Part shown: one piece after another, positions 1 to 64,000 of the stretch
How the letters are laid out: the number at the start of each line of letters is the position of its first letter
How positions within the stretch are numbered: position 1 is the stretch's first letter
Source of the DNA: Dehalococcoidia bacterium
Lineage (GTDB): Bacteria > Chloroflexota > Dehalococcoidia > Bin125
DNA length: 64,000 nt
Reading direction: 5' to 3'
Assembly: GCA_022822855.1 (NCBI GenBank)
Contig: JAJDYG010000019.1
Location: forward strand, 36,475-100,474
Position numbers and translations under genes: made by a program
Notes under the pieces: generated by a model
Told to the model about the DNA's origin: nothing
What the model saw: only the letters and a program-made list of their open reading frames with translations
Databases searched by the model: none

Positions 1-3
1 AAC

Positions 4-1032
4 ATGCGGGTGCTGCTGGAAGAACTGTCGCGCGACCCGCTGATGATTTTCTGGCTGGACAACAGCGAGTCGGTCGTGGGCGCTCCGAACGAGAACTATG
101 GACGCGAGCTGCTTGAGCTCTTCTCGATGGGCGTGGGCAACTACACCGAGGACGACATCAAGGCGGCGGCGTACAGCTTCACCGGCTGGACCTTCCAGCA
201 GCCGATTCCGCTGTACCCGCACGGCGGCTACCCGGCTCGCTTCGTCTACCGCGACGACCTGCATGACCACTCGGAGAAGGAGTTCCTTGGCCACAAGGGC
301 GACTTCAACGGCGAGGACATCATTGACATCATCGTCCAGCAGCCGGCGACCGGCCGCTTTATCGGGCGGCACCTGTACAACTTCTTCGTCAAGGACGAGC
401 CGGGCGTTTCGGCCTGGTCGGTGACGGAACCGGGCAACCCGGAGGCCGTTGCCGAGTTGGCCTCCGCCTTCGCCGAGTCGAATGGCGACCTACGCTCCGT
501 GATGCGCGTGCTGTTCAACGCGGAATGGTTCAAAGAGGCGCGCTACGAGCGGGTCAAGTGCCCGGCCGAGTGGGTTGCCGGCGCGTACAAGCTGTCCGGC
601 AAGCTCGGCCTCCCGCAGCCCGAGATGTGGAACCTGCACATGACGATGGGCGCGATGGGTCAGAGCCTGATGGACCCGCCCTCGGTCGAGGGCTGGCACA
701 CCGGCAAGGAATGGATCGACGGCGGCACGCTGATGGAGCGGATCAACTTCGCCTCCAAGCTGGTCTCCGACCCGTCCACCCCGGGCGTGCAGGAGCTGGT
801 CAGCCGACTGCAGCAGGTTGGCGCGAGCAGCGCCGAGGAGCTGGTCGACGTGACGCTCGACTTCGCCGGCCCGCTGGAGGTCTCGGACACAACCCGCGAG
901 GCGCTGCTTGATGCGGCCTCAGAAGGCGGCGAGCTTTCCTTCGATGGCGACGAGGCGGTCGAGGCGGCCGGTCAGCGCGCGGCGCAGACGCTGCGCCTGG
1001 TGATTGCTTCGCCCGAGTACCAGTTCGCCTAG
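4..1032 (+). CDS. DUF1800 domain-containing protein (5' end lies outside window)
   Basis: ORF runs from the window edge. Motifs NENYGRELLELFSMGVGNYTEDD and FTGWT are typical of DUF1800, and its usual partner DUF1501 gene follows immediately. Confidence 0.6.
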   Translation: MRVLLEELSRDPLMIFWLDNSESVVGAPNENYGRELLELFSMGVGNYTEDDIKAAAYSFTGWTFQQPIPLYPHGGYPARFVYRDDLHDHSEKEFLGHKGDFNGEDIIDIIVQQPATGRFIGRHLYNFFVKDEPGVSAWSVTEPGNPEAVAELASAFAESNGDLRSVMRVLFNAEWFKEARYERVKCPAEWVAGAYKLSGKLGLPQPEMWNLHMTMGAMGQSLMDPPSVEGWHTGKEWIDGGTLMERINFASKLVSDPSTPGVQELVSRLQQVGASSAEELVDVTLDFAGPLEVSDTTREALLDAASEGGELSFDGDEAVEAAGQRAAQTLRLVIASPEYQFA

Positions 1033-1040
1033 GCGGGCCC

Positions 1041-1072
1041 TCACCCTAGCCCTCTCCCAGAGGGAGAGGGGA
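1041..1072. repeat. Perfect hairpin element ccctctccc-aga-gggagaggg just after the DUF1800 stop, REP/terminator-like (family A)
   Basis: 9-bp stem at 1050-1058 and 1062-1070. A near-identical element follows the next gene at 2274-2311. Confidence 0.6.
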
Positions 1073-1102
1073 CCAAAGCAAGCAACGGAACGGAACACCT
1101 CA

Positions 1103-2266
1103 ATGAGCGGCAACGGACACAGCGAGAAGAAGGATCCCGTCCTGGTCATTGTCCAGCTTTCGGGCGGCAACGACTTCATGAACACCCTGGTCCCGTACAA
1201 CGAGGGCCACTACTACGACGCGCGGCCGTTGGTCGGCGTGCCTCAGGACGAGGTGATGCCGATCAACGACGAGTTGGGCTTCAACCCGGCCGCCGAGCGG
1301 ATGAAGAAGATGTACGACAACGGCGATGTGGCCGTGATCCAGGGCGTCGGCTATCCGAACTCGTCACGCTCGCACTTCCGCGGCATGGACATCATGCACA
1401 CCTGCGAGCCGGACCGGATCTCAACCGAGGGCTGGGTCGCGAAGCTGATCCAGCGGCTCGACCCGGACTCGGAGAATCCGCTGACCGGGATCAACATCGG
1501 CCGCGGTCTGCCGCGCGCGATGGTCTCGGCGGGCGTGACGGCGACGTCGGTGGGCGACCTCGACAACTACGGCCTGATGCCCGACATCCAGGCCGAGGAA
1601 GACCGCAACCGCGATCTTGAGATCTTCAAGCGGATGTACACGCCGGCGATCGGCGCGGGCATGGTGATGGACTACCTGCGCCAGACCGGGATCGACTCGC
1701 TGGCCGGGGCCGACATGCTGGCACCGGTTCCGGGGATGTACGAATCGTCGGTCGAGTACGGCTCGAACCCGATCGCCAAGGCGCTGCGCGACGTCGCGCG
1801 GATCCACACCGCCGGGCTGGGCGCTCGCGTCTTCTACACGAACCACATCGGCTACGACACGCATTCGCACCAGCCGCCGGTTCACCCCGGTCTGCTGCGC
1901 GACATGACGGGCGCGCTGGACGACTTCCTGACCGACCTGCGCGAGCACGATGCGGCCGAGGAAGTCTCGATCTTGGTGTTCACCGAGTTCGGCCGGCGGA
2001 TGAAGGACAACGGCTCGGGCACCGACCACGGTTCCGGCGGCGGCGCGTTCATCATCGGTGAGAACGTCAAAGGCGGCTTGTATGCGGAGTACCCGTCGGT
2101 CGACCCGAAGGACTGGCTGAACGGCGAGGACCTGCAGCACACGATCGACTTCCGCGGGATCTACGGCACGATGCTCGAGCAATGGATGGGCGTCGAGCCG
2201 GAGGAGATCGTGGTCGGCGACTTCGAGCAGGTCCAGCCGTTCGAACGGACGATGCTGCCGAACTGA
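1103..2266 (+). CDS. DUF1501 domain-containing protein (sulfatase-like fold)
   Basis: MSGNGHSEKKDPVLVIVQLSGGNDFMNTLVPY ... GVGYPNSSRSHF motifs are characteristic of DUF1501. ATG at 1103 inside a longer ORF, after the upstream hairpin. Confidence 0.65.
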   Translation: MSGNGHSEKKDPVLVIVQLSGGNDFMNTLVPYNEGHYYDARPLVGVPQDEVMPINDELGFNPAAERMKKMYDNGDVAVIQGVGYPNSSRSHFRGMDIMHTCEPDRISTEGWVAKLIQRLDPDSENPLTGINIGRGLPRAMVSAGVTATSVGDLDNYGLMPDIQAEEDRNRDLEIFKRMYTPAIGAGMVMDYLRQTGIDSLAGADMLAPVPGMYESSVEYGSNPIAKALRDVARIHTAGLGARVFYTNHIGYDTHSHQPPVHPGLLRDMTGALDDFLTDLREHDAAEEVSILVFTEFGRRMKDNGSGTDHGSGGGAFIIGENVKGGLYAEYPSVDPKDWLNGEDLQHTIDFRGIYGTMLEQWMGVEPEEIVVGDFEQVQPFERTMLPN

Positions 2267-2273
2267 GGGGGAT

Positions 2274-2311
2274 CCTCACCCTAACCCTCTCCCAGAGCGA
2301 GAGGGGATCGG
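2274..2311. repeat. Family A hairpin repeat copy downstream of DUF1501 gene
   Basis: cctcaccctaaccctctcccagagcgagaggg matches the 1041-1072 element. Confidence 0.55.
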
Positions 2312-2336
2312 AGTGGCGAGAACCGTCGGCAGCGGA

Positions 2337-2377
2337 CCCCCTCAGTCGCTGCGCGACAGCTCCCCCAGAGGGGGAGC
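2337..2377. repeat. Family B structured repeat (CCCCCTC-GTCGC..GCGAC-CTCCCCC-aga-GGGGGAG)
   Basis: Nested inverted repeats that share a consensus with the copies at 12954, 14688, 34673, 36457, 37433 and 48289. Confidence 0.55.
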
Positions 2378-2404
2378 AAATTGAGAACCTGCAGGAGGAC
2401 TCAG

Positions 2405-3427
2405 ATGGCTTTTCCACACGCGATGTTGCGTTGCGGATACCCGTATGAGCGCGTGCTTGGCATGCGCCGCGTGACGACGTTCCCGGTTGACGTGGCGATT
2501 GGCGACGACCGGATCTACGTGATTGGTCGGACCGAACTCGGCGTCGGCGGGAACATCCGGATGGTTTCGCTGAAGGACGACGACGAGCTGGGCGACGACC
2601 TGACGCACGGCGACATGGGCACGATGGCCGACACCGGGCACCTGTGGCCGGTTGGGATTCTGCGCACCGACGAGGGCAACCTGCACGTCCTTGACGAGGG
2701 CAATCACAACATCACGACGTATTCGCCGGAGGGCGAGAAGCTCAATCAGTGGGGCGAGCACGGCTCGGAGCCGGGCCAGCTCGACCGGCCGTCCGGCTTT
2801 GCGTTTGACGCCGACGGCAATGTATGGGTGGTCGACACGCTGAACAACCGAATCCAGCAGTTCTCGTCGGAGGGTGAGTACGTCGGCGGATTCGGCGAGG
2901 CCGGTGACGGCCCCGGACAGTTCAACATGCCCTGGGGGATCACCTTTGACTCCGAGGGCGATGTCTACATCTCCGACTGGCGCAACGACCGCGTCCAGAA
3001 GCTGACTGCGTCGGGCGAACACATCATGGACTTCGGCACGCGGCCGGGTTACGAAGTGGTCCGACCGTGCGGGATCGCGGTCGACGAGCACGGCGACCTG
3101 TACGTTGCCGAGCGCAACAAGCATCACGTGGTGATGTACGACCATCGCGGTCGCTACGTCGAGTCGTTCCAGGGCGCGGCGACGCTGGGTCGGATGGGTC
3201 GCGAGTACATTCGCGCGAACCAGAAGACGCTGCGTCTGCGCGAGATGACCTCTCTCGAAGAGCAGAAGCTGCTGCGCTTCCCCCAGGGCGTTCGCTACCA
3301 CGAGGGACGGCTCTACATCTGCGACTTCGGCAGCCACCGCGTCCAGATCTACAAGAAGGACGCTGAAGCGCTGACCGAGCAGCAGATCATGGCCGAGTTG
3401 CGGGCTCCGACGCTGTCGACGACTTAG
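2405..3427 (+). CDS. NHL repeat-containing protein (six-bladed beta-propeller)
   Basis: Repeated motifs such as NNRIQQFSSEGEYVGGFG, GQFNMPWGITFDSEGDVYISD and NDRVQKL. ATG at 2405 is preceded by GGAGGA. Confidence 0.6.
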   Translation: MAFPHAMLRCGYPYERVLGMRRVTTFPVDVAIGDDRIYVIGRTELGVGGNIRMVSLKDDDELGDDLTHGDMGTMADTGHLWPVGILRTDEGNLHVLDEGNHNITTYSPEGEKLNQWGEHGSEPGQLDRPSGFAFDADGNVWVVDTLNNRIQQFSSEGEYVGGFGEAGDGPGQFNMPWGITFDSEGDVYISDWRNDRVQKLTASGEHIMDFGTRPGYEVVRPCGIAVDEHGDLYVAERNKHHVVMYDHRGRYVESFQGAATLGRMGREYIRANQKTLRLREMTSLEEQKLLRFPQGVRYHEGRLYICDFGSHRVQIYKKDAEALTEQQIMAELRAPTLSTT

Positions 3428-3436
3428 CCGCCGACT

Positions 3437-3489
3437 TCCCTCTCCCTCCGCCGCGCGGGGGGAGATGTCACGGAGTGACAGAGGGGGGT
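3437..3489. repeat. Family B structured repeat, inverted orientation
   Basis: ggggggagatgtcacggagtgacagagggggg is the reverse complement of the family B core. Confidence 0.5.
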
Positions 3490-3495
3490 CCTCAG

Positions 3496-3834
3496 ATGCC
3501 GATGGTGTTCGGCTTCGCGACACACCGCCGCCAACAGCTCGAGGCGGAGTTCCTGCGTATGGCCGGCTCGATGCTCCAACTGGGAGCGGAACGATTCTGG
3601 CTGGCTGGCGACCTTGCCCGTGACGACGTCGGACCCGACTCCGAGCTGGAGTTGCTCATTGTTCACGAGACCGAGCGGCCGTTTCATCGCCGCTCAGATT
3701 TCTTCCAGACCCACCTGCGGCCGCAGGTCGGCACGACGTTCACTGTCTATACGCCTGAGGAGTTTGCCGAGCACTGCGAAACCGATCGGCTGATCATTGA
3801 GGCGACGAGTCTCAGCGATGAGGTGATCGTGTGA
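3496..3834 (+). CDS. Nucleotidyltransferase-domain protein (MntA-like antitoxin of HEPN/MNT pair)
   Basis: Motif AGDLARDDVGPDSELELLIV resembles GSxxRGxxxxxSDxD of minimal nucleotidyltransferases. It overlaps the downstream HEPN gene by 4 nt (GTGA). Confidence 0.55.
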   Translation: MPMVFGFATHRRQQLEAEFLRMAGSMLQLGAERFWLAGDLARDDVGPDSELELLIVHETERPFHRRSDFFQTHLRPQVGTTFTVYTPEEFAEHCETDRLIIEATSLSDEVIV

Positions 3835-4241
3835 GTGCTGCGCCCGAGGCGGCACGCTGGCTGGCGCAGGCCGGTCATGATCTCGAGGCGGCCGAACACG
3901 CGATTGACGGTGACTTCCATGCGTTGGCCTGTTTCCTCTGCCACCAGGCGGGAGAGAAATCGGTGGCGGGGTTTCTGTACGCGCACGGCGCCGATCATGT
4001 CTGGGGACACGCTCTCGCCGACCTGTGCGAGGATGCGATGCAACTGGACAACTCGTTTGATGTGATCAAGTCGGTCGCGATGCTGCTGGACAAGTATCAT
4101 CACCCGACCCGCTATCCGACGGGTCTGCCGGGCGGCGTTCCGCACGATGTCTACGATGGCGACGATTCCGGCCGCGCGCTTGAGATCGCGCGCGACGTGC
4201 ATCAGTTCGTGTCGACCAAGCTCCAGTCTCTCGACCAGTGA
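3831..4241 (+). CDS. HEPN domain protein (HepT-like toxin)
   Basis: QAGEKSVAGFLYAHG ... LLDKYHHPTRYP matches the HEPN consensus (AxEKxLKA ... Y..tRYP). GTG start overlaps the MNT stop. Confidence 0.55.
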   Translation: MSAAPEAARWLAQAGHDLEAAEHAIDGDFHALACFLCHQAGEKSVAGFLYAHGADHVWGHALADLCEDAMQLDNSFDVIKSVAMLLDKYHHPTRYPTGLPGGVPHDVYDGDDSGRALEIARDVHQFVSTKLQSLDQ

Positions 4242-4531
4242 TCCAGTTCCGACACGTCCGACTGAACGAGTACCACTGCGCCATGCTGGCAGACCTGATG
4301 GAGCTGCAGGACGCGCCGGCTCCAAAGACAGTGATCGTCGAGGACGCGGTGGCCGAGAACGGCCTGGTCTTTCGGCCTCAGTTGCGCCACACGGGTTACC
4401 ATCCCGGAGTGTTGGCCAAACTCGCCGAGCACGGTCTCGTGGATCTGACGCATGTCGGAGAATCGGCGTACCGGGTGTACGTCACGCCGGTCGGCCGGGA
4501 CTGTTATGACGATATGTGCGGCCTGACCTGA
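4238..4531 (+). CDS. Hypothetical protein, translationally coupled to HEPN gene
   Basis: 97-aa ORF with protein-like composition (MIQFRHVRLNEYHCAMLADLMEL...). GTG start overlaps the HEPN stop (GTGA). No recognisable domain. Confidence 0.35.
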   Translation: MIQFRHVRLNEYHCAMLADLMELQDAPAPKTVIVEDAVAENGLVFRPQLRHTGYHPGVLAKLAEHGLVDLTHVGESAYRVYVTPVGRDCYDDMCGLT

Positions 4532-4536
4532 GCACG

Positions 4537-5481
4537 ATGCCAGCGAGATCCGAGCAGCCGGAACTGCCGCGGCCACTGTCACCGCAACGCCTCGGGGCGA
4601 TTCGCAAGCGGCTGTTGCAGTGGTACGCCGAGCATGAGCAACCCTTTCCGTGGCGCCACGCCAGGGATCCGTATGCCGCGCTGGTGGCGGCGGTCTGCGC
4701 GCAGCAGACCCAGATGTCTCGGGTACTGGAGATCTACGATCGCTGGATGGAGGCGTTTCCGACAATTCAAGCGTTGGCTGAGGCCAGCGATGCGGATGCG
4801 ATCCGAACCTGGGGCCGGGCCGGATATCCGCGACGAGCGATGTACCTGCATCGGACGGCGCGAATCGTCTGCGCAGAGTATGACGGTCGGCTACCGAACG
4901 ATCGGGCCATGCTGGAAGCGCTACCAGGTATCGGGCCGTTCACTGCAGCAATTGTCTTGTGTTTTGGTTATGGAATCGACGCCGCAGCGATAGATACGAA
5001 CATTACCCGTGTGCTGGGAAGGGTACTGTTCGGCGATCTACAACCGACGATTGACACACCGCCGGCGTACATACGATGGGCTTCGGAGCGGTTGCTACCA
5101 GCGAAAGAGGCAGGGCGCTGGAATCCGGCGTTGATGGACTTCGGCGCGGCGATCTGCAGCCCGCAGCCCAAATGCCACTCCTGTCCGCTGACCGGGCTTT
5201 GCGTCGCGCATGAGCAGTTCAAGGCCGGCGCTCGAGCGAAGGCTGTACGCGCGCAGCCTTCGTTCAGCGGATCGCAACGTGAGATCCGCGGCTTGATTAT
5301 GTCCGCATTGCGCTCTGCCGACGGCGCGATCAGTCGCGAACAGGTGATCGCGGACGTAGCGAAGCGTGCAGGAGCCCGAAGGTCGCGGGTGATGCTGGCG
5401 GAACGGTCACTGATAGATGACGGTTTGATTCGACAGTCAGGTCATAGACTCAGTTTAGGAACCGATAGATCGTTGACTTGA
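4537..5481 (+). CDS. A/G-specific adenine glycosylase-like HhH-GPD protein (MutY/Nth family)
   Basis: HhH-GPD region LPGIGPFTAAIVLCFGYGIDAAAIDTNITRVLGRV with catalytic Asp, and an FCL iron-sulfur loop CSPQPKCHSCPLTGLC. Confidence 0.6.
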   Translation: MPARSEQPELPRPLSPQRLGAIRKRLLQWYAEHEQPFPWRHARDPYAALVAAVCAQQTQMSRVLEIYDRWMEAFPTIQALAEASDADAIRTWGRAGYPRRAMYLHRTARIVCAEYDGRLPNDRAMLEALPGIGPFTAAIVLCFGYGIDAAAIDTNITRVLGRVLFGDLQPTIDTPPAYIRWASERLLPAKEAGRWNPALMDFGAAICSPQPKCHSCPLTGLCVAHEQFKAGARAKAVRAQPSFSGSQREIRGLIMSALRSADGAISREQVIADVAKRAGARRSRVMLAERSLIDDGLIRQSGHRLSLGTDRSLT

Positions 5482-5587
5482 GCTTTGGAAGGCTGCTTAT
5501 ACTAACGATGCACAGCGGTGGATTGAGGCCCGGAGCAACGTGGCGTTCCGGTGGAACTCTCAAACATCACCGAAGGGAATCACAACG

Positions 5588-6109
5588 ATGGCGGATTCAT
5601 TCGAGAACCAACTGCGTTCTGAACTCAGTGGCATTCAGTCTGAGATCGAGCGTCTTGAGCGCAAGCGCCAACTGATCCAGGAACTGTTGAGCAATGAGTC
5701 CGGCTCAGCCGCGCCTGCGGCAGAAGCCAAGCCCACCCGTCGGCGCGCAGCGCGACGGGGAGGAGCGTCGGTGAAACGCACGCGACGACCGCGCGGGTTG
5801 ATCACGGGCAAGGTGCGCGAGTTCCTTGGTCAGCAGCGGGAGCCGGTGCACGCGACGGAAATCCTGGCATTCCTCGAGAGGAACGATGCCGCTCCGCAGT
5901 CGGCCAAGCCCATGCCGACGCTGCAGTCCACATTGCAGCGAATGAAGGAGATGGGCGAGATTCAGAACACGGGCCGCAACCGATGGACGTTGTCTGCCGC
6001 ATCGGGCAGCGGTGGTCCGAGCGAGGCCGCTCCGGCGGTGCGCAGTGACGGTCCGCCTGTGGTCACATCGACCACTACGTTCGGCAGCCGTCCCCTGGGC
6101 AGCCAGTAG
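5588..6109 (+). CDS. Hypothetical protein: N-terminal coiled coil, basic linker, C-terminal winged-helix-like region
   Basis: ATG at 5588 inside a longer ORF. ELSGIQSEIERLERKRQLIQELL, then an RRRAARRG..KRTRRPRG stretch, then HATEILAFLERN...LQRMKEMGEI. Confidence 0.35.
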   Translation: MADSFENQLRSELSGIQSEIERLERKRQLIQELLSNESGSAAPAAEAKPTRRRAARRGGASVKRTRRPRGLITGKVREFLGQQREPVHATEILAFLERNDAAPQSAKPMPTLQSTLQRMKEMGEIQNTGRNRWTLSAASGSGGPSEAAPAVRSDGPPVVTSTTTFGSRPLGSQ

Positions 6110-6206
6110 CTCAGCCTGAGCCGGTAACATGCGGTTGCGGCCGCGCAACGTGAAGTGGCGGCCGTTGGACCATTGACGCACCAACACTGACAGGGAGCAT
6201 CTCAAC

Positions 6207-6527
6207 ATGCTGTTTGAACTTCGCCAGTACACGATCAACGAGGGACGCCGCGAGGAATTCGTCAAGCTGATGGAGGAACAGATCATCCCGTTCCAGACCG
6301 CTCAGGGGATGACCATTCTTGGCTCGTTCGTCTCCGAGGAAGACGAGAACACCTACGTCTGGATTCGGCGCTTCCACTCTGAGGCAGAACGTGAGCAGCT
6401 CTACGAGTCGGTGTATGCCTCGGACTACTGGAAGAACGAAATCGCCCCGCAGGTTGGCGAAATGATGAGCCGGGACAGCATCTCGGTGAAGCGGCTTGAA
6501 GCGACCCCGCGCTCGCCAATCCAGTAG
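6207..6527 (+). CDS. NIPSNAP family protein
   Basis: MLFELRQYTINEGRREEFVKLMEEQIIPFQ...YVWIRRFHSEAEREQLYESVY is typical of NIPSNAP. Confidence 0.6.
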   Translation: MLFELRQYTINEGRREEFVKLMEEQIIPFQTAQGMTILGSFVSEEDENTYVWIRRFHSEAEREQLYESVYASDYWKNEIAPQVGEMMSRDSISVKRLEATPRSPIQ

Positions 6528-6569
6528 TTGACTCAATCGCAGGCAGCGACGGAAGCTGACCGACCGGAC

Positions 6570-7400
6570 ATGTCGCTGGACATGCCCCGGGACATGCCTG
6601 GCGGTGCGCTGTTCACGCGCGACGGCGACTGCTTCATCCCGACGGATCGGGCGAGGGGCCCGTGGTCGCCCGACTCTTTGCACGGTAGCCCGGTCGCCGC
6701 GCTGGTGGCGTTCTGCATCGAGCAGAAGCTCCAGGAGACTTCGGCTCGAACGAGCGGCGGAACGGGGGAGTTGCGGATCGCTCGCCAAACGATCGACCTG
6801 TTTCGGCCGGTGCCGTACGGTCGCCTCGCAGTTGAAGTCGAGCCGATCCGTCAGGGCCGGCGGATCGCCGTGTTCCAGAGCCGGCTACGTTGCGAGGGCA
6901 AGTTGCTCACCCAGGCAACGACGCTGTGCCTGCTCGCCGACGAACAGTTCGGCTCGGTGGGCGCCGATCACACGGCTGAGCCTCCTCCCCCACCCTCTGA
7001 AGGGATCGCGAACAAGATTGACCGGGTTGGCAATCGATGGGTGTCATATCCGGGCACGTTGGAAATGTGTCACATTGTGCCACCGGGATCGGAGCGCGCC
7101 CCAGTCGTCTGGATACGGAACGATGCGCCGGTGCTGGAAGAGACGCCGCTCTCTCCTGCCGTGCGGGCGGCGGGGATCGCCGACTTCGTCTCTCCGTTCG
7201 CCAACATGCAGCCCGGCCGGAGCGGATATGTGAACGCCGACATCACGATGCACCTGCATCGACCTCCAGTCGGGGAATGGCATTACCTCAGGGTGGTCTC
7301 GCGCGGCGCTGCCGACGGCGTTGCGACAGCCCAGGCCGTGCTCGGCGACGAGTCCGGGGCTTACGGCGCGAGCTCGGCCGCCAGCCTGATCAATCTCTGA
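6570..7400 (+). CDS. Thioesterase-family protein (TesB-like double hotdog)
   Basis: GPWSPDSLHGSPVAALVAFCIE and RIAVFQSRLRCEGKLLTQATTLCLL resemble thioesterase-like superfamily proteins. The ORF could start earlier at TTG 6528. Confidence 0.4.
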   Translation: MSLDMPRDMPGGALFTRDGDCFIPTDRARGPWSPDSLHGSPVAALVAFCIEQKLQETSARTSGGTGELRIARQTIDLFRPVPYGRLAVEVEPIRQGRRIAVFQSRLRCEGKLLTQATTLCLLADEQFGSVGADHTAEPPPPPSEGIANKIDRVGNRWVSYPGTLEMCHIVPPGSERAPVVWIRNDAPVLEETPLSPAVRAAGIADFVSPFANMQPGRSGYVNADITMHLHRPPVGEWHYLRVVSRGAADGVATAQAVLGDESGAYGASSAASLINL

Positions 7401-7460
7401 TTCATGCCAATCTCCCGTCGGGTCGTAGCGTCACCAGAGTCAGATCGTTAATCTTTAGCT

Positions 7461-9509
7461 ATGGCTGGCCGAATCGTTGGGATGATCTCCGTTCTCACGA
7501 TTGTGGGAGTGATCGCCGCTGCTGCGGTGCTGTTGATGCTGGCGCTGGACTCGGAAGAGGACTCCGGCCGCCATTCGGCCAAGGTGCTCGCCGAAGCGGT
7601 CGCAGGGTGGCTTGAGGCGAATCAGCTTGAGGACCTGACTGACGAGCAACTTGAGGCGCTGATTCGCGCCAACACACCGATTGACGATGCCTCGGGCGAC
7701 GAGGAGTCGCAGTTCGGCGACCTGTGGGTCTTCAACACTCAGGCGCGCCTGTCGGCTTCATCGGAAGGCACGCGCCCGATCACGCGTGACGAGATTCTGC
7801 CTGCGCGGCAAGTCATGGAGCCGGACGCGGAGACAGTAATCGAATCGCTCACCGCGGGCCGCTACGCCGGCACGGCGGCCATTCGAGATGTGGACGGCAC
7901 CGTGTTGGGCGCGGTCCGGATCGAGTTCACGACCAGCGAAATCGGCACCCACTTCGAGCTCTACCGCACCGAGTACCTGATTGGCGTCGTGGTCATCCTG
8001 GTGGCGTTGGTGCTGGGCAGTTGGTTCCTCGCCACGCGGCTGGCGCGACCGATTGGCACCATGGTGCGCGCCGCGAGGGCGGTGGAAGCCGGACGCCAGC
8101 CCGAGCCGGGCGTGGCGGCGTCGCTGCGCAACACATCGTTGACGAGAGACGAATACGGCGAACTGGCCGGCGTGTTCCTAGACATGGCGAGGGAGGTCGG
8201 AGCGAGAGAAATCCAGCTCAACGCGCTGGTCGAAGAGCGAACCGTCGAACTGTCGCAGAAGAACCTGGCGCTCGAAGACGCGCAGCGCGAAATCCGCAAC
8301 GACCTCGAGATGGCCCACTCGGTCCAGGCGGCCCTGGTACCCGCCGACCTGCCCGAGGACCCGCGAGCGGGCGTTGCCGCATTCATGACTCCGGCGCTGG
8401 ATGTCGGCGGCGACTTCTACGACGCCTTCCTGACCGACGACGGCCGCCTCGCGTTCGCGATCGCCGACGTCTCCGGCAAGGGCGTGGCCTCGGCGCTGAT
8501 GATGGCCGTCGGCCGTGCGGTCCTGCGCAGCGCTGCCAATCAGCATGCGGATCCGAGCGACGCAATCGCCTCGACCAACGATCAGCTTTGCGGCATGAAT
8601 CCGAAGGAACTGTTCATTACCGCGTTCTTCGGAGTCATCGACCTGGAACTGGGCACCCTGACCTACGTGAACGCGGGACACGATCCTCCCTATCTGATCC
8701 GCCCCAACGAGGGACCGGAGATGATTCCACATACGGGCGGGATCGCACTCGGTGTGTTGCCGGAGCTCAGCTACGCGGAGACCACGATTCCGCTCGATCC
8801 CGGCACTGCGCTCTATCTCTACACGGACGGGATCACCGAGGCCGAGAATGCCAGCGGGCAGCAGTTCGGCCGCGAACGGCTGGAACAGAAGCTGGCCGAG
8901 ATGAACGGCGCCGGACCGCAGGGATTGATGGACGACATCCTGTTCGACCTCCGTGAGTTCACCGGCGACGCCAAGCAGTTCGACGACATCACCTGCATGG
9001 CCGTGCAGTTCGTCGGCGGAGCGTCGCCGGAGCAGTACATCCCGGGCCGAGGCGACGCACATCTCGCGTCAGGTTGGCGGCGAATGGTCGTCCAGCCGAC
9101 CCTGGAGACGTCGCTGCCGAGAGTTGCGGCGTTCGTAGAGCGATTCGCCGAGTCGCAAGGCTTCTCCGCCATGGAGGTGTACCGGATCAACCTGGCCCTG
9201 GACGAGCTGCTGACGAACACTGTTGAGCACGGCTTCCCGGGGCGTGAACAGGAAGCGGATATCTCCGTCGCGATTCGCAGCGAGGGCGACAGCGTGATCG
9301 TGCGCTACGAAGACAACGGCCCTGAGTTCAATCCACTCGAGGCGACCGAGCAGGACACTGAGTTAGAGTTGGAAGAGCGACCGATCGGAGGATTGGGATT
9401 GCAGCTAATCGCTTCGACCTTCGACGACGTCAGCTACGAGCGGGCGAACGAACGCAATGTCACCACATTGCGACAGAGTCGTAAGACGCCGACTGAGGAG
9501 CCAGATTAG
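7461..9509 (+). CDS. Membrane-anchored PP2C (SpoIIE/RsbU-type) phosphatase with HAMP region, fused to a C-terminal RsbW-like HATPase_c anti-sigma kinase domain
   Basis: Two TM segments and a PP2C region (AFAIADVSGKGVASALMMA ... YLYTDGITEAENASGQQFG). C-terminal LALDELLTNTVEHGF ... GGLGLQLIASTFDDV is a GHKL ATPase motif set. Confidence 0.65.
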   Translation: MAGRIVGMISVLTIVGVIAAAAVLLMLALDSEEDSGRHSAKVLAEAVAGWLEANQLEDLTDEQLEALIRANTPIDDASGDEESQFGDLWVFNTQARLSASSEGTRPITRDEILPARQVMEPDAETVIESLTAGRYAGTAAIRDVDGTVLGAVRIEFTTSEIGTHFELYRTEYLIGVVVILVALVLGSWFLATRLARPIGTMVRAARAVEAGRQPEPGVAASLRNTSLTRDEYGELAGVFLDMAREVGAREIQLNALVEERTVELSQKNLALEDAQREIRNDLEMAHSVQAALVPADLPEDPRAGVAAFMTPALDVGGDFYDAFLTDDGRLAFAIADVSGKGVASALMMAVGRAVLRSAANQHADPSDAIASTNDQLCGMNPKELFITAFFGVIDLELGTLTYVNAGHDPPYLIRPNEGPEMIPHTGGIALGVLPELSYAETTIPLDPGTALYLYTDGITEAENASGQQFGRERLEQKLAEMNGAGPQGLMDDILFDLREFTGDAKQFDDITCMAVQFVGGASPEQYIPGRGDAHLASGWRRMVVQPTLETSLPRVAAFVERFAESQGFSAMEVYRINLALDELLTNTVEHGFPGREQEADISVAIRSEGDSVIVRYEDNGPEFNPLEATEQDTELELEERPIGGLGLQLIASTFDDVSYERANERNVTTLRQSRKTPTEEPD

Positions 9510-9550
9510 GCTATTCTGTCCACTGTCAGACGTGACTGAGGAGATGCGCA

Positions 9551-9886
9551 ATGGTAGACCTGTACCCCGAATACGACGACAGCGTATTGGTTCTGAACCC
9601 GCTGGGCCGCATCGACGGCACGAACGCGAAGGCGTTCGAGGAGGCGCTGCTGGGACGGATTGACGCGGGCGACACGCAGATTCTGATGAACTTCGAGGGG
9701 ATCAACTACATCTCCTCGGCTGGTCTTCGGGTTCTGTTGATGGCCGCGAAGCGCACCAGTCAGTCGGCGGGCCAACTGGCCCTCTGCGCGGTCCAGGACC
9801 ACATCCAGGAAGTGTTCAAGTTCTCCGGCTTCGCCGAGATCATTCCGATTCACGACGACCGTCCGGCGGCGCTCAACACCTTCTAG
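9551..9886 (+). CDS. STAS domain anti-sigma factor antagonist
   Basis: LVLNPLGRIDGTNAKAFEEAL...INYISSAGLRVLL carries the conserved phospho-Ser context of SpoIIAA/RsbV-like proteins. Confidence 0.6.
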   Translation: MVDLYPEYDDSVLVLNPLGRIDGTNAKAFEEALLGRIDAGDTQILMNFEGINYISSAGLRVLLMAAKRTSQSAGQLALCAVQDHIQEVFKFSGFAEIIPIHDDRPAALNTF

Positions 9887-9920
9887 GCGTCGACCCCTTC
9901 GATAGTCGAGAACCCACAAC

Positions 9921-9965
9921 ATCGCCTGAACGCTGCGCCCCTCGCCGGGGCGGCGTTCAGGCGAT
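9921..9965. terminator. Long GC-rich hairpin between convergent STAS and aminotransferase genes, likely a bidirectional terminator
   Basis: atcgcctgaacgc ... gcgttcaggcgat forms a 13-bp stem. An inner stem (cgcccc..ggggcg) nests inside it. Confidence 0.5.
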
Positions 9966-10000
9966 GTCGTGTATTCGCGCGCGTTTCTGGTCTCTCGCGG

Positions 10001-11368
10001 CTACAGCCCCAGTTCGCTTTCGAGCTTGGCGATCGCTCGCGAGATTCGGTTGATCAGTTCGTCCGCCTCTTCCAGGTTGGTCGTGAGCGGGGGCGCGACG
10101 GGAATTGCGGCTCCGCCGCGGGCCAGGACGCCCTCGTCTCGGAGGTACTGCGTCACACGGGCCTGGACGTTGTCGGCTTCGTCGAAGTCCTCGCCTGAGG
10201 CCGGATCTTTCTTCAGCTCGATGACCTGCATCAGGCCGATGCCGCGGGTGTGGTGGATCGTCCGGTGCTCTTCGCGCAACTGCACGAGGCGCGAGCGGAC
10301 GTGTTCGCCGACTCGGGCGGAGTTCTCGACCAGGCCTTCGCGCTCGATGATGTTGAGGTTGCCCAGGGCGACGGCGCAGGAGACCGGATTGGCGCCCCAG
10401 GTGATGCCTCCGATGGTCCCGTCCTTGCCGGCCTCCTCGAAGGTGCGGGCGATGTTGTCGTTGACCAGCGTGGCGGCGATCGGCGAGTAGCCAGACGAAA
10501 TCTGCTTGGCCGTGGTCATGATGTCGGGCTCAACATCGAAGTGATCCATGCCGAACCACTTGCCGGTTCGTCCGAAGCCGTTGATCACTTCATCGGCGAT
10601 CAAAACGATGTCGTGCTTGTCGCAGATCTCGCGCAAGGTTTTCCAGTAGGCCTTGTCGGGAACGTAGCTGCCGTTGGCGGTCGAGATCGGCTCGGCGATC
10701 ATGGCGGCGACGGTGCCGGGACCGGCGGCCATGATCGTGTCCTCGATGGTGCGGGCGCAGAAGACGTCGCAGTCGGGGAAGGTCTTCTCGTAGGGGCAGC
10801 GGTCGCAGTTGACGTTGGGCACGTGGATCGAACCCGGCACGAGCGGTTCGTATGGCGCGCGCATGGAGTAGGCGGCGGCGTTGACCGAGAGCGCGCCGGC
10901 GGTCTGACCGTGGTAGGACCCGATCCGCGAGATGACCTTGAACTTTTCTCCGTTACCCCGGATGTGGTGGTAGTGCTTGGCGATCTTGAGCGCGTTCTCG
11001 ACCGCTTCGGATCCACCGTTGACGAAGACGGCCTTGCGGATGGTCGACGGAGTCAGCTCGAAGAGCTTGGACGCCAGCGCGACCGCCGGCTCGGAGGCGT
11101 AGGCGAAGGTGTTCTGGTAGGCGAGGTTGGACATCTGCTCGTGGGCGATGTCGGCCAGCTCGGTGCGGCCGTGCCCGACGGCGTTGAGCCAGAGGCCGGA
11201 CATGGCATCGATGTACTCGCGTCCCTGGTCGTCGTGGAGGAAGATGCCTTCGCCCTTCTGGATTACCAGCAGTCCATCGTCGGCGGCGAGGTCGGCGTGG
11301 GACTGAGTGGGGATCCAGAGGTGCTCGAGCGATTGCTTGCGAAGGGCTTCCTGGGTCGGGGTCGTCAT
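10001..11368 (-). CDS. Class III (omega) aminotransferase family protein
   Basis: YIDAMSGLWLNAVGHG, ALKIAKHYHH and IADEVINGFGRTGKWFG (PLP-Lys context) are typical of class III aminotransferases. Confidence 0.65.
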   Translation of the reverse strand: MTTPTQEALRKQSLEHLWIPTQSHADLAADDGLLVIQKGEGIFLHDDQGREYIDAMSGLWLNAVGHGRTELADIAHEQMSNLAYQNTFAYASEPAVALASKLFELTPSTIRKAVFVNGGSEAVENALKIAKHYHHIRGNGEKFKVISRIGSYHGQTAGALSVNAAAYSMRAPYEPLVPGSIHVPNVNCDRCPYEKTFPDCDVFCARTIEDTIMAAGPGTVAAMIAEPISTANGSYVPDKAYWKTLREICDKHDIVLIADEVINGFGRTGKWFGMDHFDVEPDIMTTAKQISSGYSPIAATLVNDNIARTFEEAGKDGTIGGITWGANPVSCAVALGNLNIIEREGLVENSARVGEHVRSRLVQLREEHRTIHHTRGIGLMQVIELKKDPASGEDFDEADNVQARVTQYLRDEGVLARGGAAIPVAPPLTTNLEEADELINRISRAIAKLESELGL

Positions 11369-11470
11369 GCAAGGTCCTGTCATGCCATGGGTTGTCAGGA
11401 CAGGATAGGCGTAATGCCCGGGTCGCGTGGCTGAACGGGCAGGACAGATGGGCGTCGCGCCAGAGAAGGA

Positions 11471-11512
11471 CCCCCTCCGCCTACGGCACCCCCCCTGCGA
11501 GGGGGAGGAAAG
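11471..11512. repeat. Family B-related structured repeat
   Basis: ccccctccgcctacggcaccccccctgcgagggggagg. Confidence 0.45.
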
Positions 11513-11545
11513 AATGTTCGAGGGCTCCCCAGTGGGTAAGTTTAT

Positions 11546-12151
11546 CTAGCGTTGGGCGGAAGTGGGGGCTCCTCGGGCGCGGAGGTCGTAGGCCATGACG
11601 ACGAGGTCCCGGAGGCGGCCGCTGCGGTCCATGACCCAGCCGGGGAGAGTGGCGACGACCTGGAAGCCGAGGGACTCAAAGACCGCCTGAGCGCTGTGCT
11701 GGTCGTGGGTCATGCGGGCGGAGATGCGTTCGAGGCCGATCGAGTCGGCGATTGCGAAGATCTCCTCGGCCAGGAAGCGGCCGAGACCCTGGCCGCGGAT
11801 CTGCGAGTTCACGGTGACGCGGATCTCCCCCATGTGGTCTGTCCAGCCCGCCTCGTTGTGGACCAGCGAGGCCTCGCCGACGATGTCACCGGAATCGACC
11901 GCGAGCACGGTGGTGGTGCGGTGCTCGGCGATGTTCTCAAGCCAGCGGTCGACAACGTATTCGTCAGTGATGTCCCAGGGCAGGTAGAGCAGATCGTCGG
12001 TCGAGAGGGAGCGGGCGAAGGCGAGGAATCTGGCCTTGTCCGGCGATCCCATCAGGCGCATATCGATCTCGCGGCCTCCGCGCAGGGTGGCGCGACTCGG
12101 GTATCGCCGCGAGATCAGGGCGGCTTGGCGGGCGGATGCTTCGGTGGTCAT
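11546..12151 (-). CDS. GNAT family N-acetyltransferase
   Basis: The acetyl-CoA motif region RGQGLGRFLAEEIFAIADSIGLERI is typical of GNAT motif A. Confidence 0.55.
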   Translation of the reverse strand: MTTEASARQAALISRRYPSRATLRGGREIDMRLMGSPDKARFLAFARSLSTDDLLYLPWDITDEYVVDRWLENIAEHRTTTVLAVDSGDIVGEASLVHNEAGWTDHMGEIRVTVNSQIRGQGLGRFLAEEIFAIADSIGLERISARMTHDQHSAQAVFESLGFQVVATLPGWVMDRSGRLRDLVVMAYDLRARGAPTSAQR

Positions 12152-12295
12152 CGATCGTCTCCCGTTCCACAGTCCTGACGCGCCCAACGCGTCTGTCTCA
12201 ACTCAGGGTCTGGTACGCATTTGCGTTCGCGCAGAGTACCACTGCGCGGGCGCGGTCGATTGCCGCAGTGCTACGAAATTGTGACCATCGCGACC

Positions 12296-12847
12296 TCAGC
12301 TCGAGGGCGGCCGCCAGCGGGTTGTCTTGGGCTGGAGGCGCGCGCCGCGGTCGGCGGCGGAGTCGATCTCGAGGGTGACGTCGTCGCCCGGGTACATGGT
12401 GCCCTGGCGGACGACGCGGGCGTAGAGCCGCGAGCGGCCAGGGTAGGTGGCCTGGTTGATGCGGTTGAAATCGCCGTCGCGGAAGCAGTGGGAGATGATC
12501 CGGCAGGGCGCCGCGTAAGAGGTGATCTCGACGACCACCTGCTCGCCCAGATGGACCCGCGCGCCGGGAACGAGCTTCTTCCAGTCGATGCCCCGGATGG
12601 TGACGTTCTCGCCGGTGGCGCCGGGCCCGATCGGATTGCCGTCGGCGCGGAGACCGTCGAGGATCTCGGCCGAGAAGAGGCAGACGGCGCGCTCGGTGCC
12701 GCCGTGGTGGCGTCGGTCCCGCTGGCGGTCGCGGGTCAGGCCGTACTCGTTGACGACGGCCTCGGAGACGGCTCGCTTGGGGACTCCGCCGGGCGAGACG
12801 TTGAGCTGTTCGATGCGTCCGGTGGTCCTGGGTGTCAGATCTGGCAT
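12296..12847 (-). CDS. MOSC domain-containing protein
   Basis: GENVTIRGIDWKKLVPGARVHLGEQVVVEITSYAAPCRII carries the conserved Cys of the MOSC beta-barrel. Confidence 0.6.
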   Translation of the reverse strand: MPDLTPRTTGRIEQLNVSPGGVPKRAVSEAVVNEYGLTRDRQRDRRHHGGTERAVCLFSAEILDGLRADGNPIGPGATGENVTIRGIDWKKLVPGARVHLGEQVVVEITSYAAPCRIISHCFRDGDFNRINQATYPGRSRLYARVVRQGTMYPGDDVTLEIDSAADRGARLQPKTTRWRPPSS

Positions 12848-12938
12848 GGTGTTATCCGCCTCGCATCCGCGATTGGCACGATTCTAATGCTTGCCGCGCA
12901 CGGGGTTTTGGCAACCAAGAACATCGATTCTACCGGGG

Positions 12939-14645
12939 TTAGCGTTCGGGGTGCCCCCCTTTGCCTTCGGCATCTCCCCCCGCTTCGCGGGGGGAGAAAG
13001 GAATCGGAGAACTCTGCGGGTGCTTCCAACTTGCGATCATTCCGTCGACGTAGAGGACTCGGAGGGCGGTGAGGAGGCCGGGGAGGAGCTTGGCCTGCTG
13101 CTGCTGGGAGACTCCCTCGAAGAGGTCGTCGAGGAGGGAGCGGACGGGGCGGCGTCCGTCGATCCTCGAGGCGAGGGCGGCGACCAGCATCGAGATTGGC
13201 GCTCCCTGCGGTCTGGCCGGGGACGACATGACGGCTCCCCACTCGAACTGTCCGTCTCCGACGACCGGCTTGCGGGCCAGACTGATGCCTTCGGCAAGGG
13301 TCGGCACGGCGTCGAGCATCGGGCTGCGATTGGGCCAGGCGGAGTCGATCAGGCGGGACATCTCGGTGTCGCGGCGGGCGCGTTCGGATTCGACGGCGGC
13401 GACGCCCTCGACGAAGTCGGACGGCGCTTCCCCCTTCTCCAGCACGACGCGCTCGTAGCCCTGGGGCGGCTGCCCGGCGACGGCGGCGATGAATGCCTCG
13501 CGGGGGGAGACATCGTCGGTCGTCTGGGTGATGCGGCGTGCCTCCCAGAAGTAGGAGTCTGAGGTGCGGTTGGAGGCGTAGAAGAGTGCGGCCATCTCGC
13601 GGAACTGGTGGTACTGCTGCATGTAGAGCTGGGTGTAGACCTCGGCGGCGGGCTCGCGCATGTCGGGGTCGCGCAGGGCCGAGGTGACGTAGGCGGAGGC
13701 GAGGACAGCCGAGGAGAGGGCCAGGTGGACGCCGGAGGAGAAGAGCGGATCGATGAAGCAGGCGGCGTCGCCGATGAGGATGTAGCCGTCGCCGACCAGG
13801 CGCTGGGACGTGTAGGACCAGTCGCGGATCACTCGCGGTTCGTCGATGATCTCCGCCTCGGAAAGCATGGCGGCGGTTCGACCGGTCATGGCGAGTTGCT
13901 GCCGGTAGAACTCCTCGGTCGGCTGGTCGGTGAGTTGCGAGCCACCCCAGGCGGCATCGACAACCACTCCGACGGACATGACGTCGTCGGGCAGGGGTAT
14001 GGCCCAGGACCAGCCGTGCTCGTAGGCCTCGATGAAGATGTTGCCAGCGTCCGGCTCGGGGAGCCGGTCGGCTCCTCGGTAGTAGCTGTAGACGGCGAGA
14101 TTGCGGAAGAACTCGTCGTGCGTGCGGAGGTCGAGGCGGCGGGCGAGGAAGCCGTTCTGGCCGCTGGCGTCGACGATCCAGTCTGCGCGGTGAGTTTCGC
14201 GGCTTGTGTCGCTGGATTCGATGGTGACGGTTGGTGGTTGGTCCGTCTCGACGGCTGCGTCGACGACGCGGCAGCCCTGGCGGACGCTGACGCCGCTTCG
14301 CTCGGCGTTGTCGAGCAGCATCTGGTCGAAGGTCGGGCGCCAGACCTGGTAGGCGTGGGGATAGCTGGCGTTGGTCTCAGCGAAGTGCCAGGACCAGGGC
14401 TCGGGATCGCGGCCCCAGACCATGGTGGCGCCGTACTTGGGGGTGAAGCCGGCGGCTTCGATCTCGTCGATGACCCCCAGGGTTTCGAGGATGGGGATGG
14501 AGGCGGGGAGGAGGGACTCGCCGACGTGTTCCCGGGGGAAGACTTCGCGCTCGAAGAGCGTGACGCTGAAGCCCTGTCGGGCAAGCAGAGTGGCGGCGGT
14601 CGAGCCGCCTGGTCCACCGCCAATGACGATGATGGTGTCGGACAT
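12939..14645 (-). CDS. FAD-dependent halogenase-like oxidoreductase (tryptophan-halogenase family)
   Basis: N-terminal GGGPGGSTAA dinucleotide-binding motif. GWSWAIPL matches the WxWxIP signature of flavin-dependent halogenases. Confidence 0.55.
   Translation of the reverse strand: MSDTIIVIGGGPGGSTAATLLARQGFSVTLFEREVFPREHVGESLLPASIPILETLGVIDEIEAAGFTPKYGATMVWGRDPEPWSWHFAETNASYPHAYQVWRPTFDQMLLDNAERSGVSVRQGCRVVDAAVETDQPPTVTIESSDTSRETHRADWIVDASGQNGFLARRLDLRTHDEFFRNLAVYSYYRGADRLPEPDAGNIFIEAYEHGWSWAIPLPDDVMSVGVVVDAAWGGSQLTDQPTEEFYRQQLAMTGRTAAMLSEAEIIDEPRVIRDWSYTSQRLVGDGYILIGDAACFIDPLFSSGVHLALSSAVLASAYVTSALRDPDMREPAAEVYTQLYMQQYHQFREMAALFYASNRTSDSYFWEARRITQTTDDVSPREAFIAAVAGQPPQGYERVVLEKGEAPSDFVEGVAAVESERARRDTEMSRLIDSAWPNRSPMLDAVPTLAEGISLARKPVVGDGQFEWGAVMSSPARPQGAPISMLVAALASRIDGRRPVRSLLDDLFEGVSQQQQAKLLPGLLTALRVLYVDGMIASWKHPQSSPIPFSPREAGGDAEGKGGHPER
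12954..13003. repeat. Family B structured repeat
   Basis: cccccctttgccttcggcatctccccccgcttcgcggggggaga. It overlaps the 3' end of the halogenase ORF. Confidence 0.55.
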
Positions 14646-14687
14646 GAGATGAGGTTATCGGGCATTGTTGGATTGGGAGGCGGGAGA

Positions 14688-14745
14688 GCCCCCCTCTGCC
14701 TTCGGCATCTCCCCCCGCTTGCGCGGGGGGAGATGGGAAAGGGAC
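14688..14745. repeat. Family B structured repeat
   Basis: cccccctctgccttcggcatctccccccgcttgcgcggggggagatggg is near-identical to the 12954 copy, so the two bracket the halogenase gene. Confidence 0.55.
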
Positions 14746-14810
14746 GTTCGGTATGCCTCCTCTTGCCTGGGGAGGATGGGTTTCAGGCGATGTTGTGTGA
14801 GGGAACGCGA

Positions 14811-14836
14811 GAGACCCGCGCCGAAGCGCGGGTCTC
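14811..14836. terminator. GC hairpin gagacccgcgc-cgaa-gcgcgggtctc
   Basis: 11-bp perfect stem with a 4-nt loop, downstream of the minus-strand small membrane protein gene. Confidence 0.4.
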
Positions 14837-14862
14837 GCTTCTCCCCCAATGCCAAACTAGGC

Positions 14863-15231
14863 CTACTGCACTGGTTGGTTTGGGTTGTCGTCGCCACCTG
14901 CGCCCGGCAACTCAGCTCCCGCTGCACCCGACCTAGCTACCGGAGTCGGGCCTGAAGATGGAACCAAGTAACTGGAGGGGATCAGCACGGCCAGAATGAT
15001 CCCAACAGGACCGAACAAGAGTCCATACGACGCGAATAGCATCACGCTACCTGAACCGGCATTCTCTACTTTTCTGTTGAGAATGTCGATGCACTGGAGC
15101 ACGTGCACGAGGCTGAGGACGATCGAGATTCCGACTGCGATCCATACAGGGGTCTCGAGGTCGTAGCTGTCAGTGCCAAGAAATGTCAATAGCCAGCCGA
15201 AACTTGCGATGACAATGAAGTAGACGAACAC
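14863..15231 (-). CDS. Small integral membrane protein, hypothetical
   Basis: Three hydrophobic segments (FVYFIVIASFGWLLTFL, VWIAVGISIVLSLV, LLFGPVGIILAVLI) and no recognisable domain. Confidence 0.3.
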   Translation of the reverse strand: MFVYFIVIASFGWLLTFLGTDSYDLETPVWIAVGISIVLSLVHVLQCIDILNRKVENAGSGSVMLFASYGLLFGPVGIILAVLIPSSYLVPSSGPTPVARSGAAGAELPGAGGDDNPNQPVQ

Positions 15232-15273
15232 AGGTTGCTCCTCGCCAGACCTCTTTCGCCAAGCTCCCGAAGC

Positions 15274-16569
15274 TTAGTCGCCGGGGAAGGCGGCTCCCGA
15301 ACCGGTGTTCACTTCGAAGGCGCCCTTGAGGTCGAGTTCCTTGCCCATCTCTCGGACGGCGGGGATGACTTCCTCGCCGAAGAGGCGGAGGGAGCGCATC
15401 GCGTCGTCGTGGTTCATCGCGCCGTCGCCGTCCCAGAAGAAGATGTTGCCGGGGCGCAGCTCTTCGAGGACGTGGCGGATCTTGGGGATGACGGTCTTGG
15501 GGGTACCCGTGATGATCGAGTACTTGTTGACCTGCTCCTCGTAGGTGCCGAAGGCGTCGGCGTCGACCTTGTCGGTTTCGGCTTCCTTCTCGGCGAGGGC
15601 GGCGTCGCGGTCGGACTGGCGGCCGCGGGCGGCGGCGGCGAAGGTGCTGACCGTGGGCAGGAGCTGGGTGCGGGAGGTCAGACCGGGGAGGTTCTGCAGG
15701 TTGCTGCGAACGGTTCCCTGGTTGCCCTCGAGGAACGGGTTGGCCGGGCCGCTGATGTACTTGCGTCCGGCTTCCTCGGCCAGTTCTTCGGTCTCGTCGA
15801 CGTGAACCTTGAACAGGTAGCCGTGGTGCTCGGTCGAGGCCTCGTAGCCGTTCTCGCGGGCGACTTCGTCGTAGTACTCGAACGACTTCTTGGTCGGCTC
15901 GATCTCGGTGGCGAGCATGACGTAGGGGTAGCGATGCTCGGCGCACCACTTGACCGTGTTCCTCGACATCACGCCGGGGATCCAGATCTGGGGGTGCGGG
16001 TCCTGGTAGGGGCGGGCCCAGGGGTTGACGTAGCGGTACTGGTAGTGCTCGCCTTCCCAGCGGAAGGGACCGGGGGTCGACCAGGCCTTGACGACGAAGT
16101 CGTGGGCTTCCTGGAAGCGCTCCCAGTTGAAGGGGGCCTGCGAGTTGTGGGCGACGGACTCGCGGCCGGTGCCGCGGACCCAGCCGGTGACGAGGCGGCC
16201 GCGGGAGATCATGTCGATCTCGGCGAGTTCCTCGGCCAGCCACAGCGGGTCTTCCCAGATTGGGAGGACGTTGCCGAGCAGGACGATCTTGGCTCGCTTG
16301 GTAATCCGAGCGAGGATCGCCGCTTCAACGTTCATCACGCCGCCCATGCAGAACGGGGTGGAGTGATGCTCGTTGAGCATCAGGCCGTCGAAGCCCATCT
16401 CCTCGGCGTAGACCTTCTCGTCGAGGTAGCGGTTGTAGAGCTCGGCGCCGATGCGGGGGTCGTAGTCCCCGTTGGTCATGCCCAGGTCTTCGATCTCACG
16501 CCCGGTCGCGCCGACCCAGCCCGATTCGAAGTCCTGGTAGGGACGCTCGGTGAAATAGCCAATGAACAT
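15274..16569 (-). CDS. LLM-class (luciferase-like) flavin-dependent oxidoreductase
   Basis: GFDGLMLNEHHSTPF ... NVLPIWEDPLWLAEELAEIDMISRGRL is typical of bacterial luciferase-like monooxygenases. Confidence 0.6.
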   Translation of the reverse strand: MFIGYFTERPYQDFESGWVGATGREIEDLGMTNGDYDPRIGAELYNRYLDEKVYAEEMGFDGLMLNEHHSTPFCMGGVMNVEAAILARITKRAKIVLLGNVLPIWEDPLWLAEELAEIDMISRGRLVTGWVRGTGRESVAHNSQAPFNWERFQEAHDFVVKAWSTPGPFRWEGEHYQYRYVNPWARPYQDPHPQIWIPGVMSRNTVKWCAEHRYPYVMLATEIEPTKKSFEYYDEVARENGYEASTEHHGYLFKVHVDETEELAEEAGRKYISGPANPFLEGNQGTVRSNLQNLPGLTSRTQLLPTVSTFAAAARGRQSDRDAALAEKEAETDKVDADAFGTYEEQVNKYSIITGTPKTVIPKIRHVLEELRPGNIFFWDGDGAMNHDDAMRSLRLFGEEVIPAVREMGKELDLKGAFEVNTGSGAAFPGD

Positions 16570-16666
16570 GGTTGCGGTTCCTGTTCTTCCGGTTCAGCGG
16601 GTGGTTGCTGGGGCCGGTTGTACGTTCCTCAAAATGATACGTGATCTCGCATGAATCGCCGGGAGC

Positions 16667-17461
16667 CTAAAGGCCGGCGATGAACGAGCTCACGGCGTCG
16701 GCGGCGGCCTGCGGATTCTCGAGTTCGACCAGGTGTCCGAGTCCGTCGAGGACCTGCAGCGTGCTGTTGGGCAGGCTGGCGTTGTAGACCTCGGCGACGC
16801 TGAGCGGGGTGACACGGTCGTTCTCGCCCCAGAGGAGCAGGGTCGGCGTTTCGACCTCGGAGAGGAGGTGCGGCAACTGGCGGTTGAACATCCAGGGCTT
16901 CCAGGTCAGACGCGCGGTCATCTCGCGCGAGAAGTCCCAGAGTTCCTTGAGTTCGGGCGCGGCTTCGTCGCCGAAGACTTCGGCGTAGGCCTCGTCGGAG
17001 GAGAAGCCGAGCTTCACGTACTCCTCGAACTCGTAGAAGATCACGTCGGCGATTTCGCCCTCTTCGGGCTGGACGCCGGCGGCCCCGACGAGGATGAGGC
17101 TGTCCAGGCCGTGCAGGTGCATCGAGGCGAGCTCGGCCGCGACCCAGCCGCCGAAGCCCAGGCCGAGCAGGTGGGCGTCGGTGTCGATGCCCATCTTGTG
17201 GATCGCGCTGTGCAGCAGGATCGCGATGTCGCGCGGATGCCGGGCCCAGCCGGGTCGCTCGGACTGGCCGTAGCCGGGCATGTCGATCACGGTGACGGTG
17301 TGGTTGGCGGCGAGCTGGTCATAGAACGGGATCCAGCCGGGCGAGCCGGTGGAGTGGTGCAGGACCACGATGTTCGGTCCGGTGCCGTCCTGCAGCGCGC
17401 TCACCTTGAGGCCGGCGACCTCAACGGCGATCTGCGAATGTGCCTCAGTCTGTGTAGTCAT
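16667..17461 (-). CDS. Alpha/beta hydrolase fold protein
   Basis: HHSTGSPGW ... GLGFGGWVAAELA (GxGxG nucleophile elbow variant) ... LLLWGENDRV. Confidence 0.55.
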   Translation of the reverse strand: MTTQTEAHSQIAVEVAGLKVSALQDGTGPNIVVLHHSTGSPGWIPFYDQLAANHTVTVIDMPGYGQSERPGWARHPRDIAILLHSAIHKMGIDTDAHLLGLGFGGWVAAELASMHLHGLDSLILVGAAGVQPEEGEIADVIFYEFEEYVKLGFSSDEAYAEVFGDEAAPELKELWDFSREMTARLTWKPWMFNRQLPHLLSEVETPTLLLWGENDRVTPLSVAEVYNASLPNSTLQVLDGLGHLVELENPQAAADAVSSFIAGL

Positions 17462-17687
17462 ACGCCTGCTCCTGACTGTGTGCTTGACAGCGTGTTCGAC
17501 GGTGTGATCGTGGGCTTGATTCAGCTTGGAGTGGGTGGGCCAGCTTCCCGCTCGCCATGTGAGCAGCAAAACTAGTTAGCCATAGGCTAAGCGCCGTTCG
17601 GGACAGGGGCAACCGAAGCGGCTGAGGCGAACCAGGCGGGCCGACTTGGGGCAGGGATCTCCCGGGCGGTCGTAGGATTGCATCATC

Positions 17688-20600
17688 ATGTTCGGACTTC
17701 TGCGCCTCTTGCGACTCGCCGCGCTGCGCGAACTGCGCGGCGGCTGGATGTTGATGCTCGGGGCGGCGTCGCTCTTGATCATCGCGGCCGGGCTGGTGGC
17801 CCTGCCGCTGGTCTTCAGGGCGGCGTCGGCCGACCTCGCTCTGCGCGAGCTGATCGAGCAGTCGCCGCGCAGCGTCGGGTTCGCCGATCATGCGCGCGCC
17901 TTCCGGCCGGCCGAGATCGACGACTTCCACGGCGTCGCCGAGACCGCCGCAGAGATCCGAGTCCGGCATCTGGCAGAGTTTGACGGTCTGCTCGGCGAGA
18001 CCCGGCGGATCATGGAGACGCCGCGGAGCTTCGCCGATTTCACGCGTCTGGACAACGAAATCGAGGAGTCGCTGCTCGCTTACCTGATGTCGTTCGAGCA
18101 GTTGGGGGTCAACGCCCGGCTGGTGCGGGGCGATTGGGCGCAGGCGGATGACGAGGTGGTGATCGGCGCGGCGCTGTCGGAGCAGCTCAGCATCGACGTG
18201 GGCAGCAGGGTTTCGTTCAGTCCGGAGATGAGCTTCGAGGTCACCGGGATCATCGAGCCGATCGTTGCCGACGCGAGCCGCTTGCTGGCGCTGCACTACA
18301 CCGACGTCTGGTTCGAGCTGCAGGAGAACATCACGCTGGGCGGCGCGATCGAGCCGTACTTCGGGCTGTTCGCCAGTCCTGAGGCGCTCGTGCGATTCGG
18401 CGCGCCGATCACTCACCGGATGCGCACCGAGTTCGTCTCGGCCGTGCTCAATTCCGATCAGGTCGAGGATGCGATTGAAGCGCTGTCGGCCTGGGAGCAA
18501 CAGCTCAATCGGTTAGAGGGCGGATCGGCGTCGACGCTGCTGCTCGGCGCGCTGCAGACGTTCGATCGGCGGGCGAAGTTCTCGGCCGGGCAGTCGTTGA
18601 TCGCCGGGCTGCAGATCGCCGCGGTGGCGATGTTTGGCGTCGGGCTCGTGGGTCGCGTGATGGCTCAGCGGACGCGCGTGGATCGGGAGCGCCTGGCCGC
18701 GCGTGGGGCGCGTCCCTGGCAGCAGGCCGGGGCGCAGGCGATCCTGGGCGGGATTGCGGCCGTGCCGGCGGCGTTTCTCGGAGCTCCCCTGGCGGCGTTT
18801 GCCCTGAGCCATGCCGGTCGGCTCGACGCCGTGGCGCGGGTTTCGGGCGGCGAGCCGTTCGACACCCGGTTGACCTGGGAGGCGTGGGCCCTGGCGGTCG
18901 CCGGAGCGCTGATCGCCTGGGTCGCCTTCGCCGCGCCGGCCTGGTTCGACGCTCGCCAGCGGGCGAACCAGCGAGTCGCCGCGGGACGTCCGCAGCGCCA
19001 GTCGCTGATTCAGCGGGCCTGGCTGGACGTCGCGCTGCTGGTGCTGGCCGCGGTGCTGTTTCTGCAGTTCGAGTCGGAAGCCTCGGGCGGGGCGCTGGCC
19101 GCGTTCGAGTCGGGCGGGATCAATCCGGTGTTGATGCTGAGTCCGGGGTTGCTGCTGCTGGGCGCGGCGCTGACGATCATGCGTCTGGCCCCGAGGATCT
19201 GGAGCGTGGTCGCCGCGGCGCTCTCACGGACGCCGACGCCCTCCTGGTTGTACCTGGGTGTGGTCAACGTGGCCCGAAATCCGACCGGCCCGATGCTGTT
19301 GACGGCGCTGACCGCGTTCATCACGGCGGTCGGGCTGATCTCGGCGACCTACGCATCGACGATTCGCAGCGTTGAGCGATCGCGAATCGAGTACGCAGTG
19401 GGATCCGACGTGCGCGGCGTATCGATCGGCGGCAACCTGGCCGGCTCGACGATCGCCCGTGTGACGGAACCGCTCGAGCGTCGGGACGGGATCAACGCGG
19501 GGGCCGCTTATCGCGGAATCGGATCGATCGGCGGCGACCGCGAGGGCAGCAGAATCGTGATGCTGGGGCTGGAGACCGGTCGCCTCGGCGAGACGATCAC
19601 GCTGGACGACCAGCTGCTCGGCATGCCGTCGGCCGACCTGCTCGACGCCATCGAGCGGGAGCCGGGGCGAGTCGGCCAGCCGCTTCCCGAGGGGACGGAA
19701 GCGCTCACGGTGGAGATTCGCAGCGATCCAGGCAATAGCAATCTGGAGCTGGCGGCGAGGGTGATCGACCGGCACGGGCAGGTTCATATGCGGCAGTTCC
19801 GGACGAACACGTCGACGATCATCGACGCCGATTCCAAGGCGATGCGAGCTCCGCTGAGCGGGCTGGCGGAACCACTGCGGATCGCGGCGATCATCCTCAG
19901 GCCGCAGGCGCGGGTCGTCCGCGCTCCGACGGGGACGCTGTACATCGAAGGACTGGTGGCGGAAGTTGGCGAGGAGACGGTGGTCGTCGACGCCTTCGAC
20001 TCTGCCGGTCCGTGGATCTCCGCGTCGAGCGGGGCCGGGGAGGATCGGATCGAGTTCGAGCAGGGTCAGCTCCGCTATCACTGGTCGCGGTTGGCGGCGA
20101 GCGATGAACGAATCATCGTGCGCGAGTCGCCCAACCTGCCGGTCAATGCGGCGATGGATAGAACGTCGATGGAGACCGCCGACCTGAGCGTCGGCGATGT
20201 CGTTCCAATCGAGCTGAGCAACGCCAGCATTCCGGTGCGAATTACGGCGGCGGTTGACTACTTTCCCACGCTCAACCCGGCCCAGGGCGGGTTCCTGATC
20301 GCCGATCTGCTGGCGTTGCGCAGCGCGGCCCTTGTCGCTGCCGTGCAGGCGGTCTTGCCGATTACCGAGGTCTGGGCGGCAACGGACACCAATGCTGGAC
20401 GGCTGATCGCGAATGACCTACTCGATGACGTGTACCTCGCCAGTACGGTGCTCGATGCAGAGGCGCGGATTGACGCGGCCGAACAGGATCCGTTCCGCTC
20501 GGGCGGAGCCGCGGCGCTGTTCGTGGTTGGCTTCATCGGACTGTTAATCGTCGGCTCGGCGGCGCTCGTCTTCACACTGGCGGCGGCCGGCGGCGAACGG

Positions 20601-20930
20601 GCCCGGGAGTTCGCGCTGATGCGTACCGTCGGCGCAGGCCGAAGCGGGCTGACCAGTCAGGCGGCGGTCGAGGTCGGCCTGGTCCTGGTCGCCGGTGTCG
20701 CCCTCGGGATTGGCCTCGGACGCGCGGTGGCGGGCGCATTGCTGGCGTTTCTCAATGTCACCGCTGAGGGAATCGCCGCTGCGCCTCCGACGGTGTTGTC
20801 GATTGATTGGGTGCTGGCCGGCATCGGCGTGGGTGTGATCGTCGCCTGCGCAATCTTCGGGACGACCGCGATCGCGCGTTGGGCCACGGGGCAAGACGCA
20901 GCGCCGCTGCTGCGTGAAGGCGCGGACTAA
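17688..20930 (+). CDS. Large FtsX-like ABC permease family protein (~1080 aa; two FtsX modules with large extracytoplasmic domains)
   Basis: N-terminal TM, long soluble region, clusters of TM helices, and a C-terminal FtsX-like four-helix block (FALMRTVGAGRSGLTSQAAVEVGLVLVAGVALGIGLG). Confidence 0.5.
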   Translation: MFGLLRLLRLAALRELRGGWMLMLGAASLLIIAAGLVALPLVFRAASADLALRELIEQSPRSVGFADHARAFRPAEIDDFHGVAETAAEIRVRHLAEFDGLLGETRRIMETPRSFADFTRLDNEIEESLLAYLMSFEQLGVNARLVRGDWAQADDEVVIGAALSEQLSIDVGSRVSFSPEMSFEVTGIIEPIVADASRLLALHYTDVWFELQENITLGGAIEPYFGLFASPEALVRFGAPITHRMRTEFVSAVLNSDQVEDAIEALSAWEQQLNRLEGGSASTLLLGALQTFDRRAKFSAGQSLIAGLQIAAVAMFGVGLVGRVMAQRTRVDRERLAARGARPWQQAGAQAILGGIAAVPAAFLGAPLAAFALSHAGRLDAVARVSGGEPFDTRLTWEAWALAVAGALIAWVAFAAPAWFDARQRANQRVAAGRPQRQSLIQRAWLDVALLVLAAVLFLQFESEASGGALAAFESGGINPVLMLSPGLLLLGAALTIMRLAPRIWSVVAAALSRTPTPSWLYLGVVNVARNPTGPMLLTALTAFITAVGLISATYASTIRSVERSRIEYAVGSDVRGVSIGGNLAGSTIARVTEPLERRDGINAGAAYRGIGSIGGDREGSRIVMLGLETGRLGETITLDDQLLGMPSADLLDAIEREPGRVGQPLPEGTEALTVEIRSDPGNSNLELAARVIDRHGQVHMRQFRTNTSTIIDADSKAMRAPLSGLAEPLRIAAIILRPQARVVRAPTGTLYIEGLVAEVGEETVVVDAFDSAGPWISASSGAGEDRIEFEQGQLRYHWSRLAASDERIIVRESPNLPVNAAMDRTSMETADLSVGDVVPIELSNASIPVRITAAVDYFPTLNPAQGGFLIADLLALRSAALVAAVQAVLPITEVWAATDTNAGRLIANDLLDDVYLASTVLDAEARIDAAEQDPFRSGGAAALFVVGFIGLLIVGSAALVFTLAAAGGERAREFALMRTVGAGRSGLTSQAAVEVGLVLVAGVALGIGLGRAVAGALLAFLNVTAEGIAAAPPTVLSIDWVLAGIGVGVIVACAIFGTTAIARWATGQDAAPLLREGAD

Positions 20931-23900
20931 TGACTCAGCAGCCCGCCGCGCCTCGCGGCGAGACAGCTCGCGAACTGGCGCTGTTGGCGATCCGGCGGAT
21001 CACGTCCGCGCCCCGGCTGTCGGCGGTGCTGTTGATCGGTGCGCTCCTGGCAGTGGGGTTGGCCAGCAGCGCGCCTGTCTTCATCGAGGCAATCCGGGAC
21101 CTGGGGCTGCGGCAGACGCTCGCCGACGCCGACTCGGCCTCGCTTGATTTGCGCTTCGTCCAGGGCAATGTGACCGCCACCGCCAAGTCGGTCGAGCCGG
21201 TGGAATCGCTGATCAACGACGAGGTCGGGATGGCGGCCGAGACGCTTGTCGTGGGCCGCATGTCGGCGATGCGGACGGGCGGATACACCCTGCGGACCGA
21301 CGATCAGGAGTTCAACTCGCCGGGTGCAGACCATGCCACATTCGTGGCGCAGAGCGACCTCGAGGATGTCTCCCAGGTCGTCGAGGGTCGCGCTCCCCAG
21401 ATCGACGGCGGCGTGCTGGAGGTCGCCGTCGAGGCCTCGCAGGCGGAGGTGTTCGGCCTGGCCGTCGGCGATGAGCTGCTGGCCCAGCCCTTCTGGCTGG
21501 GAACGCAGCATGAGACCCGCGTCCGAATTGTCGGGCTGCTGACGCCCTCGGAAGATGAGCGGCGATGGTCGACGCTCGATCCGGTTTACATGCCGATCGC
21601 CGCGCGAGACTCCGAGCTCCGCTTCTGGACGTCGCGCGAGGGCATCCTGGGCATTCTGGCCGAGCAGTCGCCGACCCTGCGGCTGACCCTGTTGCAACGA
21701 TTCCGCACCGACCTGTCCGGCGCGACGGCAGCAGAGGCATCGGCCGCCTCCGAGGCGCTGCAGCAGATGACCCGACGCGTCGCGCAATCGCTGGAGGGGG
21801 TCCAGCAAGAAACCGAGCTGGTCGACACCCTGGTCGGATTCAGCCGCCGATTCCAGTTCGCCCAGTCGACCCTGCTGATGATCGTGCTGCAACTGGTCGG
21901 AGCGGTGCTGGTCTATGCGGTCGTGGCGGCGGCGATGCTCGCCGAACAGCGGACCGAGGACACGGCCTGGCTGCGATCACGCGGCGCCCGCCAGCGGGAT
22001 GTAGCGACGCTGCACATCGTCGAGGCGGCAATCCTGACCGCGCCGGCGATCGCATTTGGCCCGCTGATCGGCATGGGGCTGGTCAGCCTGTTGGGCTTCG
22101 TCCCACCGTTCGACGAGGCGCTGGCCGCGACCGGCGTTGGTCCGTTCCTGCCCGTGTCGCTGCCGGCCGAGGCCTGGTACCTGGCGCTCGGCGCGGGCGC
22201 GCTGGCGCTGCTCGCGCAGGCTATCCCGACCTTCCGGGCGACCCGCCAGACGATGGTCACCACGCGACGCGAACGCGGACGGCCTCCCTCATCCTGGACG
22301 CAGCGCGCGCTGATCGACGCGGCGGTCGCGGCGCTCGGCGCGCTGCTGATCTTCGAGTTGCAATGGGCTGGCGATCCGATCGATTCGCCGCTGGTCGGAG
22401 AGACGCGCCTCGACTGGCTGGCGGTGGCGACGCCGACGGTCCTGCTGTTCGTGGTCGGCCTGATCGTGCTGCGGCTCTTCCCGCCTGCCATGCGTCTGTT
22501 GGCGAGGGTCGCTTCGCCCTGGCGCTCGCTGACCCTGCTATTGGGCGCCTGGTACCTCGGACGGACACCGACGCACTACGCGCGAACAGTGCTCCTCCTG
22601 ACCATCGCCGGCGCGCTGGCAGTCTTCGCCGCATCCTTCCGCAACACGCTCGAGACCTCCTACGACGATCGAGCATTGCACGCGGTCGGCTCGGCCGTGC
22701 GTCTGACCGAGCCTTATTCGGAGTCCGTGCCCTTCGAGCAAATCGAGCAGGTCGGCGGTGGAACGGTCGCCCGCGTCCAGCGCATCGCTGGAGCCTTCGA
22801 CGGAGACGAAGATTCCGGCCGCCTCGAGATCGCCGCCCTCGACGCCCGGGCGGTCGCGAAACAACTGCAAACGCGCGACGTCGACTGGACCCTGCCTCCT
22901 GCCGAGCTGGCCGCGATTGCCGCGCCGATCCATGGCGGCGAGCGAGCGCAGCTCGCCGACCTCGGCGGCCGCCTGACCCTGCGCGTCGACGCCGTCTCGC
23001 TGCAACAGGAGACCCCAATCGGCGTCAAGCTGCTCGACGCCAACGGACGCTATTGGTGGTACACCATCGGCGTCCTGCCGCCCACCCAGGAAGGCGTCGC
23101 AACGCCGCCCACACTGTCCGCCCCCTTGACCTCGGAGCCGGACGCCTACCTACCCCTCGAGGGCGCCAGAACCGTGCAGACCCGAAGCCGCTGGCGCGCC
23201 GCCGTCACCGAACGGCCCCAGGCCCCATTGACCCTGATCTCTCTTGATCTCGCCGTCACCCGAGCCGTCGGCGAGATCGTGCTGCACGAGCTGACCTACG
23301 ATCACGGTGGCGAACGCCGCGTACTCGCCGATTTCACCTCCGGCCGTTGGGAAGCGACGCCGCTCGAAGTCGGCGAGGAGCCACTCGACTTGTTCCGCCT
23401 CGAAGACGGCGGCGCGCGCTACCGCTGGAACCAGACTCCCGCCTCCCTGCGCGGCGTCCGCTACGTCGCCGATCGCGAACCGTTGCCCGCCCTCCTCTCG
23501 GCCGAAGCGATGGAGCAGGGCCGCCTGGAGGTCGGCGAGACCGTCCGGCTGCGCGTCGGCCCCACACCGGTGCGCTTTCTGGTCGTCGGCCGCTTCGACG
23601 CCTTCCCCGGCTACGACGCCCAACGCGACCATCCGCTCGTGCTCATCGATCGCGCCGCCTTTGTCGAGCGGCTCTACGGCAGCGCCGCCGCCGGCGTCGC
23701 CCTGGCCGTCGGCGACGAGCTCTGGGTCTCAGCTCCGCTCAGCCGCTGGTCCGGGTTGTTGACCGAGCGCGAAATCCCGCTCGACGCCGACTCCATCGCC
23801 ACCATCGAGAGCGCCCGCGACGACCTCGCCGCCGACCCGCTGATCGTCGCCTCCTGGAACGGCGTCTTCATCGGCGCGCTGGCCGCGGTCGCCATCGCCT

Positions 23901-24274
23901 CTGCCTTCGGACTGGTCGTGCTCACCGCGGTCACCGCGCAGGCCCGGCGAGTCGAATTCGCCGTCTGTCGGAGCGTCGGCATGAGCATGCGCCAGATCCT
24001 GGGCCTGATCGCCCTGGAGCAGTTATGCGTGATCGTGATCGGCCTCGGCGCGGGCCTGATCGTCGGCACCCAGGCGGGAGCGATCCTGCTGGACTTCTTC
24101 GCCCTCACCCCGGACGGCCGAGATGTCGTGCCGCCGCTGAAGTTCATCATCGACTGGCCAGGAGTGGGCATCCTGTTCGGCGCCCTGACCGGACTGTTCG
24201 CGCTCAACCTCGGCGCGTTCCTCTGGTTCCTGCGCCGGATCGAGTTGCACGGAGCGCTGAGGCTCGCCGCCTGA
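20930..24274 (+). CDS. Second large FtsX-like ABC permease family protein (~1114 aa), paralogous to the upstream gene
   Basis: Same architecture. ATG overlaps the TAA of the upstream gene by 1 nt. C-terminal FAVCRSVGMSMRQILGLIALEQLCVIVIGLGAGLIVG. Confidence 0.5.
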   Translation: MTQQPAAPRGETARELALLAIRRITSAPRLSAVLLIGALLAVGLASSAPVFIEAIRDLGLRQTLADADSASLDLRFVQGNVTATAKSVEPVESLINDEVGMAAETLVVGRMSAMRTGGYTLRTDDQEFNSPGADHATFVAQSDLEDVSQVVEGRAPQIDGGVLEVAVEASQAEVFGLAVGDELLAQPFWLGTQHETRVRIVGLLTPSEDERRWSTLDPVYMPIAARDSELRFWTSREGILGILAEQSPTLRLTLLQRFRTDLSGATAAEASAASEALQQMTRRVAQSLEGVQQETELVDTLVGFSRRFQFAQSTLLMIVLQLVGAVLVYAVVAAAMLAEQRTEDTAWLRSRGARQRDVATLHIVEAAILTAPAIAFGPLIGMGLVSLLGFVPPFDEALAATGVGPFLPVSLPAEAWYLALGAGALALLAQAIPTFRATRQTMVTTRRERGRPPSSWTQRALIDAAVAALGALLIFELQWAGDPIDSPLVGETRLDWLAVATPTVLLFVVGLIVLRLFPPAMRLLARVASPWRSLTLLLGAWYLGRTPTHYARTVLLLTIAGALAVFAASFRNTLETSYDDRALHAVGSAVRLTEPYSESVPFEQIEQVGGGTVARVQRIAGAFDGDEDSGRLEIAALDARAVAKQLQTRDVDWTLPPAELAAIAAPIHGGERAQLADLGGRLTLRVDAVSLQQETPIGVKLLDANGRYWWYTIGVLPPTQEGVATPPTLSAPLTSEPDAYLPLEGARTVQTRSRWRAAVTERPQAPLTLISLDLAVTRAVGEIVLHELTYDHGGERRVLADFTSGRWEATPLEVGEEPLDLFRLEDGGARYRWNQTPASLRGVRYVADREPLPALLSAEAMEQGRLEVGETVRLRVGPTPVRFLVVGRFDAFPGYDAQRDHPLVLIDRAAFVERLYGSAAAGVALAVGDELWVSAPLSRWSGLLTEREIPLDADSIATIESARDDLAADPLIVASWNGVFIGALAAVAIASAFGLVVLTAVTAQARRVEFAVCRSVGMSMRQILGLIALEQLCVIVIGLGAGLIVGTQAGAILLDFFALTPDGRDVVPPLKFIIDWPGVGILFGALTGLFALNLGAFLWFLRRIELHGALRLAA

Positions 24275-24277
24275 CAG

Positions 24278-24847
24278 CTAGCCGAGTCGGAACGGCGGGT
24301 AGCGGTCGGTGATCAGCAGGAACGCGTAGGCCTCGACCCGCAGAATCCAGCGCTCGACGTTGAGCATGAACGTGAACAGCGGCCGCGGATAGACGCCGCT
24401 GAAGAGGATCGCCAACCAGGCGATCAACACGGCAAGGGTCTGCAGCAGGCCCAGCACGTAGAAGACGATGTAGTGAGGCAGGGCGAGCAACCACTTGACC
24501 AGCGGCAGCCAGCGGCTGAGATGGGAAGCGTCGGGATAGTCGAGGTCGAGCCTGACCGATTGCTCGTCATCGGTCGCCGGATAGCTGTCGGTCATCAGGT
24601 TGAGATAGGCGTTGACCCGATTCCGGAAGCGGGCCATCTCCAGGTTGAAGTCGAACCACCAGCGCGGATACTTCCGTCGGAAGACCAGCATCATGGCGAC
24701 CGGCAGACAGAGCATCGGCGGGATGAATGAGACCAGCAGCACGATCGGGATCGCCAGGATCGGTCGGAGCAGCGTCGAGATCCGGTCAAGCGACTGCGGA
24801 TACTCGATATCCAGGCGGGCCGGGTACTCATCGGCGGTACGTTGCAT
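24278..24847 (-). CDS. DUF4389 domain-containing membrane protein
   Basis: YPARLDIEYPQSLDR ... RKYPRWWFDFNLEMARF ... LDLDYPD ... YPPFRL is the DUF4389 pattern. Confidence 0.5.
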   Translation of the reverse strand: MQRTADEYPARLDIEYPQSLDRISTLLRPILAIPIVLLVSFIPPMLCLPVAMMLVFRRKYPRWWFDFNLEMARFRNRVNAYLNLMTDSYPATDDEQSVRLDLDYPDASHLSRWLPLVKWLLALPHYIVFYVLGLLQTLAVLIAWLAILFSGVYPRPLFTFMLNVERWILRVEAYAFLLITDRYPPFRLG

Positions 24848-24955
24848 GAGGAATCTCCCTCGAAGACTGGATCTGCGGGGCCGGTGAACTCAGGCTATCG
24901 ATTATGGTAAGCGGTCGAGTCCGACGGTCCGGGTTCGACTGTCAGTGTCCGACGG

Positions 24956-25456
24956 TCAGGGCGCGATGCCCAGCGTGCGCTGGATCTGGCGGACGTGAAA
25001 GAGCTGGTGATCCGCGGCCGTGAGCGCGAGCGTGCGCAGGGACATGTCCAGCACGTCGCCGTCCAGATCGATGTTCGCCGGCTCTCGCAGTTCATCCGGG
25101 GACAGGTCGGACAGCAGGCGCTGGGTGTCCTCGCGCACGCTGGTCAACGCCCAGCGCAGCTCGGGCAGGGACGCATTGGACTCGGTATCGGGCAGGTTCA
25201 CGCCGCCGACAGGCGGAACAGCGAGCTGCGGCGCCACCTCGCGCCGCAGCAGCATGAGCTGGGGATGCAGCCAGCGCTCCGAGTGGACGACGTGCAGCAG
25301 GATCTCGCGGGTCGACCACTCGGCGGGGCTGAGACGCTCGTCGAGACGCTCATCGGTGCAGATGTCGAGCAGAGCGCGCAGCTCGTCGAAGTTCTGCTCG
25401 AGCGCGGCCTCAATGTCGACAGTCACGTTTACAAGATCAGCGATGATGTTTACCTC
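24956..25456 (-). CDS. DinB-family (DinB_2-like) protein
   Basis: WSTREILLHVVHSERW ... LTAADHQLFHVRQIQ carries the His-rich four-helix DinB signature. Start assigned to a GTG within a longer ORF; uncertain. Confidence 0.4.
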   Translation of the reverse strand, partial: EVNIIADLVNVTVDIEAALEQNFDELRALLDICTDERLDERLSPAEWSTREILLHVVHSERWLHPQLMLLRREVAPQLAVPPVGGVNLPDTESNASLPELRWALTSVREDTQRLLSDLSPDELREPANIDLDGDVLDMSLRTLALTAADHQLFHVRQIQRTLGIAP

Positions 25457-25568
25457 AACCCGTATCCAGCGCGTGGGCCGTCGCGCACAGTGTCGATGAA
25501 CGGCGGCGGCGGGACAACTCACTGATCCTCTCCCCACTGCACGGGGATCGCAGAAGGCGGCCGGCCAT

Positions 25569-26453
25569 ATGGCCCGAGTTCGTGAGATCCCGTCTCGAGC
25601 CGAACAGCTCGCGCTCGAGTCCACGATTCCGTCGGAGCACCGCCGCGAACTCGCCAGGGGCGCAGCCGAGTGGGACGCGAAGCAATTCTTCGACGCACAC
25701 GAAACCTGGGAAGAGATCTGGCAGGTCGAGCGCCGGCCGATTCGCAGCTTCTACCAGGGTCTGATCCTGCTCGCCGCCGGTCTGCATCACTGGACAGGGA
25801 CGCACCGTCCGCGCGGCGTGCGGATCAAGCTGTCATCAGGAGTTGAGCGCCTGGCGCCCTATGCGCCGTCGTATCTGGGAGTGGACGTGTCGACGATGAT
25901 CGTCGATGCGGCGGCCCTCCTGCGCCAGGCGCCCGAACGTCCAGCCGCGTTGGCCGACACGCCGCTGGATGCCTTCCCGCCGTTCCGTTGGGCTGTGACG
26001 GACGGCGGCAGGCTCGGAGCTCTGCGTGTGCGGCGACTGCGCGCGGCGGCGCAGTTGCCCACACGCGGCTCCGAGCTGTCCTCCGGCCTGGACCTGTATG
26101 CCGAACTCTCCGAGCTGGGCGGCTCACTCCAACTCACCCCGATGCCTCAGCCGGTGCCCACCGGGATCGCCTGCGCGCCGCCGCACGGCTGCGAGATTCA
26201 GATCCGCCCGCGCTCAGGCCTGACGCGCCGTGGAGTCGAGATCGGTTGGGGCACGGTCGACGCCGACTATCGCGGGGAGTTGCTCGTCTCGATGTCGCTG
26301 CGCGGGCCGGCGGGTCGCGGATACCGGATCGAACATGGCGATCGGATCGCGCAGCTGGTGGTCGCGCCCGTCGCTCTGGCGTCTGTCGAGGAAGTGGACG
26401 AACTGGACGACACCGAGCGCGGCGCAGGCGGCTTCGGTTCGACGGGCCGCTGA
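25569..26453 (+). CDS. DUF309 domain fused in-frame to dUTP diphosphatase
   Basis: N-terminal FFDAHETWEEIWQ ... FYQGLILLAAGLHHW is DUF309. The C-terminal part has dUTPase motifs SGLDLYA, IRPRSGL, GTVDADYRGE and RGAGGFGSTG, with no stop codon between the two parts. Confidence 0.5.
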   Translation: MARVREIPSRAEQLALESTIPSEHRRELARGAAEWDAKQFFDAHETWEEIWQVERRPIRSFYQGLILLAAGLHHWTGTHRPRGVRIKLSSGVERLAPYAPSYLGVDVSTMIVDAAALLRQAPERPAALADTPLDAFPPFRWAVTDGGRLGALRVRRLRAAAQLPTRGSELSSGLDLYAELSELGGSLQLTPMPQPVPTGIACAPPHGCEIQIRPRSGLTRRGVEIGWGTVDADYRGELLVSMSLRGPAGRGYRIEHGDRIAQLVVAPVALASVEEVDELDDTERGAGGFGSTGR

Positions 26454-26456
26454 CCA

Positions 26457-26828
26457 ATGACGGTAGCCGCGATTGCCTCAATCGCCCTCGGCGGCGCCTT
26501 CGGCTCGGTGCTGCGCTACTTGCTGAACCGCTGGATCGGCCAGCCCGACGGTCTGCCCCTGGGCATCCTGGTCGTCAATCTCAGCGGGACGCTCGTGCTG
26601 GGGCTCGTCGCGACGCTGTTTCTCGAACGAATCGGCGTGTCCGACAATCTGAGACTCGCGATCACCGTTGGTTTGCTGGGCGGATTCACGACCTTCTCGA
26701 CGGTCTGGCTCGACACGCTGCATCTGCTCAACGGCGGGCGCTGGGCCTGGGCGTTGACCAATCTGTTGGTCTCGGCCGTGGGCGGACTGGCGGCGGCCTG
26801 GCTGGGACAGCAACTGGCCCGCATTTGA
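26457..26828 (+). CDS. crcB: Fluoride ion channel CrcB/Fluc
   Basis: GGAFGSVLRYLL ... LGILVVNLSGTLVLG ... GLLGGFTTFSTV is the hallmark CrcB motif set. Start is 3 nt after the dut stop. Confidence 0.7.
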   Translation: MTVAAIASIALGGAFGSVLRYLLNRWIGQPDGLPLGILVVNLSGTLVLGLVATLFLERIGVSDNLRLAITVGLLGGFTTFSTVWLDTLHLLNGGRWAWALTNLLVSAVGGLAAAWLGQQLARI

Positions 26829-26920
26829 CACGATTGGGTACGCGATTGGGGCGCTGGGCACCGCTCCGAAGCCTGAATGTGTATAGAGTGGCAACAGGCG
26901 ACGGGGCGGTTGAGTCACTG

Positions 26921-28306
26921 ATGTCCCAATATCGTTGGCTTGCCCGGCGGCGCGCCGTGGCACTTGCTCTTCTTGTTCTTGTCCTCGCATTGAGTTCTGT
27001 GTCCCTCTCCGGCTGCGGCCTGTTCGGCGGCGACGATCAGGCGACGCCCGAGGTTGTCGAACGTCCCGACAGCGCGGCAGACGGCACCGAGAATCAGAGC
27101 CCCACCGCCACTCCGGCAACCTCCGACGACGCGGCGGCAGACCAGCAGGACGAACCCACCGAGGCCGTCGCAGTCACCACTTCGCCGTCAGATGACGAGG
27201 ACGCTCAGGACGACCAACCGGCAACCGAGACCACGGAACCGGAGCAGCAAGCCGATCCGTCGATCTACATCGTGCAGCCGGGCGACACGTTGGCGGAGAT
27301 CGCCAATCGGCTTGATGTCCGCATTGATGACCTGATCACGCTCAACGGGATCCAGGATCCCGATGTACTCCACGTCGGCCAGGAGTTGAGGATTCCGGTC
27401 CCGGCAGCGGCCGACGAGCCGGATGACGATCAAGAGCAGGCAACGGTCGATCAGCAGGACGAGCAGCAAGAGCAGGCTGAGGAAGACCAGATCGATCCGC
27501 CCAGCGTCGAACTGCCGACCGTCGCCGTTCCGGCAGCCACGCCGACACAGGTGACCTACACACAGTTCCCTCAGCCGGGACCCGACCAGACCACCGACAC
27601 CATCCCCGACGCGCCGGCCAACTTCCTCCAGTACGGAGCCGCCGCGCTCCCCTGGCTGCACGGAATCAACCAGGTCGAGCCGATTATCGAGCTGTTCAAG
27701 GCCTGGCCGATGCCCGCTCTGGCCGTCGGCAACGACCGCGTCGTCCTGCTCGATACCAACGCCGACGGCCAGTTTTCGGCGGCGATCGTCTACACGGACC
27801 CCAACTCCTTCGGCGCGGCGGTGCCGTTCTCCAACCTCGTCGTCTACGACCCGGTCCCCGGCAACGCCTCCCGGTATCGGATCGCGTACGACCATGCGCA
27901 GGCCTACTCCCGCGAGGTGCAGGGCATCCAGCAGCTCAGCGATACCGACCTGACCGGAGACAACTCTCGCGACCTCACATTCCGCGAGATCACCTGCGAC
28001 GCGAGCGGGTGCGTCAGCGTCTTCTACATCCTCGTCTCGACCGGCGACGGCTACCGGACAGTGACCGGATCGGCCGCGCAGGTCGCCGAAGTCTCGTCCA
28101 TCTCGATCGAAGACCTGACCGGCGACGGCGTGCCGGACATCGCGGTCGACGGATTGGCCACCGATCAGGCGACGGCGGCTCGATACCGGTTCGTCTTTAC
28201 CGCGCAGGACGACAGCCTGGTCGAAGCAGCGCGCCTGTCCTTGGACGGCGGCGCCGCGGAGGAGGCTGAGACCGAGGAGCCCGAGGACGACTCGCTGGAG
28301 GAGTAA
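26921..28306 (+). CDS. LysM domain lipoprotein with uncharacterised C-terminal domain
   Basis: Lipobox LSGCG after an N-terminal hydrophobic segment. LysM motif YIVQPGDTLAEIANRLDVRIDDLITLNGIQDPDVLHVGQELRIPV. Acidic low-complexity linkers. Confidence 0.5.
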   Translation: MSQYRWLARRRAVALALLVLVLALSSVSLSGCGLFGGDDQATPEVVERPDSAADGTENQSPTATPATSDDAAADQQDEPTEAVAVTTSPSDDEDAQDDQPATETTEPEQQADPSIYIVQPGDTLAEIANRLDVRIDDLITLNGIQDPDVLHVGQELRIPVPAAADEPDDDQEQATVDQQDEQQEQAEEDQIDPPSVELPTVAVPAATPTQVTYTQFPQPGPDQTTDTIPDAPANFLQYGAAALPWLHGINQVEPIIELFKAWPMPALAVGNDRVVLLDTNADGQFSAAIVYTDPNSFGAAVPFSNLVVYDPVPGNASRYRIAYDHAQAYSREVQGIQQLSDTDLTGDNSRDLTFREITCDASGCVSVFYILVSTGDGYRTVTGSAAQVAEVSSISIEDLTGDGVPDIAVDGLATDQATAARYRFVFTAQDDSLVEAARLSLDGGAAEEAETEEPEDDSLEE

Positions 28307-28434
28307 CGACCCCGAGCCGGCCTGTTCCGATTGCCCCCTATGAGGCAGAGGCATAGCCTCGAACCGTAGAGTTCCGCGGCGAGAGCACGGCGCGCCCGAC
28401 GACTGCCCGCTGCGTACGACGGGTGAACTGAGCG

Positions 28435-30537
28435 ATGTCCCTGGTTGCTCGTCCCTCGAGACGGTTTGGGACGCGCTCGGCGCAGCTCTTCTGGCGACTC
28501 CCGTTGATCGGCCGGGTCCGGGTACCTCGCAATCTCGTCCCGCTGCTGCTGGCCGGGGCCGTCGGCCTGGCGGCGGGATTCGCGGCCGTCGCGCTGACAG
28601 CCGTGGTCGACGGACTGACGATCGTCTTCGACGAGCTGGGCTCCATCCTCGAGGGTCTGGCCGGCGGTTGGACGTTGATGCTGGTTCCGGCGATCGCGGC
28701 CATCCCGGTCGCGTTCATCGTCTCCAGGATCGCCGCAGAGTCCCAGGGAGCGGGCGTTCCCTACGTCATGGTCGCGGTCGAGCGGGCAGGCGGCTTCGTC
28801 CGACCGATCATCGCGCCGGCCAAGCTGGTCGCGACCGGTTTCACCCTCGGCGGCGGCGGAGCAGCCGGTCGTGAGGGACCGATCGTCCTGATTGCCGCTT
28901 CGCTGGCATCGTCAATCGGACGCTTGACCAGGCAGCCGTCCGACATGCTCGTCCTCATGGTCGCTGCGGCCGCCGCCGGCGGCATCTCCGCGACCTTCAA
29001 CACGCCCATCGCGGGCACGTTCTTCGCGATGGAGGTCGTGCTGCGCCGCTTCAACGTGCGCAACTTCACGATCGTGGTCGTGTCGGCGGTCGTCGCCAAC
29101 ATCGTCGCGATCTCGTTCTACGGCGATTCCGCCGGCCTGGACCTGCCCGACCTCGACATCAACAGCAACTGGGAGCTGTTCCTCCACGCGATCGTCGGAA
29201 TCTCAGCGGCGATCGCCGGCATTCTCTTCGTCAGAACTCGCTTCTTCACCGAGGACGTCTTCGAGTTCCTCGGAGTCTCGCTTGGAGTCAGGCCGATCCT
29301 CGGACTGCTCGGCGTCGGTGTGCTCGCGCTCATCGAGACCAACATCCTCGGCTCCGGACTCGACCAGATCAGGGTCTTCGCCGAAGGCGAGACCGCCGTA
29401 TCCACGCTGGCGATCCTGATGGTGCTGAAGCTGATCGCCGCCTCGCTGACGATCGGTTCCGGAGCCTCGGGCGGCGCGTTTGCCCCGCTGCTCTTCGTCG
29501 GCGCGACCTTGGGCGCGCTGATGGGCGCGGGATTCGAGTCGGCCTTGCCCAGCATCGTCGGTCCGACCGGAACATACGTGGTTGTCGGCATGGCCGCCGT
29601 CTTCGCCGCCGCCGCCCGCGCGCCGTTGACCTCCCTCTTCATCGTCTTCGAACTCAGCGGATACTCATTGATCCTGCCCCTGATGACCGCCGTCGCCCTC
29701 GCCGCGGCGCTGGCCCAGCTCCTGACCCGCGACACGATCTACAACGTCCGCCTGCGCCGCGCCGGACTCGATGTCAGGGACGAGCGAGCCCCCTCGCCGC
29801 TGGACGAACTGACCGTCGCAACGACGATGCGCACCGACACGCCGATCGTCTCCAGGATGGCCACGATCCAGGACCTCGCCAACGCCATGAGCCAGTCGCG
29901 AGGCAACGTCGTCGCCGTCGCCGACCAACGCAACCGCTTCATCGGCCTCGTCACCGCTACCGACGTCGCCTCCGCGGTCGAGCGCCAGGAACTCAACCGG
30001 CGAGCCTTCGACCTGGCGGTCGTCGCCCCGATCTTCGTCCACCCCGACGACAACCTGCGCTACGCGCTCTCGCTGCTGGTCGACCACGATGTGCGCCAGC
30101 TCCCGGTCGTGGCGCGAGAGGACGAGACCCGCCTGATGGGCATGCTGACCCAGAGAGACGTGCTGCGCGAGGTCGCCCAACCGACCGACCGCGAGCCCGG
30201 TCAGCGAGCCGCGCCGGCGCCGGTCCGGCGGCTGGTCGGCGCAGTCGAGATCGAGGCCCGCGTGGAACCGGGATCGCAGGCCGAGGCGACGATGGTCTCC
30301 CAGCTTCCGCTGCCCGAGGCATCGGTGATCACCGCGATCCACCGCCGCGGCGAGGTCGTCATCCCGCGAGGCAGCGTCAAGCTCGAGGCGAACGACCTCG
30401 CCATCGTCCTCTCCGTCCCGCCCGAGGAGGCGGCCGTGCGCACGCTGTTCATCAATCACGCCTCGCAGACTCGCAACAACTGGTGGTTCCTGCCCCACGC
30501 GCCGAACACGCCCGACACCGACGCCAACGATCGGTAG
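28435..30537 (+). CDS. ClC family voltage-gated chloride channel/antiporter with C-terminal CBS pair and TrkA-C domain
   Basis: ClC motifs GAGVP (GSGIP-equivalent with Ser to Ala), GREGP and GAFAP. C-terminal CBS-like repeats and a TrkA-C-like end. Confidence 0.65.
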   Translation: MSLVARPSRRFGTRSAQLFWRLPLIGRVRVPRNLVPLLLAGAVGLAAGFAAVALTAVVDGLTIVFDELGSILEGLAGGWTLMLVPAIAAIPVAFIVSRIAAESQGAGVPYVMVAVERAGGFVRPIIAPAKLVATGFTLGGGGAAGREGPIVLIAASLASSIGRLTRQPSDMLVLMVAAAAAGGISATFNTPIAGTFFAMEVVLRRFNVRNFTIVVVSAVVANIVAISFYGDSAGLDLPDLDINSNWELFLHAIVGISAAIAGILFVRTRFFTEDVFEFLGVSLGVRPILGLLGVGVLALIETNILGSGLDQIRVFAEGETAVSTLAILMVLKLIAASLTIGSGASGGAFAPLLFVGATLGALMGAGFESALPSIVGPTGTYVVVGMAAVFAAAARAPLTSLFIVFELSGYSLILPLMTAVALAAALAQLLTRDTIYNVRLRRAGLDVRDERAPSPLDELTVATTMRTDTPIVSRMATIQDLANAMSQSRGNVVAVADQRNRFIGLVTATDVASAVERQELNRRAFDLAVVAPIFVHPDDNLRYALSLLVDHDVRQLPVVAREDETRLMGMLTQRDVLREVAQPTDREPGQRAAPAPVRRLVGAVEIEARVEPGSQAEATMVSQLPLPEASVITAIHRRGEVVIPRGSVKLEANDLAIVLSVPPEEAAVRTLFINHASQTRNNWWFLPHAPNTPDTDANDR

Positions 30538-30585
30538 CAGCCGCGCGTCAGCGCCGGTTCTCCGAGGCGGCCTAGACTCCGTTCC

Positions 30586-30996
30586 ATGCCGAGACTGTTC
30601 ACTCTCGCCCAGGCCCGACGATCTTTGCCGGCCATCGCGGCAGCGGTGATCGTGATGCGCAAGCGAGCGCTGCGACTGGACGAACTCTCGGCGCTGGCAG
30701 CGTCGATGCGGCGCACCACGAGCGCCGACGGCGACCCGGTGATCGGCGACGACTCGGAGATCCAGGCCGAAATCACCAAGCTCGAAGGCCAGATCGCCAC
30801 ACTGATCGAACACATCCAGCAGCAGGGCGTCGAGGTCAAGGACATCCGCCGCGGGCTGGTGGACTGGAGGGCCGAGCGGGACGGTCGCGAGGTCTACCTC
30901 TGCTGGCAATACGGCGAGCGCACGGTGAGCTGGTGGCACGAGCTGGCCGACGGCTTCGCCGGCCGCCAGCCGATCGTCGTCGCCGAGTGGACCTGA
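30586..30996 (+). CDS. DUF2203 family protein
   Basis: [15 protein letters not shown] ... [30 protein letters not shown] ... WHEL fits the DUF2203 consensus. Confidence 0.5.
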
Positions 30997-31006
30997 GACG
31001 CCGCTC

Positions 31007-31804
31007 GTGCCGCATCATCGAACGCTCGCCCCGCCCGAGCAGCGCCGTTCCTCCACAGGCGCCGCCGCGCCCGTCATTCATGCCGAACTGAGGCGTCATT
31101 ATGACGCCCTCTACGACCTGCTGCTCGACGGCCGAGCGCCGCGCGACGCCAGACCCGTCCTCGACGCGGGCAGCGGCGACGGCCTCGCGTTGACCGCCAT
31201 CACGCAGGGCACTCCCTTGCGCGGCGTCGGCGTCGACATCGCCTCGCCCGGACAGTGGCTGGGTCCGCCAGAGTGGGACGTGATCCAGGCGGACGTCCAG
31301 CGCCTGCCCTTCGCCGACGGCGTCTTTCACTCCGCCTTAATGGTCGACGTATTCGAATGGTTGCGTCATCCGATCGCCACGCTCGGCGAGATCGCCCGGG
31401 TCACGAACGGACCGATCCTCGTCGTCCAGACCGATTGGGAAGGCTTGTGGTTCCAGGCCGACGAGGCCGAGATCGGCCGCGACCTGGTCCGAGCCTTCAC
31501 CAAGGGCGCGCCCGAGCACCTGCGAAGCCGCATCAGCAGTTCCGCCGAGGCCGCCGGACTCGATGTCAAGGCGGTCTCCACGGTCTCGATCACGGCCGAC
31601 CGACTGGAGCAGGGCGCGCTCGCCTGGGATCTGCTGGAGTCGATCCGCCGCTACCTGGTGATCGAGTCGGCGCAGGTCCGCGCACGCAGATTCGACAACT
31701 GGCGATCCGAACTGCAACACGCCGCCGACGAGGGCCAGTTCGCCATGCTCGTCCGCCGCGTCGTGGCCCTGCTTGAGCGCAACCCCGCACGCAACCCCGC
31801 ATAG
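31007..31804 (+). CDS. Class I SAM-dependent methyltransferase
   Basis: VLDAGSGDGLALTAI (motif I) ... ADVQRLPFADGVFHSAL (motif II/III). Confidence 0.5.
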   Translation: MPHHRTLAPPEQRRSSTGAAAPVIHAELRRHYDALYDLLLDGRAPRDARPVLDAGSGDGLALTAITQGTPLRGVGVDIASPGQWLGPPEWDVIQADVQRLPFADGVFHSALMVDVFEWLRHPIATLGEIARVTNGPILVVQTDWEGLWFQADEAEIGRDLVRAFTKGAPEHLRSRISSSAEAAGLDVKAVSTVSITADRLEQGALAWDLLESIRRYLVIESAQVRARRFDNWRSELQHAADEGQFAMLVRRVVALLERNPARNPA

Positions 31805-31809
31805 AGGGT

Positions 31810-32700
31810 TCAGCGCGACGGGCCGTGGCGGTGCCCCTCGCTGTGCTCGTGATCCTCCATGTGCAACTGGAGCTCATCGGCCAGCAGCAGCGTGTGATGC
31901 TCGCGCGGCTCGCTCTCTTCGCCGTGGACTTCGCCGCGCGAGAAAATCGCTAGCTCACGGCCGAAGGTCCGGCGCAGCACGTCCTCGGTCAGCACATCCG
32001 ACGGATCGCCCTGGGCGATGATTCCGCCGTCCGATGAGTTGACGCAGATCACCTCGGCATAGTGCTCGATCACCGTCGACAGGTCGTGCGTGGTCATGAT
32101 CACGGACGTGCCCAGATCGGTCAGGTCGCAGAGCACGTCGAAGAGCTGATCGTCGGAGACCGCATCCAGCGCCGCCGACGGTTCGTCCAGCAGCAGGATC
32201 CGCGGCTGCCTCGCCAGCGCGCGCGCGATCAAGGCTCGCTTGCGCTGGCCGCCCGACAACTCCTGGATCTGGCGGTCCTGCAGGTCCTGCACATCCATCA
32301 TCGCGAGCGCCCGGTCCACCGCGATTCGATCCTCGCGCGTGTGAATCAACCGGCCCAGGCGTTGTCTCCAACTGAACTGGTAGCGGCCCATCTCGACCAG
32401 TTCCCGCACCGTGATCGGGAAGCGCCAATCGACGTTGCTGACCTGCGGCATGTAGCCGAGAAACGCGCGCGCGTCCTGGGGCGCCTGGCCGCCGACCAGC
32501 ACCTCTCCCTGGGCCGGAGAAATCAGCCCCGCGATCGTCTTGAGCAGGGTGCTCTTGCCCGAGCCATTGCCGCCGATGATGCCCGTGAAGATCCCGCCGG
32601 GGATGTTCAGCGAGAGGTCCTCGAACACCCGGACTCCCGGATACCCGACCGTCACGTTGCGAATCGCGACTTCCGCTCCTGCAACTGGGGCAATCGTCAT
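31810..32700 (-). CDS. ABC transporter ATP-binding protein (metal/Zn-Mn type) with His/Glu-rich C-terminal tail
   Basis: Walker A GGNGSGKST, signature LSGGQRKR, Walker B ILLLDEP, and C-terminal HGEESEPREHHTLL...HMEDHEHSEGHRHG. Confidence 0.6.
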   Translation of the reverse strand: MTIAPVAGAEVAIRNVTVGYPGVRVFEDLSLNIPGGIFTGIIGGNGSGKSTLLKTIAGLISPAQGEVLVGGQAPQDARAFLGYMPQVSNVDWRFPITVRELVEMGRYQFSWRQRLGRLIHTREDRIAVDRALAMMDVQDLQDRQIQELSGGQRKRALIARALARQPRILLLDEPSAALDAVSDDQLFDVLCDLTDLGTSVIMTTHDLSTVIEHYAEVICVNSSDGGIIAQGDPSDVLTEDVLRRTFGRELAIFSRGEVHGEESEPREHHTLLLADELQLHMEDHEHSEGHRHGPSR

Positions 32701-32758
32701 CGAGCGCTCCGACTAGTCGACCGGTCGGCGTTTGCCGGTCGCTGATAGCCTCAGATAC

Positions 32759-33655
32759 ATGCCCAGCGTAGTTGACGCGACCGGCACGGAACTCGATCTC
32801 GAGCGTCCCGCGCGCGAGGTCGTCTCGCTGGTGCCCTCGTTCACCGAGCTGGTCTGTTCGATGCGGCTGGGATCGCGGCTGGTTGGCGTGACCAAATTCT
32901 GCGTCGAGCCGGCCGAGGAAGTAACGCCGATCCGCAAGGTCGGCGGGACCAAGAATCCCGACATCGAGCGGATCATCCGGCTCAATCCGCAACTCGTCCT
33001 GGCCAACCGCGAGGAGAACAACGAGGAAGACGTCGATGCGCTGCGCCAGGCGGGCCTCGACGTCTACGTCGGGGACGTGCGAACCGCCGAAGAGGCGCTG
33101 GAGGAAGTCGACCGGGTCGGCAAGCTGCTCGGCGGCATCTCGATGAAGACCGCCGATTCGATCAACGAAGCGCTCGAGGAACAACGCCACGTAGAGCGAA
33201 TGCGGCCGCGAGTCCGGGCGGCGGCGCTGATCTGGCGCAACCCCTTCATGGCCGCGTCGGGCGACACCTACATCGGAGACCTGCTCAGGGTCTGCGGAGC
33301 AATCAACGTCTGCGAGGACGCGGGCCGAGGCCGCTACCCGCGCCTCTCGCTGACCGACCTGATCGCCCTGGACCCCGAGGTCATCCTGCTCCCCTCCGAG
33401 CCGTATCGATTCCGCGAACGCCACGCCCAGGAGTTGCTCGCCCAGCACGGCATGACCGCCGCCCGCGAGGGCCACGTCTACCTCTGCGACGGCCAGAACC
33501 TGACCTGGTGGGGAATCCGAACCGCAGCCGCAATTCACGAAGTCGCAACCCTCCTCGATCACGCCCGAGCCGGCTGGCAAGCCGAAGCCGCCATGACCCC
33601 CGAACTCCCCCCGGGCCTCAACCTCAACGTCACCCAACAAGACGTCGTCGAGTAA
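32759..33655 (+). CDS. Periplasmic-binding-protein fold substrate-binding protein (BtuF/TroA-like, cobalamin or metal-chelate type)
   Basis: VVSLVPSFTELVCSM ... PDIERIIRLNPQLVLAN ... LIWRNPFMAASGDTYIGDLL fits the PF01497-type pattern. No obvious signal peptide. Confidence 0.45.
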   Translation: MPSVVDATGTELDLERPAREVVSLVPSFTELVCSMRLGSRLVGVTKFCVEPAEEVTPIRKVGGTKNPDIERIIRLNPQLVLANREENNEEDVDALRQAGLDVYVGDVRTAEEALEEVDRVGKLLGGISMKTADSINEALEEQRHVERMRPRVRAAALIWRNPFMAASGDTYIGDLLRVCGAINVCEDAGRGRYPRLSLTDLIALDPEVILLPSEPYRFRERHAQELLAQHGMTAAREGHVYLCDGQNLTWWGIRTAAAIHEVATLLDHARAGWQAEAAMTPELPPGLNLNVTQQDVVE

Positions 33656-33671
33656 CAGCCCCTTGGACACT

Positions 33672-34110
33672 CCCTCCCCAGTCCCCGCTTCATGCGGAGC
33701 CTGCCCCCGACTTGTTCGGGGAACCCGTTCCCTCCGAGTCCGGCGCGGGCGACCACAAGGGTCGCCCCTACAAGGCTTCGATTCTGGATCACTGAAGACC
33801 TTCCCCTCCCGTCCGATGCCCCGTGCTTGACACGGGGCCCAGAGCAACCGACTCCGCCAGAGCGACTACGTCCCGCCTCACCTCGGACGCCGCGACCCAT
33901 GATCCCAGTCCCCGCTTCATGCGGGGACCCGCTCCCTCCCCCTCCCCCCTTCCCCCGTCCGATGCCCCGTGCTTGACACGGGGCCCAGACCTCCCAACTT
34001 CGCCAGGCCGACCAACGCCAGCCTCACCTCAACCGCCGAAACCCCTCCCTCCCCAGTCCCCGCTTCATGCGGAGCCTGCCCCCGACTTGATCGGGGGGAC
34101 CCGCTCCCGT
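33672..34110. repeat. Composite array of short palindromic repeat elements (families C and D) in a long non-coding stretch
   Basis: cagtccccgcttcatgcgg(ag/gg) occurs 3 times and cccccgacttgWtcgggg 2 times. An ~85-bp unit ccgatgccccgtgcttgacacggggcccaga...cctcacctc is duplicated in direct orientation at ~33812 and ~33958. Confidence 0.6.
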
Positions 34111-34211
34111 CCCTCTCCCTCCGCAAACCCCAACACACTCACACCTGCCCACGCAGAACACCAGTACATATACCATCAACCTCCAACACACGTTCACAGA
34201 TAGGACCGGCC

Positions 34212-34544
34212 ATGAGCACCCCGCAATACACCCCGCAAGCCATCCAGGACCGCTACTGGACAATCGCCAACGACCCCAACGAACGCGGCTACTCCCAGGT
34301 CCGGGCGCTCGACTCCCTCTGTCGGCTCCTCGACCTCTTCCCGCGAGGTCAGCAGCCCGCCCCGGATCCACCCCAACCCGAACAGATCGATCCCAACCTC
34401 CTCATCGCCGGCATGACCGACGCACAGATCGACGCCCTGATCGCCAGAGAACAAGCCGAAGCGGAAGCCAAGGCCAAGGCGGAAGCCGAGCGGACCGAGG
34501 AGGACGACGAAGCGTCCAGCGAGGAAGAGGATGATCCGCTCTAA
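34212..34544 (+). CDS. Hypothetical small protein with acidic/Ala-Glu-Lys-rich C-terminus
   Basis: 110-aa ORF with ATG at 34212. N-terminal half is protein-like (YWTIANDPNERGYSQVRALDSLCRLLDLFP). C-terminal EAEAKAKAEAERTEEDDEASSEEEDD. Confidence 0.3.
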   Translation: MSTPQYTPQAIQDRYWTIANDPNERGYSQVRALDSLCRLLDLFPRGQQPAPDPPQPEQIDPNLLIAGMTDAQIDALIAREQAEAEAKAKAEAERTEEDDEASSEEEDDPL

Positions 34545-34672
34545 TACCCCAACCGCGTTTTTTTCTCTCGCACGCACGCCCAGAACCCGACGACCAGCGG
34601 GATCCGGCCCCGCACACCCACTTCCTGCCTCTCCCAAACAGCGAGGTCTGGTCTTCCGCACCCTGCCTCAGA

Positions 34673-34740
34673 GGGACCCCCTCTGTCACTTCGTGACATC
34701 TCCCCCTTGGATCGGGGGAGAAAGGGGAGGGAGGGGTTTC
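34673..34740. repeat. Family B structured repeat
   Basis: ccccctctgtcacttcgtgacatctcccccttggatcgggggagaaagggg. Confidence 0.55.
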
Positions 34741-34749
34741 GGCGCTGTG

Positions 34750-34835
34750 GAGGTGAGGCTGGCGGTGGTTGGCCTGGCGGAGTTGGTTGCTCTGGGCCCC
34801 GTGTCAAGCACGGGGCATCGGGAGGGGGCGGGGGA
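34750..34835. repeat. Inverted copy of the ~85-bp family D element found at 33812 and 33958
   Basis: Its reverse complement reads ccgatgccccgtgcttgacacggggcccagagcaaccaactccgccaggccaaccaccgccagcctcacctc. Confidence 0.55.
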
Positions 34836-34856
34836 GGAGCTGTTGCGGGCTGATGG

Positions 34857-35687
34857 CTAGAGGGGGCGGCCGCTGTCGAGCATCAGGGCTCGGGCGGCGA
34901 TCTGGGCTGCCAGGACTGCTGCGGTGGTCAGGTAGAGGAGACCGGTAGCGGCCATCATCGAGCGCATCCTCGCCGTCGTCCAGGCCATCCAGCCGAAGAC
35001 CAGCGGGAGGATGAATCCGATCACGATGCGCAGCCAGAAGGTCGGATCGCCGGTCAGCGACTGGTCGCGTCCGCCGACCGGATCCTCGATCGACACGGCC
35101 AGGGCGACGCCGAAGAGGATGGCCTGGACCAGCACCACGATCAGGAATGCGGTCGTGATCTCCACCAGCGGCCGCGCGGGGAGCCGGGGCGTAACCAGGT
35201 ACCAGTGTCCGAGCGCCAGCCCGACGGCCGACAGCCCAAGCGCCAGCGCCCCGAAGGCGAGGCTAAAGACGGTCAGCGCTTCGGGCGAGCCGGCCAGCGT
35301 CGCCGCCGTCAGACCAAGCGCGGCCAGCGAGAGCCCGCTCAACAGCCATCCGATCCGCCGCGCCCAGGCGTCGCGGTCGGTGTACAGCGCGACGTTGTGC
35401 AAGACCGAGGCGGCCGTCAGCGCGGCCAGCGTCCAGACCAGCGCCTCGCGCGGTCCCGAACGCACGGCGAAGCCCTCGACCACGTCGCCATCGAGCGTGA
35501 ACGCCGTCCAGAATGCCAGGCCGAGGACGATCGGCACCATGATCGTCGTGGCGCGCACGAATCCCGGCGTGGCCTGTCCGCGCAGGTGGACGGCGTGCAT
35601 GACCAGCGCGCCGCCGACGCCCAGCTCGATCAGCAGGAGCAACAGCGTGTACGGCAGGGCTCCCGAGGCCGACACCGCGTCGTTCAC
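34857..35687 (-). CDS. Polytopic integral membrane protein, hypothetical
   Basis: About eight hydrophobic helices; no recognisable family motif. Confidence 0.4.
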   Translation of the reverse strand: MNDAVSASGALPYTLLLLLIELGVGGALVMHAVHLRGQATPGFVRATTIMVPIVLGLAFWTAFTLDGDVVEGFAVRSGPREALVWTLAALTAASVLHNVALYTDRDAWARRIGWLLSGLSLAALGLTAATLAGSPEALTVFSLAFGALALGLSAVGLALGHWYLVTPRLPARPLVEITTAFLIVVLVQAILFGVALAVSIEDPVGGRDQSLTGDPTFWLRIVIGFILPLVFGWMAWTTARMRSMMAATGLLYLTTAAVLAAQIAARALMLDSGRPL

Positions 35688-35693
35688 CGCCGT

Positions 35694-35906
35694 CTACGAG
35701 CCCAGCTTGAGCAGCAACACTTCGCGACGCAGCCCCTCGTCGCCGATCTCGACCTGCACGCTGAGCACGCGGAAGCGATCGTCGCGGCCGCCGCGGCGGA
35801 ATCGCAGAATGTCGCCCTTGCTCCAGGGATAGTCGGTCTCGAGCGTGTCGAGCAGCGCCTCGCGCCGCTCGGTGAACGTGTCCGACTCCCAGAACTCCGT
35901 CAGCAT
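35694..35906 (-). CDS. Small hypothetical protein upstream of the membrane protein
   Basis: 70-aa ORF (MLTEFWESDTFTERREALLDTLETDYPWSKGDILRFRRGG...) ending 6 nt before the membrane protein start. Confidence 0.3.
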   Translation of the reverse strand: MLTEFWESDTFTERREALLDTLETDYPWSKGDILRFRRGGRDDRFRVLSVQVEIGDEGLRREVLLLKLGS

Positions 35907-35996
35907 CGCAACCCTCCCGCGACAGACGTACCGACATATCGTATCCCACCAACAGGCCGCAGCCTGACCACCGACTCGCAGGTCCCATGTGTCAGA

Positions 35997-36449
35997 ATGG
36001 CGGGCATGAGCGACACCGAGACGTCCCGACGCTGGTTGATGAAGGCGCTGCGCGAAGCGTCGGGCGAGATGCACGAGCTGATGATGCGCGCGCTGCGCAG
36101 CTCGATGCCCGAGGCCGAGGCATTGATCGAGCGCGCCTGGCGTCACGAGACGATCGCCGCCTGGCAACTCGGACATCTGCTCTTCCAGAACGTCGACGAC
36201 TTGCCCCTGCACGACTACGAGTGGCTCGAACAGGCCAGCACGCCCGACTGCTACGAACAGCTCCGCGAGTGGTATCACACGAGGGAGCAGATCTCAGGCG
36301 TGCTCTATATGATCTCCAGCTACGAGTGGGAACAGACCGCGAGCCACCGCTTCCGGGGAGAGCTCGACGTGGAGTCGATCGCACGCTCGCTGCATCGCAC
36401 GGACCTGGAGATCCTCAACACGCTTCGGGCTCAGTTGCAGCCGACGTAG
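35997..36449 (+). CDS. Hypothetical protein, possibly DinB/YfiT-like four-helix bundle
   Basis: ATG at 35997 within a longer ORF whose upstream part is antisense to the membrane protein. WQLGHLLFQNVDD ... LREWYHTREQ; His/Trp pattern only weakly DinB-like. Confidence 0.3.
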   Translation: MAGMSDTETSRRWLMKALREASGEMHELMMRALRSSMPEAEALIERAWRHETIAAWQLGHLLFQNVDDLPLHDYEWLEQASTPDCYEQLREWYHTREQISGVLYMISSYEWEQTASHRFRGELDVESIARSLHRTDLEILNTLRAQLQPT

Positions 36450-36456
36450 TGGGCTC

Positions 36457-36530
36457 GCCCCCCTCTGTCGCTCCGCGACATCCCCGCATCAAGTGCGGGG
36501 CAGGCTTCCCCCGCTGCGCGGGGGGAGAGT
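36457..36530. repeat. Family B structured repeat, two-hairpin subtype (extra ccccgcatcaagtgcgggg hairpin)
   Basis: cccctctgtcgctccgcgacatccccgcatcaagtgcggggcaggcttcccccgctgcgcggggggagag. Confidence 0.6.
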
Positions 36531-36536
36531 GTGATT

Positions 36537-37424
36537 CTAAGTTTGATCAGCTTTCCAGCCCAACGCCGAGGCCACCTCGGACGCTGCACGCGCGAAGTTC
36601 ATCGTGTAGATGTGCAGGCCCGGCGCTCCCAGCTCCAGCAGTTCCCGACCCAGCCTGGACGCGACCTCGACGCCGATCTCTCGCCGCTCGGCTGGGCTCG
36701 AAGCGCGCTCCAGGCGCTCACGGACCTCGGTCGGGAACTCGGTCGCGTTGAGCGCTGACATCCGCTCGATCCCCGCGACATTGGTGGGCGGCATGATTCC
36801 GGCGATCACCGGCGTGTCGACGCCTCGCGCGTCGAGCTGATTGACGAACTGTTCGTAGTACTCGGCTCGGTAGCCGAATTGCGTGATGGCGAAGTCCGCC
36901 TGGGCCAGTTTGCGTGTCTGGTGCGCCAGATCGGCCTCGACCGAGGCGGCCATCGGATGCCCCTCCGGATGCGCGGCGACGCCGATGTCCCAGTCTGCTC
37001 GTTTCCGGATGTATTGGACTAACTGTGCCGCGGTTTCGAAGGCAGGGAGCCGCCCAGAGTGAGGGAGCTGGGAGTTCGATTGCGGTTGGTCTCCGCGCAG
37101 AGCGAGGATGTTCTCGATGCCGTCCTGCCGGTATTCGTCGATGATCTGGGCGACCTCGTCGGGCGTATGAGCGACGCAGGTCAGGTGCGGCATCTCGGAG
37201 ACGCCGAGCGGCCCGTACTCGTCTCGAATCGCGCTGACCCAGTCGCGGGTCGGGCCTCGCGTCGTGCCGCCCGCGCCGTAGGTCACCGACATGAACTGTG
37301 GTCGATGCTGCGACAGCCTGGCCAGCGTCTGCCTCAGACGCTCCGCTCCGGCCTCGTCTCGCGGCGCCGAGAATTCGAAGGACAACGTTGGGCCCGCATC
37401 AAGCAAGTGCGTGATGCGGGCCAT
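36537..37424 (-). CDS. metF: 5,10-methylenetetrahydrofolate reductase
   Basis: LSFEFSAPRDEAGAERL ... FMSVTYGAGGTTRGPTRDW ... PEGHP ... FITQFGY are MetF family motifs. Confidence 0.7.
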   Translation of the reverse strand: MARITHLLDAGPTLSFEFSAPRDEAGAERLRQTLARLSQHRPQFMSVTYGAGGTTRGPTRDWVSAIRDEYGPLGVSEMPHLTCVAHTPDEVAQIIDEYRQDGIENILALRGDQPQSNSQLPHSGRLPAFETAAQLVQYIRKRADWDIGVAAHPEGHPMAASVEADLAHQTRKLAQADFAITQFGYRAEYYEQFVNQLDARGVDTPVIAGIMPPTNVAGIERMSALNATEFPTEVRERLERASSPAERREIGVEVASRLGRELLELGAPGLHIYTMNFARAASEVASALGWKADQT

Positions 37425-37432
37425 TGGGGAAG

Positions 37433-37513
37433 CCCCCCTCTGTCCGTACGGGACATCCCCGCATCAAGCAAGTGCGGGGTAGGGTTCCCCCCGCTGCGCG
37501 GAGGGAGAGGGAG
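37433..37513. repeat. Family B structured repeat, two-hairpin subtype; direct repeat of 36457-36530
   Basis: cccccctctgtccgtacgggacatccccgcatcaagcaagtgcggggtagggttccccccgctgcgcggagggagaggg. Confidence 0.6.
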
Positions 37514-37517
37514 ATTG

Positions 37518-37901
37518 TTAGATGCAGGAGCGGGCCTGGGAGGCACCGCCGCCAGCGGCGGTGTCGAAGCTCGAGCCGCAGGCGCAGGAGTGCGAGGCGT
37601 TCGGGTTCGAGATCGAGAAGCCCTGCTTCATCACATCGTCGATGTAGTCGACGCGCGAGCCGGCGATTAGCGGGGCCGATTCCTCGTCGACGAGGAAGCG
37701 GACGCCGTTCTTCTCGACGATCTGGTCGCCGGTTTCGGCGTCCATCGCGAGGGCCATGCCGTACTGGTAGCCGGAGCAGCCGCCGCCGACCACGAAGACG
37801 CGCAGCGCGCCCTCGGCGAAGCCCTTGTCCTCAAGCAGCGACTTGGCTTTCTCCGCCGCGAGGTCCGAAACGTCCAGCATCTCAGTCATCTGAAAGACCA
37901 T
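37518..37901 (-). CDS. Iron-sulfur cluster insertion/assembly protein (IscA/SufA/ErpA HesB family)
   Basis: RVFVVGGGCSGYQYGMALAMD and C-terminal CACGSSF are the three conserved Cys of A-type carriers. Confidence 0.65.
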   Translation of the reverse strand: MVFQMTEMLDVSDLAAEKAKSLLEDKGFAEGALRVFVVGGGCSGYQYGMALAMDAETGDQIVEKNGVRFLVDEESAPLIAGSRVDYIDDVMKQGFSISNPNASHSCACGSSFDTAAGGGASQARSCI

Positions 37902-38019
37902 GAAGCAGTCCTCTCAACAGGATGAGTTCACATACGAGCATAACCGACGTCTATGCCGCCCCGCCAGTGCCGGCCGCAGCGCGGCCAACGACGGCAGGCT
38001 ACTCCGTTACTCTGACCTC

Positions 38020-39183
38020 ATGGAACGTGCGTATTTTGACCACGCGGCGACGACTCCTCTGGACCCTCGGGTGTTGGAGGCGATGGCGCCGGCATTGCAG
38101 CATGGATGGGGGAATCCCTCGGGGATTTACCGCGAGGCCCAGTACGCGGCAGGGCTGTTGGACCAGGCTCGGGATGATATTGCGGGGGTGCTGGAATGCT
38201 CTCCTTCAGAGGTCGTGCTGACCTCGGGCGGCACGGAGTCCGACAACCTGGCGATTCGCGGAGCGGCGCTGGCCCGTCAGCACGCGGGTCGGCACTTGAT
38301 CACCCAGGCCACCGAGCATCATGCGGTGCTGCACACGATGGAGCAGCTCGAGCATGAGGGCTTCGAGTTGACAGTGCTGGGCGTCGACGCGGACGGGTTT
38401 GTCGATCCGGACGAGGTTGCCTCGGCGGTTCGCGAGGACACGACGGTCGTCAGCATCATGCTGGCCAACAACGAGATTGGGGCTGTGCAACCGCTGGCCG
38501 AGATCTCGCGGGCGGTGAAGGAGCGCAATCGGCGCGCGATTGTGCATACCGACGCCGTGCAGGCGGCGGGCGCGGTCGATATCCGTCCCGACGTGCTGGG
38601 CGTGGACCTGGTCTCGCTGACGGCTCACAAGATCTACGGACCGAAGGGCGCAGGCGCGCTCTATGTGCGGCGCCGGACGCCGCTGCAGCCGTTGCAGCTC
38701 GGCGGCGGTCAGGAAGAAGAGCGCCGGGCGGGCACGGAATCGGTGGCCCAGGCGGTGGGTCTGGCGACGGCGCTGACCCTGGCGGAAGAGGAGCGTGCGG
38801 CGCGGACGGACCACGCGTCGGAGCTGCGCAATCGGCTCTGGCGAGAGCTGAACGAGCGCGTCCATCCAATCAGGCTGAACGGACCGTCCGACTGGTCGCG
38901 GCGGCTGGCGAACAACCTGAATGTGAGTTTCCCCGGCGTCGAGGGCGAGAGCATCCTCCTGCAGCTTGATCTGGAGGGATTCGCCGCCTCCTCCGGCAGC
39001 GCCTGCAGCACGGGCAGCACCGAGCCGAGTCACGTGCTCAGCGCGATTGGTCTGGATCCCGACACCGCCCACGGCACCCTGCGTCTCAGTCTGGGCCAGT
39101 CGAACACCGAGGAACAGATCGACAGTATTGCCCGGTCGATCGAGCAGATCACGGCACGGCTACGGGCGCTGTCGCCTGTATAG
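38020..39183 (+). CDS. Cysteine desulfurase (IscS/NifS class V aminotransferase)
   Basis: YFDHAATTP ... VLTSGGTESDNLAIRG ... SLTAHKIYGPKGAGALYV (PLP-Lys) ... SSGSACSTGSTEPSHVL (active-site Cys loop). Confidence 0.7.
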   Translation: MERAYFDHAATTPLDPRVLEAMAPALQHGWGNPSGIYREAQYAAGLLDQARDDIAGVLECSPSEVVLTSGGTESDNLAIRGAALARQHAGRHLITQATEHHAVLHTMEQLEHEGFELTVLGVDADGFVDPDEVASAVREDTTVVSIMLANNEIGAVQPLAEISRAVKERNRRAIVHTDAVQAAGAVDIRPDVLGVDLVSLTAHKIYGPKGAGALYVRRRTPLQPLQLGGGQEEERRAGTESVAQAVGLATALTLAEEERAARTDHASELRNRLWRELNERVHPIRLNGPSDWSRRLANNLNVSFPGVEGESILLQLDLEGFAASSGSACSTGSTEPSHVLSAIGLDPDTAHGTLRLSLGQSNTEEQIDSIARSIEQITARLRALSPV

Positions 39184-39208
39184 GGTGAGTCGAGTCAGGA
39201 GCAGCCCA

Positions 39209-39883
39209 ATGGTCACTGCGGAGCCCAGGCCGTCAGCATCACTCACGGGAACGACGCAGCCCAGGCCGCCTGTCCGTGGTGTCTTTCCGGTCCGATTGAC
39301 GCTGCCCTCCGACTGGGAGCTGACCGATGACGTACTCAGCGAAATGGGATCACTCAATGAACTGTGGCGATTCGAAGTCGACAAGTCCGGTTGTCTGCTG
39401 ATCATGTCGCCATCGTTCCCACTCAGCGGGATACGCGCCGGACGGATTCTCTCTCAGCTCGTTGTCTGGTCGGACGAGCACAATTCAGGTATCGTCGCCG
39501 ATTCCAGCTCGATGTTCCGATTGCCGAACGACGAGGTCAGGGTGCCTGACACAGCATGGATAAGCGATGAACGGTTGCAATCGGTATCTGAAGACCTGGA
39601 AGGAGCCTGGCACATCTGCCCGGATTTCGTCGTCGAAGTCCGTTCAGGATCTGACCAACTCGCAGATCTGCAGATCAAGATGGAGATGTGGGTGTCGCAG
39701 GGGGCGCGATTGGCGTGGCTCGTCGATCCGTACGAGGACGCGCTCTGGATCTACCGACCGGAGCAAGAGCCGGAGCGTCTGCAGCGGCCCGACAGAGTGA
39801 CAGCGACCGAGATCGCCGACGATCTGGTGATCGACTTCACCCGCATCTGGCCGGATCGGAAGGCTCGCGATGGTCACGGCTGA
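39209..39883 (+). CDS. Uma2 family (DUF820) PD-(D/E)xK endonuclease-like protein, copy 1
   Basis: LELTD..L.E..SLNE.W..E.D ... CPDFVVEVRS ... MEMWVSQGARLAWLVDP is the DUF820 pattern. Confidence 0.55.
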   Translation: MVTAEPRPSASLTGTTQPRPPVRGVFPVRLTLPSDWELTDDVLSEMGSLNELWRFEVDKSGCLLIMSPSFPLSGIRAGRILSQLVVWSDEHNSGIVADSSSMFRLPNDEVRVPDTAWISDERLQSVSEDLEGAWHICPDFVVEVRSGSDQLADLQIKMEMWVSQGARLAWLVDPYEDALWIYRPEQEPERLQRPDRVTATEIADDLVIDFTRIWPDRKARDGHG

Positions 39884-40550
39884 GCGATCTGAGGCAGCGG
39901 GCCTCGCGGCCACGGTCGCGTCAAGGGGAGCCTGGGAGACTGCGCCGCGGGCGTTTCCACTGCGCCTGCAATTGCCGCGCGACTGGGAGCTGACGGACGA
40001 GCGACTCCTGGAGTTGGGGTCGCTAAATGAAGAGTGGTACCTCGAGGCCGACTGCGAGGGAGGACTGTTCATGGCGCCGCCACCAGGACCGCTGAGCGGC
40101 AAGCGGGAGTTGCGGATCGGCTCGCAGATTCTCAACTGGAGTGACGCCGCCAAGAGAGGGGACGCATTTCCTTCGGCCACATTTCGGCTGGCAAATGGTT
40201 GGCGGCGCGCACCAGACGCGGCCTGGGTCAGCGATGAACGTCTCTCAGGGATCGCCGCCGACGATGAGGGGGTCTGGGCAGTTTGTCCCGACTTCATAGT
40301 GGAAGTGCGTTCAGCGAACGATCAACTGGGTCTCTTGCGAGAGAAGATGGAGATGTGGGTGTCGCAGGGGGCGCGATTGGCGTGGCTCGTCGATCCGTAC
40401 GAGGACGCGCTCTGGATCTACCGACCGGAGCAAGAGCCGGAGCGTCTGCAGCGGCCCGACAGCGTGACAGCGACCGAGATCGCCGACGATCTGGTGATCG
40501 ACTTCACCCGCATCTGGCCGGATCGGAAGGCTCGCGATGGTCACGGCTGA
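39870..40550 (+). CDS. Uma2 family (DUF820) endonuclease-like protein, copy 2
   Basis: Same family. Its 3' ~190 bp are identical to copy 1, and it overlaps copy 1 by the 14-nt ATGGTCACGGCTGA junction. Confidence 0.55.
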   Translation: MVTAERSEAAGLAATVASRGAWETAPRAFPLRLQLPRDWELTDERLLELGSLNEEWYLEADCEGGLFMAPPPGPLSGKRELRIGSQILNWSDAAKRGDAFPSATFRLANGWRRAPDAAWVSDERLSGIAADDEGVWAVCPDFIVEVRSANDQLGLLREKMEMWVSQGARLAWLVDPYEDALWIYRPEQEPERLQRPDSVTATEIADDLVIDFTRIWPDRKARDGHG

Positions 40551-41220
40551 GCGATCTGAGGCAGCGGTCCCCGCGGCGACGGTCGCTGCAAAGGAAGCCT
40601 GGGAAGTTACGCCGGAGGCGTTTCCGTTGCGCCTGCAGTTGCCATCCGACTGGGAGTTGACGGATGAGTGCTTCCTCGAACTGGGCCGCCTCAACGAGGG
40701 CTGGCGGATTGAAGCGGACGGCGAAGGAGGCCTGCTGATCATGGCGCCAACCGGTCCGATGAGCAGTGCCCGGGGAAGCAGCGCCCTGGCTCAAATCTGG
40801 GTCTGGAGCGACGCACACGAGTCGGGAATGGTCTTCGATTCGAGCGCCACCTTCCTGCTGGCCAACGGTGATCGCCGGATGCCCGATGCAGCCTGGATTA
40901 GCGACGAACGGCTGGCGGAGATTGCCGACGACGATGACATCATCTGGCGAATCTGCCCCGATTTCGTCGTCGAGGTGCGATCACAGTCCGACCGGCTGGC
41001 GCCTCAACAGGTGAAGATGGAGTTGTGGATCTCGCAGGGCGCCCGGCTTGCATGGCTTGTCGATCCGTTGGAGGAAACGGTCTGGATTTACCGACCGGGG
41101 CAAGAGCCGGAGCAGGTCGAGCGGCCCGAGAGCGTGACGGCGACGGAGATTGCGGATGATCTGGTGATCGACTTCACTCGGATCTGGCCGCAGCGGGATC
41201 AAGGGTCAGAGACCAGCTGA
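40537..41220 (+). CDS. Uma2 family (DUF820) endonuclease-like protein, copy 3
   Basis: Same family but more diverged. The junction with copy 2 is identical to the copy 1/copy 2 junction. Confidence 0.55.
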   Translation: MVTAERSEAAVPAATVAAKEAWEVTPEAFPLRLQLPSDWELTDECFLELGRLNEGWRIEADGEGGLLIMAPTGPMSSARGSSALAQIWVWSDAHESGMVFDSSATFLLANGDRRMPDAAWISDERLAEIADDDDIIWRICPDFVVEVRSQSDRLAPQQVKMELWISQGARLAWLVDPLEETVWIYRPGQEPEQVERPESVTATEIADDLVIDFTRIWPQRDQGSETS

Positions 41221-42319
41221 CATCAGTACCGAGGAATCGGGCGATCTCGGCGAACTCCGATTCCAGTTGAGACCGCGCGTCGTCCGAGAACGGTTCGAAG
41301 CAAGTGACGCTCACGGCCAGTCCCCGCGCTCGACGCTTGCGTTCCCAGGTGCCGACGAGCCGGCCGTCGATGATCACGCATGAACGGATCATCCCGCCGC
41401 CGGCGTTGATTCGTTTGAGCAGCGGCTCTTCAACGCCGAGTTGTCGTTTGGCGTAGCCGAGCAGATACGGATCGAACGGGCCCAGCACTCGCACGACCTC
41501 CGCCGGGTCCGAGAGGACCTCATCGATGCGGGCCGCCGAGTCCGGGGTCATCCACATCTCCGCGCCGTCAACGCTGACTCCGTTGAGCTCGTCGGCGAGC
41601 GCGGTGAATCCGCGCCGAGCGTCCGCCGCGGGCAAGCCCGTCCACCAGCGGAAGTCGGCGGCGGTCGCGGGTCCGTAGGCCGAGAAGTAGCGGCGCGCGA
41701 GCTCTGCCCACGGATCGGCCGGCGGCTCGTCGTCGGGCAGCCAATCGTCGATCAGGATGTGAGTCTCATCGTCGTCTTGATCGGGCCCGAAACAGATCAC
41801 TCCAAGCATCGACGCGGTTCGCAAGAGATGCCGCGGCGCTTGACTTTCTGCGGGGAGTCCGGCTGCGGCGAGCACGTCGGTGACTTCGGTCCGCTTCAGG
41901 GTTCCTCGGCGAGTGAGATCGGCTCGGAAGAAGTCGAGGACTCTGGCGTGGTCCTCGGGGCTGATGCCCAGATCGGCGCGGCGCTTGAGCGCCTTGGCAT
42001 CCATCGCCTGGCCGAGCAGGCCGAGCATCCAGCGGAAGTCTTCGGCGGGAACCAGATGCAGGGTGCCTCGCATGAGCCAGCTACGCACGACGGTTCGCTC
42101 GACGTTGCGGGCCCGCTCCACGTCCTCGGCGGTCAGTCCGACCGAACGAGTTCCCACTCCCAGCAACCAACCGAGGCGGTCCTGCGCCTGGATCGCGCCA
42201 GCCTGTCGCACGGCTCCGGCGACATCGGCCGCGCGCGCCGCGCCGAGCCCCTGCGCGTGCGTTCGCAGGCGTCGGGCCTCGGACCAGTTGAGCGAGACGG
42301 GATTGCGACCTGCCGGCAT
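41174..42319 (-). CDS. Winged-helix DNA-binding domain protein of the AlkZ/YcaQ (HTH_42) DNA glycosylase-like family
   Basis: Length and motifs WLMRGTLHLVPAEDFRWM ... FDPYLLGY ... fit the HTH_42/DUF1006 pattern. Confidence 0.5.
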   Translation of the reverse strand: MPAGRNPVSLNWSEARRLRTHAQGLGAARAADVAGAVRQAGAIQAQDRLGWLLGVGTRSVGLTAEDVERARNVERTVVRSWLMRGTLHLVPAEDFRWMLGLLGQAMDAKALKRRADLGISPEDHARVLDFFRADLTRRGTLKRTEVTDVLAAAGLPAESQAPRHLLRTASMLGVICFGPDQDDDETHILIDDWLPDDEPPADPWAELARRYFSAYGPATAADFRWWTGLPAADARRGFTALADELNGVSVDGAEMWMTPDSAARIDEVLSDPAEVVRVLGPFDPYLLGYAKRQLGVEEPLLKRINAGGGMIRSCVIIDGRLVGTWERKRRARGLAVSVTCFEPFSDDARSQLESEFAEIARFLGTDVSWSLTLDPAAARSE

Positions 42320-42399
42320 GGTGTCCGTTCTTGCTGTCCGCTCCTACCCGGTTTCCGCCGACCTCAGGCTAGGACAGGCGAGTTGGTAGGCTCACGCTC

Positions 42400-43182
42400 G
42401 TGACCACTCCTCGACGCGACGAATGGCAGCCCGACCAGTACGCCCGCTTCAAGGCGGAGCGGGAGCAGCCGTTTTACGACCTGTTGGACCTGGTCGAGGC
42501 GATTCCAGAGGGCCGGGTCGTCGATCTGGGCTGCGGCACGGGCAAGCTCACTCGAGTGCTGCACGAGCGGACGCAGGCGGCGGAGACGGTTGGGCTGGAT
42601 CGCTCCGACGCGATGCTGGAGCAGACGGCGCAGTACGCCGGCGGAGGCGTCCGGTTTGAGCGGGGCGACATCGGGGAGTTCTCGGACTCCGGGCTGGACG
42701 TCGTCTTCGCCAACGCGTCGATCCAGTGGGTGCCCGACCACGCGGCGCTGTTTCCCCGGCTGGCAGCGACGCTCGGGCCGGGCGGCCAGCTCGCGGTGCA
42801 GATGCCGGCCAACGAGGATCATCCCTCGCACGCGGTCGCTCGGGAGGTGGCAACCCACTCGCCGCACGCCGAAGCGCTGGGCGGCTTCGTCTACCGCCAC
42901 TCGATTGAGCCGGAGGAGTGGTACGCCGAGCAGTTCGCGCGGATTGGCTTCGCCGAGCAGCACGTGCGAGTCCAGGTCTACCTGCACCGGCTGCCGGGGC
43001 GGGAGGATGTCGTCGAGTGGGTCAAGGGGTCGCTGCTGACCGGCTACCGCGATCGGATGGCGGCGGAGGACTACGAGCTGTTTCTGGCCGACTATCGGGA
43101 GCGGTTGCTGTCGGTGCTGCCGGACGAGCGGCCGTTCCTGTATCCGTTCAAGCGGCTACTGCTGTGGGGGCGGATGGGGTAA
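42400..43182 (+). CDS. tam: Trans-aconitate 2-methyltransferase-like class I SAM methyltransferase
   Basis: QPDQYARFKAEREQPFYDLLDLV ... VVDLGCGTGKLT ... VFANASIQWVPDH closely matches the Tam family. GTG start. Confidence 0.55.
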   Translation: MTTPRRDEWQPDQYARFKAEREQPFYDLLDLVEAIPEGRVVDLGCGTGKLTRVLHERTQAAETVGLDRSDAMLEQTAQYAGGGVRFERGDIGEFSDSGLDVVFANASIQWVPDHAALFPRLAATLGPGGQLAVQMPANEDHPSHAVAREVATHSPHAEALGGFVYRHSIEPEEWYAEQFARIGFAEQHVRVQVYLHRLPGREDVVEWVKGSLLTGYRDRMAAEDYELFLADYRERLLSVLPDERPFLYPFKRLLLWGRMG

Positions 43183-43473
43183 GCGGGTGTCAATTTCTGC
43201 TAGTTTTTCCTAGTTTCGACCAAGTATTTTCGCCTCGTTATGTTCGGGATTCTTGCGGATTTCCTGTGCTTTGCTGGGTTTCGTGATCGGGGTTCGGGTT
43301 TCAGGCGGGAAATTTTTTCCGCCGGCCGCCGACGCAGCGAAGCCGGGGGGTCCGGAGCTAGTCGCTCTCCTGTTCTTGGTTCATGATAGCGGGTTGTTGG
43401 AGGGTTTGTTGGACGCCCTGTTGACGCCGAGGTATATCCTGTCATTGTGGCGAACCGCTGAGGGAGCGTGAAC

Positions 43474-43644
43474 ATGACGACTCAGGAAGAATCGAGACCG
43501 GCAACGCTCTCGGAGTTGTTCCTGGTTCGAGATCAACTCAACAGCCGGATCGATGACCTCCAGAAAGTGATGTTCTGGGGATTCGGGCTGTTGGCGGCGC
43601 TGCTCATCGCATTGCTTGGTGTGGTCCTGAGCGGAGCAGGCTGA
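43474..43644 (+). CDS. Small (56 aa) single-pass membrane protein with N-terminal helical segment; paralog of 47734-47982
   Basis: ORF below the 60-aa track cut-off: ...LNSRIDDLQKVMFWGFGLLAALLIALLGVVLSGAG. Shares N.RIDDL...W-G...LLxALLG with the 82-aa protein. Confidence 0.3.
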   Translation: MTTQEESRPATLSELFLVRDQLNSRIDDLQKVMFWGFGLLAALLIALLGVVLSGAG

Positions 43645-43650
43645 CCAACC

Positions 43651-45279
43651 TCACCCCTCCAACTTCGGCTGTACGCCTTCCCGACGGCGGCGGCGCGGGG
43701 CCTTGCGGAAGGTCTGGGGGGCGGCGAAGCGGGGGTAGTCGGGCTGGGCGCCGTCGAGGAGCTGCTCGATGGTCAGGATCTGGACCTTCGGATAGCGGTT
43801 GCCGGGCAGACTCTCCGGCTCGTAGAAGCCCGCGCCGATCGCTTCCTGGCGCATGGGCTCGGTCGGCTCTTCGAGCGTGATGAAGATGCCGACGGCGGCT
43901 TCCTCGCGATCCATGTCGCCTTTCAGCGTGGCGATCATCCCGCGGTTCACGTGGCCGCTCTTGACCTGGACGATGATCCGCCTGGCCTTGCCCGAGTTGT
44001 CGTCGAAGAAGTTGATGTAGCCGTCGATGCCGGAGTCGGCGCCCTTCTTGCCCGTCGCGGGGCGGGCGTCGACGAGGCCGAGGGCCCAGTACTCGAACTG
44101 GTAGCGGCCGTCGTGCTCCGACTCCGTCGCCAGCGCCCGAGCGCTGGCGACGTCCTGGGGCAGACCGATCACTGAGTACTCGGACAACTCTGAGCCGAAC
44201 GTGTCGTGGAGGCGGTGTTTCATCAGCGACACGGCAAGATGCGTGATGTCTATGCCGATCCAGCGCCTCTTCAGGCGCTCGGCGACAGCGACCGCGGTAC
44301 CGCATCCGCAGAACGGATCGAGAATGACATCGCCTTCGTTGCTGCAGGCACTAATGATGCGCTCAAGTAGCGCTTCAGGCTTCTGGGTCGGATATCCGAG
44401 ACGCTCTTGGTGCCAGGAGCGTAAAGCTTCAATGTCGGTCCAATTGTCCTGAACGGCCAGACCTCGCGCCTCGTCCAGATACCGCTTGATACGAGGTATG
44501 CCGTTCCGCGTGTAGAAGATTCTTCCCTCGGCGTCCAGGCGAGCCATCGTTGACTCGGGAACGCGCCACAATCTGGTTACGCCCTTCCATTCATATGTAT
44601 AGCCACCTCCTTGCAGTCCACCAGCCCCCAGGTCTCCGGACATGAAGCGCCGGCCATCATCATCCGTGTATCGATAGTACTGTTCAACGTATTGAGGATC
44701 GTAGTCTTGGTACTCTTGATTCCAGAGGTAATCGCTTGAGTTCGAAAAGAACATCAGAACATCGTGGACCGAACCGTATCTCCTTGCATCGCTGTGAGCG
44801 CTTGTCCTCTTCCAGATGATCTCGTTGCGGTAGTTGTCATGTCCGAACACCGCGTCCAACAGCAGCTTGATGTAGTGGCTGGCCGTCGGGTCGCAGTGGA
44901 GGTAGATGCTCCCCGTGGGCTTGAGCACTCGGCGGAGTTCGGCCAGCCGCTGGGCCATCATCGTCAGGTAGGCCATCATGTCGTTCTGGCCCAGGAAGGC
45001 TCGCATCGCCTGGAGCAGGCTTGCGAGCCGCTCCGGACCCTGCGTCACCACCTCGCGGTAGGCGGCCTCCGAGCCAAGGTCCCAGTGCCAGGTGTCGTCG
45101 AAGGCCGTGATCTGCGCGGCCGAGTCCTCGCCCGTCTTCTCCTCGAAGAGGACGTTGTAGGTGGCGTTGGAATTGAAGGGCGGGTCGAGGTAGATCAGGT
45201 CGACGGACTCGTCGGGGATGTGTTCGCGGAGGACGCTGAGGTTGTCGCCGAAGTAGAGCTGGTTGGTCCAGGTGGTCAT
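43651..45279 (-). CDS. N4/N6 DNA methyltransferase (beta class) fused to C-terminal Mrr-like restriction endonuclease domain
   Basis: DPPF motif (DLIYLDPPFNSNATY), SAM motif TQKPEALLERIISACSNEGDVILDPFCGCGTAV, and a C-terminal GADSGIDGYI ... RIIVQVKSG (D..QxK nuclease-like core). Confidence 0.65.
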   Translation of the reverse strand: MTTWTNQLYFGDNLSVLREHIPDESVDLIYLDPPFNSNATYNVLFEEKTGEDSAAQITAFDDTWHWDLGSEAAYREVVTQGPERLASLLQAMRAFLGQNDMMAYLTMMAQRLAELRRVLKPTGSIYLHCDPTASHYIKLLLDAVFGHDNYRNEIIWKRTSAHSDARRYGSVHDVLMFFSNSSDYLWNQEYQDYDPQYVEQYYRYTDDDGRRFMSGDLGAGGLQGGGYTYEWKGVTRLWRVPESTMARLDAEGRIFYTRNGIPRIKRYLDEARGLAVQDNWTDIEALRSWHQERLGYPTQKPEALLERIISACSNEGDVILDPFCGCGTAVAVAERLKRRWIGIDITHLAVSLMKHRLHDTFGSELSEYSVIGLPQDVASARALATESEHDGRYQFEYWALGLVDARPATGKKGADSGIDGYINFFDDNSGKARRIIVQVKSGHVNRGMIATLKGDMDREEAAVGIFITLEEPTEPMRQEAIGAGFYEPESLPGNRYPKVQILTIEQLLDGAQPDYPRFAAPQTFRKAPRRRRREGVQPKLEG

Positions 45280-45432
45280 GTCCCCACTCTACCTCCTACA
45301 ACAGACTTGTCCCACGGAGGGAAAGGAGCGCAGAGGTGCCCTCTCCCCTCCGTGATTGTCGCGCATGCAGGAGTCCATTCGAGTAGCGCATGTCGAAGGG
45401 GAGAACAACGTACTTGACTCGCATTTTACCAC

Positions 45433-46386
45433 TCACAGCGACTCACGTAAGGCGTACCAGTTATATCTCCCCGCGTCCAGGGGCTGAGCAGTGACCTGCA
45501 CCATATCGTTCAGCAAGAGTCCAACAAAGATCGACCAGGGCTCACTAGATTCGAAATCTACTATGTGTCCTTGCGGCTCCGGTGTGAGTTCTATTCTAAC
45601 CAAGGAATGTTCCGGCATCTTGCTGTCTTTGGTTTCGTTAGCACTAACCAGTATGTTCTTCTTGCCTGCGCTATGATTGAGCGCGACCGCCAGATCTATA
45701 CGATCGCGGTGCCCCAGCCCATGCTGACGTACTAAGTGTTCATAGCTCAGCCGCAGGCTGAGAAAATCCGTAGCGTCGAAGGCTATCACAAAGAAAATCG
45801 ATTCCCAGTAGCGGCCGGCGCCAAGCGCTTCGCCAAAGGGCTTTGCGGTGGCGATGGGATGATAGGGATGCGGATCACGGTACGCAACGCGCGACAGTGA
45901 CTTGTAGCTCTCGCACTTGTCAAAGCAGTCTCGAAGCTGGCTCGCATGCAGCCTTGTCTTCACTTCTCCACATGCGTAGGTAGCCTCAACCGGGAATACT
46001 TCAGCTCCATCAGGCCCAGCCGCTGCCCGAATCCTTGGGCAGTTGAAGCGATCATAGAGAATGATGTCCATTTGCTTGGAAGTGCTTCCATAGGAATCTA
46101 CTACGAAGCCATGTGAGATACCGACCTTCTCAGGAGGCACGCTGCTGAGAGCTTCACGGATTCGGGATTCGATACTCTGACCAATCTCTCCCGGACTCGG
46201 AAGCTTGCGATCACCCTCAATGTCAGCGATCAAGCGCGTTTGCATGTCGTAAAGGGACTCTGCGAGTTGGCCACGCGTTGGTGCGGGTGCATTCCCGCCA
46301 TCGTTGGGAGCCCGCGTCGGTCGGGGATTTACGATTGGTAGGCTGCGTTCTTTCTGTCGCCTGCGATTCTCTTTCGACATTGCCAT
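45433..46386 (-). CDS. Uncharacterised PD-(D/E)xK nuclease-like protein (candidate restriction/defence endonuclease)
   Basis: GFVVDSYGSTSKQMDIILYD ... AEVFPVEATYACGEVKT gives a D-x(n)-E-x-K arrangement. It sits directly upstream of and co-oriented with the MTase gene, in an AT-richer segment. Confidence 0.35.
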   Translation of the reverse strand: MAMSKENRRRQKERSLPIVNPRPTRAPNDGGNAPAPTRGQLAESLYDMQTRLIADIEGDRKLPSPGEIGQSIESRIREALSSVPPEKVGISHGFVVDSYGSTSKQMDIILYDRFNCPRIRAAAGPDGAEVFPVEATYACGEVKTRLHASQLRDCFDKCESYKSLSRVAYRDPHPYHPIATAKPFGEALGAGRYWESIFFVIAFDATDFLSLRLSYEHLVRQHGLGHRDRIDLAVALNHSAGKKNILVSANETKDSKMPEHSLVRIELTPEPQGHIVDFESSEPWSIFVGLLLNDMVQVTAQPLDAGRYNWYALRESL

Positions 46387-46882
46387 CCTACTCACGATTC
46401 TCAGGACACCTTGACCACGCCCCATTGTCGTCAAGCAGGTTCCGCCAATCAAGGAATTGGCTGCAATCCACGCAGTGGCGCACCGGCCTAGGCGATGACA
46501 GGTGCGATATCCCCAATGGTGGTTTTGCGCCGCGCGATGTTGAAATCGTAGCCGCGCTGCAGGTTGAGCCTAAACGCCGGCGTCGTGTCCAGCGGCTGAA
46601 GTGCGGTCCCGATAGTGCGCTGTAAACTGAGTGGACAGCGATCAGGAAGAGATGCGCGATGCCGGACGAAGAGAGGGGCTTGACCGTCGGGCAGGCGGTG
46701 CGCGGCGACGGGCCGCCGATGGACCCGGAAGAGGCCCGCAAGCTCCGCGAGCGCGTCTCCGGGAGCTGGGAGAAGTACTTCCGCGAGTACCCGGCACTCG
46801 AGGAAGCCTACGGGCAGCACCGACGCCCCAGCTTCGAAAGCGGCTAGCCAATCACGGTATTCATCGACGGAGTGTTCAGGCC

Positions 46883-47125
46883 GTGGAGCGGATTTACTCC
46901 AAGGACACCGACACGCTGATGTTCGTCTTTTCCGACGAGCGCATCGTTGACCATGTCGATCTCGACTACCAGACGCTGCTCGAGCTGGACTGCGACGGCA
47001 ACCCGGTCGCATTGACCATCGAGCACGCCCGCGAACGCGAGGTCTTGCGGCCTCCTGATGCCGGCGGGCTGCCTAATGCTACGACCGCACCGACCTCTGT
47101 ACGTGCTCGCGGAGCGCCTGGTTGA
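46883..47125 (+). CDS. DUF2283-like small protein
   Basis: RIYSKDTDTLMFVFSDERIVDHVDLDYQTLLELDCDGNPVALTIEHARER resembles the DUF2283 pattern (Y D.EAD.L.I.L ... D.D.dG.lvGIEI). Putative GTG start; the long upstream in-frame extension looks non-coding. Confidence 0.3.
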   Translation: MERIYSKDTDTLMFVFSDERIVDHVDLDYQTLLELDCDGNPVALTIEHAREREVLRPPDAGGLPNATTAPTSVRARGAPG

Positions 47126-47363
47126 TCTTGGTCTGATAGCCCCGACCCTCCTGCGCCTGCGCCTTGAACCAGGCGATCACGTCGGCATCGATTCTGAGCG
47201 TGATCTGTTGCTTGACCGGCCGGTAGAACTTGCCTCGCACGGCGCCCGTCCAGTCAGTCGTTTCCGGAATGTCACTGAAGTCGATCTGGTCATCCGGGAG
47301 AGCTTCCAAGGCCCTAATCTGAGCCTGCGACTCGGGCGACAGATCACTCATTTCCTTCTTCAT
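47079..47363 (-). CDS. brnA: BrnA antitoxin (CopG/RHH-like)
   Basis: SDIPETTDW ... ITLRIDADVIAWFKAQAQEGRGYQTKINQALREHV is the BrnA family pattern. Overlaps the brnT 3' end. Confidence 0.55.
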   Translation of the reverse strand: MKKEMSDLSPESQAQIRALEALPDDQIDFSDIPETTDWTGAVRGKFYRPVKQQITLRIDADVIAWFKAQAQEGRGYQTKINQALREHVQRSVRS

Positions 47364-47634
47364 ACTCCCGCCTCTCTGACCTCGACGCCTTTCGTGCCGA
47401 GATGACTCGCGCGCTCAGTTCTGGCCCCATGGGCGTTTCCTCAAACCAGGTGTGAATCACCACAATGACCTGGGACGCAACCATGCCGATTGTCCGCCAG
47501 CGTTGCTCCTGCCGATAATGATCCTCGACCGTGATCGACATCGGATCGTCGAAGACTGCGACCGCAGTTGGAAAATCGATGTCGTGCTTGCGAAGGTTGG
47601 CAACGTTCTTCGCGGGATCCCAGGTCCATCTCAA
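47344..47634 (-). CDS. brnT: BrnT toxin (DUF497 ribonuclease)
   Basis: WTWDPAKNVANLRKHDIDFPTAVAVFDDP ... RVISARKASRSERREYEEG matches the BrnT/DUF497 consensus. Start appears to be TTG. Confidence 0.6.
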   Translation of the reverse strand: MRWTWDPAKNVANLRKHDIDFPTAVAVFDDPMSITVEDHYRQEQRWRTIGMVASQVIVVIHTWFEETPMGPELSARVISARKASRSERREYEEGNE

Positions 47635-47733
47635 TCCCTCCGGCTCCTTCCGTCACTACGACAGTGTAACTACCCCGCCCATCGTGAGCATGCAGGATGA
47701 GAGAGCCTCTGTCGCCAGACTCGGTCCTGCCTA

Positions 47734-47982
47734 CTACCCAGCCCGGGCGAGTAGGGCGCCGAGGATGGCGAGGATTGAGGCGTATCCGACGGCAATGCCC
47801 CAGGTCAGGAGTCGGAAGCGGGCGTTGACTTCCTGTCTCAGATCGTTGAACCGCGCGTTCACGTCTTTGCGCATGTCGTCGATCCGCGCGTTGCCGTCGT
47901 CGATGCGCTGATTCGTAATGGTTAGCGCGTCGCGGATCCCCGATGGATCACTCGGCTCGCCTGGGTGCTCGCTCGTGACCAC
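47734..47982 (-). CDS. Small (82 aa) coiled-coil/single-TM protein, XhlA-like architecture; paralog of 43474-43644
   Basis: Internal repeats RIDDGNARIDDMRKDVNARFNDLRQEVNARF followed by TM segment LLTWGIAVGYASILAILGALLARAG. Confidence 0.3.
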   Translation of the reverse strand: MVTSEHPGEPSDPSGIRDALTITNQRIDDGNARIDDMRKDVNARFNDLRQEVNARFRLLTWGIAVGYASILAILGALLARAG

Positions 47983-48108
47983 GCCATTGCCTCCGACCCT
48001 CGCGCCCGCTGTAGTGCATTCTTATCAGTTGGATAACACCAACACGGGGGTCATGCGCTCCCCTTTGCCTACCGAGGATCCACTCGGCCCTGCGTTGAGG
48101 CAGCGGCG

Positions 48109-48250
48109 CCGAGCGGGTCCCCGAACAAGTCGGGGACTGGGAGGCGAGCCGGTCTCCGAACGAGTCGGGGAACGGGAGCCGAGCGGGTCCCCGAACGGGT
48201 CAGGGAACAGGTGCCGAGCGGGTCCCCGAACGGGTCGGGGAGTGGGAGCC
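48109..48250. repeat. Four tandem copies of a ~35-bp unit, each a small hairpin (gtccccgaacRRgtcgggga)
   Basis: gagcgggtccccgaacgggtcggggaacgggagcc with minor variants, repeated head-to-tail four times. Confidence 0.6.
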
Positions 48251-48288
48251 GGGCGGACGCCCGCGTGAAGCGGGGAGCGGCCCCCTCC

Positions 48289-48323
48289 GTCGCATCGCGA
48301 CACCTCCCCCAAAGGGGGAGGTC
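48289..48323. repeat. Family B structured repeat (short form)
   Basis: ccccctccgtcgcatcgcgacacctcccccaaagggggag. Confidence 0.5.
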
Positions 48324-48369
48324 TTGGGATCCTCGTGTATCCTGAGCGCTGAGGCTGAATGGAGTTGGG

Positions 48370-49077
48370 ATGGTTTCTCGGACGATTGACACTGGCGGGG
48401 CTCCGATCCCTCTGCTGGACCCGGTGACGGATGTGGAGGCCGAGCTTCGCTCTCAGCTTCTCGTCTCGACCGTGGACAAGGTGTTCGGCTGGGCGCGGCG
48501 GTCGTCTCTCTGGCCGGCGATGTTCGGGCTGGCCTGCTGCGCGATCGAGATGATTGCGACGGCCAACGCCCGCTACGACCTGGCCCGCTTCGGGGCCGAG
48601 GTCTTCCGCGCGTCGCCGCGGCAGGCCGACCTGATGATCGTGGCCGGCACGGTGACCTGGAAGATGGCGCCGCCGGTTCGGCGCATCTACCTGCAGATGG
48701 CCGAGCCCAAGTGGGTGATCTCGATGGGCTCCTGCTCGAACATCGGCGGACCCTTCGCTCACGGCTACTCGACGCTGCCGGGCGTCAACAACGTGGTCCC
48801 GGTCGACGTCTACGTGCCCGGCTGCCCGCCGCGTCCCGAGTCGCTGCTGGCCGGTCTGATGCTGCTGCAGCAGGTGATCGACGACGAGCACGCGCACAAC
48901 GGTCGCAAGCGGCGTCCGGAGCCGACCGGCGACTTCTCGAAGATGCTGCCCGAGGGCGACCCGATCCGGGCGGAGCTCGAATCGCTGTTCCCGCCGTACC
49001 TGACCGCCGACGGTCAGCCGCGCGACCGCTTCACCGGCGCGCTGCCGCACGACGAGAACTACTTCGCCAGCCGCTAA
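48370..49077 (+). CDS. nuoB: NADH-quinone oxidoreductase subunit B (NuoB/Nqo6-like) with C-terminal extension
   Basis: GLACCAIEM (CCxxE) ... [11 protein letters not shown] ... VPGCPPRPE are the four N2-cluster Cys contexts. ~60-aa C-terminal tail. Confidence 0.7.
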
Positions 49078-49128
49078 ACGTTTGAGCGGGCGAAGCCGCT
49101 AGACTTCGAGCGCTAGAGGGACAGAGAC

Positions 49129-49614
49129 ATGGTCTTCGGCAAGGGCATCGCCAAGGGATTGATGACTGTCGTCAAGCACGTGCGCCGCGAGCCGGTCACG
49201 GTCCAGTTCCCCGAAGAAGAACGCGACATCCCGCCGCGCGCGCGTACCAACCTGGTCTGGTTCGTCGAGCGCTGCACCGGTTGCTCGACCTGCGCCCAGA
49301 GCTGCCCCGACGGCTGCATCCTGGTCGACACCGAGCCGCGCGAAGACGGCTCGTTCCTGGTCAACCGCTACGAGATCGATTTCCGGCTCTGCATGTACTG
49401 CGGTCTCTGCACCGAGGCCTGTCCTTATGAGGCAATCCAGGTCGGCGGGTCGTACACCAACGTGGTCACGAACCCGAACAACCTCTACAAGGACAAGGAA
49501 GACCTGATCGAGCTGGCCAACGAGTACCTCGAGCAGCACGACTGGGTCTACCCGAACGGCCAGCAGGCGGTCCAGCAAACGGTCCACCCGACCGAGCGTC
49601 GGCAGCATCACTAG
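49129..49614 (+). CDS. nuoI: NADH-quinone oxidoreductase subunit I (NuoI, 2x[4Fe-4S] ferredoxin)
   Basis: CTGCSTCAQSCP and CMYCGLCTEACP ferredoxin motifs with NuoI-type spacing and N-terminus. Confidence 0.7.
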   Translation: MVFGKGIAKGLMTVVKHVRREPVTVQFPEEERDIPPRARTNLVWFVERCTGCSTCAQSCPDGCILVDTEPREDGSFLVNRYEIDFRLCMYCGLCTEACPYEAIQVGGSYTNVVTNPNNLYKDKEDLIELANEYLEQHDWVYPNGQQAVQQTVHPTERRQHH

Positions 49615-49638
49615 CCGTCTTGTTCCGGGTCGCCGCCG

Positions 49639-51312
49639 CTAGCACCTGGTCCGGGTGAGGCGGAGTTCAATCTCCAGGTCAACCTGCTCGACAACCAGAA
49701 GGTTGGCGTCCTCGTCCTCCTCGGGCGCAGGCTCGGACTCCGCAGGGTCCGTGCGGCACCCATCCACAGCGAGTTCGACGAGATACTCGCCCGGCGGAGC
49801 GTACAGCCGGAAGCTGCCATCCGGCCAGGAAGCGGCACGCGCCGCCAGTTCTCCGGTCGAGGCCCGCCGCAGCTGAACCTGATAGTCGTGAATCGATTTG
49901 CCGTCCGCATCGACGGCCAACCCGGTGAGGAGCTGTCGCAGCGCGGCGCCCTGACTTCTGGAGTCGGCTCGCTGGCAGGTGGCGTGGAGCTCGAACTCGC
50001 CCAGGGTCTCGGCGACCAACCCGGCCAGGTCGGGCGCGTAGTGCGTCAGGTCGAGCCGATTGTTCTTGTGCGGGTAGAACCGGCCGACCAACCCGAACCA
50101 GGACTGGACGCCGGTGGCCCAGTACTCGGCCGTGTTTCGACCCGCGTGCGTCCCGTCCCAGGGACCCGAGGACGCGCCTGATCGGTAGGCCGAGGCCAGG
50201 GATCTGCTGAATCCACCGCTGTTGATGCCGCTGCGGATCGCGAAGTCGATCGCGTGGGCGAACTCATGCACCGCCACGTCGTGGCCCAGGTAGGGGTCAT
50301 CCTGGTCGCAGAGCAGGTTCTCTTCGGGAATCAGCGTCGGCGTCAGCCTGTTTGGCCCCAGTCCACGGGGGCCCTCGGGACCGAAGGCCTCCAGTTCGAT
50401 TCGATCCCGGTACTGCCGATAGGGGGTCAGGTCGAAGGTGTCTTCGGTGCGGCCGACGACCACGATGTGGACTCGGTGGCGGATCAGGGTGTCGCGGATG
50501 TCGGGCCGATTGACCAGCATCTCGTCGAAGATTGCGGCGGCGCGGAAGAGCGCCTCGTCGGTGACGTTCTCGGTTGCGATGACGGCGATGCCGTCGGCAT
50601 CGAGGTACTTGTCGAACGAGGCGTACCAGCGGACGTGATCGGGCGGCGGTCCAAGCGGATAGAGGGCGCGTTCGCCGCTGGGCTGCAACCAGTTCGATGG
50701 CGATGAGTTGAAGACCCAGAGGCCATCGCCCCGCTGCAACTGATGCTGAGGTCCGGCCTCCAGTCGTGAACCGGTCTGATAGACCGCAAGTTCACTGCTC
50801 TGCGCGCTTGAGTAGAGGGCGTGAGTGAAGGAACCGCCGATCGAACGGAGCGCCAGATCGATGGGCGTGCCGCTCGGGCCGGTCCAGGCGACGAGGTTTG
50901 CGCCGGCTCTCAGCGCGACCCACTCGCCATCGGCGACGGTGGGTTGACTCCACTCGACCGGTTCGTCGCCTGCGATCCGCACGACGAGACCCATGCCCGG
51001 CCTGACGGTCTGAAGCGAGGACTGCAAGTTGCGAGCGGCAAAGTGGTATCGGCTCGACTCAGCGTCCCAGGTGTAGATCAGTTCCGCCTGCGGGATCTGG
51101 TCGAACAAGTCCTGGGTTGGCGCGGCGTAGCCGACCCAGCCGATCAGGTTGTCTCCGGGATGCAGGATTCGCAGATTTGGAAAGTCCTGCTCGCCTGCCG
51201 CCAGCGCCTCGGTCAGCCACAAGGCGAGCGACAGGACGCAGGTCACGGCGATCAGCCGGGAGACCGCTCGTCGTCGGCCGTTCTGCCAAAATACGCTCTC
51301 TGTGTCTCGCAT
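49639..51312 (-). CDS. Secreted/membrane-anchored HExxH zinc metallopeptidase-like protein (possibly ATLF-like)
   Basis: N-terminal hydrophobic anchor AVSRLIAVTCVLSLALWL, an HEFAHAID zinc-binding motif, and an acidic C-terminal region. Confidence 0.4.
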   Translation of the reverse strand: MRDTESVFWQNGRRRAVSRLIAVTCVLSLALWLTEALAAGEQDFPNLRILHPGDNLIGWVGYAAPTQDLFDQIPQAELIYTWDAESSRYHFAARNLQSSLQTVRPGMGLVVRIAGDEPVEWSQPTVADGEWVALRAGANLVAWTGPSGTPIDLALRSIGGSFTHALYSSAQSSELAVYQTGSRLEAGPQHQLQRGDGLWVFNSSPSNWLQPSGERALYPLGPPPDHVRWYASFDKYLDADGIAVIATENVTDEALFRAAAIFDEMLVNRPDIRDTLIRHRVHIVVVGRTEDTFDLTPYRQYRDRIELEAFGPEGPRGLGPNRLTPTLIPEENLLCDQDDPYLGHDVAVHEFAHAIDFAIRSGINSGGFSRSLASAYRSGASSGPWDGTHAGRNTAEYWATGVQSWFGLVGRFYPHKNNRLDLTHYAPDLAGLVAETLGEFELHATCQRADSRSQGAALRQLLTGLAVDADGKSIHDYQVQLRRASTGELAARAASWPDGSFRLYAPPGEYLVELAVDGCRTDPAESEPAPEEDEDANLLVVEQVDLEIELRLTRTRC

Positions 51313-51411
51313 GGTCCTCGCGGCCTGTTCGCCTGGTCGATGCCTCTACGAAATTCTAAGCGGCTGGTAGACTGAGCCACGATTCTGCGCGTCTGCGACC
51401 GGGGAGGCCTT

Positions 51412-54036
51412 ATGGCGACGATCACGATCAATGGACAGGCGGTTGAGGCCGAGGTTGGCGCTCCGCTGGTCGAGGTCATCAAGAACGCCGGTTTCGCGAT
51501 CTCCAACCTCTGCTACCTGGACGGGCTACCCCCGTATGCGGGCTGCCGAACCTGCGCCGTCGAAGTCGAAGGCATGCGTGGACTGCCGTTGTCCTGCACG
51601 ACCAATGTGATGGACGGCATGGTCGTGCGCACCGACACGCCCGAAGTGACCGAGATGCGCCAGGAAGTCCTGGCGGTGATCCTGGCCAACCACTCCGACC
51701 GCTGCCTGACCTGTCACCGAATCGAACACTGCCGAACGGGAGAAATCTGCCTGCGCGACAACGAGGTCACGCATCGCTGCGTGACCTGCTCCAAGAACTA
51801 CCGCTGCGAACTGCAAACCACCTGCGACGCCGCCGATGTCGGCCGCGCCAATGTCGAGCCGTACATCGACGAGGCTCGCACCTACTACCGCCACTCTCAG
51901 CCCGAGCCGGACCGAGCGAATCCATTCTTTGAGTTCGATCCGCAGATGTGCATCATCTGCACGCGCTGTGTCCGCGCCTGCGACGATCTGCGCCACACGA
52001 CGGCGATCACGCTGGCCGGTCGCGGGTTCTCAACCAGGATCGCGTTCGGAGCCGGCGGCCGGATCGATGAGTCCAACTGCGACTTCTGCGGCTCCTGCGT
52101 GGATGTCTGCCCAACGGCGACGCTGATGGAAGCGCCGAACAAGTGGGTCGCGCGACCCGACCGCTGGGTGACGACGACCTGCACCGAGTGCTCGATGGGC
52201 TGCACGATCCAGATGGGCGTGCGCGACGGTCGCGGCATCCAGGTCCGACCGGGCAACGGTAACGATGTGTCCCGCTCGCAGATCTGCGTGCGCGGCCGCT
52301 TTGGCTACGACCAGACCCGAGACAAGGACCGGCTGCGCGCCGCTTGGATCGGGCGCGGCGAGGACGCCTTCGAGCAGGACGGCGACGCGGTGCTTGAGCA
52401 TGCCGCGGAGGCAGTGTCGGCGATTCTCGCCGAGCACGGTCCGTCGGCGGTTGGGATCCTCGGCTCCGGCCAGATGATGCTGGAGGAGCTGTACGCGCTG
52501 AAGACGCTGGCCGCTCGGCTCGGCGTCACGAACCTCGACTCTTCACTTGGGCCGGTGACCGCCGCGATCGGCGACGCGCTGACTGACGCGTTCGGCTCCG
52601 AGCACCTGCCCTCGCGCTTGACCTCGGTGGAATCGGCGGACCTGATCATTGCGATCGGCGACGACATCTCGGCGTCGAACAACGTGCTTGGCGTGCGGAT
52701 CAAGGACGCCGTCGCCAACAACGGCGCCTCGATGGTCAGCATTTCTTCGCGACGCAACCCGCTCGCCGACTACGCGGTTGACGAAGCGCACGCGATTCAC
52801 CCGCCCAACGGCGACCTCGCTGCAGTGGCGCAAGCCCTGGCGACCAATGTCGTCAAGGATCTCGACGTTCGGACCGGACTGTCGGATGTCGAGGGGCTCT
52901 CGGACGTGACCGGCAATGCAGAGGGCATTGCCCCGGCGACATCGACGATTCTGCGACGACGCGGCGGCTCGGTGGCCATCGTCGTTGCTCCGTCCCGCTC
53001 CAACTCGACCCAGGCGGGCGCGCAGGTTCGCGCTGCCGCCAACCTGGCCATCGCTCTGGCCGGACCGGCGGACGCTCCGGCCGCGCTGCATGTCCTGCCC
53101 CCGGAGTCCAACTCGGTCGGCCTGCGCGACCTCGGCGTGGTTCCCGGCGATGGCGGGCTGGGCGTCACGGAGATGCTTGAAGCGGCCCGCAGCGGCAGCC
53201 TCAAGGCGCTGATCGTCGCCCGCGACAACCCGGTGCTCCTGCATCCCGATCGCGCCTCGACACTGTCGGCGCTCGACGCGCTCGACGCGCTTGTGGTGAT
53301 CGACGAAGTCGCGACGGAAACCGTGCAACACGCGACCCATGTGCTCCCTGACGTCTCCGCCTTCAGCAAGGACGGACACACGACCAACGCCGACCGCCAG
53401 ATTCTGCGGCTGCGCACAGCGACCGATGAACAGCGCAACGCCCGCCCACTCGGGCGTTGGCTGCGCGACATCGCCAAGCATCTCCCGGCCGTCGACACGC
53501 CGACAACCGACGAGAACGGCGAACCGGGCGAGCCGATTCCGGCTCCGGCCCAGCCGCAGGATGTGCGCGAGGCCCGCTCGGCGCTGGCCGCCCTGGACAG
53601 CCGTTATGCCGCACTCGCCGAGCCCGGCCCGAACCAGACTCGGATGCCGATCAACGGCGCGGCGACCCAGCGCTTCCTCAGCGTGCCTGAGAGCGGCGCA
53701 ACCAACGGCGACGGCTCGCTGACCCTGCTCGTCGGACGTGACCTGTACACCGACCGTCTGACCGCTGCGCGCGGCGATCAGAACGCCGACCTGTTGCAGC
53801 GCTCCGAGGGCGTTCAGATCAATCCGGCGGACGCTGCGTCCAATGGATTCGAGGACGGCCAGAACCTGCGTCTGGCGGCGAACGACGCGCAGATCACTCT
53901 GCCGGCCGAGGTCACGGAAGACGTGCCGGCGGGCGCGATCTGGGCCTCGGCGCTCCACAATGGCGGCGCAATCCAGGCGCTGCAGTCAGCCGGCGCCGAG
54001 CGGATTGCGTCGGTCCAGGTCAGCGCCGCCGACTAG
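51412..54036 (+). CDS. nuoG: NADH-quinone oxidoreductase subunit G-like (NuoG; 2Fe-2S, 4Fe-4S and molybdopterin-oxidoreductase-like domains)
   Basis: CYLDGLPPYAGCRTCAVEV (2Fe-2S), CxxCxxxC / CxxCxxC clusters, a long C-terminal MopB-like region, and the typical ITINGQ N-terminus. Confidence 0.6.
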   Translation: MATITINGQAVEAEVGAPLVEVIKNAGFAISNLCYLDGLPPYAGCRTCAVEVEGMRGLPLSCTTNVMDGMVVRTDTPEVTEMRQEVLAVILANHSDRCLTCHRIEHCRTGEICLRDNEVTHRCVTCSKNYRCELQTTCDAADVGRANVEPYIDEARTYYRHSQPEPDRANPFFEFDPQMCIICTRCVRACDDLRHTTAITLAGRGFSTRIAFGAGGRIDESNCDFCGSCVDVCPTATLMEAPNKWVARPDRWVTTTCTECSMGCTIQMGVRDGRGIQVRPGNGNDVSRSQICVRGRFGYDQTRDKDRLRAAWIGRGEDAFEQDGDAVLEHAAEAVSAILAEHGPSAVGILGSGQMMLEELYALKTLAARLGVTNLDSSLGPVTAAIGDALTDAFGSEHLPSRLTSVESADLIIAIGDDISASNNVLGVRIKDAVANNGASMVSISSRRNPLADYAVDEAHAIHPPNGDLAAVAQALATNVVKDLDVRTGLSDVEGLSDVTGNAEGIAPATSTILRRRGGSVAIVVAPSRSNSTQAGAQVRAAANLAIALAGPADAPAALHVLPPESNSVGLRDLGVVPGDGGLGVTEMLEAARSGSLKALIVARDNPVLLHPDRASTLSALDALDALVVIDEVATETVQHATHVLPDVSAFSKDGHTTNADRQILRLRTATDEQRNARPLGRWLRDIAKHLPAVDTPTTDENGEPGEPIPAPAQPQDVREARSALAALDSRYAALAEPGPNQTRMPINGAATQRFLSVPESGATNGDGSLTLLVGRDLYTDRLTAARGDQNADLLQRSEGVQINPADAASNGFEDGQNLRLAANDAQITLPAEVTEDVPAGAIWASALHNGGAIQALQSAGAERIASVQVSAAD

Positions 54037-54061
54037 GGCGTGTTCACACTAGTCCGATTCC

Positions 54062-54092
54062 GCGTCGCCCCGTGCTTGACACGGGGCGACGA
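54062..54092. repeat. Partial family D hairpin (ccccgtgcttgacacgggg) downstream of nuoG
   Basis: Same palindrome as in the 33812, 33958 and 34795 copies. Confidence 0.45.
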
Positions 54093-54413
54093 TCCTTTGC
54101 GGTATTGCGATAGGCGTGGGTTGTTCTGTCCTGCGTCGAATTGCGCCAACGTGGATCATCTCGCTGAGACAGAAGTGTGCACACGCCCTAGCCCGATCCA
54201 ACAGCTCGATTGATCCTCGGGATCCGGGGGCGGTATTTGCTTGTGGATGTTTGAATCGAGAACTCCTGCAGTTTGGAGTTCGTGTCAGTCTCTCTCGGAT
54301 CGCGATAAACTGACAGCCAGCCAGACGCTTATGACCCTGTGTTGAGTCCGCATCCCGTTTCCAGTCCCAGCCTGTTCACTTAGACCGACCGCTAGCCGAA
54401 GAATCGATTTGAC

Positions 54414-55682
54414 ATGGTTTTGCACCACCCTGACTCCGAACCCCAAACACCTCGCGGACACTACGTGTTCGTCGATGGCCCCTCGATTGATGGCACGCTG
54501 GGCCGAGTGATCGGCCAGCCGCCCGGTCCGGACACGCGACCGGACTGGCGGCGTCTCGAGACGTTCGTCAAGCAGCATTGCGGCCCCGCTCCCTACGAAG
54601 CGACGTTCGTCTTCTGGGCGCCGGGACAGCAGGGATTCATGCACTTCCTGCGCACCTCGGGATTCATGATCGCGCTGGGCGACCGCTTCGTCCCTGGCCA
54701 GAGCTGCGCCGATCTGATTCGCGAGCGGATCGCGAGGCTCAACCAGGCTGCCGACGAAACCCAACCCTGGCAAGTCATCGTCGGCACCCACAATCCCGAT
54801 CTGATCGCCGAACTGCCAGAACTGGCCGACATGGCCGAGCGGATTACGGTGTTCGGATTCTCGGAATTCTTGCCGGACGCCCCGGAGCTCGAGGAGCAGA
54901 TCGATTTCTACGACATCGAGGACGACGCCCGGCTGTTTCGATCGCAGCTTCCGCGCGTCGAGTTCGACGACGACCTCGACGAAGCCCCGGACGGTCTGCC
55001 CGAGCCCGGTTACCAGCCTCCGCTGGTCGACCCGCCCGCCCTTGAGCCGGCTCCGCTGCGCACATTCGCGCCCCGCCCTCCTCGCCCAGTAGGTGATGTC
55101 AGAGAGCTCTACCTGGTCGTTGACGGCCGAAGCATCGAGAAGGAACTCGGCGAGATCCTCGGTGAGAAGCCCAACCCGGGAACGCGTCCGGACTGGGGTA
55201 CGGTGCTCGACTTCGCCCGCTCCCAGTCTCAATCCCCGGACGGCGACGTGAAGGCGCTCTTCGCCCACATCGCCCCAGGTCACGCCGGATTCCGCCGGGC
55301 GCTGAAGGACCTGGGCTACACCTCCAGCCCTGTTCGACCCGACGACACACAGCCAATGCGGCCCGTCGTCGAAGAGTTCATTTGCGGTTTGCTTGGAGCT
55401 CGCGCCTTACGCGGCGAGGCCGGCGATGATCCAGCCCCGGACATCATTGTGATCGGCCACGGCCAGCCGATCTTCGATGCGCTGAGCGACATTCCCGATC
55501 GCGGACAACGTCTGTGCGCGCTCGGCTTCCCCGAGCGGATGCCGGCGACCGAGTTCTATCCCCGCGTCGAGCAGCTTGATCTCGAGCGGGACGCCCAGGC
55601 GTTCGGAGCCGAGTTGCCCAGGGAGTTCGGCGTCGATGTCGACGACTTCGACCCCGACGAAGAACTCTCGCGCCTGTTCTGA
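54414..55682 (+). CDS. Protein with two tandem NYN/LabA-like (PIN-fold) domains
   Basis: Internal duplication: YVFVDGPSIDGTLGRVIGQPPGPDTRPDWRRLETFVKQ versus YLVVDGRSIEKELGEILGEKPNPGTRPDWGTVLDFARSQ. Each half has a Vx(V/F)VDG..I start as in NYN domains. Confidence 0.4.
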   Translation: MVLHHPDSEPQTPRGHYVFVDGPSIDGTLGRVIGQPPGPDTRPDWRRLETFVKQHCGPAPYEATFVFWAPGQQGFMHFLRTSGFMIALGDRFVPGQSCADLIRERIARLNQAADETQPWQVIVGTHNPDLIAELPELADMAERITVFGFSEFLPDAPELEEQIDFYDIEDDARLFRSQLPRVEFDDDLDEAPDGLPEPGYQPPLVDPPALEPAPLRTFAPRPPRPVGDVRELYLVVDGRSIEKELGEILGEKPNPGTRPDWGTVLDFARSQSQSPDGDVKALFAHIAPGHAGFRRALKDLGYTSSPVRPDDTQPMRPVVEEFICGLLGARALRGEAGDDPAPDIIVIGHGQPIFDALSDIPDRGQRLCALGFPERMPATEFYPRVEQLDLERDAQAFGAELPREFGVDVDDFDPDEELSRLF

Positions 55683-55691
55683 ATCGGCCGA

Positions 55692-56846
55692 CTACAGGTC
55701 GAACGGCAACAGACTGCCGATCCCGAACGTCACCGCGGCGGCGAGGATGCCGACGAACACCGATCGGCTCGCCGAGTACAGCGGGTTGCGGCTCGTCACG
55801 AGAGACGTGAACAGGCCCGCGACCGCCAGCGCGGCCACGCTGCCGATCACTCCGGCGATCAGCGCCCAGTAGTCGACGCTCCAGCCGGCGGCGTGCCAGA
55901 CCAGGAACGGAACGAGTGGAATCAGCGCCCCCAATGAGAACGAGGCGAACGAGCTGATCGCCGCTCGCCACGGATCGCCAAGCTGCTCGGGGTCGAGTCC
56001 CAGTTCCTCGCGAACCATCGTGTCGACCAGCGCATCAGGTTTCTTGGACAGTTCCGTCGCCACCTGCTCAGCCAGCTCTTCCGACAACCCCTTGGCCCGG
56101 TAGATGCTGACCAGCTCGCGGCGTTCCTCGGCCGGATCGAGCAGAACTTCGTCCCGCTCCATCGCGATCTGCTTCTGCAGCACCTCCGACTGTCCGCGCA
56201 CGGAGATGTACTCGCCGGCGGCCATCGAGAAGGCCCCTGCCAGCCACCCGCCGATTCCCGCGACCAGCACCGCTTCCGAACCAATCGCCACGCCGGCGAC
56301 GCCGGCAATCAGTGCCAGGTTCGACACGATGCCGTCGTTGAGTCCAAACAGCGCAGCGCGAAACGTCGATGCACCCTGAGAGCCGACGCCGGCATGCCCT
56401 TCTCCGACCGCGCCCACGGCGCCGAACTGCGTGCCGAGCTCGGCCAGCGTCGCGCGGTGTTCGCGCTCTTCCTCAGCGAGGTCGCCGGAGTCCGGGTCCA
56501 GGACATATTTCTGGATATCGACCAGCTCCTCGCGCCGGAGCTGCGAAATCACGAAGCCAAGCCCCCAGAACCGGGCCTGAAAAGCCATCAGCCGCACGCG
56601 CAGCGACGGTCGATGGACGTCGGTCGGGAACCGTTCGTCGCCCAGCAGCCGGACCCAATGAGTGGCGTGCCGCAGTTCCGACTCGGCCATCGCGCTGAGC
56701 ATCGCAGCCGACTGGCCCTCGCTCATCCCCGCGAGCCGATCGTAAAGCCAGGCCGCGTCGAGCTCGTCGCCGATCATTTCGCGCAGCCGCGCGCGGCGCT
56801 CGTCGGTCAGCGGGACATGTGCCTGGGGCGGATCCATCGTGGTCAT
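55692..56846 (-). CDS. mbfA: Ferritin-like (rubrerythrin/Er) domain fused to VIT1/CCC1 iron-manganese transporter domain (MbfA-like)
   Basis: N-terminal ELRHATHWVRLL-type diiron helix pair. C-terminal VIT1 pattern (LFGLNDGIVSNLALIAGVAG ... five TM helices). Confidence 0.5.
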   Translation of the reverse strand: MTTMDPPQAHVPLTDERRARLREMIGDELDAAWLYDRLAGMSEGQSAAMLSAMAESELRHATHWVRLLGDERFPTDVHRPSLRVRLMAFQARFWGLGFVISQLRREELVDIQKYVLDPDSGDLAEEEREHRATLAELGTQFGAVGAVGEGHAGVGSQGASTFRAALFGLNDGIVSNLALIAGVAGVAIGSEAVLVAGIGGWLAGAFSMAAGEYISVRGQSEVLQKQIAMERDEVLLDPAEERRELVSIYRAKGLSEELAEQVATELSKKPDALVDTMVREELGLDPEQLGDPWRAAISSFASFSLGALIPLVPFLVWHAAGWSVDYWALIAGVIGSVAALAVAGLFTSLVTSRNPLYSASRSVFVGILAAAVTFGIGSLLPFDL

Positions 56847-56948
56847 TGGGCCAGTGTATCCCGCGATACGGGGCATCCATCTCGATGCGCGATGATCGAA
56901 ACACACAGAAACAGGTACAACCCGTACACCGACATCGGAGCCGCCGCC

Positions 56949-57818
56949 ATGCTCAAGTTGGGACTGCCCAAGGGATCGCTCGAAACCCCGACCTTCGACC
57001 TCTTCCGGCGCGCCGGCTTCCATGTATCCGTCAACTCGAGATCCTATTTTCCGCAGATCGACGACGAATCGATCACCTGCACGATGTTCCGAGCCCAGGA
57101 AATGGCCCGATACGTCGAGGACGGCGTCGTCGATGTGGGCATCACCGGCCACGACTGGGTCGTCGAGACCGGGGCCGATGTCGTCGAGGTCGCGGAGATG
57201 ACCTACAGCAAAGCGACCAGCCGCCCCGCTCGCTGGGTGCTGGCCGTGCCCGCGGAGTCCGAGGTGCAGGAGGTCGAACAACTGGAGGGCGGCGTCATTG
57301 CGACCGAACTGGTGCGAACGACGCGCGAGTACTTCGAGCAGCGAGGCATCGATGTCCGCGTCGAATTCAGTTGGGGCGCCACCGAGGTGAAGGCCCGAAT
57401 CATCGACGCAATCGTCGACGTCACCGAGACCGGCTCCTCGCTGCGAGCCAACAACCTGCGGGTGATTGCCGAGGTCTTGCAGAGCACCGCCCGCCTGGTC
57501 GCCAACCGCGACGCCTGGAACGACCCGGCCCGGCGGGAAAAGATCGAAGCGATCAACACCCTGCTCCAGGGCGCGATCACGGCAACGACCAAGGTCGGCC
57601 TGAAGCTCAATACACCCCGCTCAAGCCTGGAAGACGTGCTCGCCGTGATTGGCAAATTCGGCGAGCACGCCCCCACGATCAGCCCACTGATCGACGACTC
57701 ATGGGTTGCGCTGGAGATCATTCTCGATGAGAGACAGGAGCGTGAGATGATCCCCGAACTGCGCCGAGCCGGCGCCAGCGGCCTGGTTTCCTACCCGCTG
57801 AACAAGGTCATCTCGTGA
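56949..57818 (+). CDS. hisG: ATP phosphoribosyltransferase, long form
   Basis: MLKLGLPKGSL ... DVGITGHDWV ... VTETGSSLRANNL, plus a C-terminal regulatory domain. Confidence 0.7.
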   Translation: MLKLGLPKGSLETPTFDLFRRAGFHVSVNSRSYFPQIDDESITCTMFRAQEMARYVEDGVVDVGITGHDWVVETGADVVEVAEMTYSKATSRPARWVLAVPAESEVQEVEQLEGGVIATELVRTTREYFEQRGIDVRVEFSWGATEVKARIIDAIVDVTETGSSLRANNLRVIAEVLQSTARLVANRDAWNDPARREKIEAINTLLQGAITATTKVGLKLNTPRSSLEDVLAVIGKFGEHAPTISPLIDDSWVALEIILDERQEREMIPELRRAGASGLVSYPLNKVIS

Positions 57819-60299
57819 CGTCGCCGTTCCGCTCTCCAGCGCGCCGCTGATTAGCCACGCGTCGACGGGCGCATCCTCGGGCACGATCCATCGCGACGTG
57901 TCCGCCAGACTGGCGCCCGACGGCACGTAGCTCGCCTGGACCAGACCGTTGGCCAACCGCCGGGCATGAACGCGTCCGATCTCTTCACCGTCGTGACTGA
58001 CCGGTCCGCTTCTCAGCCATCGTCCAACCGTCGCATCAACCGGCAGCCGTCCCGCGGGTCGCGATCGTTCGCCATCGGACAGATCGACGGCGAACTGCAC
58101 ACGTCCGTCCTCGAGGACGCGGGCCAGCAGTCTGACACCCACCACCTGCGGCGCCTCAACTGGCTGTTCGGCGACCTCCGGAGTTGGGATCATCGGATTG
58201 GCGGAGAGATCGAGGCCGCTGAGCAACAGATCATGATCGTTGCTAGCCTCGGCTGCGCCGCAGTACGCGCGATCGAGCATCAGTCCGTAAACCGGTGAGA
58301 GCTCGCGCAGCGCTCCATCGCCGAACGACAGCGCGCCGCCGTCGACGCCGCAATCGAGCGCATCGCTGAATGCAGCCAGCGCTGCAGAGACTTCGGGATC
58401 ATCCCAGCCGTCCGCGGCGTCTCGCTTGGTCAGCACCAGCGCGGCGGCGTCGACCAATCGAGCGTCGACATGCAAGGCAGCGGCGAGGCCCGCGTGAACC
58501 TGTAACGCCTCGCTGGATGAGATCACGCGGCTCTGTTCCGTCAGCTCGGTCCAGTCCCTGTTGAACTGTTCGATCCGCCGCGCGGCGGCGCGACCGGCGC
58601 GGACCACGATCTCTTCGGCCGCATCTGCGCTCTGGAACTGTTGCTGGTCGAAGCCCCTGTCGACGAGCGTCTCGCTGTGCGAGGCGCGAAGCGCGCCGAC
58701 CAGTGCATCCAGCGTCGGAGCCGATGCGCCTGGCGCCCCTGACAGTGGCAGGCCGCCTCGCGGGACCCGCGCGTAGAGGGACTCGGTCAGCGCCTGCAGT
58801 GTTGTGATCGTCGGGGCGAGGTCGGCCAGCACCTGGGTCCGAACGCCGGCTGCGTAAATCGCACGAGCGAGGATCTCAGGTGCAAGCTCTTCCTGCTCGT
58901 CCTCGGTCGATTCCTCGGTCTCTTCATCAGCCGCGAGCGGTGCGTCGTCCTCGTCCGCGACCGGCGTGACGTCGGTCGTGACCTCGCCTTGTGCGTCGGC
59001 CACCGCGGCGACGGTGTACTCGAGATCCTCGACGCTGACCGTAACCGGCTCGAACTCGAAGCCGCTGAGCACCATGATCGGCCGGGTCAGCCAGTGAGTG
59101 GCCAGGGTATCGAAGTCGTCATTGATGACCTGGAGATCAAGCATCACGTCGGTCGGTCCGGTGCGCCACCTGAACAGACCGTCAAACGGTTGCAACTGTG
59201 GCAATGTCCGGCTTCCGAAGGCCTGCAAGTGTTCGCTGGTGTGATAGGAAGCGCCGACACCCCAGAGCTCAGTCTCTCCGTCGGCGGCGTCGATCCATGG
59301 GGTTGTCCAGTTGTCGATGTAGGGCCAACGGACACGCACCCGCAGCCGGGCGTTGGCGTCCAGTGCAGTGACGGGCTCGTCACCCAGATTGCCGATCCGA
59401 TAGTCGATCCGGAAGGGCACACCACGGACGACCCGCTCGGGCGCGTCGAGCGCTTCCAGCTTGACGATTGGTCCGTATTCATCCGATGCGATGGTGAGTT
59501 CGAACTCGCTGGTGATCAGGCCCTTGAGGTCGCGATCGCCCCAGTTCGTCGCCTCGATCGTGTAGCTGCCGGCGCCGAGGAATCGCTCGATCCGGGAGTT
59601 CAGGCCAACGCCACCGTCGTCGTCGGACTCGAGCAGCGCCCCGCTGTGGTCCAGCAGATAGACAAACGCATCCGCGAGATCCGAGGTCAGATCGATCTGA
59701 ACGCGGCGGGTCTCGGTCAACTCGAAGCGGTAGCGCTGCCCGGCGCGATCCGCCCGGTAGTCGGACTCGCATCCGAAGTGCGACCATTCGCCGGTGGCGC
59801 TCAGCGTGTCGACGAGCACGCCCAAGTCGACGACGTCAAGACAACCCTCGATGACCCGAACGGAGAGCTCGAAAGAGCCAACCTCGCGGCCGGACCAACC
59901 CAGCGCGCCGGCTTCAATCTGGTAAACGCCAGCGGGAAGTTCGCGCTCAATGCGCGCGTTGACGCCCCCGCCGGTGTCGTCGTCGGCGTCCAGCAGCCGG
60001 CCATCCTCGGCCTGCAGATAGACAATGGTGTCCCGCTCAGGCGATGTCAGGTCGATCCGCACCTCAGCCTCTTCGGCGAGCGAGAAGAGGAATCGCTGGC
60101 CCGACCGGTTGTCAAGAAATTGCGACCGGTCGCACTCGCCGTCCGACCATGTGCCCGCGACGGTCAGGATGCTGCTCAGCACACCAAGGTCGGTCGGAGG
60201 CGGGCAATCTGGAGATTCGTCCTGAGCTCGTATCGAACCCCAGGCGGCGGTGGTTCCAAGCAGCAGAATCATGACGACGAGGACTTTGACCATTCGCAT
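57699..60299 (-). CDS. Large secreted protein with three PPC (pre-peptidase C-terminal)-like repeats and a long acidic/Ala-rich C-terminal region
   Basis: Signal peptide MRMVKVLVVMILLLGTTAAWG. A ~110-aa unit repeats three times (DxxxxLLxxDDDxGGGxNxRIE..LxAGxYxIEA). Confidence 0.45.
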   Translation of the reverse strand: MRMVKVLVVMILLLGTTAAWGSIRAQDESPDCPPPTDLGVLSSILTVAGTWSDGECDRSQFLDNRSGQRFLFSLAEEAEVRIDLTSPERDTIVYLQAEDGRLLDADDDTGGGVNARIERELPAGVYQIEAGALGWSGREVGSFELSVRVIEGCLDVVDLGVLVDTLSATGEWSHFGCESDYRADRAGQRYRFELTETRRVQIDLTSDLADAFVYLLDHSGALLESDDDGGVGLNSRIERFLGAGSYTIEATNWGDRDLKGLITSEFELTIASDEYGPIVKLEALDAPERVVRGVPFRIDYRIGNLGDEPVTALDANARLRVRVRWPYIDNWTTPWIDAADGETELWGVGASYHTSEHLQAFGSRTLPQLQPFDGLFRWRTGPTDVMLDLQVINDDFDTLATHWLTRPIMVLSGFEFEPVTVSVEDLEYTVAAVADAQGEVTTDVTPVADEDDAPLAADEETEESTEDEQEELAPEILARAIYAAGVRTQVLADLAPTITTLQALTESLYARVPRGGLPLSGAPGASAPTLDALVGALRASHSETLVDRGFDQQQFQSADAAEEIVVRAGRAAARRIEQFNRDWTELTEQSRVISSSEALQVHAGLAAALHVDARLVDAAALVLTKRDAADGWDDPEVSAALAAFSDALDCGVDGGALSFGDGALRELSPVYGLMLDRAYCGAAEASNDHDLLLSGLDLSANPMIPTPEVAEQPVEAPQVVGVRLLARVLEDGRVQFAVDLSDGERSRPAGRLPVDATVGRWLRSGPVSHDGEEIGRVHARRLANGLVQASYVPSGASLADTSRWIVPEDAPVDAWLISGALESGTATSRDDLVQRVGNQAAGAGSAQFGDHLTLLSLIENDLQRNP

Positions 60300-60340
60300 A
60301 TGCACTTCCAAACCCCCAACCCTTATGTATGCTCACCATC

Positions 60341-61468
60341 TTATCCGTCACCCTCAATCTGCGGCTCGGAATCGATGGACGGAGGCTCCGCCCGGAAGCG
60401 CTCGGGAACCTCCAGCCGCGGATCACCGCTGCGGAAGTCGCTCCAGCAGTCGACCTGTCCCTCCGTCCTGATCGCGCACGCCGCCTGATCGCCGAACAGC
60501 CCGACATACCTGCGCGAGGCCGTCGTCTCGCGGTCGGGACCGCCTTCGTAGAGAAGTGTGAACGGGAGCCTCATGAAGCGATAGCGAATGTGCTGGGGCG
60601 GGCATCCGTCGTTGTCGACCGTGGGCACGGCGCACGTGTAGTACGCATGGAAGGTCTGGACGCATTCAAGTTGGCCATCGTCAAGGATTGCACAGCCCTG
60701 ATTACCCAAGATGTGCACGTTGCGAAAGAGCATTGTGAACGGTGGTGGAGGCCCGGGGCGAAGCGGGGCGCGATGGGTCAGACAAAACGCTTGGCCCGTA
60801 GCGATCACGCCGCAGACTCCGTTGCCGCTAGGGGTGATCTCGATGAACGGACCCGGCTCAAAGATCACCCGATCAAGCACGAGTTCGCCCCAGCAGGTGA
60901 GAGCCCCGTTGGTGTCTAATGCACAGAACCCACGCCCGGTGTTGATCAACTCAGTGAAGCCGGTCCCGCTTGGCGCGGAGCCATTGGACGACCCCAGGTC
61001 CCCCCAGCAGGCGATATCGCCGTCTCCGGATCTGGCGCAGGCGTAGTGCCGCCAGGGGTGGACCACCACCTGCACGAAATCGGAACGCTCAGAGGGAAGC
61101 ATCTGCGCCAGCCCACTTGCCTCGATATCAGCTTCGGGATCGCGGGCCAGGATGCGCTCGACGCTGGCTCGCACGTAGGCATAGCCCGCGCCCCAGCAGT
61201 TCACGCCGCCATCAGCGGTGATGGCACAGCCGTCGTTCGGGCCGAGGCTGACGTCGGTAAAGACGCCGGCCGGAACATCGCGGACGAGTGGGAGGTCGAA
61301 TCCCCAGCAAACGATCTCGCCGGCCTCCGTCAGCGCGCAGGCGGCAGTGGGGCCGATGCTGAACTGAACTGGTGTTTCAGCGCGCGCCATTCCCGGCAGG
61401 AGGAGGACGAACAGCACGGCGAAGGCCAGCACGAGGAGGCCGATGGCTGAAGCGAAGACGCGAGACAT
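60341..61468 (-). CDS. Secreted RCC1-like repeat (beta-propeller) protein, paralog 1
   Basis: Signal/TM N-terminus. Repeated ACALTEAGEIVCWG / GCAITADGGVNCWG / YACARSGDGDIACWG / FCALDTNGALTCWG blades. Confidence 0.45.
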   Translation of the reverse strand: MSRVFASAIGLLVLAFAVLFVLLLPGMARAETPVQFSIGPTAACALTEAGEIVCWGFDLPLVRDVPAGVFTDVSLGPNDGCAITADGGVNCWGAGYAYVRASVERILARDPEADIEASGLAQMLPSERSDFVQVVVHPWRHYACARSGDGDIACWGDLGSSNGSAPSGTGFTELINTGRGFCALDTNGALTCWGELVLDRVIFEPGPFIEITPSGNGVCGVIATGQAFCLTHRAPLRPGPPPPFTMLFRNVHILGNQGCAILDDGQLECVQTFHAYYTCAVPTVDNDGCPPQHIRYRFMRLPFTLLYEGGPDRETTASRRYVGLFGDQAACAIRTEGQVDCWSDFRSGDPRLEVPERFRAEPPSIDSEPQIEGDG

Positions 61469-61718
61469 ATGAGAAGACTAGTCGCGCCAGGTGGCCAGAG
61501 GAATCAGCTTGACGTCGGCCTCAAGGACCCACAGCCGCCCGCGAGCACCCACGTTCCAAGGTCGCCTCTGCTGGAGAGCAGCAGGCATCAACCCACAGCG
61601 ACTCGTTCAAGCAACCCTGGCAGATTTGGCCGAATCGGTTGCCCAAGACTCTCCTCAACAACCCGAACGCCTCCCTTTGCCAACCAGAGCGAGAGAGGAG
61701 GCGCGATGCGAACTGCTC

Positions 61719-62879
61719 TTAGCCACTCTCCTCGCTCGCGGGTTCATCATCGCCGGTCGCCTCCGGCTCTTGCGGCGCCTCTGGCTGGGGACGGAACCGT
61801 TCGGGGACGTCATGGCGCGGATCGCCGCGACGGAAATCGCTCCAACAGTCGATCTCTCCCTCGGCGGTGATCGCACACGCCGCCTGATCGCCGAACAGCC
61901 GGACATACCTGCGCGAGGCCGTCGTCTCGCGGTCGGGACCGCCTTCGTAGAGCGTCGTGAACGGGATATCCCACGACTGGAAGCGGATCAGCGCGGGAGG
62001 GCAATACTCGGCTTCCGGGTCGATCAGGTGATGGCACCAATGATGGGTTTGGCGGCATTGCAGCGAACCGACATCAGAGATCGCGCAGCCTTGCGCGCCG
62101 ATCACATGCACGTTGCGGAACACCTGCGCATACGACTGAGGCGGACCGGGCGCAGGCCGGGAGTCCCGAGTGCGGCAACGCACATCGCCCTCGGCGGTCA
62201 CGCCGCACAGTCCGTTGCCACTGGCGGCGATCCGCACGAACGGGCCAGCGTCGGAGATGTACCCGTCAAAGATCATGTCGCCCCAGCAGGTCGCGCTTCC
62301 ATCCGAGTCAAGCGTGCAGAATCCGCGCCCGGTGCTGATCAGATCCGTGAACCCGGTTCCGGTTGGAGCTGAGCCGCTGGACGGCGGCAGATCGCCCCAG
62401 CAGACGATCTCGCCCACGCTCGACCGAGCGCAGGCATAGTGCCGCCAGGGGTGGACGACGACCTGGACTAGGTCGTGGCGCTCCGAGGGAAGCAGTTGCG
62501 CCAACCCGCTCGCAGACAGGTCGGCCTCGGGATCGCGGGCCAGGATGCTCTCGATCTTGGCGCGCACGTAGGCATAACCGGAGCCCCAACAGACCACGCC
62601 GGACTCAGCGGTGACCGCGCAGCCGTCGTTGGGGCCGACGCTGAGATCGCTGAAGTTGCCTTCAGGAACGTCATAGACCAGGGGGCCAGGGAATCCCCAG
62701 CAGGCAATCTCACCGGCATCCGTGAGCGCGCAGACAGCAGTCGGGCCAATCACGATCTGAACCGGCGTCTCGGCGCGCGTCGGCGTAGCGCCGAAAATGG
62801 CGACGATGGCAGTGACGGCGATCAGAGACAGCACGACGACTGGCGCAACGGTCGGTCGTGAGAGCGAGGGCACAATCAT
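61719..62879 (-). CDS. Secreted RCC1-like repeat protein, paralog 2
   Basis: Same repeat pattern and order as paralog 1 (VCALTDAGEIACWG, GCAVTAESGVVCWG, YACARSSVGEIVCWG, FCTLDSDGSATCWG). Confidence 0.45.
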   Translation of the reverse strand: MIVPSLSRPTVAPVVVLSLIAVTAIVAIFGATPTRAETPVQIVIGPTAVCALTDAGEIACWGFPGPLVYDVPEGNFSDLSVGPNDGCAVTAESGVVCWGSGYAYVRAKIESILARDPEADLSASGLAQLLPSERHDLVQVVVHPWRHYACARSSVGEIVCWGDLPPSSGSAPTGTGFTDLISTGRGFCTLDSDGSATCWGDMIFDGYISDAGPFVRIAASGNGLCGVTAEGDVRCRTRDSRPAPGPPQSYAQVFRNVHVIGAQGCAISDVGSLQCRQTHHWCHHLIDPEAEYCPPALIRFQSWDIPFTTLYEGGPDRETTASRRYVRLFGDQAACAITAEGEIDCWSDFRRGDPRHDVPERFRPQPEAPQEPEATGDDEPASEESG

Positions 62880-62971
62880 TGGGCGGCATGCTAGGAGAAC
62901 GGAACCGCGCAAGACGCTCGGCTGGCGCCCCGCCGGCGGTGGGTTAGGATCGCAGTGACCGCGAACATCGA

Positions 62972-64000
62972 ATGGAGCGTGCCTTGGCTCTGCGAACTGC
63001 CGCCGAATACGTGGAATCGCTGCGTGACGACCGGGAAATCTGGTACCGAGGCGAGCGCGTTGACGACGTCACCACACACCCGACGATCAGCAAGGCCGTC
63101 AAGCACGCCTGCATCGATTACGAGATGGCGGAATCGGACGAGTACCGCGATCTCGCCACATACGAAGAGGACGGCGAGTCCTATTCCGCCTACTACCGGA
63201 TCCCGCGGACGACGGACGACCTCCTCAATCGCTCGAGGCTGATCGAAGCCGCCACGGCCGAGGGCGACACCCTGGTTGTGCTGATCAAGGAGATTGGCAC
63301 GGACGCTCTGTTCGCCCTGTTGGCGGTCACCGCCGAGTTCGAGGACCAGACCTACTTCGAGCGGGTTAAGGCCTACTACGAGCACTGCCGCGCCAACGAC
63401 CTCTCACTCGCCGTCGCCCAGACCGATGTCAAAGGCGATCGGATCAAGCGGCCCGCCCAGCAGGAAGACCCGGACATGTACCTGCGGGTCGTGGAACGAC
63501 GGCCCGATGGCGTCGTCGTCCGCGGCGCCAAGGCCCACACCTCTGTCGTGACCAATACGAACGAGGTGATCGTCCTGCCGACCCGCGCCATGGGCGCCGA
63601 CGAGCAGGATTGGTCGATCGCCTTCGCCCTGCCGGTCAATACTCCGGGTCTGCGCTTCATCGCCTCGCCGTTTGGCGACAACTCCACTCACGAGGGTGAG
63701 CGGCCGATCTCCGCGGTGCGCAAGATGATGGAGACGATCACGATCTTCGACGACGTGTTCGTGCCCAATGATCGCATTTTCCTGAACGGCGACACGGACG
63801 CCGCCGGCCAGTTGGCGCTCACCTTCGTCGAGTACCACCGGTTCACCGCGGTCTCCTACAAGCTGCCATTGGTTGACGCGCTCGGCGGTTGCGCGGCACT
63901 GGCGGCCGACTACAACGGCATCCTCGGCGTCACACATGTGCGCGAGAAGTTCATCGACCTGATCGACTACGCCGAGACCACGCGCGCCTTGCTGGAGAAA
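62972..64000 (+). CDS. 4-hydroxybutyryl-CoA dehydratase / 4-hydroxyphenylacetate 3-hydroxylase (HpaB) family protein, 3' end outside window
   Basis: DPDMYLRVVERRPDGVVVRGAKAH, ITIFDDVFVPNDRIFL and AALAADYNGILGVTHV closely match AbfD/HpaB family sequences. Confidence 0.55.
   Translation, partial: MERALALRTAAEYVESLRDDREIWYRGERVDDVTTHPTISKAVKHACIDYEMAESDEYRDLATYEEDGESYSAYYRIPRTTDDLLNRSRLIEAATAEGDTLVVLIKEIGTDALFALLAVTAEFEDQTYFERVKAYYEHCRANDLSLAVAQTDVKGDRIKRPAQQEDPDMYLRVVERRPDGVVVRGAKAHTSVVTNTNEVIVLPTRAMGADEQDWSIAFALPVNTPGLRFIASPFGDNSTHEGERPISAVRKMMETITIFDDVFVPNDRIFLNGDTDAAGQLALTFVEYHRFTAVSYKLPLVDALGGCAALAADYNGILGVTHVREKFIDLIDYAETTRALLEK

Follow-up and report, generated by a model that had tools for sequence, protein, structure and literature searches.

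A probable defence and toxin–antitoxin hotspot between a tam-like gene and nuoB in a Dehalococcoidia MAG

In this study, a 64,000-nucleotide stretch of DNA from a Dehalococcoidia MAG (hereafter, the window) was analysed, and the segment at 43183-47733 is likely the current filling of a defence and toxin–antitoxin (TA) hotspot that is flanked by two core genes, a tam-like gene and nuoB, and turned over by recombination with no need for an integrase. A preliminary description had regarded this segment as a horizontally acquired islet of lower GC content. Acquisition is supported, and the gene stumps and the mosaic DNA methyltransferase (MTase) gene refine the picture to piecemeal filling of a hotspot rather than arrival of a single islet.

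Table 1. Coordinates of features in and around the islet.
Feature	Position	Strand	Evidence or remark
tam-like gene, class I SAM-dependent methyltransferase (left core flank)	42400..43182	+	Pfam Methyltransf_31/25/11
AT-rich spacer	43183..43415	none	common to tam–MTase spacer of L017
3' stump of an earlier L017-type MTase gene	43358..43432	-	translation versus L017 MTase C-terminus
sm58, small tail-anchored membrane protein	43474..43644	+	one xNxRIDDLQK motif, C-terminal TM helix
Beta-class DNA MTase with C-terminal Mrr/FokI-like PD-(D/E)xK nuclease domain	43651..45279	-	Pfam N6_N4_Mtase 152 bits, Mrr_cat 33 bits, NA-iREase1 39 bits
MTase C-terminal nuclease domain, aa 365-542	43654..44187	-	
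MTase target-recognition region, low-GC cassette	44380..44829	-	GC 0.54, GC3 0.61
DUF6602 protein, full-length NucC-fold PD-(D/E)xK nuclease (predicted)	45433..46380	-	Pfam DUF6602 74 bits
HigA-type antitoxin stump, 3' end only	46488..46610	-	translation and blastn
orf62	46659..46847	+	antitoxin role from position
DUF2283 protein	46883..47125	+	Pfam DUF2283 28 bits
BrnA antitoxin	47079..47363	-	Pfam BrnA_antitoxin 61 bits (cut-off 26)
BrnT ribonuclease toxin	47344..47634	-	Pfam BrnT_toxin 86 bits (cut-off 34.5)
sm82, small tail-anchored membrane protein	47734..47982	-	xNARxDDLR repeats
Tandem array of GC-rich hairpin repeat, 4.3 units of 35 nt	48105..48280	none	8-bp stem
Second hairpin repeat after the tandem array	48300-48326		
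nuoB (right core flank)	48370..49077	+	tblastn 92-99% identity in 24 relatives
nuoI-like gene after nuoB	49129-49614		NCBIfam NuoI matches

Composition and gene content of the islet

The AT-richer stretch that had been claimed was clearly atypical by computation. GC content was 0.593 at 43183-47733 versus 0.659 in the remaining window, and among same-size windows this segment was both the lowest in GC and the strongest tetranucleotide outlier. For 43190-47990 (GC 0.595), none of 1984 same-size windows elsewhere was as low (mean 0.660, sd 0.015, minimum 0.628); the same held for 45290-46460 (GC 0.545; 0 of 2275), and one window of 2357 was as low as 43190-43330 (GC 0.496). The tetranucleotide L1 distance between 43183-47733 and the remaining window was 0.299, a value reached by none of 202 windows (mean 0.155, sd 0.023, maximum 0.219). 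From these means and sds, the islet stands about 4 sd below same-size windows in GC and about 6 sd above them in tetranucleotide distance; composition uniform with the flanks was not found. Low GC is clustered in the MTase target-recognition region, the DUF6602 gene (GC3 0.57, the lowest in the islet), brnT and sm58, and host-like GC3 (0.87-0.93) was found in orf62 and in the conserved N- and C-terminal parts of the MTase.

The gene calls in the preliminary description (an MTase–Mrr fusion, a PD-(D/E)xK protein, DUF2283 and brnT/brnA) were correct by domain matches. Its view that only defence and addiction genes are carried is nearly right, except that sm58 is without known function and the DUF2283 gene and orf62 are without their usual partners. 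As it had stated, integrases and transposases are missing, with no match to their families among the ORFs scanned against Pfam. A tRNA search was negative, terminal inverted repeats did not exceed chance-level pairs of ≤28 nt, and PADLOC models recognised no complete known defence system in the islet. The putative defence functions of the islet genes are read from their domains.

Variation of the tam–nuoB site among relatives

The site was compared in 24 Dehalococcoidia relatives (MAGs) carrying both flanks, all at species level and none above about 86% in tam. Many relatives come from sponge-type MAG collections. Orthologues of the tam-like gene, which is host-like in the window (GC3 0.88), are 74-86% identical in 24 Dehalococcoidia/Chloroflexota MAGs. 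The tam–nuoB spacer measured 78-142 bp in 4 of the 24 relatives, down to an empty site of 78 bp; it was about 500-600 bp in 5, where sm82 is the sole content, and 0.76-4.9 kb in the other 15. The 5187 bp of the window is the largest. Cargo at this site included a Type III restriction-modification (R-M) system (L003), MTase–HNH fusions (L006, L028), MTase–Mrr with HigBA, VapBC or DUF2806 (L002, L013, L014, L017), BrnTA (L015) and Uma2 nucleases; L004, which has the most similar flanking genes (nuoB 99%), carries a Uma2 gene only. Another hotspot, IscA|iscS, is found 5 kb upstream and spans 2-6446 bp, with fillings that include a XamI-type R-M system (L013), a Type III R-M system (L019) and MTase–Mrr fusions (L006, L022). 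The exact block of the window is not conserved in relatives; its only other occurrence is in another assembly of this organism, Logan contig SRR16351696_20754 (7597 bp), which is 100% identical from sm82 through tam, AlkZ and Uma2.

The AT-rich spacer next to the tam-like gene gave no blastn match to empty-site genomes and was 86% identical over 245 nt to L017 10793-11035; it is old cargo and does not belong to the empty site. The MTase stump found here is translated as PRRQQGVQQTLQQPAIMNQEQESD*, and the L017 MTase ends in RKRQQGVQQSLQQPATMNQEQKID*. Homology to the upstream region of sm58 in relatives begins directly after this stump, about 45 nt before the sm58 ATG.

The MTase–Mrr fusion and the DUF6602 nuclease

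In the MTase, motif IV (DPPF) is followed by the central target-recognition region and then by motif I (FCGCGT), and the DPPF motif suggests N6-adenine modification. In both model and structure comparisons, the MTase part matched Type III Mod, PADLOC matches were limited to MTase_II/III, and the family is named only 'DNA methyltransferase' in the sources. More than 8000 homologues were found, the best 120 all with the same architecture; DPPF, FCGCGT, E396, D415, D419 and Q438-x-K440 are invariant in 25 homologues. MTase–Mrr genes have different neighbours at each of the seven Dehalococcoidia loci and in three distant contexts, and the fusion is apparently self-contained.

The best match shifts along the gene, from L013 in the recognition region to L017 in the C-terminal part and to L006 at the 3' end together with sm58. 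CDS nt 551-750 are 96-97% identical to L013 but only 42-54% to L017, L002, L014 and L022, and nt 1151-1450 are 90-95% identical to L017. GC3 in the flanking parts of the same gene is 0.87-0.93, versus 0.61 in the recognition region. By these similarities, the gene appears to be a recombination mosaic with an exchanged target-recognition cassette.

The DUF6602 protein has 315 aa from ATG, and its ORF reaches 46452 from TTG. It matched PD_DExK and the NucC effector in PADLOC and Serratia NucC by phmmer (E 1e-11); its structure model (pLDDT 83) matched NucC in Foldseek with E 7.5e-17 and TM 0.78 over the whole of NucC. D105, E139 and K141 are invariant in 30 homologues. The closest homologues are 62% and about 40% identical, and four homologue contexts contained neither a cyclase gene nor a conserved MTase. 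By composition, this nuclease is the most foreign piece of the islet.

Toxin–antitoxin genes and debris

The brnTA pair forms a toxin-first operon in which BrnA overlaps BrnT by 20 nt. The HigA stump, whose translation ends in ...ALQPLDTTPAFRLNLQRGYDFNIARRKTTIGDIAPVIA*, matched L013 13223-13290 (within its HigA gene), L019 and L022 by blastn. A homologue of orf62 in L002 (tblastn 90% identity) lies 3 bp upstream of a PIN-domain gene, and another adjoins DUF2283 in L024, as in the window; orf62 has no family match of its own in Pfam or NCBIfam and, judged from position only, is probably a VapB-type antitoxin whose PIN toxin has been lost. A conserved ORF of 79-109 aa, without a Pfam match, precedes DUF2283 in L014, L017 and L022 and is missing in the window. 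Two antitoxin-like genes of the islet have lost their partners.

Small membrane-protein genes and hairpin repeats

The preliminary description had two small paralogous genes flanking the islet in inverted orientation. Both genes exist and are weakly similar (BLASTP 26% identity, E 9e-7; profile–profile probability 93% over 33 columns), but their positions in relatives do not fit mobile-element borders. The sm58 product has 56 aa from ATG (58 aa from GTG at 43468), has no match in Pfam, NCBIfam or PADLOC, and is 88-95% identical to orthologues between IscA and iscS in 9 relatives; sm58 adjoins the MTase 3' end in the window and in the IscA|iscS hotspot of L006. The sm82 family is unnamed, comprises 17 members only and varies in repeat number. 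In 8 relatives, the gene lies at this same position, 184-379 bp before nuoB; in 5 of them the interval is otherwise cargo-free. It is a resident of the right edge of the hotspot rather than cargo. In relatives, sm82 is thus at home at the tam–nuoB site and sm58 sits at IscA|iscS; neither gene is an element terminus.

The hairpin unit has the 8-bp stem GTCCCCGA/TCGGGGAC, and in relatives, copies sit where modules meet in both hotspots and could mark a site-specific mechanism. Eleven of 12 matches of hairpin unit A fall within the two hotspots, 17% of the sequence (independent sites: 7 inside versus 1 outside). The unit also occurs in L018, whose site is empty, and is therefore native to the nuoB upstream region.

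Proposed origin and alternative explanations

Cargo at the tam–nuoB site would be gained, swapped and eroded through recombination and not by a self-mobile element. Homologous recombination may be anchored in the conserved flanks or in conserved cargo parts, chiefly the N- and C-terminal parts of the MTase, with occasional illegitimate joins as a second route. The present filling would comprise an MTase with a recently exchanged recognition cassette, a stand-alone NucC-fold DUF6602 nuclease, an intact brnTA pair and debris, namely, the MTase stump, the HigA stump and two partnerless antitoxin-like genes. The recognition cassette would set the site at which the MTase marks host DNA, and unmarked DNA may be cut by the nuclease domain of the MTase; the NucC-like nuclease is possibly a single-gene anti-phage effector of the Damona type, and BrnTA may serve to stabilise the region or to abort infection. 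How many recombination events took place, and in which order, is uncertain because donors were deduced from species-level relatives.

It is unlikely that the MTase and the adjacent DUF6602 gene are a classical two-gene Type II R-M operon acquired as a unit. The two genes share a strand, lie 153 bp apart and contain the two lowest-GC3 pieces (the recognition region and DUF6602), and the DUF6602 protein combines an intact D...ExK site with a fold like that of restriction enzymes. However, the high-GC3 N-terminal part of the MTase separates these low-GC pieces, no DUF6602 gene lies beside the MTases that share this recognition region (L013 93%, L006 92% identical), and none of the 24 relatives has DUF6602. 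Similarity to the compared relative loci stops at the MTase start codon, and no PADLOC REase model matches the DUF6602 protein. Its closest homologues are unlinked to MTases in 4 contexts, and the single nearby MTase–HNH gene is absent from the parallel contig.

A decayed self-mobile element (an integrative island, transposon or integron-like cassette array) that has lost its recombinase and ends in the small genes or hairpins is highly improbable, even though sm58 and sm82 are inverted at both ends, hairpin unit A is enriched in both hotspots, and sedentary integrons typically carry TA and small defence genes. Recombinase matches, tRNA and DNA-level terminal repeats are all missing in the scans above; cargo genes face both ways, unlike integron cassettes; the content is mosaic, with nearest relatives differing by piece; and sm82, sm58 and the hairpin unit recur in relatives at cargo-free, different and empty sites, respectively. 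Conceivably, an integrase encoded in the genome outside the 64-kb window acts on the site in trans. That the mosaic is an assembly chimera of co-occurring metagenome strains is extremely unlikely. In its favour, the sequence comes from a MAG, assemblers tend to mis-join repeat-bearing hotspots that vary between strains, and the Logan contig ends within the hairpin array; nevertheless, this contig matches at 100% across all internal junctions, although it is not fully independent evidence because it possibly derives from the same reads as the MAG. The junctions are also biologically coherent, with an in-frame gene stump abutting a promoter-proximal region.

Comparison with known systems

Central target-recognition domains are exchanged in Type III mod and other beta-class MTase genes, as in the phase-variable mod alleles of Haemophilus, Neisseria and Helicobacter. 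The islet MTase resembles these alleles in its conserved N- and C-terminal parts around a recombining central region (96-97% to L013, about 45% to four others). Unlike Type III mod, it has no Res subunit and is fused to a C-terminal Mrr/FokI-like nuclease domain instead, and no simple-sequence repeats for phase variation were seen. It was also compared with the single-chain R-M enzymes of Type IIG/IIC (MmeI, BpuSI) and Type ISP (LlaBIII) and with the FokI Type IIS cleavage domain. In characterised Type IIG enzymes, the nuclease is N-terminal and the MTase belongs to the gamma class, whereas the islet protein, a predicted enzyme, is beta-class (motif IV before motif I) with a C-terminal nuclease.

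The DUF6602 protein shares with NucC, the CBASS and type III CRISPR effector nuclease, the full-length fold and the intact D...ExK site, but it is only 17-20% identical to NucC. Activation by cA3 as in NucC is unsupported because no cyclase or Cas10 gene lies nearby. Damona, reported from integron cassettes of Vibrio, is an anti-phage system made up of a single DUF6602 gene (bioRxiv 10.1101/2024.07.02.601686); the islet gene likewise stands alone and, in a likeness via model matches, draws the same reported pair, Cas PD_DExK and CBASS small endonuclease. BrnTA, which also occurs at this site in L015, is an ordinary member of its type II TA system, with both Pfam scores far over the cut-offs and toxin-first, overlapping genes.

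The tam–nuoB hotspot belongs to a known kind of variable region. Core defence hotspots (cDHS) of P. aeruginosa have no obvious mobile element and a lower GC content, and movement via conserved-flank recombination has been proposed for them (Johnson et al. 2023, PMC10250203). The present hotspot differs in its size (5.2 kb at most versus a cDHS median of 26 kb; PMC10250203), in its uncultured Chloroflexota lineage compared across species and not strains, in cargo rich in TA modules and gene stumps, and in a second linked hotspot 5 kb away with common cargo types. It shares with cDHS the fixed core-gene flanks, a size range from empty to kilobases, a GC content lower than that of the genome, and a diverse filling of R-M and other defence genes that is not assignable to a mobile-element class.

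Composition of the islet

The islet between the tam-like gene and nuoB (43183-47733, delimited by the stop codons of the tam-like gene and the small gene sm82) has a GC content of 59.3%, versus 65.9% in the remainder of the window and a mean of 65.4% over the whole window. This is the lowest value in the window, as controls of the same size taken elsewhere average 66.0% (sd 1.6) with a minimum of 62.6%. The strand-symmetrised tetranucleotide distance of the islet to the remainder is 0.299; the controls average 0.155 (sd 0.023, maximum 0.219), and none of the 202 control windows reaches the value of the islet. Both sub-stretches named as AT-rich in the preliminary description are extreme: 43190-43330 has a GC content of 49.6%, with an equally low value in 1 of 2357 control windows, and 45290-46460 has 54.5%, with an equally low value in 0 of 2275. 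The claim of an AT-richer islet is thus borne out by windowed GC and tetranucleotide composition, and uniformity with the flanks was not seen.

Within the islet, the lowering is patchy. The lowest GC at third codon positions (GC3) belongs to the DUF6602 gene (0.57), followed by the middle third of the methyltransferase (MTase) gene (0.61), brnT (0.67) and the small gene sm58 (0.70). The N-terminal part (0.93) and C-terminal part (0.87) of the MTase and the short gene orf62 (0.90) are typical of the flanking core genes, which span 0.78-0.91. The features of the islet and of the loci compared with it are listed in the table.

Features of the islet, its surroundings and the compared loci
Feature	Locus	Coordinates	Strand	Description
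tam-like gene	window	42400-43182	+	left core flank
MTase 3' stump	window	43358-43432	-	encodes PRRQQGVQQTLQQPAIMNQEQESD and a stop; C-terminus of L017-type MTase
sm58	window	43474-43644	+	small gene
MTase-nuclease fusion	window	43651-45279	-	542 aa; N6_N4_Mtase (152 bits) and C-terminal Mrr_cat / NA-iREase1
DUF6602 protein	window	45433-46380	-	NucC-fold nuclease
HigA stump	window	46488-46610	-	last ~40 residues of HigA-type antitoxin
orf62	window	46659-46847	+	no family match
sm82	window	47734-47982	-	small gene
Hairpin unit A array	window	48105-48280		4.3 tandem copies upstream of nuoB
Second hairpin repeat	window	48300-48326		after the unit A array; copies at window 1051, 2359 and in several loci
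nuoB	window	48370-49077	+	right core flank
Hairpin unit A copies	L013	6242-6306, 14116-14158		
Hairpin unit A copy	L003	15595		
Hairpin unit A copy	L014	13920		
Hairpin unit A copies	L019	11484, 13259		
Hairpin unit A copy	L018	10839-10872		
MTase-HNH fusion	L006	12057-13400		tam-nuoB site
MTase-HNH fusion	L028	480-1790		tam-nuoB site
MTase-HNH fusion	L054	2650-4026		

Variable intervals in related genomes

Species-representative genomes were scanned with the tam-like protein, and the window proteins were mapped onto 24 Dehalococcoidia/Chloroflexota metagenome-assembled genomes. Their cargo lists, named by Pfam, derive from tblastn and selected open reading frames and are not a complete annotation, and the crude GC-frame gene caller missed several short genes in these relatives. 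The interval is bounded by tam (74-86% identity) and nuoB (92-99%) in 24/24 genomes, within the conserved order IscA(-), iscS(+), Uma2(+), AlkZ(-), tam(+), nuoB(+), nuoI(+), which contains two variable intervals: HS1 between IscA and iscS, and HS2 between tam and nuoB, where the islet lies.

The HS2 spacer ranges from 78 to 4905 bp among the relatives, and the largest is that of the window (5187 bp). Four relatives (L009, L018, L020 and L025) are empty with tam adjacent to nuoB (78-142 bp), five carry sm82 only in ~500-600 bp, and the remainder span 0.76-4.9 kb. In L004, whose flanking genes are the closest to those of the window (nuoB 99%), HS2 holds a Uma2 gene only. The window's exact block was found elsewhere only in a 7.6-kb Logan contig of 100% identity, evidently from the same organism, so conserved synteny of the block is clearly absent. 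HS1 lies 5 kb upstream of HS2 and spans 2 bp to 6.4 kb in the relatives, three of which (L009, L020 and L024) have a rearrangement breakpoint there; in the window (37518-39183) it is empty, with IscA and iscS overlapping by 2 nt.

Defence and addiction genes dominate both intervals. HS2 cargo comprises Type III restriction-modification (R-M) in L003, MTase-HNH fusions in L006 and L028, BrnTA in L015, Uma2 nucleases, and MTase-Mrr fusions accompanied by HigBA, VapBC, DUF2806 or DUF2283 modules in L002, L013, L014 and L017. HS1 cargo comprises an Eco57I-type MTase with a XamI endonuclease (L013), Type III R-M (L019) and MTase-Mrr fusions (L006, L022). The non-defence exceptions are a Ser/Thr kinase in HS2 of L019 and a DnaE-like polymerase gene in HS1 of three relatives. 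The statement that the islet carries only defence or addiction genes is close to correct, except that sm58 has no match in family searches and that the DUF2283 gene and orf62 stand apart from the partners seen in relatives.

Several neighbouring features were observed. Three tandem Uma2-family paralogues (putative restriction endonucleases, PF05685) at 39209-41220 are overall 60-67% identical, and copies 1 and 2 hardly differ over their final ~67 residues, which suggests that gene conversion took place recently. A more distantly related fourth paralogue of this family, absent from the window, fills the tam-nuoB hotspot in about ten relatives. The nuoB gene and the nuoI-like ferredoxin gene (48370-49614) make up a pair, kept in 24/24 relatives, that has no further nuo gene beside it; the two may be part of a complex different from canonical complex I.

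Genes of the islet

The MTase-nuclease fusion and the PD-(D/E)xK protein had both been recognised in the preliminary description, and family matches now specify them. In the fusion, one polypeptide carries N6_N4_Mtase at aa 26-351 and Mrr_cat / NA-iREase1 at aa 410-509, the latter above the Pfam cut-offs (33.1 bits against 21 and 38.7 bits against 27, respectively). Motif IV (DPPF) precedes a variable region and motif I (FCGCGT), with both motifs invariant; by this order the MTase is of beta-class layout, as in Type III Mod-like enzymes. In the C-terminal domain, E396, D415, D419 and Q438-V-K440 are invariant across 25 homologues (the last as Q438-x-K440). A PDB sequence search with this domain alone gave zero relatives, so a fold comparison was needed; a restriction-endonuclease-like fold is present in the Mrr-type domain. 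The family numbers >8000 proteins at E<1e-20, and the best 120 all share the architecture and are named 'DNA methyltransferase' only. No conserved partner gene was found across seven Dehalococcoidia loci and three distant contexts, which makes the fusion a self-contained unit. An architecture parallel to it, the same kind of beta-class MTase with a C-terminal HNH nuclease instead, was observed in three of the compared loci.

The DUF6602 protein retrieves NucC by sequence search (E 1e-11), and its predicted model, of good quality (pLDDT 83), aligns over the full length of NucC (TM 0.78, Foldseek E 7.5e-17); the structures that rank next are ordinary Type II enzymes, weaker in E-value by about thirteen orders of magnitude. 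Its D...ExK site (D105, E139, K141) is invariant in 30 homologues. The gene has no counterpart in any relative and the most foreign composition. Homologues in four contexts are solitary and not MTase-linked, and no CD-NTase or type III CRISPR locus lies beside the gene in the islet or its flanks, nor in those four contexts.

The brnT and brnA genes are adjacent and co-oriented with a 20-nt overlap, and exceed their family thresholds (BrnT 85.8 bits against 34.5; BrnA 61.1 bits against 26.1); judged by these textbook matches, they are an ordinary RNase toxin-antitoxin pair, as had been proposed. The DUF2283-like gene was likewise correctly named, with Pfam DUF2283 above threshold; a provisional label, 'DUF4258', for the 79-aa open reading frame ahead of DUF2283 in relatives was dropped for want of a Pfam match. 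Because the L002 homologue of orf62 sits directly ahead of a PIN-domain gene, orf62 is probably a VapB-type antitoxin, a reading that comes solely from position. Such orphan antitoxin-like genes may be debris or neutralisers of related toxins. The MTase and HigA stumps are additions to the earlier gene list. PADLOC models recognised components at the islet and no complete known system.

The small genes sm58 and sm82 are real. Identity of sm58 is 88-95% between genomes that share just 79-86% in their tam proteins. Both encode an xNxRIDDL(R/Q)K-type coiled-coil motif in one to several copies and a C-terminal membrane helix, and hhalign aligned them with a probability of 93% (E 4e-7) over 33 columns only of low-complexity-prone sequence; they are plausibly distant paralogues. 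No DNA similarity exists between them, and in relatives each belongs to its own site: sm82 is the lone occupant of HS2 in five and sm58 that of HS1 in six, and sm58 stands at the left edge of HS1 in nine. Each hotspot has one of the two at one edge, pointing inward. The homologue search for sm82 returned only 17 relatives, none named and none giving a functional clue. The sm82 family (P0218-P0232) varies in the number of an 11-residue xNARIDDLRxD repeat, with lengths of 64-110 aa, and is limited to a handful of Chloroflexota-type metagenomic sequences.

Junctions and mosaic structure

The first 233 bp downstream of tam match the tam-MTase spacer of L017 at 86% identity and lead directly into the MTase stump. 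From directly past the stump, ~45 nt ahead of the start codon of sm58, the sequence is homologous to that found upstream of sm58 in relatives. A gap of 6 bp separates sm58 from the 3' end of the MTase now in place, and in HS1 of L006 sm58 and a 92%-identical MTase are also neighbours, 9 bp apart by called coordinates. Along the MTase gene, the best nucleotide match changes: the first 450 nt are 75-92% identical to all family members, nt 551-750 are 96-97% identical to L013 and 42-54% to four others, nt 1151-1450 are 90-95% identical to L017, and the 3' end is similar to L006 only. Similarity to every relative ends at the MTase start codon.

No integrase, transposase or recombinase Pfam match was obtained among the scanned open reading frames of 43183-47982, within the 64-kb window, in agreement with the preliminary description. 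The tRNA scan found none, the search for terminal repeats gave only short repeat pairs of low identity, the Rfam scan of 42900-48500 (E up to 0.1) gave nothing useful, and promoter and terminator counts were no higher than in shuffles.

Hairpin repeats

Hairpin unit A is a 35-nt GC-rich element with an 8-bp stem (GTCCCCGA/TCGGGGAC). It belongs to a dispersed repeat family. Of its 12 matches (<=3 mismatches) in the 525 kb examined, 11 fall within the two hotspots, which account for 17% of that sequence. Its usual places are cargo-module junctions or just ahead of nuoB or iscS, and one copy occupies an empty site. Past the array in the window comes a second hairpin repeat (CCTCCCCCAAAGGGGGAGG). 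The repeats might be a REP-like element, an insulator or a recombination site. Separately, a 1.2-kb intergenic region (33660-34140, 34600-34850) holds several short hairpin repeat families, including a 146-nt unit in 1.8 repeats, with a strongly negative GC skew (-0.3). Within it, ~34200-34550 is unannotated, and one frame resembles an acidic C-terminal tail, but translating the stretch by its coordinates ran into stop codons and confirmed no gene.

Discussion

The earlier interpretation was correct in its essentials, namely an acquired islet of lower GC, its defence and toxin-antitoxin cargo, the domain calls and the lack of an integrase. The patchwork of matches points to piecemeal recombination, not one insertion, as the origin of the present filling. 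The stump, the sm58 upstream homology and the neighbouring sm58 and MTase of L006 suggest that an L006-type segment (sm58 and MTase) replaced most of an L017-type MTase; one end would be an illegitimate join inside the tail of the old gene, and the other presumably formed by homology inside the MTase. The HigA stump, the partnerless DUF2283 gene and orf62 without its PIN gene are the remnants expected from a series of partial replacements and deletions. The most likely mechanism is allelic replacement by homologous recombination, which would swap alleles from anchors in conserved flanks or conserved cargo segments, with occasional homology-facilitated illegitimate joins. Swapping of the central recognition region between alleles is a known phenomenon for Mod-type MTases. 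The small flanking genes could be read as the borders of a mobile element; both exist and are plausibly paralogous, but as element termini they were rejected, being resident at their own hotspots in relatives and sharing no DNA-level repeat.

With regard to function, an MTase with motifs IV and I beside a nuclease could be read as a Type II R-M pair. In L006 and L013, however, the MTases (92-93% identical) have no DUF6602 gene beside them, nor was one present in three distant contexts, and for lack of conserved linkage the pairing was dropped as the main reading. The invariant catalytic E...D...(Q/E)xK residues argue against the 'inactive' in the family name NA-iREase1, and the C-terminal domain of the fusion looks like a competent nuclease. 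The most economical model, a tentative one that falls short of being probable, predicts a single-chain enzyme: the MTase-recognition module would bind a specific site and methylate it, and the FokI/Mrr-like domain of the same chain would cut foreign DNA lacking the methylation. DPPF points to N6-adenine as the target. Alternatively, the C-terminal domain might aid DNA binding only or have another role. It is rather unlikely, and offered as a candidate, that this family is an uncharacterised class of single-chain R-M enzyme, with a beta-class MTase in front and a FokI/Mrr-like cleavage domain behind, whose specificity is reprogrammed naturally as hotspot copies exchange their central recognition cassette. 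If true, with MTase-Mrr and MTase-HNH fusions at the same site, the two linked hotspots would be a natural shuffling ground for such enzymes.

The locus does not overturn current views; it is a clean example and no surprise. It widens the concept of core defence hotspots to Dehalococcoidia that are uncultured and in part associated with sponges, a group in which defence-gene dynamics have been little studied, and offers unusually legible traces of remodelling without a mobility gene, namely stumps, the mosaic build of the MTase and the move of a resident gene from one hotspot to the other. Two abundant, uncharacterised single-gene candidates are flagged for experiment, the MTase-Mrr fusion and the stand-alone nuclease of NucC fold; the hairpin repeats located where modules join merit the same attention.

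Among known systems, the fusion resembles Type IIG/IIC single-chain R-M enzymes in that MTase and nuclease domains share one polypeptide. In MmeI and BpuSI, the nuclease is N-terminal and followed by a gamma-class MTase, whereas here the nuclease is C-terminal and the order IV...I indicates a beta-class MTase. The DUF6602 protein has the fold and D...ExK active site of NucC; unlike the cA3-activated NucC, an effector of CBASS and CRISPR, it has no CD-NTase or type III CRISPR locus at the islet. Damona, a DUF6602 single-gene system, was reported to protect Vibrio from phages (bioRxiv 10.1101/2024.07.02.601686), and by the description in that preprint the present protein is alike in its DUF6602 domain and its matches to Cas PD_DExK and CBASS small-endonuclease models. 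The NucC fold, the lack of a cyclase nearby, the solitary homologues and the Damona precedent together make a stand-alone anti-phage nuclease our best guess. For the locus as a whole, the E. coli defence-island study (PMC10121019) was set aside as the poorer precedent, since it stresses carriage by mobile elements. Core defence hotspots of P. aeruginosa sit between fixed core genes, vary in size, are lower in GC, carry diverse defence genes and belong to no obvious mobile element, and their transfer was proposed to occur via recombination at the flanks (PMC10250203). With its fixed core flanks, size variation including empty sites, lower GC and defence cargo, the islet locus fits this published concept.

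Follow-up and report, generated by a model that had tools for sequence, protein, structure and literature searches.

A single gene of a Dehalococcoidia bacterium joins a beta-class DNA methyltransferase to a C-terminal Mrr-type nuclease module, and we think, with a probability of about 0.5, that the product is a restriction-modification enzyme complete in one polypeptide and of a type not characterised so far. The gene was found in a stretch of 64,000 nucleotides, hereafter the window (contig JAJDYG010000019.1 of assembly GCA_022822855.1, positions 36,475 to 100,474). Methylation, cleavage and a role in defence are what we infer from the architecture of the protein, the fold and conserved catalytic residues of its nuclease module, the variability of its presumed recognition region and the solitary, mobile distribution of its relatives. 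A second nuclease-like gene that lies upstream is independent of it. The features of the locus are collected in Table 1.

Table 1. Coordinates of the fusion gene, its domains and motifs, and the neighbouring genes (positions in the window; residue numbers are those of the fusion protein)
Feature	Position	Strand	Remarks
Methyltransferase-nuclease fusion gene	43651..45279, stop codon included	-	intact ORF, 542 aa, ATG start
Methyltransferase catalytic motif IV, DPPF, aa 32-35	45175..45186	-	invariant in family alignment and phage homologs
Variable central region, aa 151-290, presumed target-recognition domain	44410..44829	-	
Methyltransferase motif I (SAM binding), DPFCGCGT, aa 321-328	44296..44319	-	invariant in family alignment and phage homologs
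Mrr-type PD-(D/E)xK nuclease module, aa 391-510	43750..44109	-	
Nuclease motif I, E396 (FEYW)	44086-44097	-	
Nuclease motif II, D415-x3-D419 (GADSGIDG, aa 413-420)	44020-44043	-	
Nuclease motif III, Q438-x-K440 (VQVK, aa 437-440)	43960-43971	-	
Disordered basic tail, aa 511-542	43654..43749	-	low pLDDT, about 52
Tail end QPKLEG, aa 537-542	43654-43671	-	window's version of the family C-terminal peptide
DUF6602/NucC-like PD-ExK nuclease gene, not part of the system	45433..46452	-	339 aa from TTG start
HigA-type antitoxin gene remnant	46488..46640	-	left from the HigB/HigA pair of the L004 slot; translation ...DTTPAFRLNLQRGYDFNIARRK... matches L004 HigA C-terminus
BrnA antitoxin	47079-47363	-	Pfam BrnA_antitoxin, E 1.3e-16
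BrnT toxin	47344-47634	-	Pfam BrnT_toxin, E 2.4e-24

Domain organisation and fold of the fusion protein

Pfam recognised N6_N4_Mtase (PF01555) in residues 26-351 (E 2.9e-44, 152.1 bits for a cut-off of 26.7) and, in the C-terminal part, both Mrr_cat (PF04471; residues 410-481, E 6.5e-8, 33.1 bits for a cut-off of 21) and NA-iREase1 (PF22722; residues 410-509, E 1e-9, 38.7 bits for a cut-off of 27). An earlier note on this DNA had described one polypeptide made of a beta-class N4/N6 methyltransferase and a C-terminal Mrr_cat-like D...QxK module, and this search confirms both domains. The motifs that it had cited (DPPF, DPFCGCGT, GADSGIDG and VQVK) are found at the places given for them. It had made its proposal depend on an Mrr-like fold in the C-terminal region and on complete methyltransferase motifs, and both are there.

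Motif IV comes first in the protein, the variable region second and motif I last, as is usual for beta-class enzymes; the sequence TQKP is located at aa 298-301. The motif I region aligns to the structures of CcrM, M.RsrI, M.MboIIA and Type III Mod, and the MTase_III profiles of PADLOC match the methyltransferase with E about 1e-43. Judging from the DPPF motif and from best matches that are adenine-specific, the target base is probably N6-adenine.

The C-terminal module was modelled alone with AlphaFold on a more diverse alignment and reached a pLDDT of 84.4. The full-length model, obtained with 47 close homologs, had a mean pLDDT of 63 with residues 374-426 below 50, and was left out of the fold search and of the domain arrangement. 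Rpb5 was among the fold matches of the module. A BFVD fold search again returned "restriction endonuclease / Mrr", and a PDB sequence search with the module alone gave no meaningful match. Mrr_cat was matched in 76 of 77 divergent representatives of the family. We rejected the assignment to NA-iREase1 (NACHT-associated inactive restriction endonuclease), as the module follows a methyltransferase and not a NACHT domain, and keeps D-x3-D and K. Our literature search found no paper on NA-iREase1, so that the Pfam name alone defines that family here.

Conservation of the nuclease catalytic residues

The Mrr family is defined by a Glu in the first helix (motif I), D-x3-D (motif II) and Q-x-K (motif III), and in its member LlaGI the residues D74, D78 and K94 are essential for cleavage while the mutants E38A and Q92A retain partial activity (PMC2790908). 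The three essential residues correspond to D415, D419 and K440 of the fusion protein. Across 194 divergent modules (roughly 40-75% identity) these were kept in 193, 192 and 193 cases respectively, and the phage copies, at 36-46% identity, also keep all three. The positions that vary in the family are the ones dispensable in LlaGI: position 396 is Q in 122 modules and E in 71, and position 438 is Q in 116 and S in 78. A Gln for the motif I Glu in most members, and a Ser for the motif III Gln in many, could weaken metal binding. The conservation pattern favours a functional nuclease, and the module looks catalytic because D415, D419 and K440 are near-invariant and match the essential residues of LlaGI.

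The residues also bear on a different reading, in which the protein would be an orphan methyltransferase with an Mrr-like module that does not cut and acts in DNA binding, dimerisation or regulation; methylation would then protect phage, plasmid or host DNA, or serve epigenetic regulation. Such a role would agree with the substitutions just described (122/194 in motif I and 78/194 in motif III), with a best Pfam match of the module to a family named as inactive and with the restriction-like fold having non-catalytic roles too, Rpb5 being an example. However, non-catalytic derivatives of this fold normally lose residues such as the trio that is kept here in at least 192 of 194 modules and in the phage copies, and the variable positions are precisely those that tolerate alanine in LlaGI. 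Annotations that say only "methyltransferase", the presence of the family in temperate phages (frequent carriers of orphan methyltransferases) and the synteny of the gene in four related genomes can also be claimed for an orphan. Recognition-region swaps and multiple paralogs, both described below, would be unusual for regulatory orphans, which tend towards one specificity. Taken together, we regard an orphan methyltransferase as rather unlikely.

A variable, presumed recognition region inside the methyltransferase

We have compared the variable central region with the rest of the protein at several levels, and it was systematically the most divergent. Mean pairwise identity in the family was 0.52 in this region versus 0.75-0.85 in the other domains. 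Paralogs of the same genome shared 37-54% identity there and 72-97% elsewhere. Again in the case of two syntenic genomes, L008 and L011, identity to the window protein was 41-42% in the variable region and 85-94% elsewhere, and at the DNA level no match to them was found in the variable segment. The GC content of the region was 0.538, versus 0.60-0.68 in the remaining fusion gene. L008 and L011 thus have a replaced recognition region in a gene that occupies an unchanged chromosomal locus, and the pattern of variability reads as the specificity diversification seen in restriction systems. We also considered the C-terminal module as the target-recognition domain and find it unlikely, because the module is constant, among the most conserved parts of the protein, while the variability sits inside the methyltransferase.

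Distribution and gene context of the family

The fusion is not rare. It belongs to a family of thousands that extends across phyla, temperate phages and plasmids, and is usually solitary. The best 120 homologs all had the same three-domain architecture, with at least 69% identity, and more than 585 loci were found in species-representative genomes. The nuclease module alone matches 1308 clusters (50% identity) at E <= 1e-10. This census of architectures comes from an exhaustive search of representatives combined with Pfam; a word-index search with the module gave mostly short fragments of the same fusion. Several genomes hold two or three paralogs, and decayed copies are common. Three ORFs with the module only (P0147, P0124 and P0217, 175-230 aa) were considered as natural split genes, and turned out to be copies of the fusion with a frameshift, an internal deletion or a truncated N-terminus; they are uninformative on a two-subunit form. 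HVO_A0006 of Haloferax was discarded as a relative, being an unrelated fragment of a gamma-class Type IIG enzyme.

In the neighbourhoods of 80 related loci no neighbour was common to more than 11, and the shared ones were metabolic genes. Neither a Res-like or helicase gene nor a nuclease partner was conserved in these 80 loci, and no Res-like or helicase gene is adjacent in the window. The orthologs in L001 and L003 (91-92% protein identity) are found in unrelated contexts, with DNA similarity confined to the gene itself. Four genomes of this Dehalococcoidia lineage have the gene in a syntenic position. Members of the family adjoin a serine integrase in Streptomyces phage Ejemplo and a CI-like repressor in Marinitoga phage MPV1, and others are carried by rhizobial plasmids. 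These locations (low-GC hotspot, phages, plasmids) are typical of defence genes. Two aspects of the distribution count against restriction-modification: phage-encoded methyltransferases are usually protective orphans, and the synteny in four genomes also fits a resident housekeeping methyltransferase.

Public sources label the proteins of this family only as "DNA methyltransferase". Our literature search found no experimental study of any member and no paper on a fusion of N6_N4_Mtase and Mrr_cat; the sole paper naming both domains concerns Shedu.

The upstream DUF6602 gene and the variable hotspot

The gene upstream of the fusion, on the same strand and separated from it by 153 bp, codes for a second protein with a nuclease fold, as had been proposed before from the sequence. 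It matches the DUF6602 profile of Pfam (E 1e-20, 74.1 bits for a cut-off of 27), is called PD_DExK/NucC by PADLOC, and aligns to Serratia NucC (PDB 7zgv, E 1e-11) along ...MDIILYD... and ...GEVK.... The PD-ExK core is intact (D130; E163-V-K165), and only the N-terminal core of the protein aligns to NucC. No cyclase (CD-NTase) or CRISPR genes appear among the ORFs and Pfam matches of 38-50 kb.

An arrangement of this kind could correspond to a two-gene Type II system, with the DUF6602 protein as endonuclease and the fusion as its cognate methyltransferase. The two genes are close and co-stranded, the nuclease core is intact and aligned to NucC, and DUF6602 genes are located near methyltransferases in L007 and L082 too. 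We rejected this association from both sides of the pair. Starting from the fusion, a DUF6602 relative was within 10 kb in only 1 of the 80 related loci, and was not adjacent there. In L004, the closest syntenic genome, a fusion protein about 93% identical occupies the same chromosomal site and the slot holds a HigB/HigA pair (HigB-like_toxin and HTH_3 in Pfam) without DUF6602, and in L008 and L011 the slot is filled by other genes. Starting from the DUF6602 protein, its relatives have no conserved methyltransferase neighbour: the N6_N4 methyltransferase next to it in L007 is paired with its own BglII-family endonuclease, and in L081 there is no methyltransferase neighbour. Besides, the GC content of the DUF6602 gene (0.543) is clearly below that of the fusion gene (0.621), the window having 0.65, and DUF6602 is the domain of Damona, described as a single-gene anti-phage system (bioRxiv 10.1101/2024.07.02.601686). 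A two-gene system is thus very improbable. The layout of L007 is like that of the window, with the methyltransferase and endonuclease as a separate pair instead of fused.

The DUF6602 gene is most likely an independent single-gene defence nuclease. It is a recent insertion, because of its GC of 0.543, into a variable hotspot that holds toxin-antitoxin genes. The "unusual pairing" with a second nuclease to which the earlier note drew attention is, given its frequency of 1 in 80 loci, its lack in L004 and the deviant GC, incidental, and as a separate insertion the neighbour is immaterial to the fusion whether the nuclease of the latter is active or not. In the hotspot, the HigA remnant is also apparent as a DNA match (window 46525-46592 to L004 9807-9874). 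The BrnTA genes lie inside the low-GC variable block that separates nuoB from the fusion gene, and are absent in L004 and partly present in L008. The island is marked neither by a tRNA gene or an Rfam family nor by flanking repeats that would be convincing, and a scan for promoters and terminators gave background level.

The C-terminal tail

The tail of the fusion protein has a conserved end. The C-terminal peptide of the family can be written as G-x-Q-x-x-(L/F/M)-x-x-COOH, and the pattern Q..[LMFIV] was present within the last 10 aa in 75.8% of 422 unique tails, compared with 9.6% of shuffled tails; a fuller penta- or hexapeptide-like form, with a second hydrophobic residue, was found in 172 of the 422. 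The consensus for binding to the beta clamp is QL(S/D)LF (PMC9690074). As a clamp motif we considered a short peptide with Gln at position 1, a hydrophobic residue at position 4 and another at position 5 (or 6), which as a rule stands at the C-terminus behind a flexible linker. The family peptide resembles such a motif and is a candidate for binding the sliding clamp. The version of the window, QPKLEG, has Q1 and L4 only and lacks the second hydrophobic residue.

A tail of this kind could also indicate genome maintenance coupled to replication. The protein would be tethered to the beta clamp, the methyltransferase would mark new DNA and the nuclease, like NucS/EndoMS or MutH, would act in repair or strand discrimination instead of defence. 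The extreme C-terminal position of the conserved peptide after a disordered basic linker fits this idea, and Dnmt1-PCNA provides a precedent for a clamp-bound methyltransferase (PMC9690074). On the other hand, the variable recognition domains, the paralogs and decayed copies and the carriage by phages and plasmids misfit housekeeping repair, the window tail lacks the second hydrophobic anchor, and binding to the clamp, if real, would be equally compatible with restriction-modification. Maintenance is, for us, a decidedly improbable function.

Proposed mechanism and implications

The restriction-modification enzyme that we propose would have three parts. The N-terminal two thirds are a beta-class, Type III Mod-like DNA methyltransferase, whose internal variable domain (aa about 151-290) would read the DNA sequence. 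The C-terminal third is an Mrr-type PD-(D/E)xK module that would cleave without sequence specificity, as its counterparts do in MspJI/AspBHI, the Type ISP enzymes and FokI, and the third part is the disordered basic tail with its conserved short peptide at the end. The methyltransferase part would bind its site and, on host DNA, methylate it; on unmethylated incoming DNA, the tethered nuclease would cut near the site. Cutting would probably need two molecules meeting, as with FokI or MmeI.

If the tail is included, the protein could represent an unrecognised one-protein restriction-modification class in which the G-x-Q-x-x-L peptide docks on the beta sliding clamp. The clamp would replace the motor that Type III and Type ISP enzymes drive with ATP, and would move the enzyme along DNA that has just been replicated. 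The enzyme would promptly re-methylate host DNA in the hemimethylated state, and would cut phage or plasmid DNA that replicates without methylation. We consider this version unlikely.

Should the nuclease be active, what is now filed simply under "DNA methyltransferase" is a type of single-protein restriction-modification enzyme that is highly abundant and spread across phyla. Restriction systems would then have to be recounted in Chloroflexota and many other groups, "orphan" methyltransferases in genomes and phages would be read differently, and the protein would offer a compact engineering scaffold, with a swappable recognition domain and a nonspecific cutter. A real clamp-binding tail would be the first link of a bacterial restriction-modification enzyme or methyltransferase to the replisome. 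With an inactive nuclease, the protein would be no more than an orphan methyltransferase of the ordinary kind that has retained a fossil domain.

Comparison with known systems

Damona and NucC (an effector of CBASS and type III CRISPR) are related to the upstream neighbour only, through its DUF6602 domain and NucC-like PD-ExK core; unlike NucC proper, this neighbour has no CD-NTase/cyclase or CRISPR genes nearby. NucS/EndoMS carries a clamp-binding peptide at its extreme C-terminus that is required in vivo (PMC6159521), to which the tail of the fusion bears a resemblance only. NucS differs from the fusion by its N-terminal domain, which binds mismatches, by the lack of a methyltransferase and by its conserved role in housekeeping.

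The nuclease module has the motifs E, D-x3-D and Q-x-K of E. coli Mrr, of MspJI/AspBHI and of the Type ISP enzymes LlaGI and LlaBIII, and like LlaGI it has both motif II Asp residues of D-x3-D, including the family-specific marker. In Mrr and MspJI/AspBHI a winged-helix or SRA domain recognises modified DNA, which this nuclease domain then cuts. The Type ISP enzymes join it to a motor of helicase type and to a methyltransferase of the gamma class, while in the fusion the methyltransferase is beta-class and there is no motor.

The methyltransferase is similar to Type III Mod proteins (EcoP15I Mod, PDB 4zcf; Mod, PDB 6k0w), which are beta-class N6-adenine methyltransferases with a variable domain between motifs IV and I. 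Unlike Type III systems, the fusion has no adjacent Res helicase-nuclease, either here or in the 80 loci; its nuclease is fused and there is no ATP-dependent motor.

In the Type IIG/IIL enzymes (MmeI, BpuSI and Eco57I families) the nuclease is N-terminal, the methyltransferase is gamma-like (class A) and the recognition domain is C-terminal (PMC3185434; bioRxiv 10.1101/2023.12.13.571470). In the fusion the methyltransferase is beta-class, the nuclease is C-terminal and cleavage is predicted. For the Type IIG enzymes of REBASE, class A only is reported (bioRxiv 10.1101/2023.12.13.571470). A beta-class fused form is without precedent because all recognised fused (Type IIG) enzymes use class A, which counts against restriction-modification. 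As in Type IIG/IIL, one protein contains a methyltransferase, a presumed recognition domain and a PD-(D/E)xK nuclease module, its gene stands alone, relatives differ by swapped recognition domains and several paralogs are possible per genome.

Domain architecture of the fusion protein

We have searched the translated fusion gene against Pfam and found N6_N4_Mtase on residues 26-351 (E 2.9e-44), followed by two related restriction-fold profiles, Mrr_cat on residues 410-481 (E 6.5e-8) and NA-iREase1 on 410-509 (E 1e-9, the best Pfam match of the C-terminal module). All three matches exceed the curated thresholds. The proposal of an earlier note, made from the sequence alone, that a methyltransferase and a Mrr_cat-like module share one polypeptide is thus borne out, and its motifs DPPF, DPFCGCGT, GADSGIDG and VQVK were found in their places on the translation. 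The solved beta-class enzymes CcrM, M.RsrI, M.MboIIA and Type III Mod are sequence relatives of the methyltransferase part, which is also matched by adenine-specific NCBIfam models with scores under the equivalog cut-offs. Regarding the surroundings, the intergenic region 3' of the gene (468 bp) is low in GC (0.56) and contains no tRNA, no Rfam match and only weak terminator-like sites, and the 43-44 kb segment has a strong AT skew (-0.257).

Features of the fusion gene and its surroundings in the window
Feature	Position	Strand	Basis or remark
Three tandem Uma2-family paralogs	38966-41220	+	'putative restriction endonuclease'; third, Pfam E 2.7e-29
AlkZ-like DNA glycosylase	41174-42319	-	
Small SAM-dependent methyltransferase	42400-43182	+	divergent from the AlkZ-like gene
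Intergenic region	43183-43650		
Fusion gene	43651..45279	-	intact ORF, 542 aa
Tail	43654-43749	-	ends QPKLEG at 43654-43671
Recognition segment	44410-44829	-	aa 151-290
Fusion protein motifs	DPPF aa 32-35; TQKP 298-301	-	translated ORF
Fusion protein motifs	DPFCGCGT aa 321-328; GADSGIDG 413-420; VQVK 437-440	-	translated ORF
DUF6602 gene, NucC-like PD-ExK core	45433..46452	-	domain and structure-sequence matches
HigA antitoxin gene remnant	~46488-46640	-	intact HigB/HigA pair here in L004 (9338-9920)
DUF2283 gene, ORF as listed	46631-47125	+	
BrnT/BrnA toxin-antitoxin pair	47079-47634	-	variable hotspot; Pfam
Tandem 35-nt units	48105-48280		about five copies

A presumed swappable recognition region

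Mean pairwise identity by region, over 197 family sequences, was 0.79 for the N-terminal catalytic core, 0.85 for the motif I region and 0.75 for the nuclease module (0.79-0.86 in its core), and 0.52 for residues 151-290 inside the methyltransferase. Paralogs of the same genome are 37-54% identical in this region and 72-97% elsewhere. The two syntenic loci L008 and L011 carry the fusion gene at the window's chromosomal position, with 41-42% identity to it within residues 151-290 and 85-94% outside, and DNA alignment of this segment between the window and these loci gave no match. The GC of the segment in the window is 0.538 (0.60-0.68 in the rest of the gene), suggesting that it was swapped by recombination with a lower-GC donor. 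The region is the least conserved, diverges among paralogs, is replaced in L008 and L011 and deviates in GC, and thus has the behaviour of a target-recognition domain that can be swapped. Target recognition had been among the roles proposed earlier for the C-terminus; the module is constant and it is the internal region that varies, which speaks against this option.

Distribution of the family

The best 120 homologs all have the three-domain architecture, with at least 69% identity. An exhaustive search with the module alone gave 2842 clusters (50% identity) at E <= 0.001 and 1308 at E <= 1e-10. The methyltransferase was present (Pfam) in 45 of 77 divergent representatives; the others had N-termini without Pfam match or, rarely, ParB_N, M78 peptidase or HHH, and some of those lacking the methyltransferase are probably fragments. 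Short module-only ORFs in databases are decayed fusion copies. Decay is frequent in the family, and the frameshifted, internally deleted and N-terminally truncated copies (L089 3550-4522, L090 447-2207, L091 3911-4567) are reported by gene callers as stand-alone 'restriction endonuclease' ORFs.

We identified at least 585 fusion loci in species-representative genomes, and several genomes have two or three copies. The best 80 of these loci come mostly from Dehalococcoidia, and also from Caldilineaceae, Latescibacterota and Acidobacteria; when the ORFs within 5 kb of them were clustered, no neighbour was found in more than 11 loci, and the recurrent ones were metabolic. The orthologs of loci L001 and L003 (91-92% protein identity) lie in unrelated contexts, and the DNA similarity does not extend beyond the gene. 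Rhizobial and other plasmids also carry the fusion, as do 28 phage records (22 Streptomyces phages, 5 Mycobacterium phages and Marinitoga phage MPV1). The gene adjoins a serine integrase in Streptomyces phage Ejemplo and a CI-like repressor in MPV1.

Fold and predicted active site of the nuclease module

Modelling of the full length with close homologs gave low confidence (mean pLDDT 63). With a profile of trimmed divergent modules more diverse homologs were gathered, and the resulting model of residues 365-542 was confident (mean pLDDT 84.4, pTM 0.78). Its order is a helix (E396), a short strand, a strand after D419, a strand ending at K440, a helix, a strand, a helix (E479) and a strand, as modelled the order of the restriction-endonuclease core. 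Foldseek comparison with PDB and viral models agrees with this core; the PDB sequence search with the module alone returned zero relatives. The fold matches are mostly domains that cleave without sequence specificity and operate joined to a distinct recognition module. AF1548 has been placed in the Mrr_cat group by a survey of PD-(D/E)xK enzymes (PMC3424549).

Mutagenesis of LlaGI, a Type ISP enzyme with a Mrr-type nuclease, set the motifs of the Mrr family as Glu (I), D-x3-D (II), whose first Asp is a family-specific marker, and Q-x-K (III); cleavage was abolished by D74A, D78A and K94A and merely reduced by E38A and Q92A (PMC2790908). The equivalents in the fusion protein are E396, D415, D419, Q438 and K440. 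We counted these residues over 194 modules (50%-identity cluster representatives plus profile hits, roughly 40-75% identical to the query). The essential trio is near-invariant (D415 in 193, D419 in 192, K440 in 193), and the variable positions, 396 (Q 122, E 71) and 438 (Q 116, S 78), are those dispensable in LlaGI. The phage copies follow the same pattern. To judge by these residues, this is what selection for catalysis would predict, unlike the usual inactivated derivatives of the fold.

We consider that the fusion may be a single-polypeptide restriction-modification enzyme, a prediction from sequence to which we give a probability of about one half. It fits best because the gene is solitary, mobile, often multi-copy and often decayed, because a swappable recognition domain sits in a Mod-like methyltransferase, because the constant Mrr/FokI-like cleavage domain keeps its essential residues, and because the fusion is found in defence hotspots, prophage lysogeny regions and plasmids. 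The methyltransferase part would locate the site, which would then be methylated, or on unmethylated DNA the tethered nuclease would be permitted to cut nearby. The main rival reading, in which the protein is a solitary methyltransferase and its nuclease-like domain has lost the ability to cut, appears rather unlikely; the near-invariant trio speaks against it. This reading draws on the fact that every source names the family proteins only 'methyltransferase', that NA-iREase1 is a family named inactive, that Glu of motif I has become Gln in most members and that orphans are the usual form of phage methyltransferases.

The C-terminal peptide

The module is followed by a basic disordered tail (pLDDT about 52). 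The pattern Q..[LMFIV] within the last 10 residues was found in 75.8% of 422 unique tails vs 9.6% of shuffled tails (maximum 14.5%), and a stricter clamp-like pattern in 40.8% vs 2.7%. Alignment on the Gln gives the consensus G-x-Q-x-x-(L/F/M)-x-x-COOH, and from the Gln it is usually 5-6 residues to the C-terminus. The published consensus for clamp binding in bacteria, QL(S/D)LF, is C-terminal and tolerates considerable variation (PMC9690074); the family peptide resembles it and is a candidate beta-clamp-binding motif. The window tail has the Gln and the Leu without the second hydrophobic residue, as in 148 of the 422 tails. Because of this resemblance, a restriction-modification enzyme of one protein docked on the beta sliding clamp by its tail may be envisaged, a doubtful extension at present.

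The upstream gene and the variable slot

The pairing of the fusion gene with the upstream nuclease gene had been thought unusual. A DUF6602 relative lies within 10 kb in only one of 80 related loci (L007, about 5 kb from the fusion gene), and the slot content differs among syntenic genomes, so the pairing does not stand. In L007 (4171-7115) the DUF6602 gene lies directly upstream of a restriction-modification pair that is conventional and complete and consists of a small N6_N4 methyltransferase with an SPPY motif and an endonuclease of the BglII family. It seems that DUF6602 genes come to lie next to restriction-modification modules but do not supply their nuclease, and metagenomic relatives of the protein have no conserved methyltransferase neighbour. 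The arrangement of nuoB, fusion gene, small SAM methyltransferase and AlkZ is common to the window and four related genomes. The slot next to the fusion gene, on its upstream side, is a hotspot of turnover: it contains HigB/HigA in L004, a membrane protein with weak similarity to DUF6161 in L008, a DUF2806 gene on the opposite strand in L011 and DUF6602 in the window. The DUF6602 gene has the lowest GC of the region (0.543; window 0.654), and DUF6602 is the domain of the single-gene anti-phage system 'Damona' (bioRxiv 10.1101/2024.07.02.601686). We concluded that the upstream gene is of the defence type, is independent of the fusion and entered the variable hotspot by insertion. A two-gene system in which this protein, with its NucC-like core, serves as the partner nuclease is very improbable.

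Other features were observed nearby. L004 lacks the BrnT/BrnA pair, and L008 has part of it; a DUF2283 gene shares this low-GC block, and of the ORF as listed probably only the 3' third is the real gene. Between this block and nuoB, each 35-nt unit contains a hairpin (TCCCCGAAC...GTCGGGGA); the unit has a further match in the related genome L004 (16791-16855) and is probably a REP-like dispersed element. On the other side, the AlkZ-like/SAM methyltransferase pair is kept beside the fusion gene in L002, L004, L008 and L011, and the C-termini of the Uma2 paralogs are nearly the same, with the stop codon of one gene overlapping the start codon of the next.

Comparison with known systems

No paper on a methyltransferase-Mrr fusion was found in the searchable literature. 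The window's copy is a single representative of an existing and very large family with predicted restriction-modification activity, and what is surprising so far is the architecture and the candidate clamp motif, nothing further. The fusion protein would work most like Type IIG/IIL enzymes, but it fails a defining feature of that group as catalogued, because the group consists entirely of class A (gamma-like) enzymes whose nuclease is N-terminal. It resembles the Mod subunit of Type III systems and has no Res partner, and by its architecture it is not a Type IV enzyme. EndoMS/NucS needs a C-terminal clamp-binding motif in vivo, which stimulates cleavage (PMC6159521); this nuclease, too, has the restriction fold, and for the fusion family the link to the clamp is one of resemblance. 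The nuclease module, by motifs and fold, is a bona fide member of the Mrr family.

What the first reader, a model, noticed from the sequence alone, without database searches (positions are those of the whole stretch)
45433..46386. Uncharacterised PD-(D/E)xK protein directly upstream of the MTase-Mrr gene: candidate novel restriction/defence nuclease
The ~317-aa product has a hhhD ... E-x-K core (MDIILYD ... VEATYACGEVK) typical of restriction-endonuclease-fold nucleases, but I recognise no named family. It is co-oriented with the MTase gene and separated from it by only ~150 bp. That gap holds a 9-bp-stem hairpin (cacggaggg ... ccctccgtg at ~45312-45354). A nuclease and MTase arranged this way could be a Type II-like R-M pair, or a nuclease kept in check by the MTase-Mrr fusion.
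Basis: inference. Interest (0 to 1): 0.7.

Follow-up and report, generated by a model that had tools for sequence, protein, structure and literature searches.

The report
Solitary NucC-like nuclease beside a methyltransferase
The gene encodes an intact DNA-cutting enzyme with the fold of the anti-phage nuclease NucC, but it lacks NucC's signal-binding tyrosine and signalling partners, moves between sponge-symbiont genomes as a single gene, and is not a conserved partner of the methyltransferase next to it.

Summary
ORF 45433-46386 (-) is intact, carries the D...E-x-K motif, and lies 153 bp upstream of the MTase-Mrr gene. The gap holds a 9-bp-stem hairpin at 45313-45354.

NucC's cA3-stacking Tyr81 is Asn here. 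None of 124 related cluster representatives has a Tyr at that position. No CD-NTase was found in the window or in 34 related loci.

The restriction-modification (R-M) pair reading fails on three points:
- The 62% homolog has no MTase neighbour.
- Only about 5 of about 25 contexts have an adjacent MTase, and these are of three unrelated classes.
- MTase-Mrr orthologs at 91% and 87% identity stand alone.

The nuclease gene has lower GC than its flanks in 27 of 29 loci, so it behaves as a mobile single gene.

Best reading: a solitary, horizontally mobile NucC-family defence nuclease, comparable to the single-gene DUF6602 system Damona. Its activation trigger is unknown. This is a new variant of a known kind, of moderate interest.

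The parts
45433..46386 (-). Gene for the 317-aa NucC-family (DUF6602) PD-(D/E)xK nuclease. The stop codon is 45433-45435. Alternative starts are the ATG at 46380 (public gene call, 315 aa) and the TTG at 46452.
45895..46197 (-). Residues 64-164, the Pfam DUF6602 match. This is the core nuclease half and holds the catalytic residues.
   Evidence: The alignment to solved NucC sequences covers residues 40-196.
46066..46068 (-). Codon for D107 (in M-D-I-I-L-Y-D), which aligns with catalytic Asp73 of E. coli NucC.
   Evidence: Invariant in 33 homologs and in 128 of 129 wider relatives. The role of NucC Asp73 is taken from bioRxiv 10.1101/694703.
45958..45987 (-). Codons E134 to K143 (V-E-A-T-Y-A-C-G-E-V-K). 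E134 aligns with NucC E97, E141 with E104 and K143 with K106.
   Evidence: Invariant. The NucC motif IDx30EAK is described.
46042..46044 (-). Codon for N115, the position of NucC Tyr81, which stacks on the adenines of cA3. It is Asn here and is non-aromatic throughout the clade.
   Evidence: Alignments A4: Tyr occurs at this column only in the three true NucC reference sequences.
46270..46386 (-). Residues 1-39, a low-confidence, probably disordered N-terminal extension. Only the 62% homolog P0002 shares it; the ~270-aa relatives lack it.
   Evidence: pLDDT about 50. Alignment A1. NCBI-aa versions of P0002-cluster members.
45313..45354 (-). Stem-loop in the 153-bp gap between the nuclease and the MTase. 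The outer stem is 9 bp, with inner pairing and no T-tract.
   Evidence: Not conserved upstream of MTase orthologs. No Rfam match.
43651..45279 (-). Neighbouring gene, listed as context and not as a demonstrated partner: a 542-aa N6_N4 DNA methyltransferase with a C-terminal Mrr_cat/NA-iREase1 domain.
   Evidence: Pfam. More than 8000 homologs with the same architecture. Orthologs stand alone.

Best explanation
The gene encodes a solitary, horizontally mobile member of the NucC/DUF6602 family of restriction-endonuclease-fold DNases.

Shown:
- The fold matches NucC over the whole NucC chain, including the non-core embellishments that build NucC's trimer.
- The Mg2+-binding and catalytic residues are intact: D107, E134, E141-x-K143.
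- The cA3-stacking Tyr81 and the CD-NTase/Cas10 gene context that define true NucC are absent.
- The neighbours of homologs vary: R-M genes of several types, ApeA, toxin-antitoxin modules, integrases and relaxases, or plain housekeeping genes.
- The gene almost always has lower GC than its flanks.

Inferred:
- It is a single-gene defence effector of the kind reported as 'Damona', a DUF6602-only anti-phage gene.
- It probably assembles like NucC, as an inactive trimer that pairs into a hexamer able to cut double-stranded DNA.
- It is switched on by a cue other than canonical cA3. That cue is unknown.
- Its position next to the MTase-Mrr gene reflects clustering in a small defence/TA islet (MTase-Mrr, nuclease, DUF2283, BrnA/BrnT), not a cognate restriction-modification partnership.
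For: Family and fold:
- Pfam DUF6602, 74 bits against a cutoff of 27.
- PADLOC PD_DExK and NucC models.
- Sequence matches to solved NucC: 1e-11 for the single sequence and 2e-23 for the profile.
- AF2 model with pLDDT 82.8 and pTM 0.80.
- Foldseek to NucC, E 9e-17, TM 0.80-0.82 normalised to NucC length.

Catalysis: D107, E134, E141 and K143 are invariant.

Not a canonical NucC:
- R53 becomes K, Y81 becomes N, and T226 is variable.
- None of 124 related 50%-cluster representatives has Tyr at position 81.
- No CD-NTase in the window or in 34 loci.
- No CD-NTase or Cas10 in any called-gene table or among the top neighbour families.

Solitary and mobile:
- Gene GC is below flank GC in 27 of 29 loci, by 9.8 points on average.
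- In the window, GC3 is 0.58 against 0.8-0.9 for host genes.
- Neighbours include an integrase and a transposase, TrwB and a relaxase, ApeA, and a type I R-M operon with the gene embedded in it.

Not an MTase partner. In L033 an intact nuclease sits upstream of a decayed 45-aa MTase remnant.

Precedent: Damona, a DUF6602 anti-phage cassette that matches the same Cas PD_DExK and CBASS endonuclease profiles (bioRxiv 10.1101/2024.07.02.601686).
Against: - No experiment bears on this clade, so nuclease activity, oligomeric state and anti-phage effect are all inferred.
- Similarity to Damona itself could not be tested, because its sequence is not in the held text.
- No relatives were found in phage or viral-contig collections. 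Several homologs sit in plain housekeeping contexts, so a non-defence role is not excluded.
- About one in five contexts does have an adjacent DNA MTase, which leaves room for a functional link to R-M.
- An aromatic residue (F184) aligns with the NucC latch residue Tyr141 in the large alignment, so some form of ligand gating may persist.
- Only 64 kb of the source genome was visible, so a distant cyclase cannot be excluded.
Confidence: 0.6

Rival explanations
1. Type II-like restriction-modification pair. The DUF6602 protein is the sequence-specific REase, and the adjacent N6_N4 MTase-Mrr protects the host genome.
For: - The two genes are co-oriented with a 153-bp gap.
- A minority of homologs sit directly beside DNA MTases: L009, L011/15/21/22 and L028/31.
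Against: - Apart from the window's own copy, no homolog locus has an MTase-Mrr neighbour.
- The 62% homolog has no MTase within 8 kb.
- Roughly four fifths of contexts lack any MTase within 3.5 kb.
- The adjacent MTases belong to three unrelated classes, and each carries or travels with its own nuclease: Mrr, the type IIG N-terminal PD-ExK, or HsdR.
- MTase-Mrr orthologs at 91% and 87% identity are solitary.
- GC3 is 0.58 against 0.82, which indicates separate histories.
- In L033 the nuclease is intact next to a decayed MTase fragment.
- NucC, the only characterised relative, is largely sequence-nonspecific and insensitive to methylation.
Confidence: 0.07
2. Orphan cyclic-oligonucleotide-activated effector. 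The protein works like NucC but is switched on in trans by cA3 or another cyclic nucleotide, made by a CD-NTase or Cas10 encoded elsewhere in the genome.
For: - The fold matches NucC over the whole NucC chain, including the embellishments that form the trimer and the allosteric pocket.
- A basic residue (K87) is kept at the position of the phosphate-binding Arg53.
- An aromatic residue (F184) aligns with latch Tyr141 in the wide alignment.
- The top PADLOC hit is a CRISPR-associated PD_DExK profile.
Against: - Tyr81, which is required for cA3-activated cleavage in NucC, is Asn, Ser or Gly in the clade and is never Tyr in 124 relatives.
- T226 and H136 are not conserved.
- No CD-NTase or Cas10 lies near any of about 25 contexts or in the 64-kb window.
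- True NucC genes sit inside CBASS operons.
Confidence: 0.12
3. R-M-coupled second-line nuclease. The solitary NucC-like nuclease is repeatedly recruited next to R-M modules and fires when the R-M system is inhibited or overwhelmed. The analogy is PrrC, embedded in the EcoprrI type I R-M locus.
For: - The gene is embedded between hsdS and hsdR in a type I operon in two related loci.
- It lies 36 bp downstream of type IIG-like Eco57I-family MTases in Poribacteria.
- In the window it lies next to the MTase-Mrr gene.
- MTases make up about 5% of neighbour ORFs.
Against: - Most contexts have no R-M genes.
- The MTase-adjacent cases collapse to about 5 independent contexts.
- Defence-island clustering alone explains the adjacency.
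- There is no evidence of physical or regulatory coupling.
Confidence: 0.1
4. Non-defence role, for example a DNA repair or recombination nuclease, or a selfish or toxin-like gene maintained without immune function.
For: - Several homologs lie between housekeeping genes.
- There are no phage or viral-contig relatives.
- Distribution is narrow, mostly sponge-symbiont MAGs.
Against: - Even in housekeeping contexts the gene is a low-GC single-gene insertion, -16 to -26 points.
- There is no conserved repair partner.
- All characterised relatives are immune effectors.
Confidence: 0.06

Closest known systems
NucC (CD-NTase-associated / type III CRISPR-associated cA3-activated endonuclease; PDB 6P7P, 6Q1H, 6UXF, 7ZGV)
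   Same: - The catalytic motif is the same: D73, E97, E104 and K106 correspond to D107, E134, E141 and K143.
- An N-terminal helix is present at the position of NucC's alpha0 helix.
- Both fall in the same Pfam domain, DUF6602.
   Different: - Only about 20% identity.
- The cA3-stacking Tyr81 is replaced by Asn, Thr226 is not conserved in the clade, and His136 of the latch is not conserved.
- It is about 30 residues longer in the C-terminal half, plus a 39-aa N-terminal extension.
- It is never found in a CBASS or type III CRISPR operon in the loci examined.
Damona (single-gene DUF6602 anti-phage cassette of the Vibrio cholerae sedentary chromosomal integron; bioRxiv 10.1101/2024.07.02.601686)
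   Same: - It is a single gene whose only recognisable domain is DUF6602.
- It is matched by the same two defence profiles, Cas PD_DExK and the CBASS small endonuclease/NucC.
- It is found in mobile contexts.
   Different: - Damona is reported from Vibrio integrons and Acinetobacter prophages. This clade is from sponge-symbiont Chloroflexota, Poribacteria and others, with no phage hits.
CCGG-family type II restriction endonucleases (NgoMIV, Kpn2I, Bse634I, Cfr10I, SgrAI, PfoI, PspGI)
   Different: - They lack the NucC-type embellishments.
- This protein has no conserved cognate MTase.
- There is no evidence of a DNA-recognition module.
PrrC embedded in the EcoprrI type I R-M locus (from general knowledge)
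   Same: In L028 and L031 the homolog is inserted between hsdS and hsdR, the same kind of placement as an R-M-embedded defence effector.
   Different: - PrrC is an anticodon nuclease with a different fold.
- The embedding is seen in only one lineage of this family, and not in the window.

Membership tests
Pfam DUF6602 (PF20247) | Score above the Pfam gathering threshold | tested here: met
   74.3 bits against a cutoff of 27; residues 64-164 cover profile positions 9-104 of 104. All 109 homologs carry PF20247.
NucC (cA3-activated endonuclease) | Restriction-endonuclease core plus the NucC-specific embellishments, i.e. a match over the whole NucC chain | tested here: met
   [not shown]
NucC (cA3-activated endonuclease) | Catalytic motif IDx30EAK (Asp73, Glu104, Lys106) | tested here: met
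   M-D107 ... E141-V-K143 is invariant in the clade and in 126-128 of 129 wider relatives.
NucC (cA3-activated endonuclease) | cA3-binding residues Arg53, Tyr81 and Thr226, each required for activation | tested here: not met
   Arg53 becomes Lys87, a conservative change. Tyr81 becomes Asn115, and no Tyr occurs at this column in 124 relatives. Thr226 is Thr in the window but variable across the clade.
NucC (cA3-activated endonuclease) | Gate-loop latch His136/Tyr141 | tested here: inconclusive
   His136 is not conserved. The near-invariant F184 aligns with Tyr141 in the 129-sequence alignment but not in the 17-sequence one. The loop has low pLDDT of 63-66.
NucC (cA3-activated endonuclease) | Encoded in an operon with a CD-NTase (CBASS) or Cas10 (type III CRISPR) | tested here: not met
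   None in the 64-kb window or near about 25 homolog contexts. The CD-NTase HMM search was negative. True nucC genes are in CBASS operons. Only local DNA was visible, not whole genomes.
NucC (cA3-activated endonuclease) | Homotrimer that dimerises into a hexamer on ligand binding | not testable with these tools
   Only monomer prediction is available, and the coordinates cannot be inspected.
Type II restriction-modification REase | A cognate MTase gene that is consistently adjacent in homologs | tested here: not met
   The closest homolog lacks one. Only about 5 of about 25 contexts have an adjacent MTase, of three unrelated classes. MTase-Mrr orthologs are solitary.
Type II restriction-modification REase | Sequence-specific cleavage that is blocked by cognate methylation | not testable with these tools
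   Requires biochemistry. REBASE is not available here.
Damona (single-gene DUF6602 defence system) | A single gene whose only domain is DUF6602 and which also matches the Cas PD_DExK and CBASS endonuclease profiles | tested here: met
   for the window protein.
Damona (single-gene DUF6602 defence system) | Sequence homology to the V. cholerae Damona protein, and anti-phage activity | not tested
   The Damona sequence is not retrievable from the held text or supplements. Anti-phage activity needs an experiment.

The most novel reading that the evidence does not exclude
The protein represents a large, essentially unstudied branch of the NucC fold that has lost cA3 sensing. The profile search gave about 6,700 50%-identity clusters at E<=1e-3. 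All ~124 of the best 150 representatives that were checked have a non-Tyr residue at the position of NucC Tyr81. On this reading the branch is controlled by a different trigger. It is repeatedly recruited into R-M loci (embedded in a type I operon, downstream of type IIG MTases, and next to the MTase-Mrr here) as an R-M-coupled second-line or guard nuclease.
Probability: 0.12. Interest if true: 0.7.

Novelty: new variant of a known kind. Interest (0 to 1): 0.4.

Why it matters
NucC is the textbook case of a restriction-enzyme fold turned into a second-messenger-gated suicide nuclease. This gene shows the same fold circulating as a stand-alone, horizontally mobile gene. It lacks the messenger-binding tyrosine and has no cyclase nearby.

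If the protein is active, it must be controlled some other way. That bears on how solitary nuclease defence genes such as Damona avoid killing their host.

For annotation, the practical result is that the MTase-Mrr gene and this nuclease should not be recorded as an R-M pair. The MTase-Mrr fusion is a very common, usually solitary gene in these genomes.

Tried and rejected
- NCBIfam has no model for the nuclease.
- The phage collection (tblastn) and IMG/VR viral contigs gave no relatives.
- JGI metagenome contigs gave only one locus, so the co-occurrence sample stayed at about 25 contexts.
- The afdb50 fold library was unavailable.
- The Damona sequence or locus tag was not in the held paper text or supplement, so there was no direct comparison.
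- Searches for 'NucC-like' and 'PF20247' found no study of solitary homologs.
- The promoter/terminator scan found nothing in the gap or upstream of the nuclease.
- No tRNA gene and no convincing flanking direct repeats define the island boundaries.
- Rfam found nothing in the gap.
- The hairpin was considered as an MTase 5' regulatory element. This was rejected because the upstream regions of the 91% and 87% MTase orthologs are unrelated.
- The 952-aa gene upstream in L033 was considered as a further type IIG MTase. This was rejected because it is an FRG/TPR-type protein, not related to the L011 MTase.
- A trimer prediction by concatenating chains was considered.

Full report
**1. Observation**

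The minus strand carries an open frame at 45433..46452 from a TTG start. Public gene calls use the next ATG and give 315 aa (P0001, 100% identical).

The quoted motifs MDIILYD and VEATYACGEVK are present.

The co-oriented downstream gene 43651..45279 is a 542-aa N6_N4 DNA methyltransferase. Its C-terminal domain matches Mrr_cat and NA-iREase1. The gap between the two genes is 153 bp.

The hairpin is real. Its arms are at 45354-45346 and 45321-45313, with further inner pairing. It carries little statistical weight:
- The gap folds at z = -1.97 against shuffles.
- The window holds 30 comparable inverted repeats, against 12 +/- 3.4 in shuffles.
- No T-tract follows it, and the terminator scan did not call it.
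- It matches no Rfam family.
- It is not conserved upstream of MTase orthologs.

**2. What the protein is**

- Pfam DUF6602: 8.5e-21, 74 bits against a cutoff of 27.
- PADLOC CRISPR-associated PD_DExK (5e-28) and NucC effector (9e-20) profiles.
- Solved NucC structures by sequence: Serratia 1e-11 and E. coli 2e-7. With a family profile the match is 2e-23.

An AlphaFold2 model was built from 33 homologs and is confident (pLDDT 82.8, pTM 0.80). It matches NucC over the whole NucC chain:
- Foldseek E 9e-17, TM 0.80-0.82 normalised to NucC length.

**3. Catalytic and regulatory residues**

In 33 homologs D107, E134, E141 and K143 are invariant. Three true NucC sequences were taken from CBASS operons on plasmids. 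Aligned with these, the four residues correspond to NucC D73, E97, E104 and K106. NucC's motif is IDx30EAK, and D73N abolishes its activity.

NucC's cA3 contacts are Arg53, Tyr81 and Thr226/Val227, with a gate-loop latch formed by His136 and Tyr141. Mutating any of these residues abolishes activation. The window protein compares as follows:
- Arg53 is Lys87, a conservative change.
- Tyr81 is Asn115. The clade has Asn, Ser, Gly or Arg at this position.
- Thr226 is Thr in the window but variable across the clade.
- His136 is not conserved.

A 129-sequence alignment included the best 50%-cluster representatives from the exhaustive profile search. In it, Tyr at position 81 occurs only in the three NucC reference sequences. 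The relatives have Arg, Lys or Asn there. D73, E104 and K106 are kept in 126-128 of 129 sequences.

Position 81 lies between the highly conserved D78 (120 of 129) and P83 (invariant in alignment A4), so this mapping is reliable. An aromatic residue (F184 in the window) aligns with latch Tyr141 in that large alignment but not in the smaller one. The latch is therefore left as inconclusive.

**4. Genomic context of relatives**

The tight clade has 109 members at 90% clustering. The second-best hit is 62% identical and the rest are about 40%. Twenty-two species-representative genomes carry the gene. Most are MAGs of Candidatus Poribacteria, Dehalococcoidia/Chloroflexota, Dadabacteria, Longimicrobiales and Proteobacteria. 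From general knowledge, several of these lineages are known sponge symbionts. The closest relatives are Chloroflexota MAG proteins annotated as hypothetical.

All-against-all clustering of neighbour ORFs found no universally conserved partner.

DNA methyltransferases are adjacent in a minority of contexts:
- A 1015-aa N6_Mtase/Eco57I-type protein lies upstream in L009.
- An 83-89% identical 985-990-aa Eco57I-type protein lies 33-36 bp upstream in four Poribacteria loci, which count as one context.
- The gene is inserted between hsdS and hsdR of a type I operon, next to an LD_cluster2 gene, in two related loci.
- MTases lie 2-3 genes away in L017.

Elsewhere the neighbours are:
- ApeA (L005, L006), an AAA_21/AAA_15 ATPase (L018), and TrwB with a relaxase (L024)
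- HepT-like and nucleotidyltransferase genes
- an integrase, a transposase, SocA and an FRG-domain protein
- plain housekeeping genes

The 62% homolog has no MTase within 8 kb.

No CD-NTase or Cas10 appears in any called-gene table. A CD-NTase HMM built from the three CBASS operons found nothing in 34 loci or in the window. Pfam families across the 64-kb window are otherwise housekeeping, apart from Uma2 and BrnT.

**5. The MTase-Mrr side**

The fusion has more than 8000 homologs. The top 120 are 69-99% identical and share the same architecture. Orthologs at 91% and 87% identity lie between a vWA gene and an MR_MLE gene, with no nuclease nearby. Full-length relatives on plasmids are annotated as stand-alone methyltransferases.

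The MTase-Mrr gene is therefore normally solitary, and its adjacency to the nuclease is unique to this genome.

The two genes also differ in composition. The nuclease has GC3 0.58 and the MTase 0.82, against 0.8-0.9 for host genes.

In L033 an intact nuclease gene is followed, 830 bp downstream, by only a 45-aa remnant of an N6_N4 MTase whose DPPF motif has decayed to DRPF. A classical REase should not survive the loss of its MTase.

**6. Mobility**

The nuclease gene has lower GC than its flanks in 27 of 29 loci. The mean difference is -9.8 points and the largest is -26 points. This includes loci where it sits alone among housekeeping genes. In the window the gene is 54% GC against 66% for the rest. 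It behaves as a single-gene unit transferred across phyla.

**7. Interpretation**

Shown:
- A NucC-family fold, matching NucC over its whole length, with an intact active site.
- Loss of the residue that stacks on cA3.
- No cyclase context.
- No conserved MTase partner.
- A mobile single-gene character.

Inferred:
- It is a stand-alone defence nuclease of the Damona kind. Damona is a DUF6602-only anti-phage cassette that matches the same Cas PD_DExK and CBASS endonuclease profiles.
- It probably uses NucC-like trimer-to-hexamer assembly to cut double-stranded DNA.
- Its trigger is something other than canonical cA3.

The window's arrangement is MTase-Mrr, nuclease, a 62-aa ORF, DUF2283, BrnA/BrnT. 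I read it as a small defence/TA islet between a methyltransferase-like gene and nuoB.

Rivals, with my confidence in each:
- True R-M pair: about 0.07.
- Orphan cyclic-nucleotide effector activated in trans: about 0.12.
- R-M-coupled guard nuclease: about 0.10.
- Non-defence role: about 0.06.

**8. Novelty and score**

The family is named (DUF6602), and its founding member NucC is well characterised. One solitary DUF6602 defence gene, Damona, has been reported. The solitary branch is large: 6706 50%-identity clusters at E<=1e-3 and 2880 at E<=1e-10. Literature searches found no study of how it is controlled.

I rate this a new variant of a known kind, with interest 0.4. It is a clear correction of the R-M reading, and it raises a modestly interesting question: how is a NucC fold regulated without cA3?

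Noticed in passing
window 43651-45279 (-); L039, L040: The N6_N4 MTase + Mrr_cat/NA-iREase1 fusion belongs to a very large and highly conserved family. It has more than 8000 homologs, and the top 120 are 69-99% identical with the same architecture. Orthologs at 91% and 87% identity sit in a different, housekeeping context (vWA upstream, MR_MLE downstream). It looks like a common solitary gene of these Chloroflexota, and its role (orphan MTase or self-contained R-M fusion) is unclear.
   Followed up: partly
window ~39200-41220 (+): Three tandem Uma2-family (DUF820, 'putative restriction endonuclease') paralogs lie here. The ORFs 38966-39883 and 39870-40550 end in an identical ~60-aa C-terminus (…ARLAWLVDPYEDALWIYRPEQEPERLQRPD…IWPDRKARDGHG), which suggests a recent tandem duplication.
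   Followed up: no
window 48105-48280: A tandem array of about five 35-bp units, each holding a short palindrome (GTCCCCGAAC…GTCGGGGA). It lies between the small low-GC islet and nuoB. It may be a REP-like element or an island boundary.
   Followed up: no
window 46631-47634: The low-GC3 (about 0.62) segment next to the nuclease also carries a DUF2283-like ORF and a BrnA/BrnT toxin-antitoxin pair (47079-47363 and 47344-47634, minus strand). Together with the nuclease these form a small accessory islet.
   Followed up: partly
L028 5268-12626; L031 4259-11686: A type I R-M operon arranged hsdM-hsdS-[DUF6602 nuclease]-[LD_cluster2 protein]-hsdR. Two extra genes are embedded between the specificity and restriction subunits, and the arrangement is conserved in two related metagenomic contigs.
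   Followed up: partly
L033 8639-8770: A 45-aa remnant of an N6_N4 MTase N-terminus, with DPPF decayed to DRPF, lies 830 bp downstream of an intact nuclease homolog on the same strand. This suggests a former nuclease-MTase arrangement in which only the nuclease survived.
   Followed up: partly
L027 6922-7875; L033 4107-6965: FRG-domain (PF08867) proteins lie directly upstream of, and co-oriented with, the nuclease homolog in two contigs from one sample. One is fused to TPR repeats. They may be a lineage-specific partner.
   Followed up: no
L005 2320-3858; L006 10930-12510: ApeA-type HEPN defence genes (ApeA_NTD1 + HEPN_Apea) lie immediately downstream of the nuclease homolog in a Spirochaetia MAG and a Dadabacteria MAG.
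   Followed up: no
L005-L034 (all homolog loci): The clade is found almost only in MAGs of Poribacteria, Dehalococcoidia/Chloroflexota, Dadabacteria, Longimicrobiales and Porisulfidus, lineages that from general knowledge include sponge symbionts. It is nearly absent from JGI metagenome contigs and absent from the phage and viral collections. The gene is 5-26 GC points below its flanks in 27 of 29 loci.
   Followed up: partly
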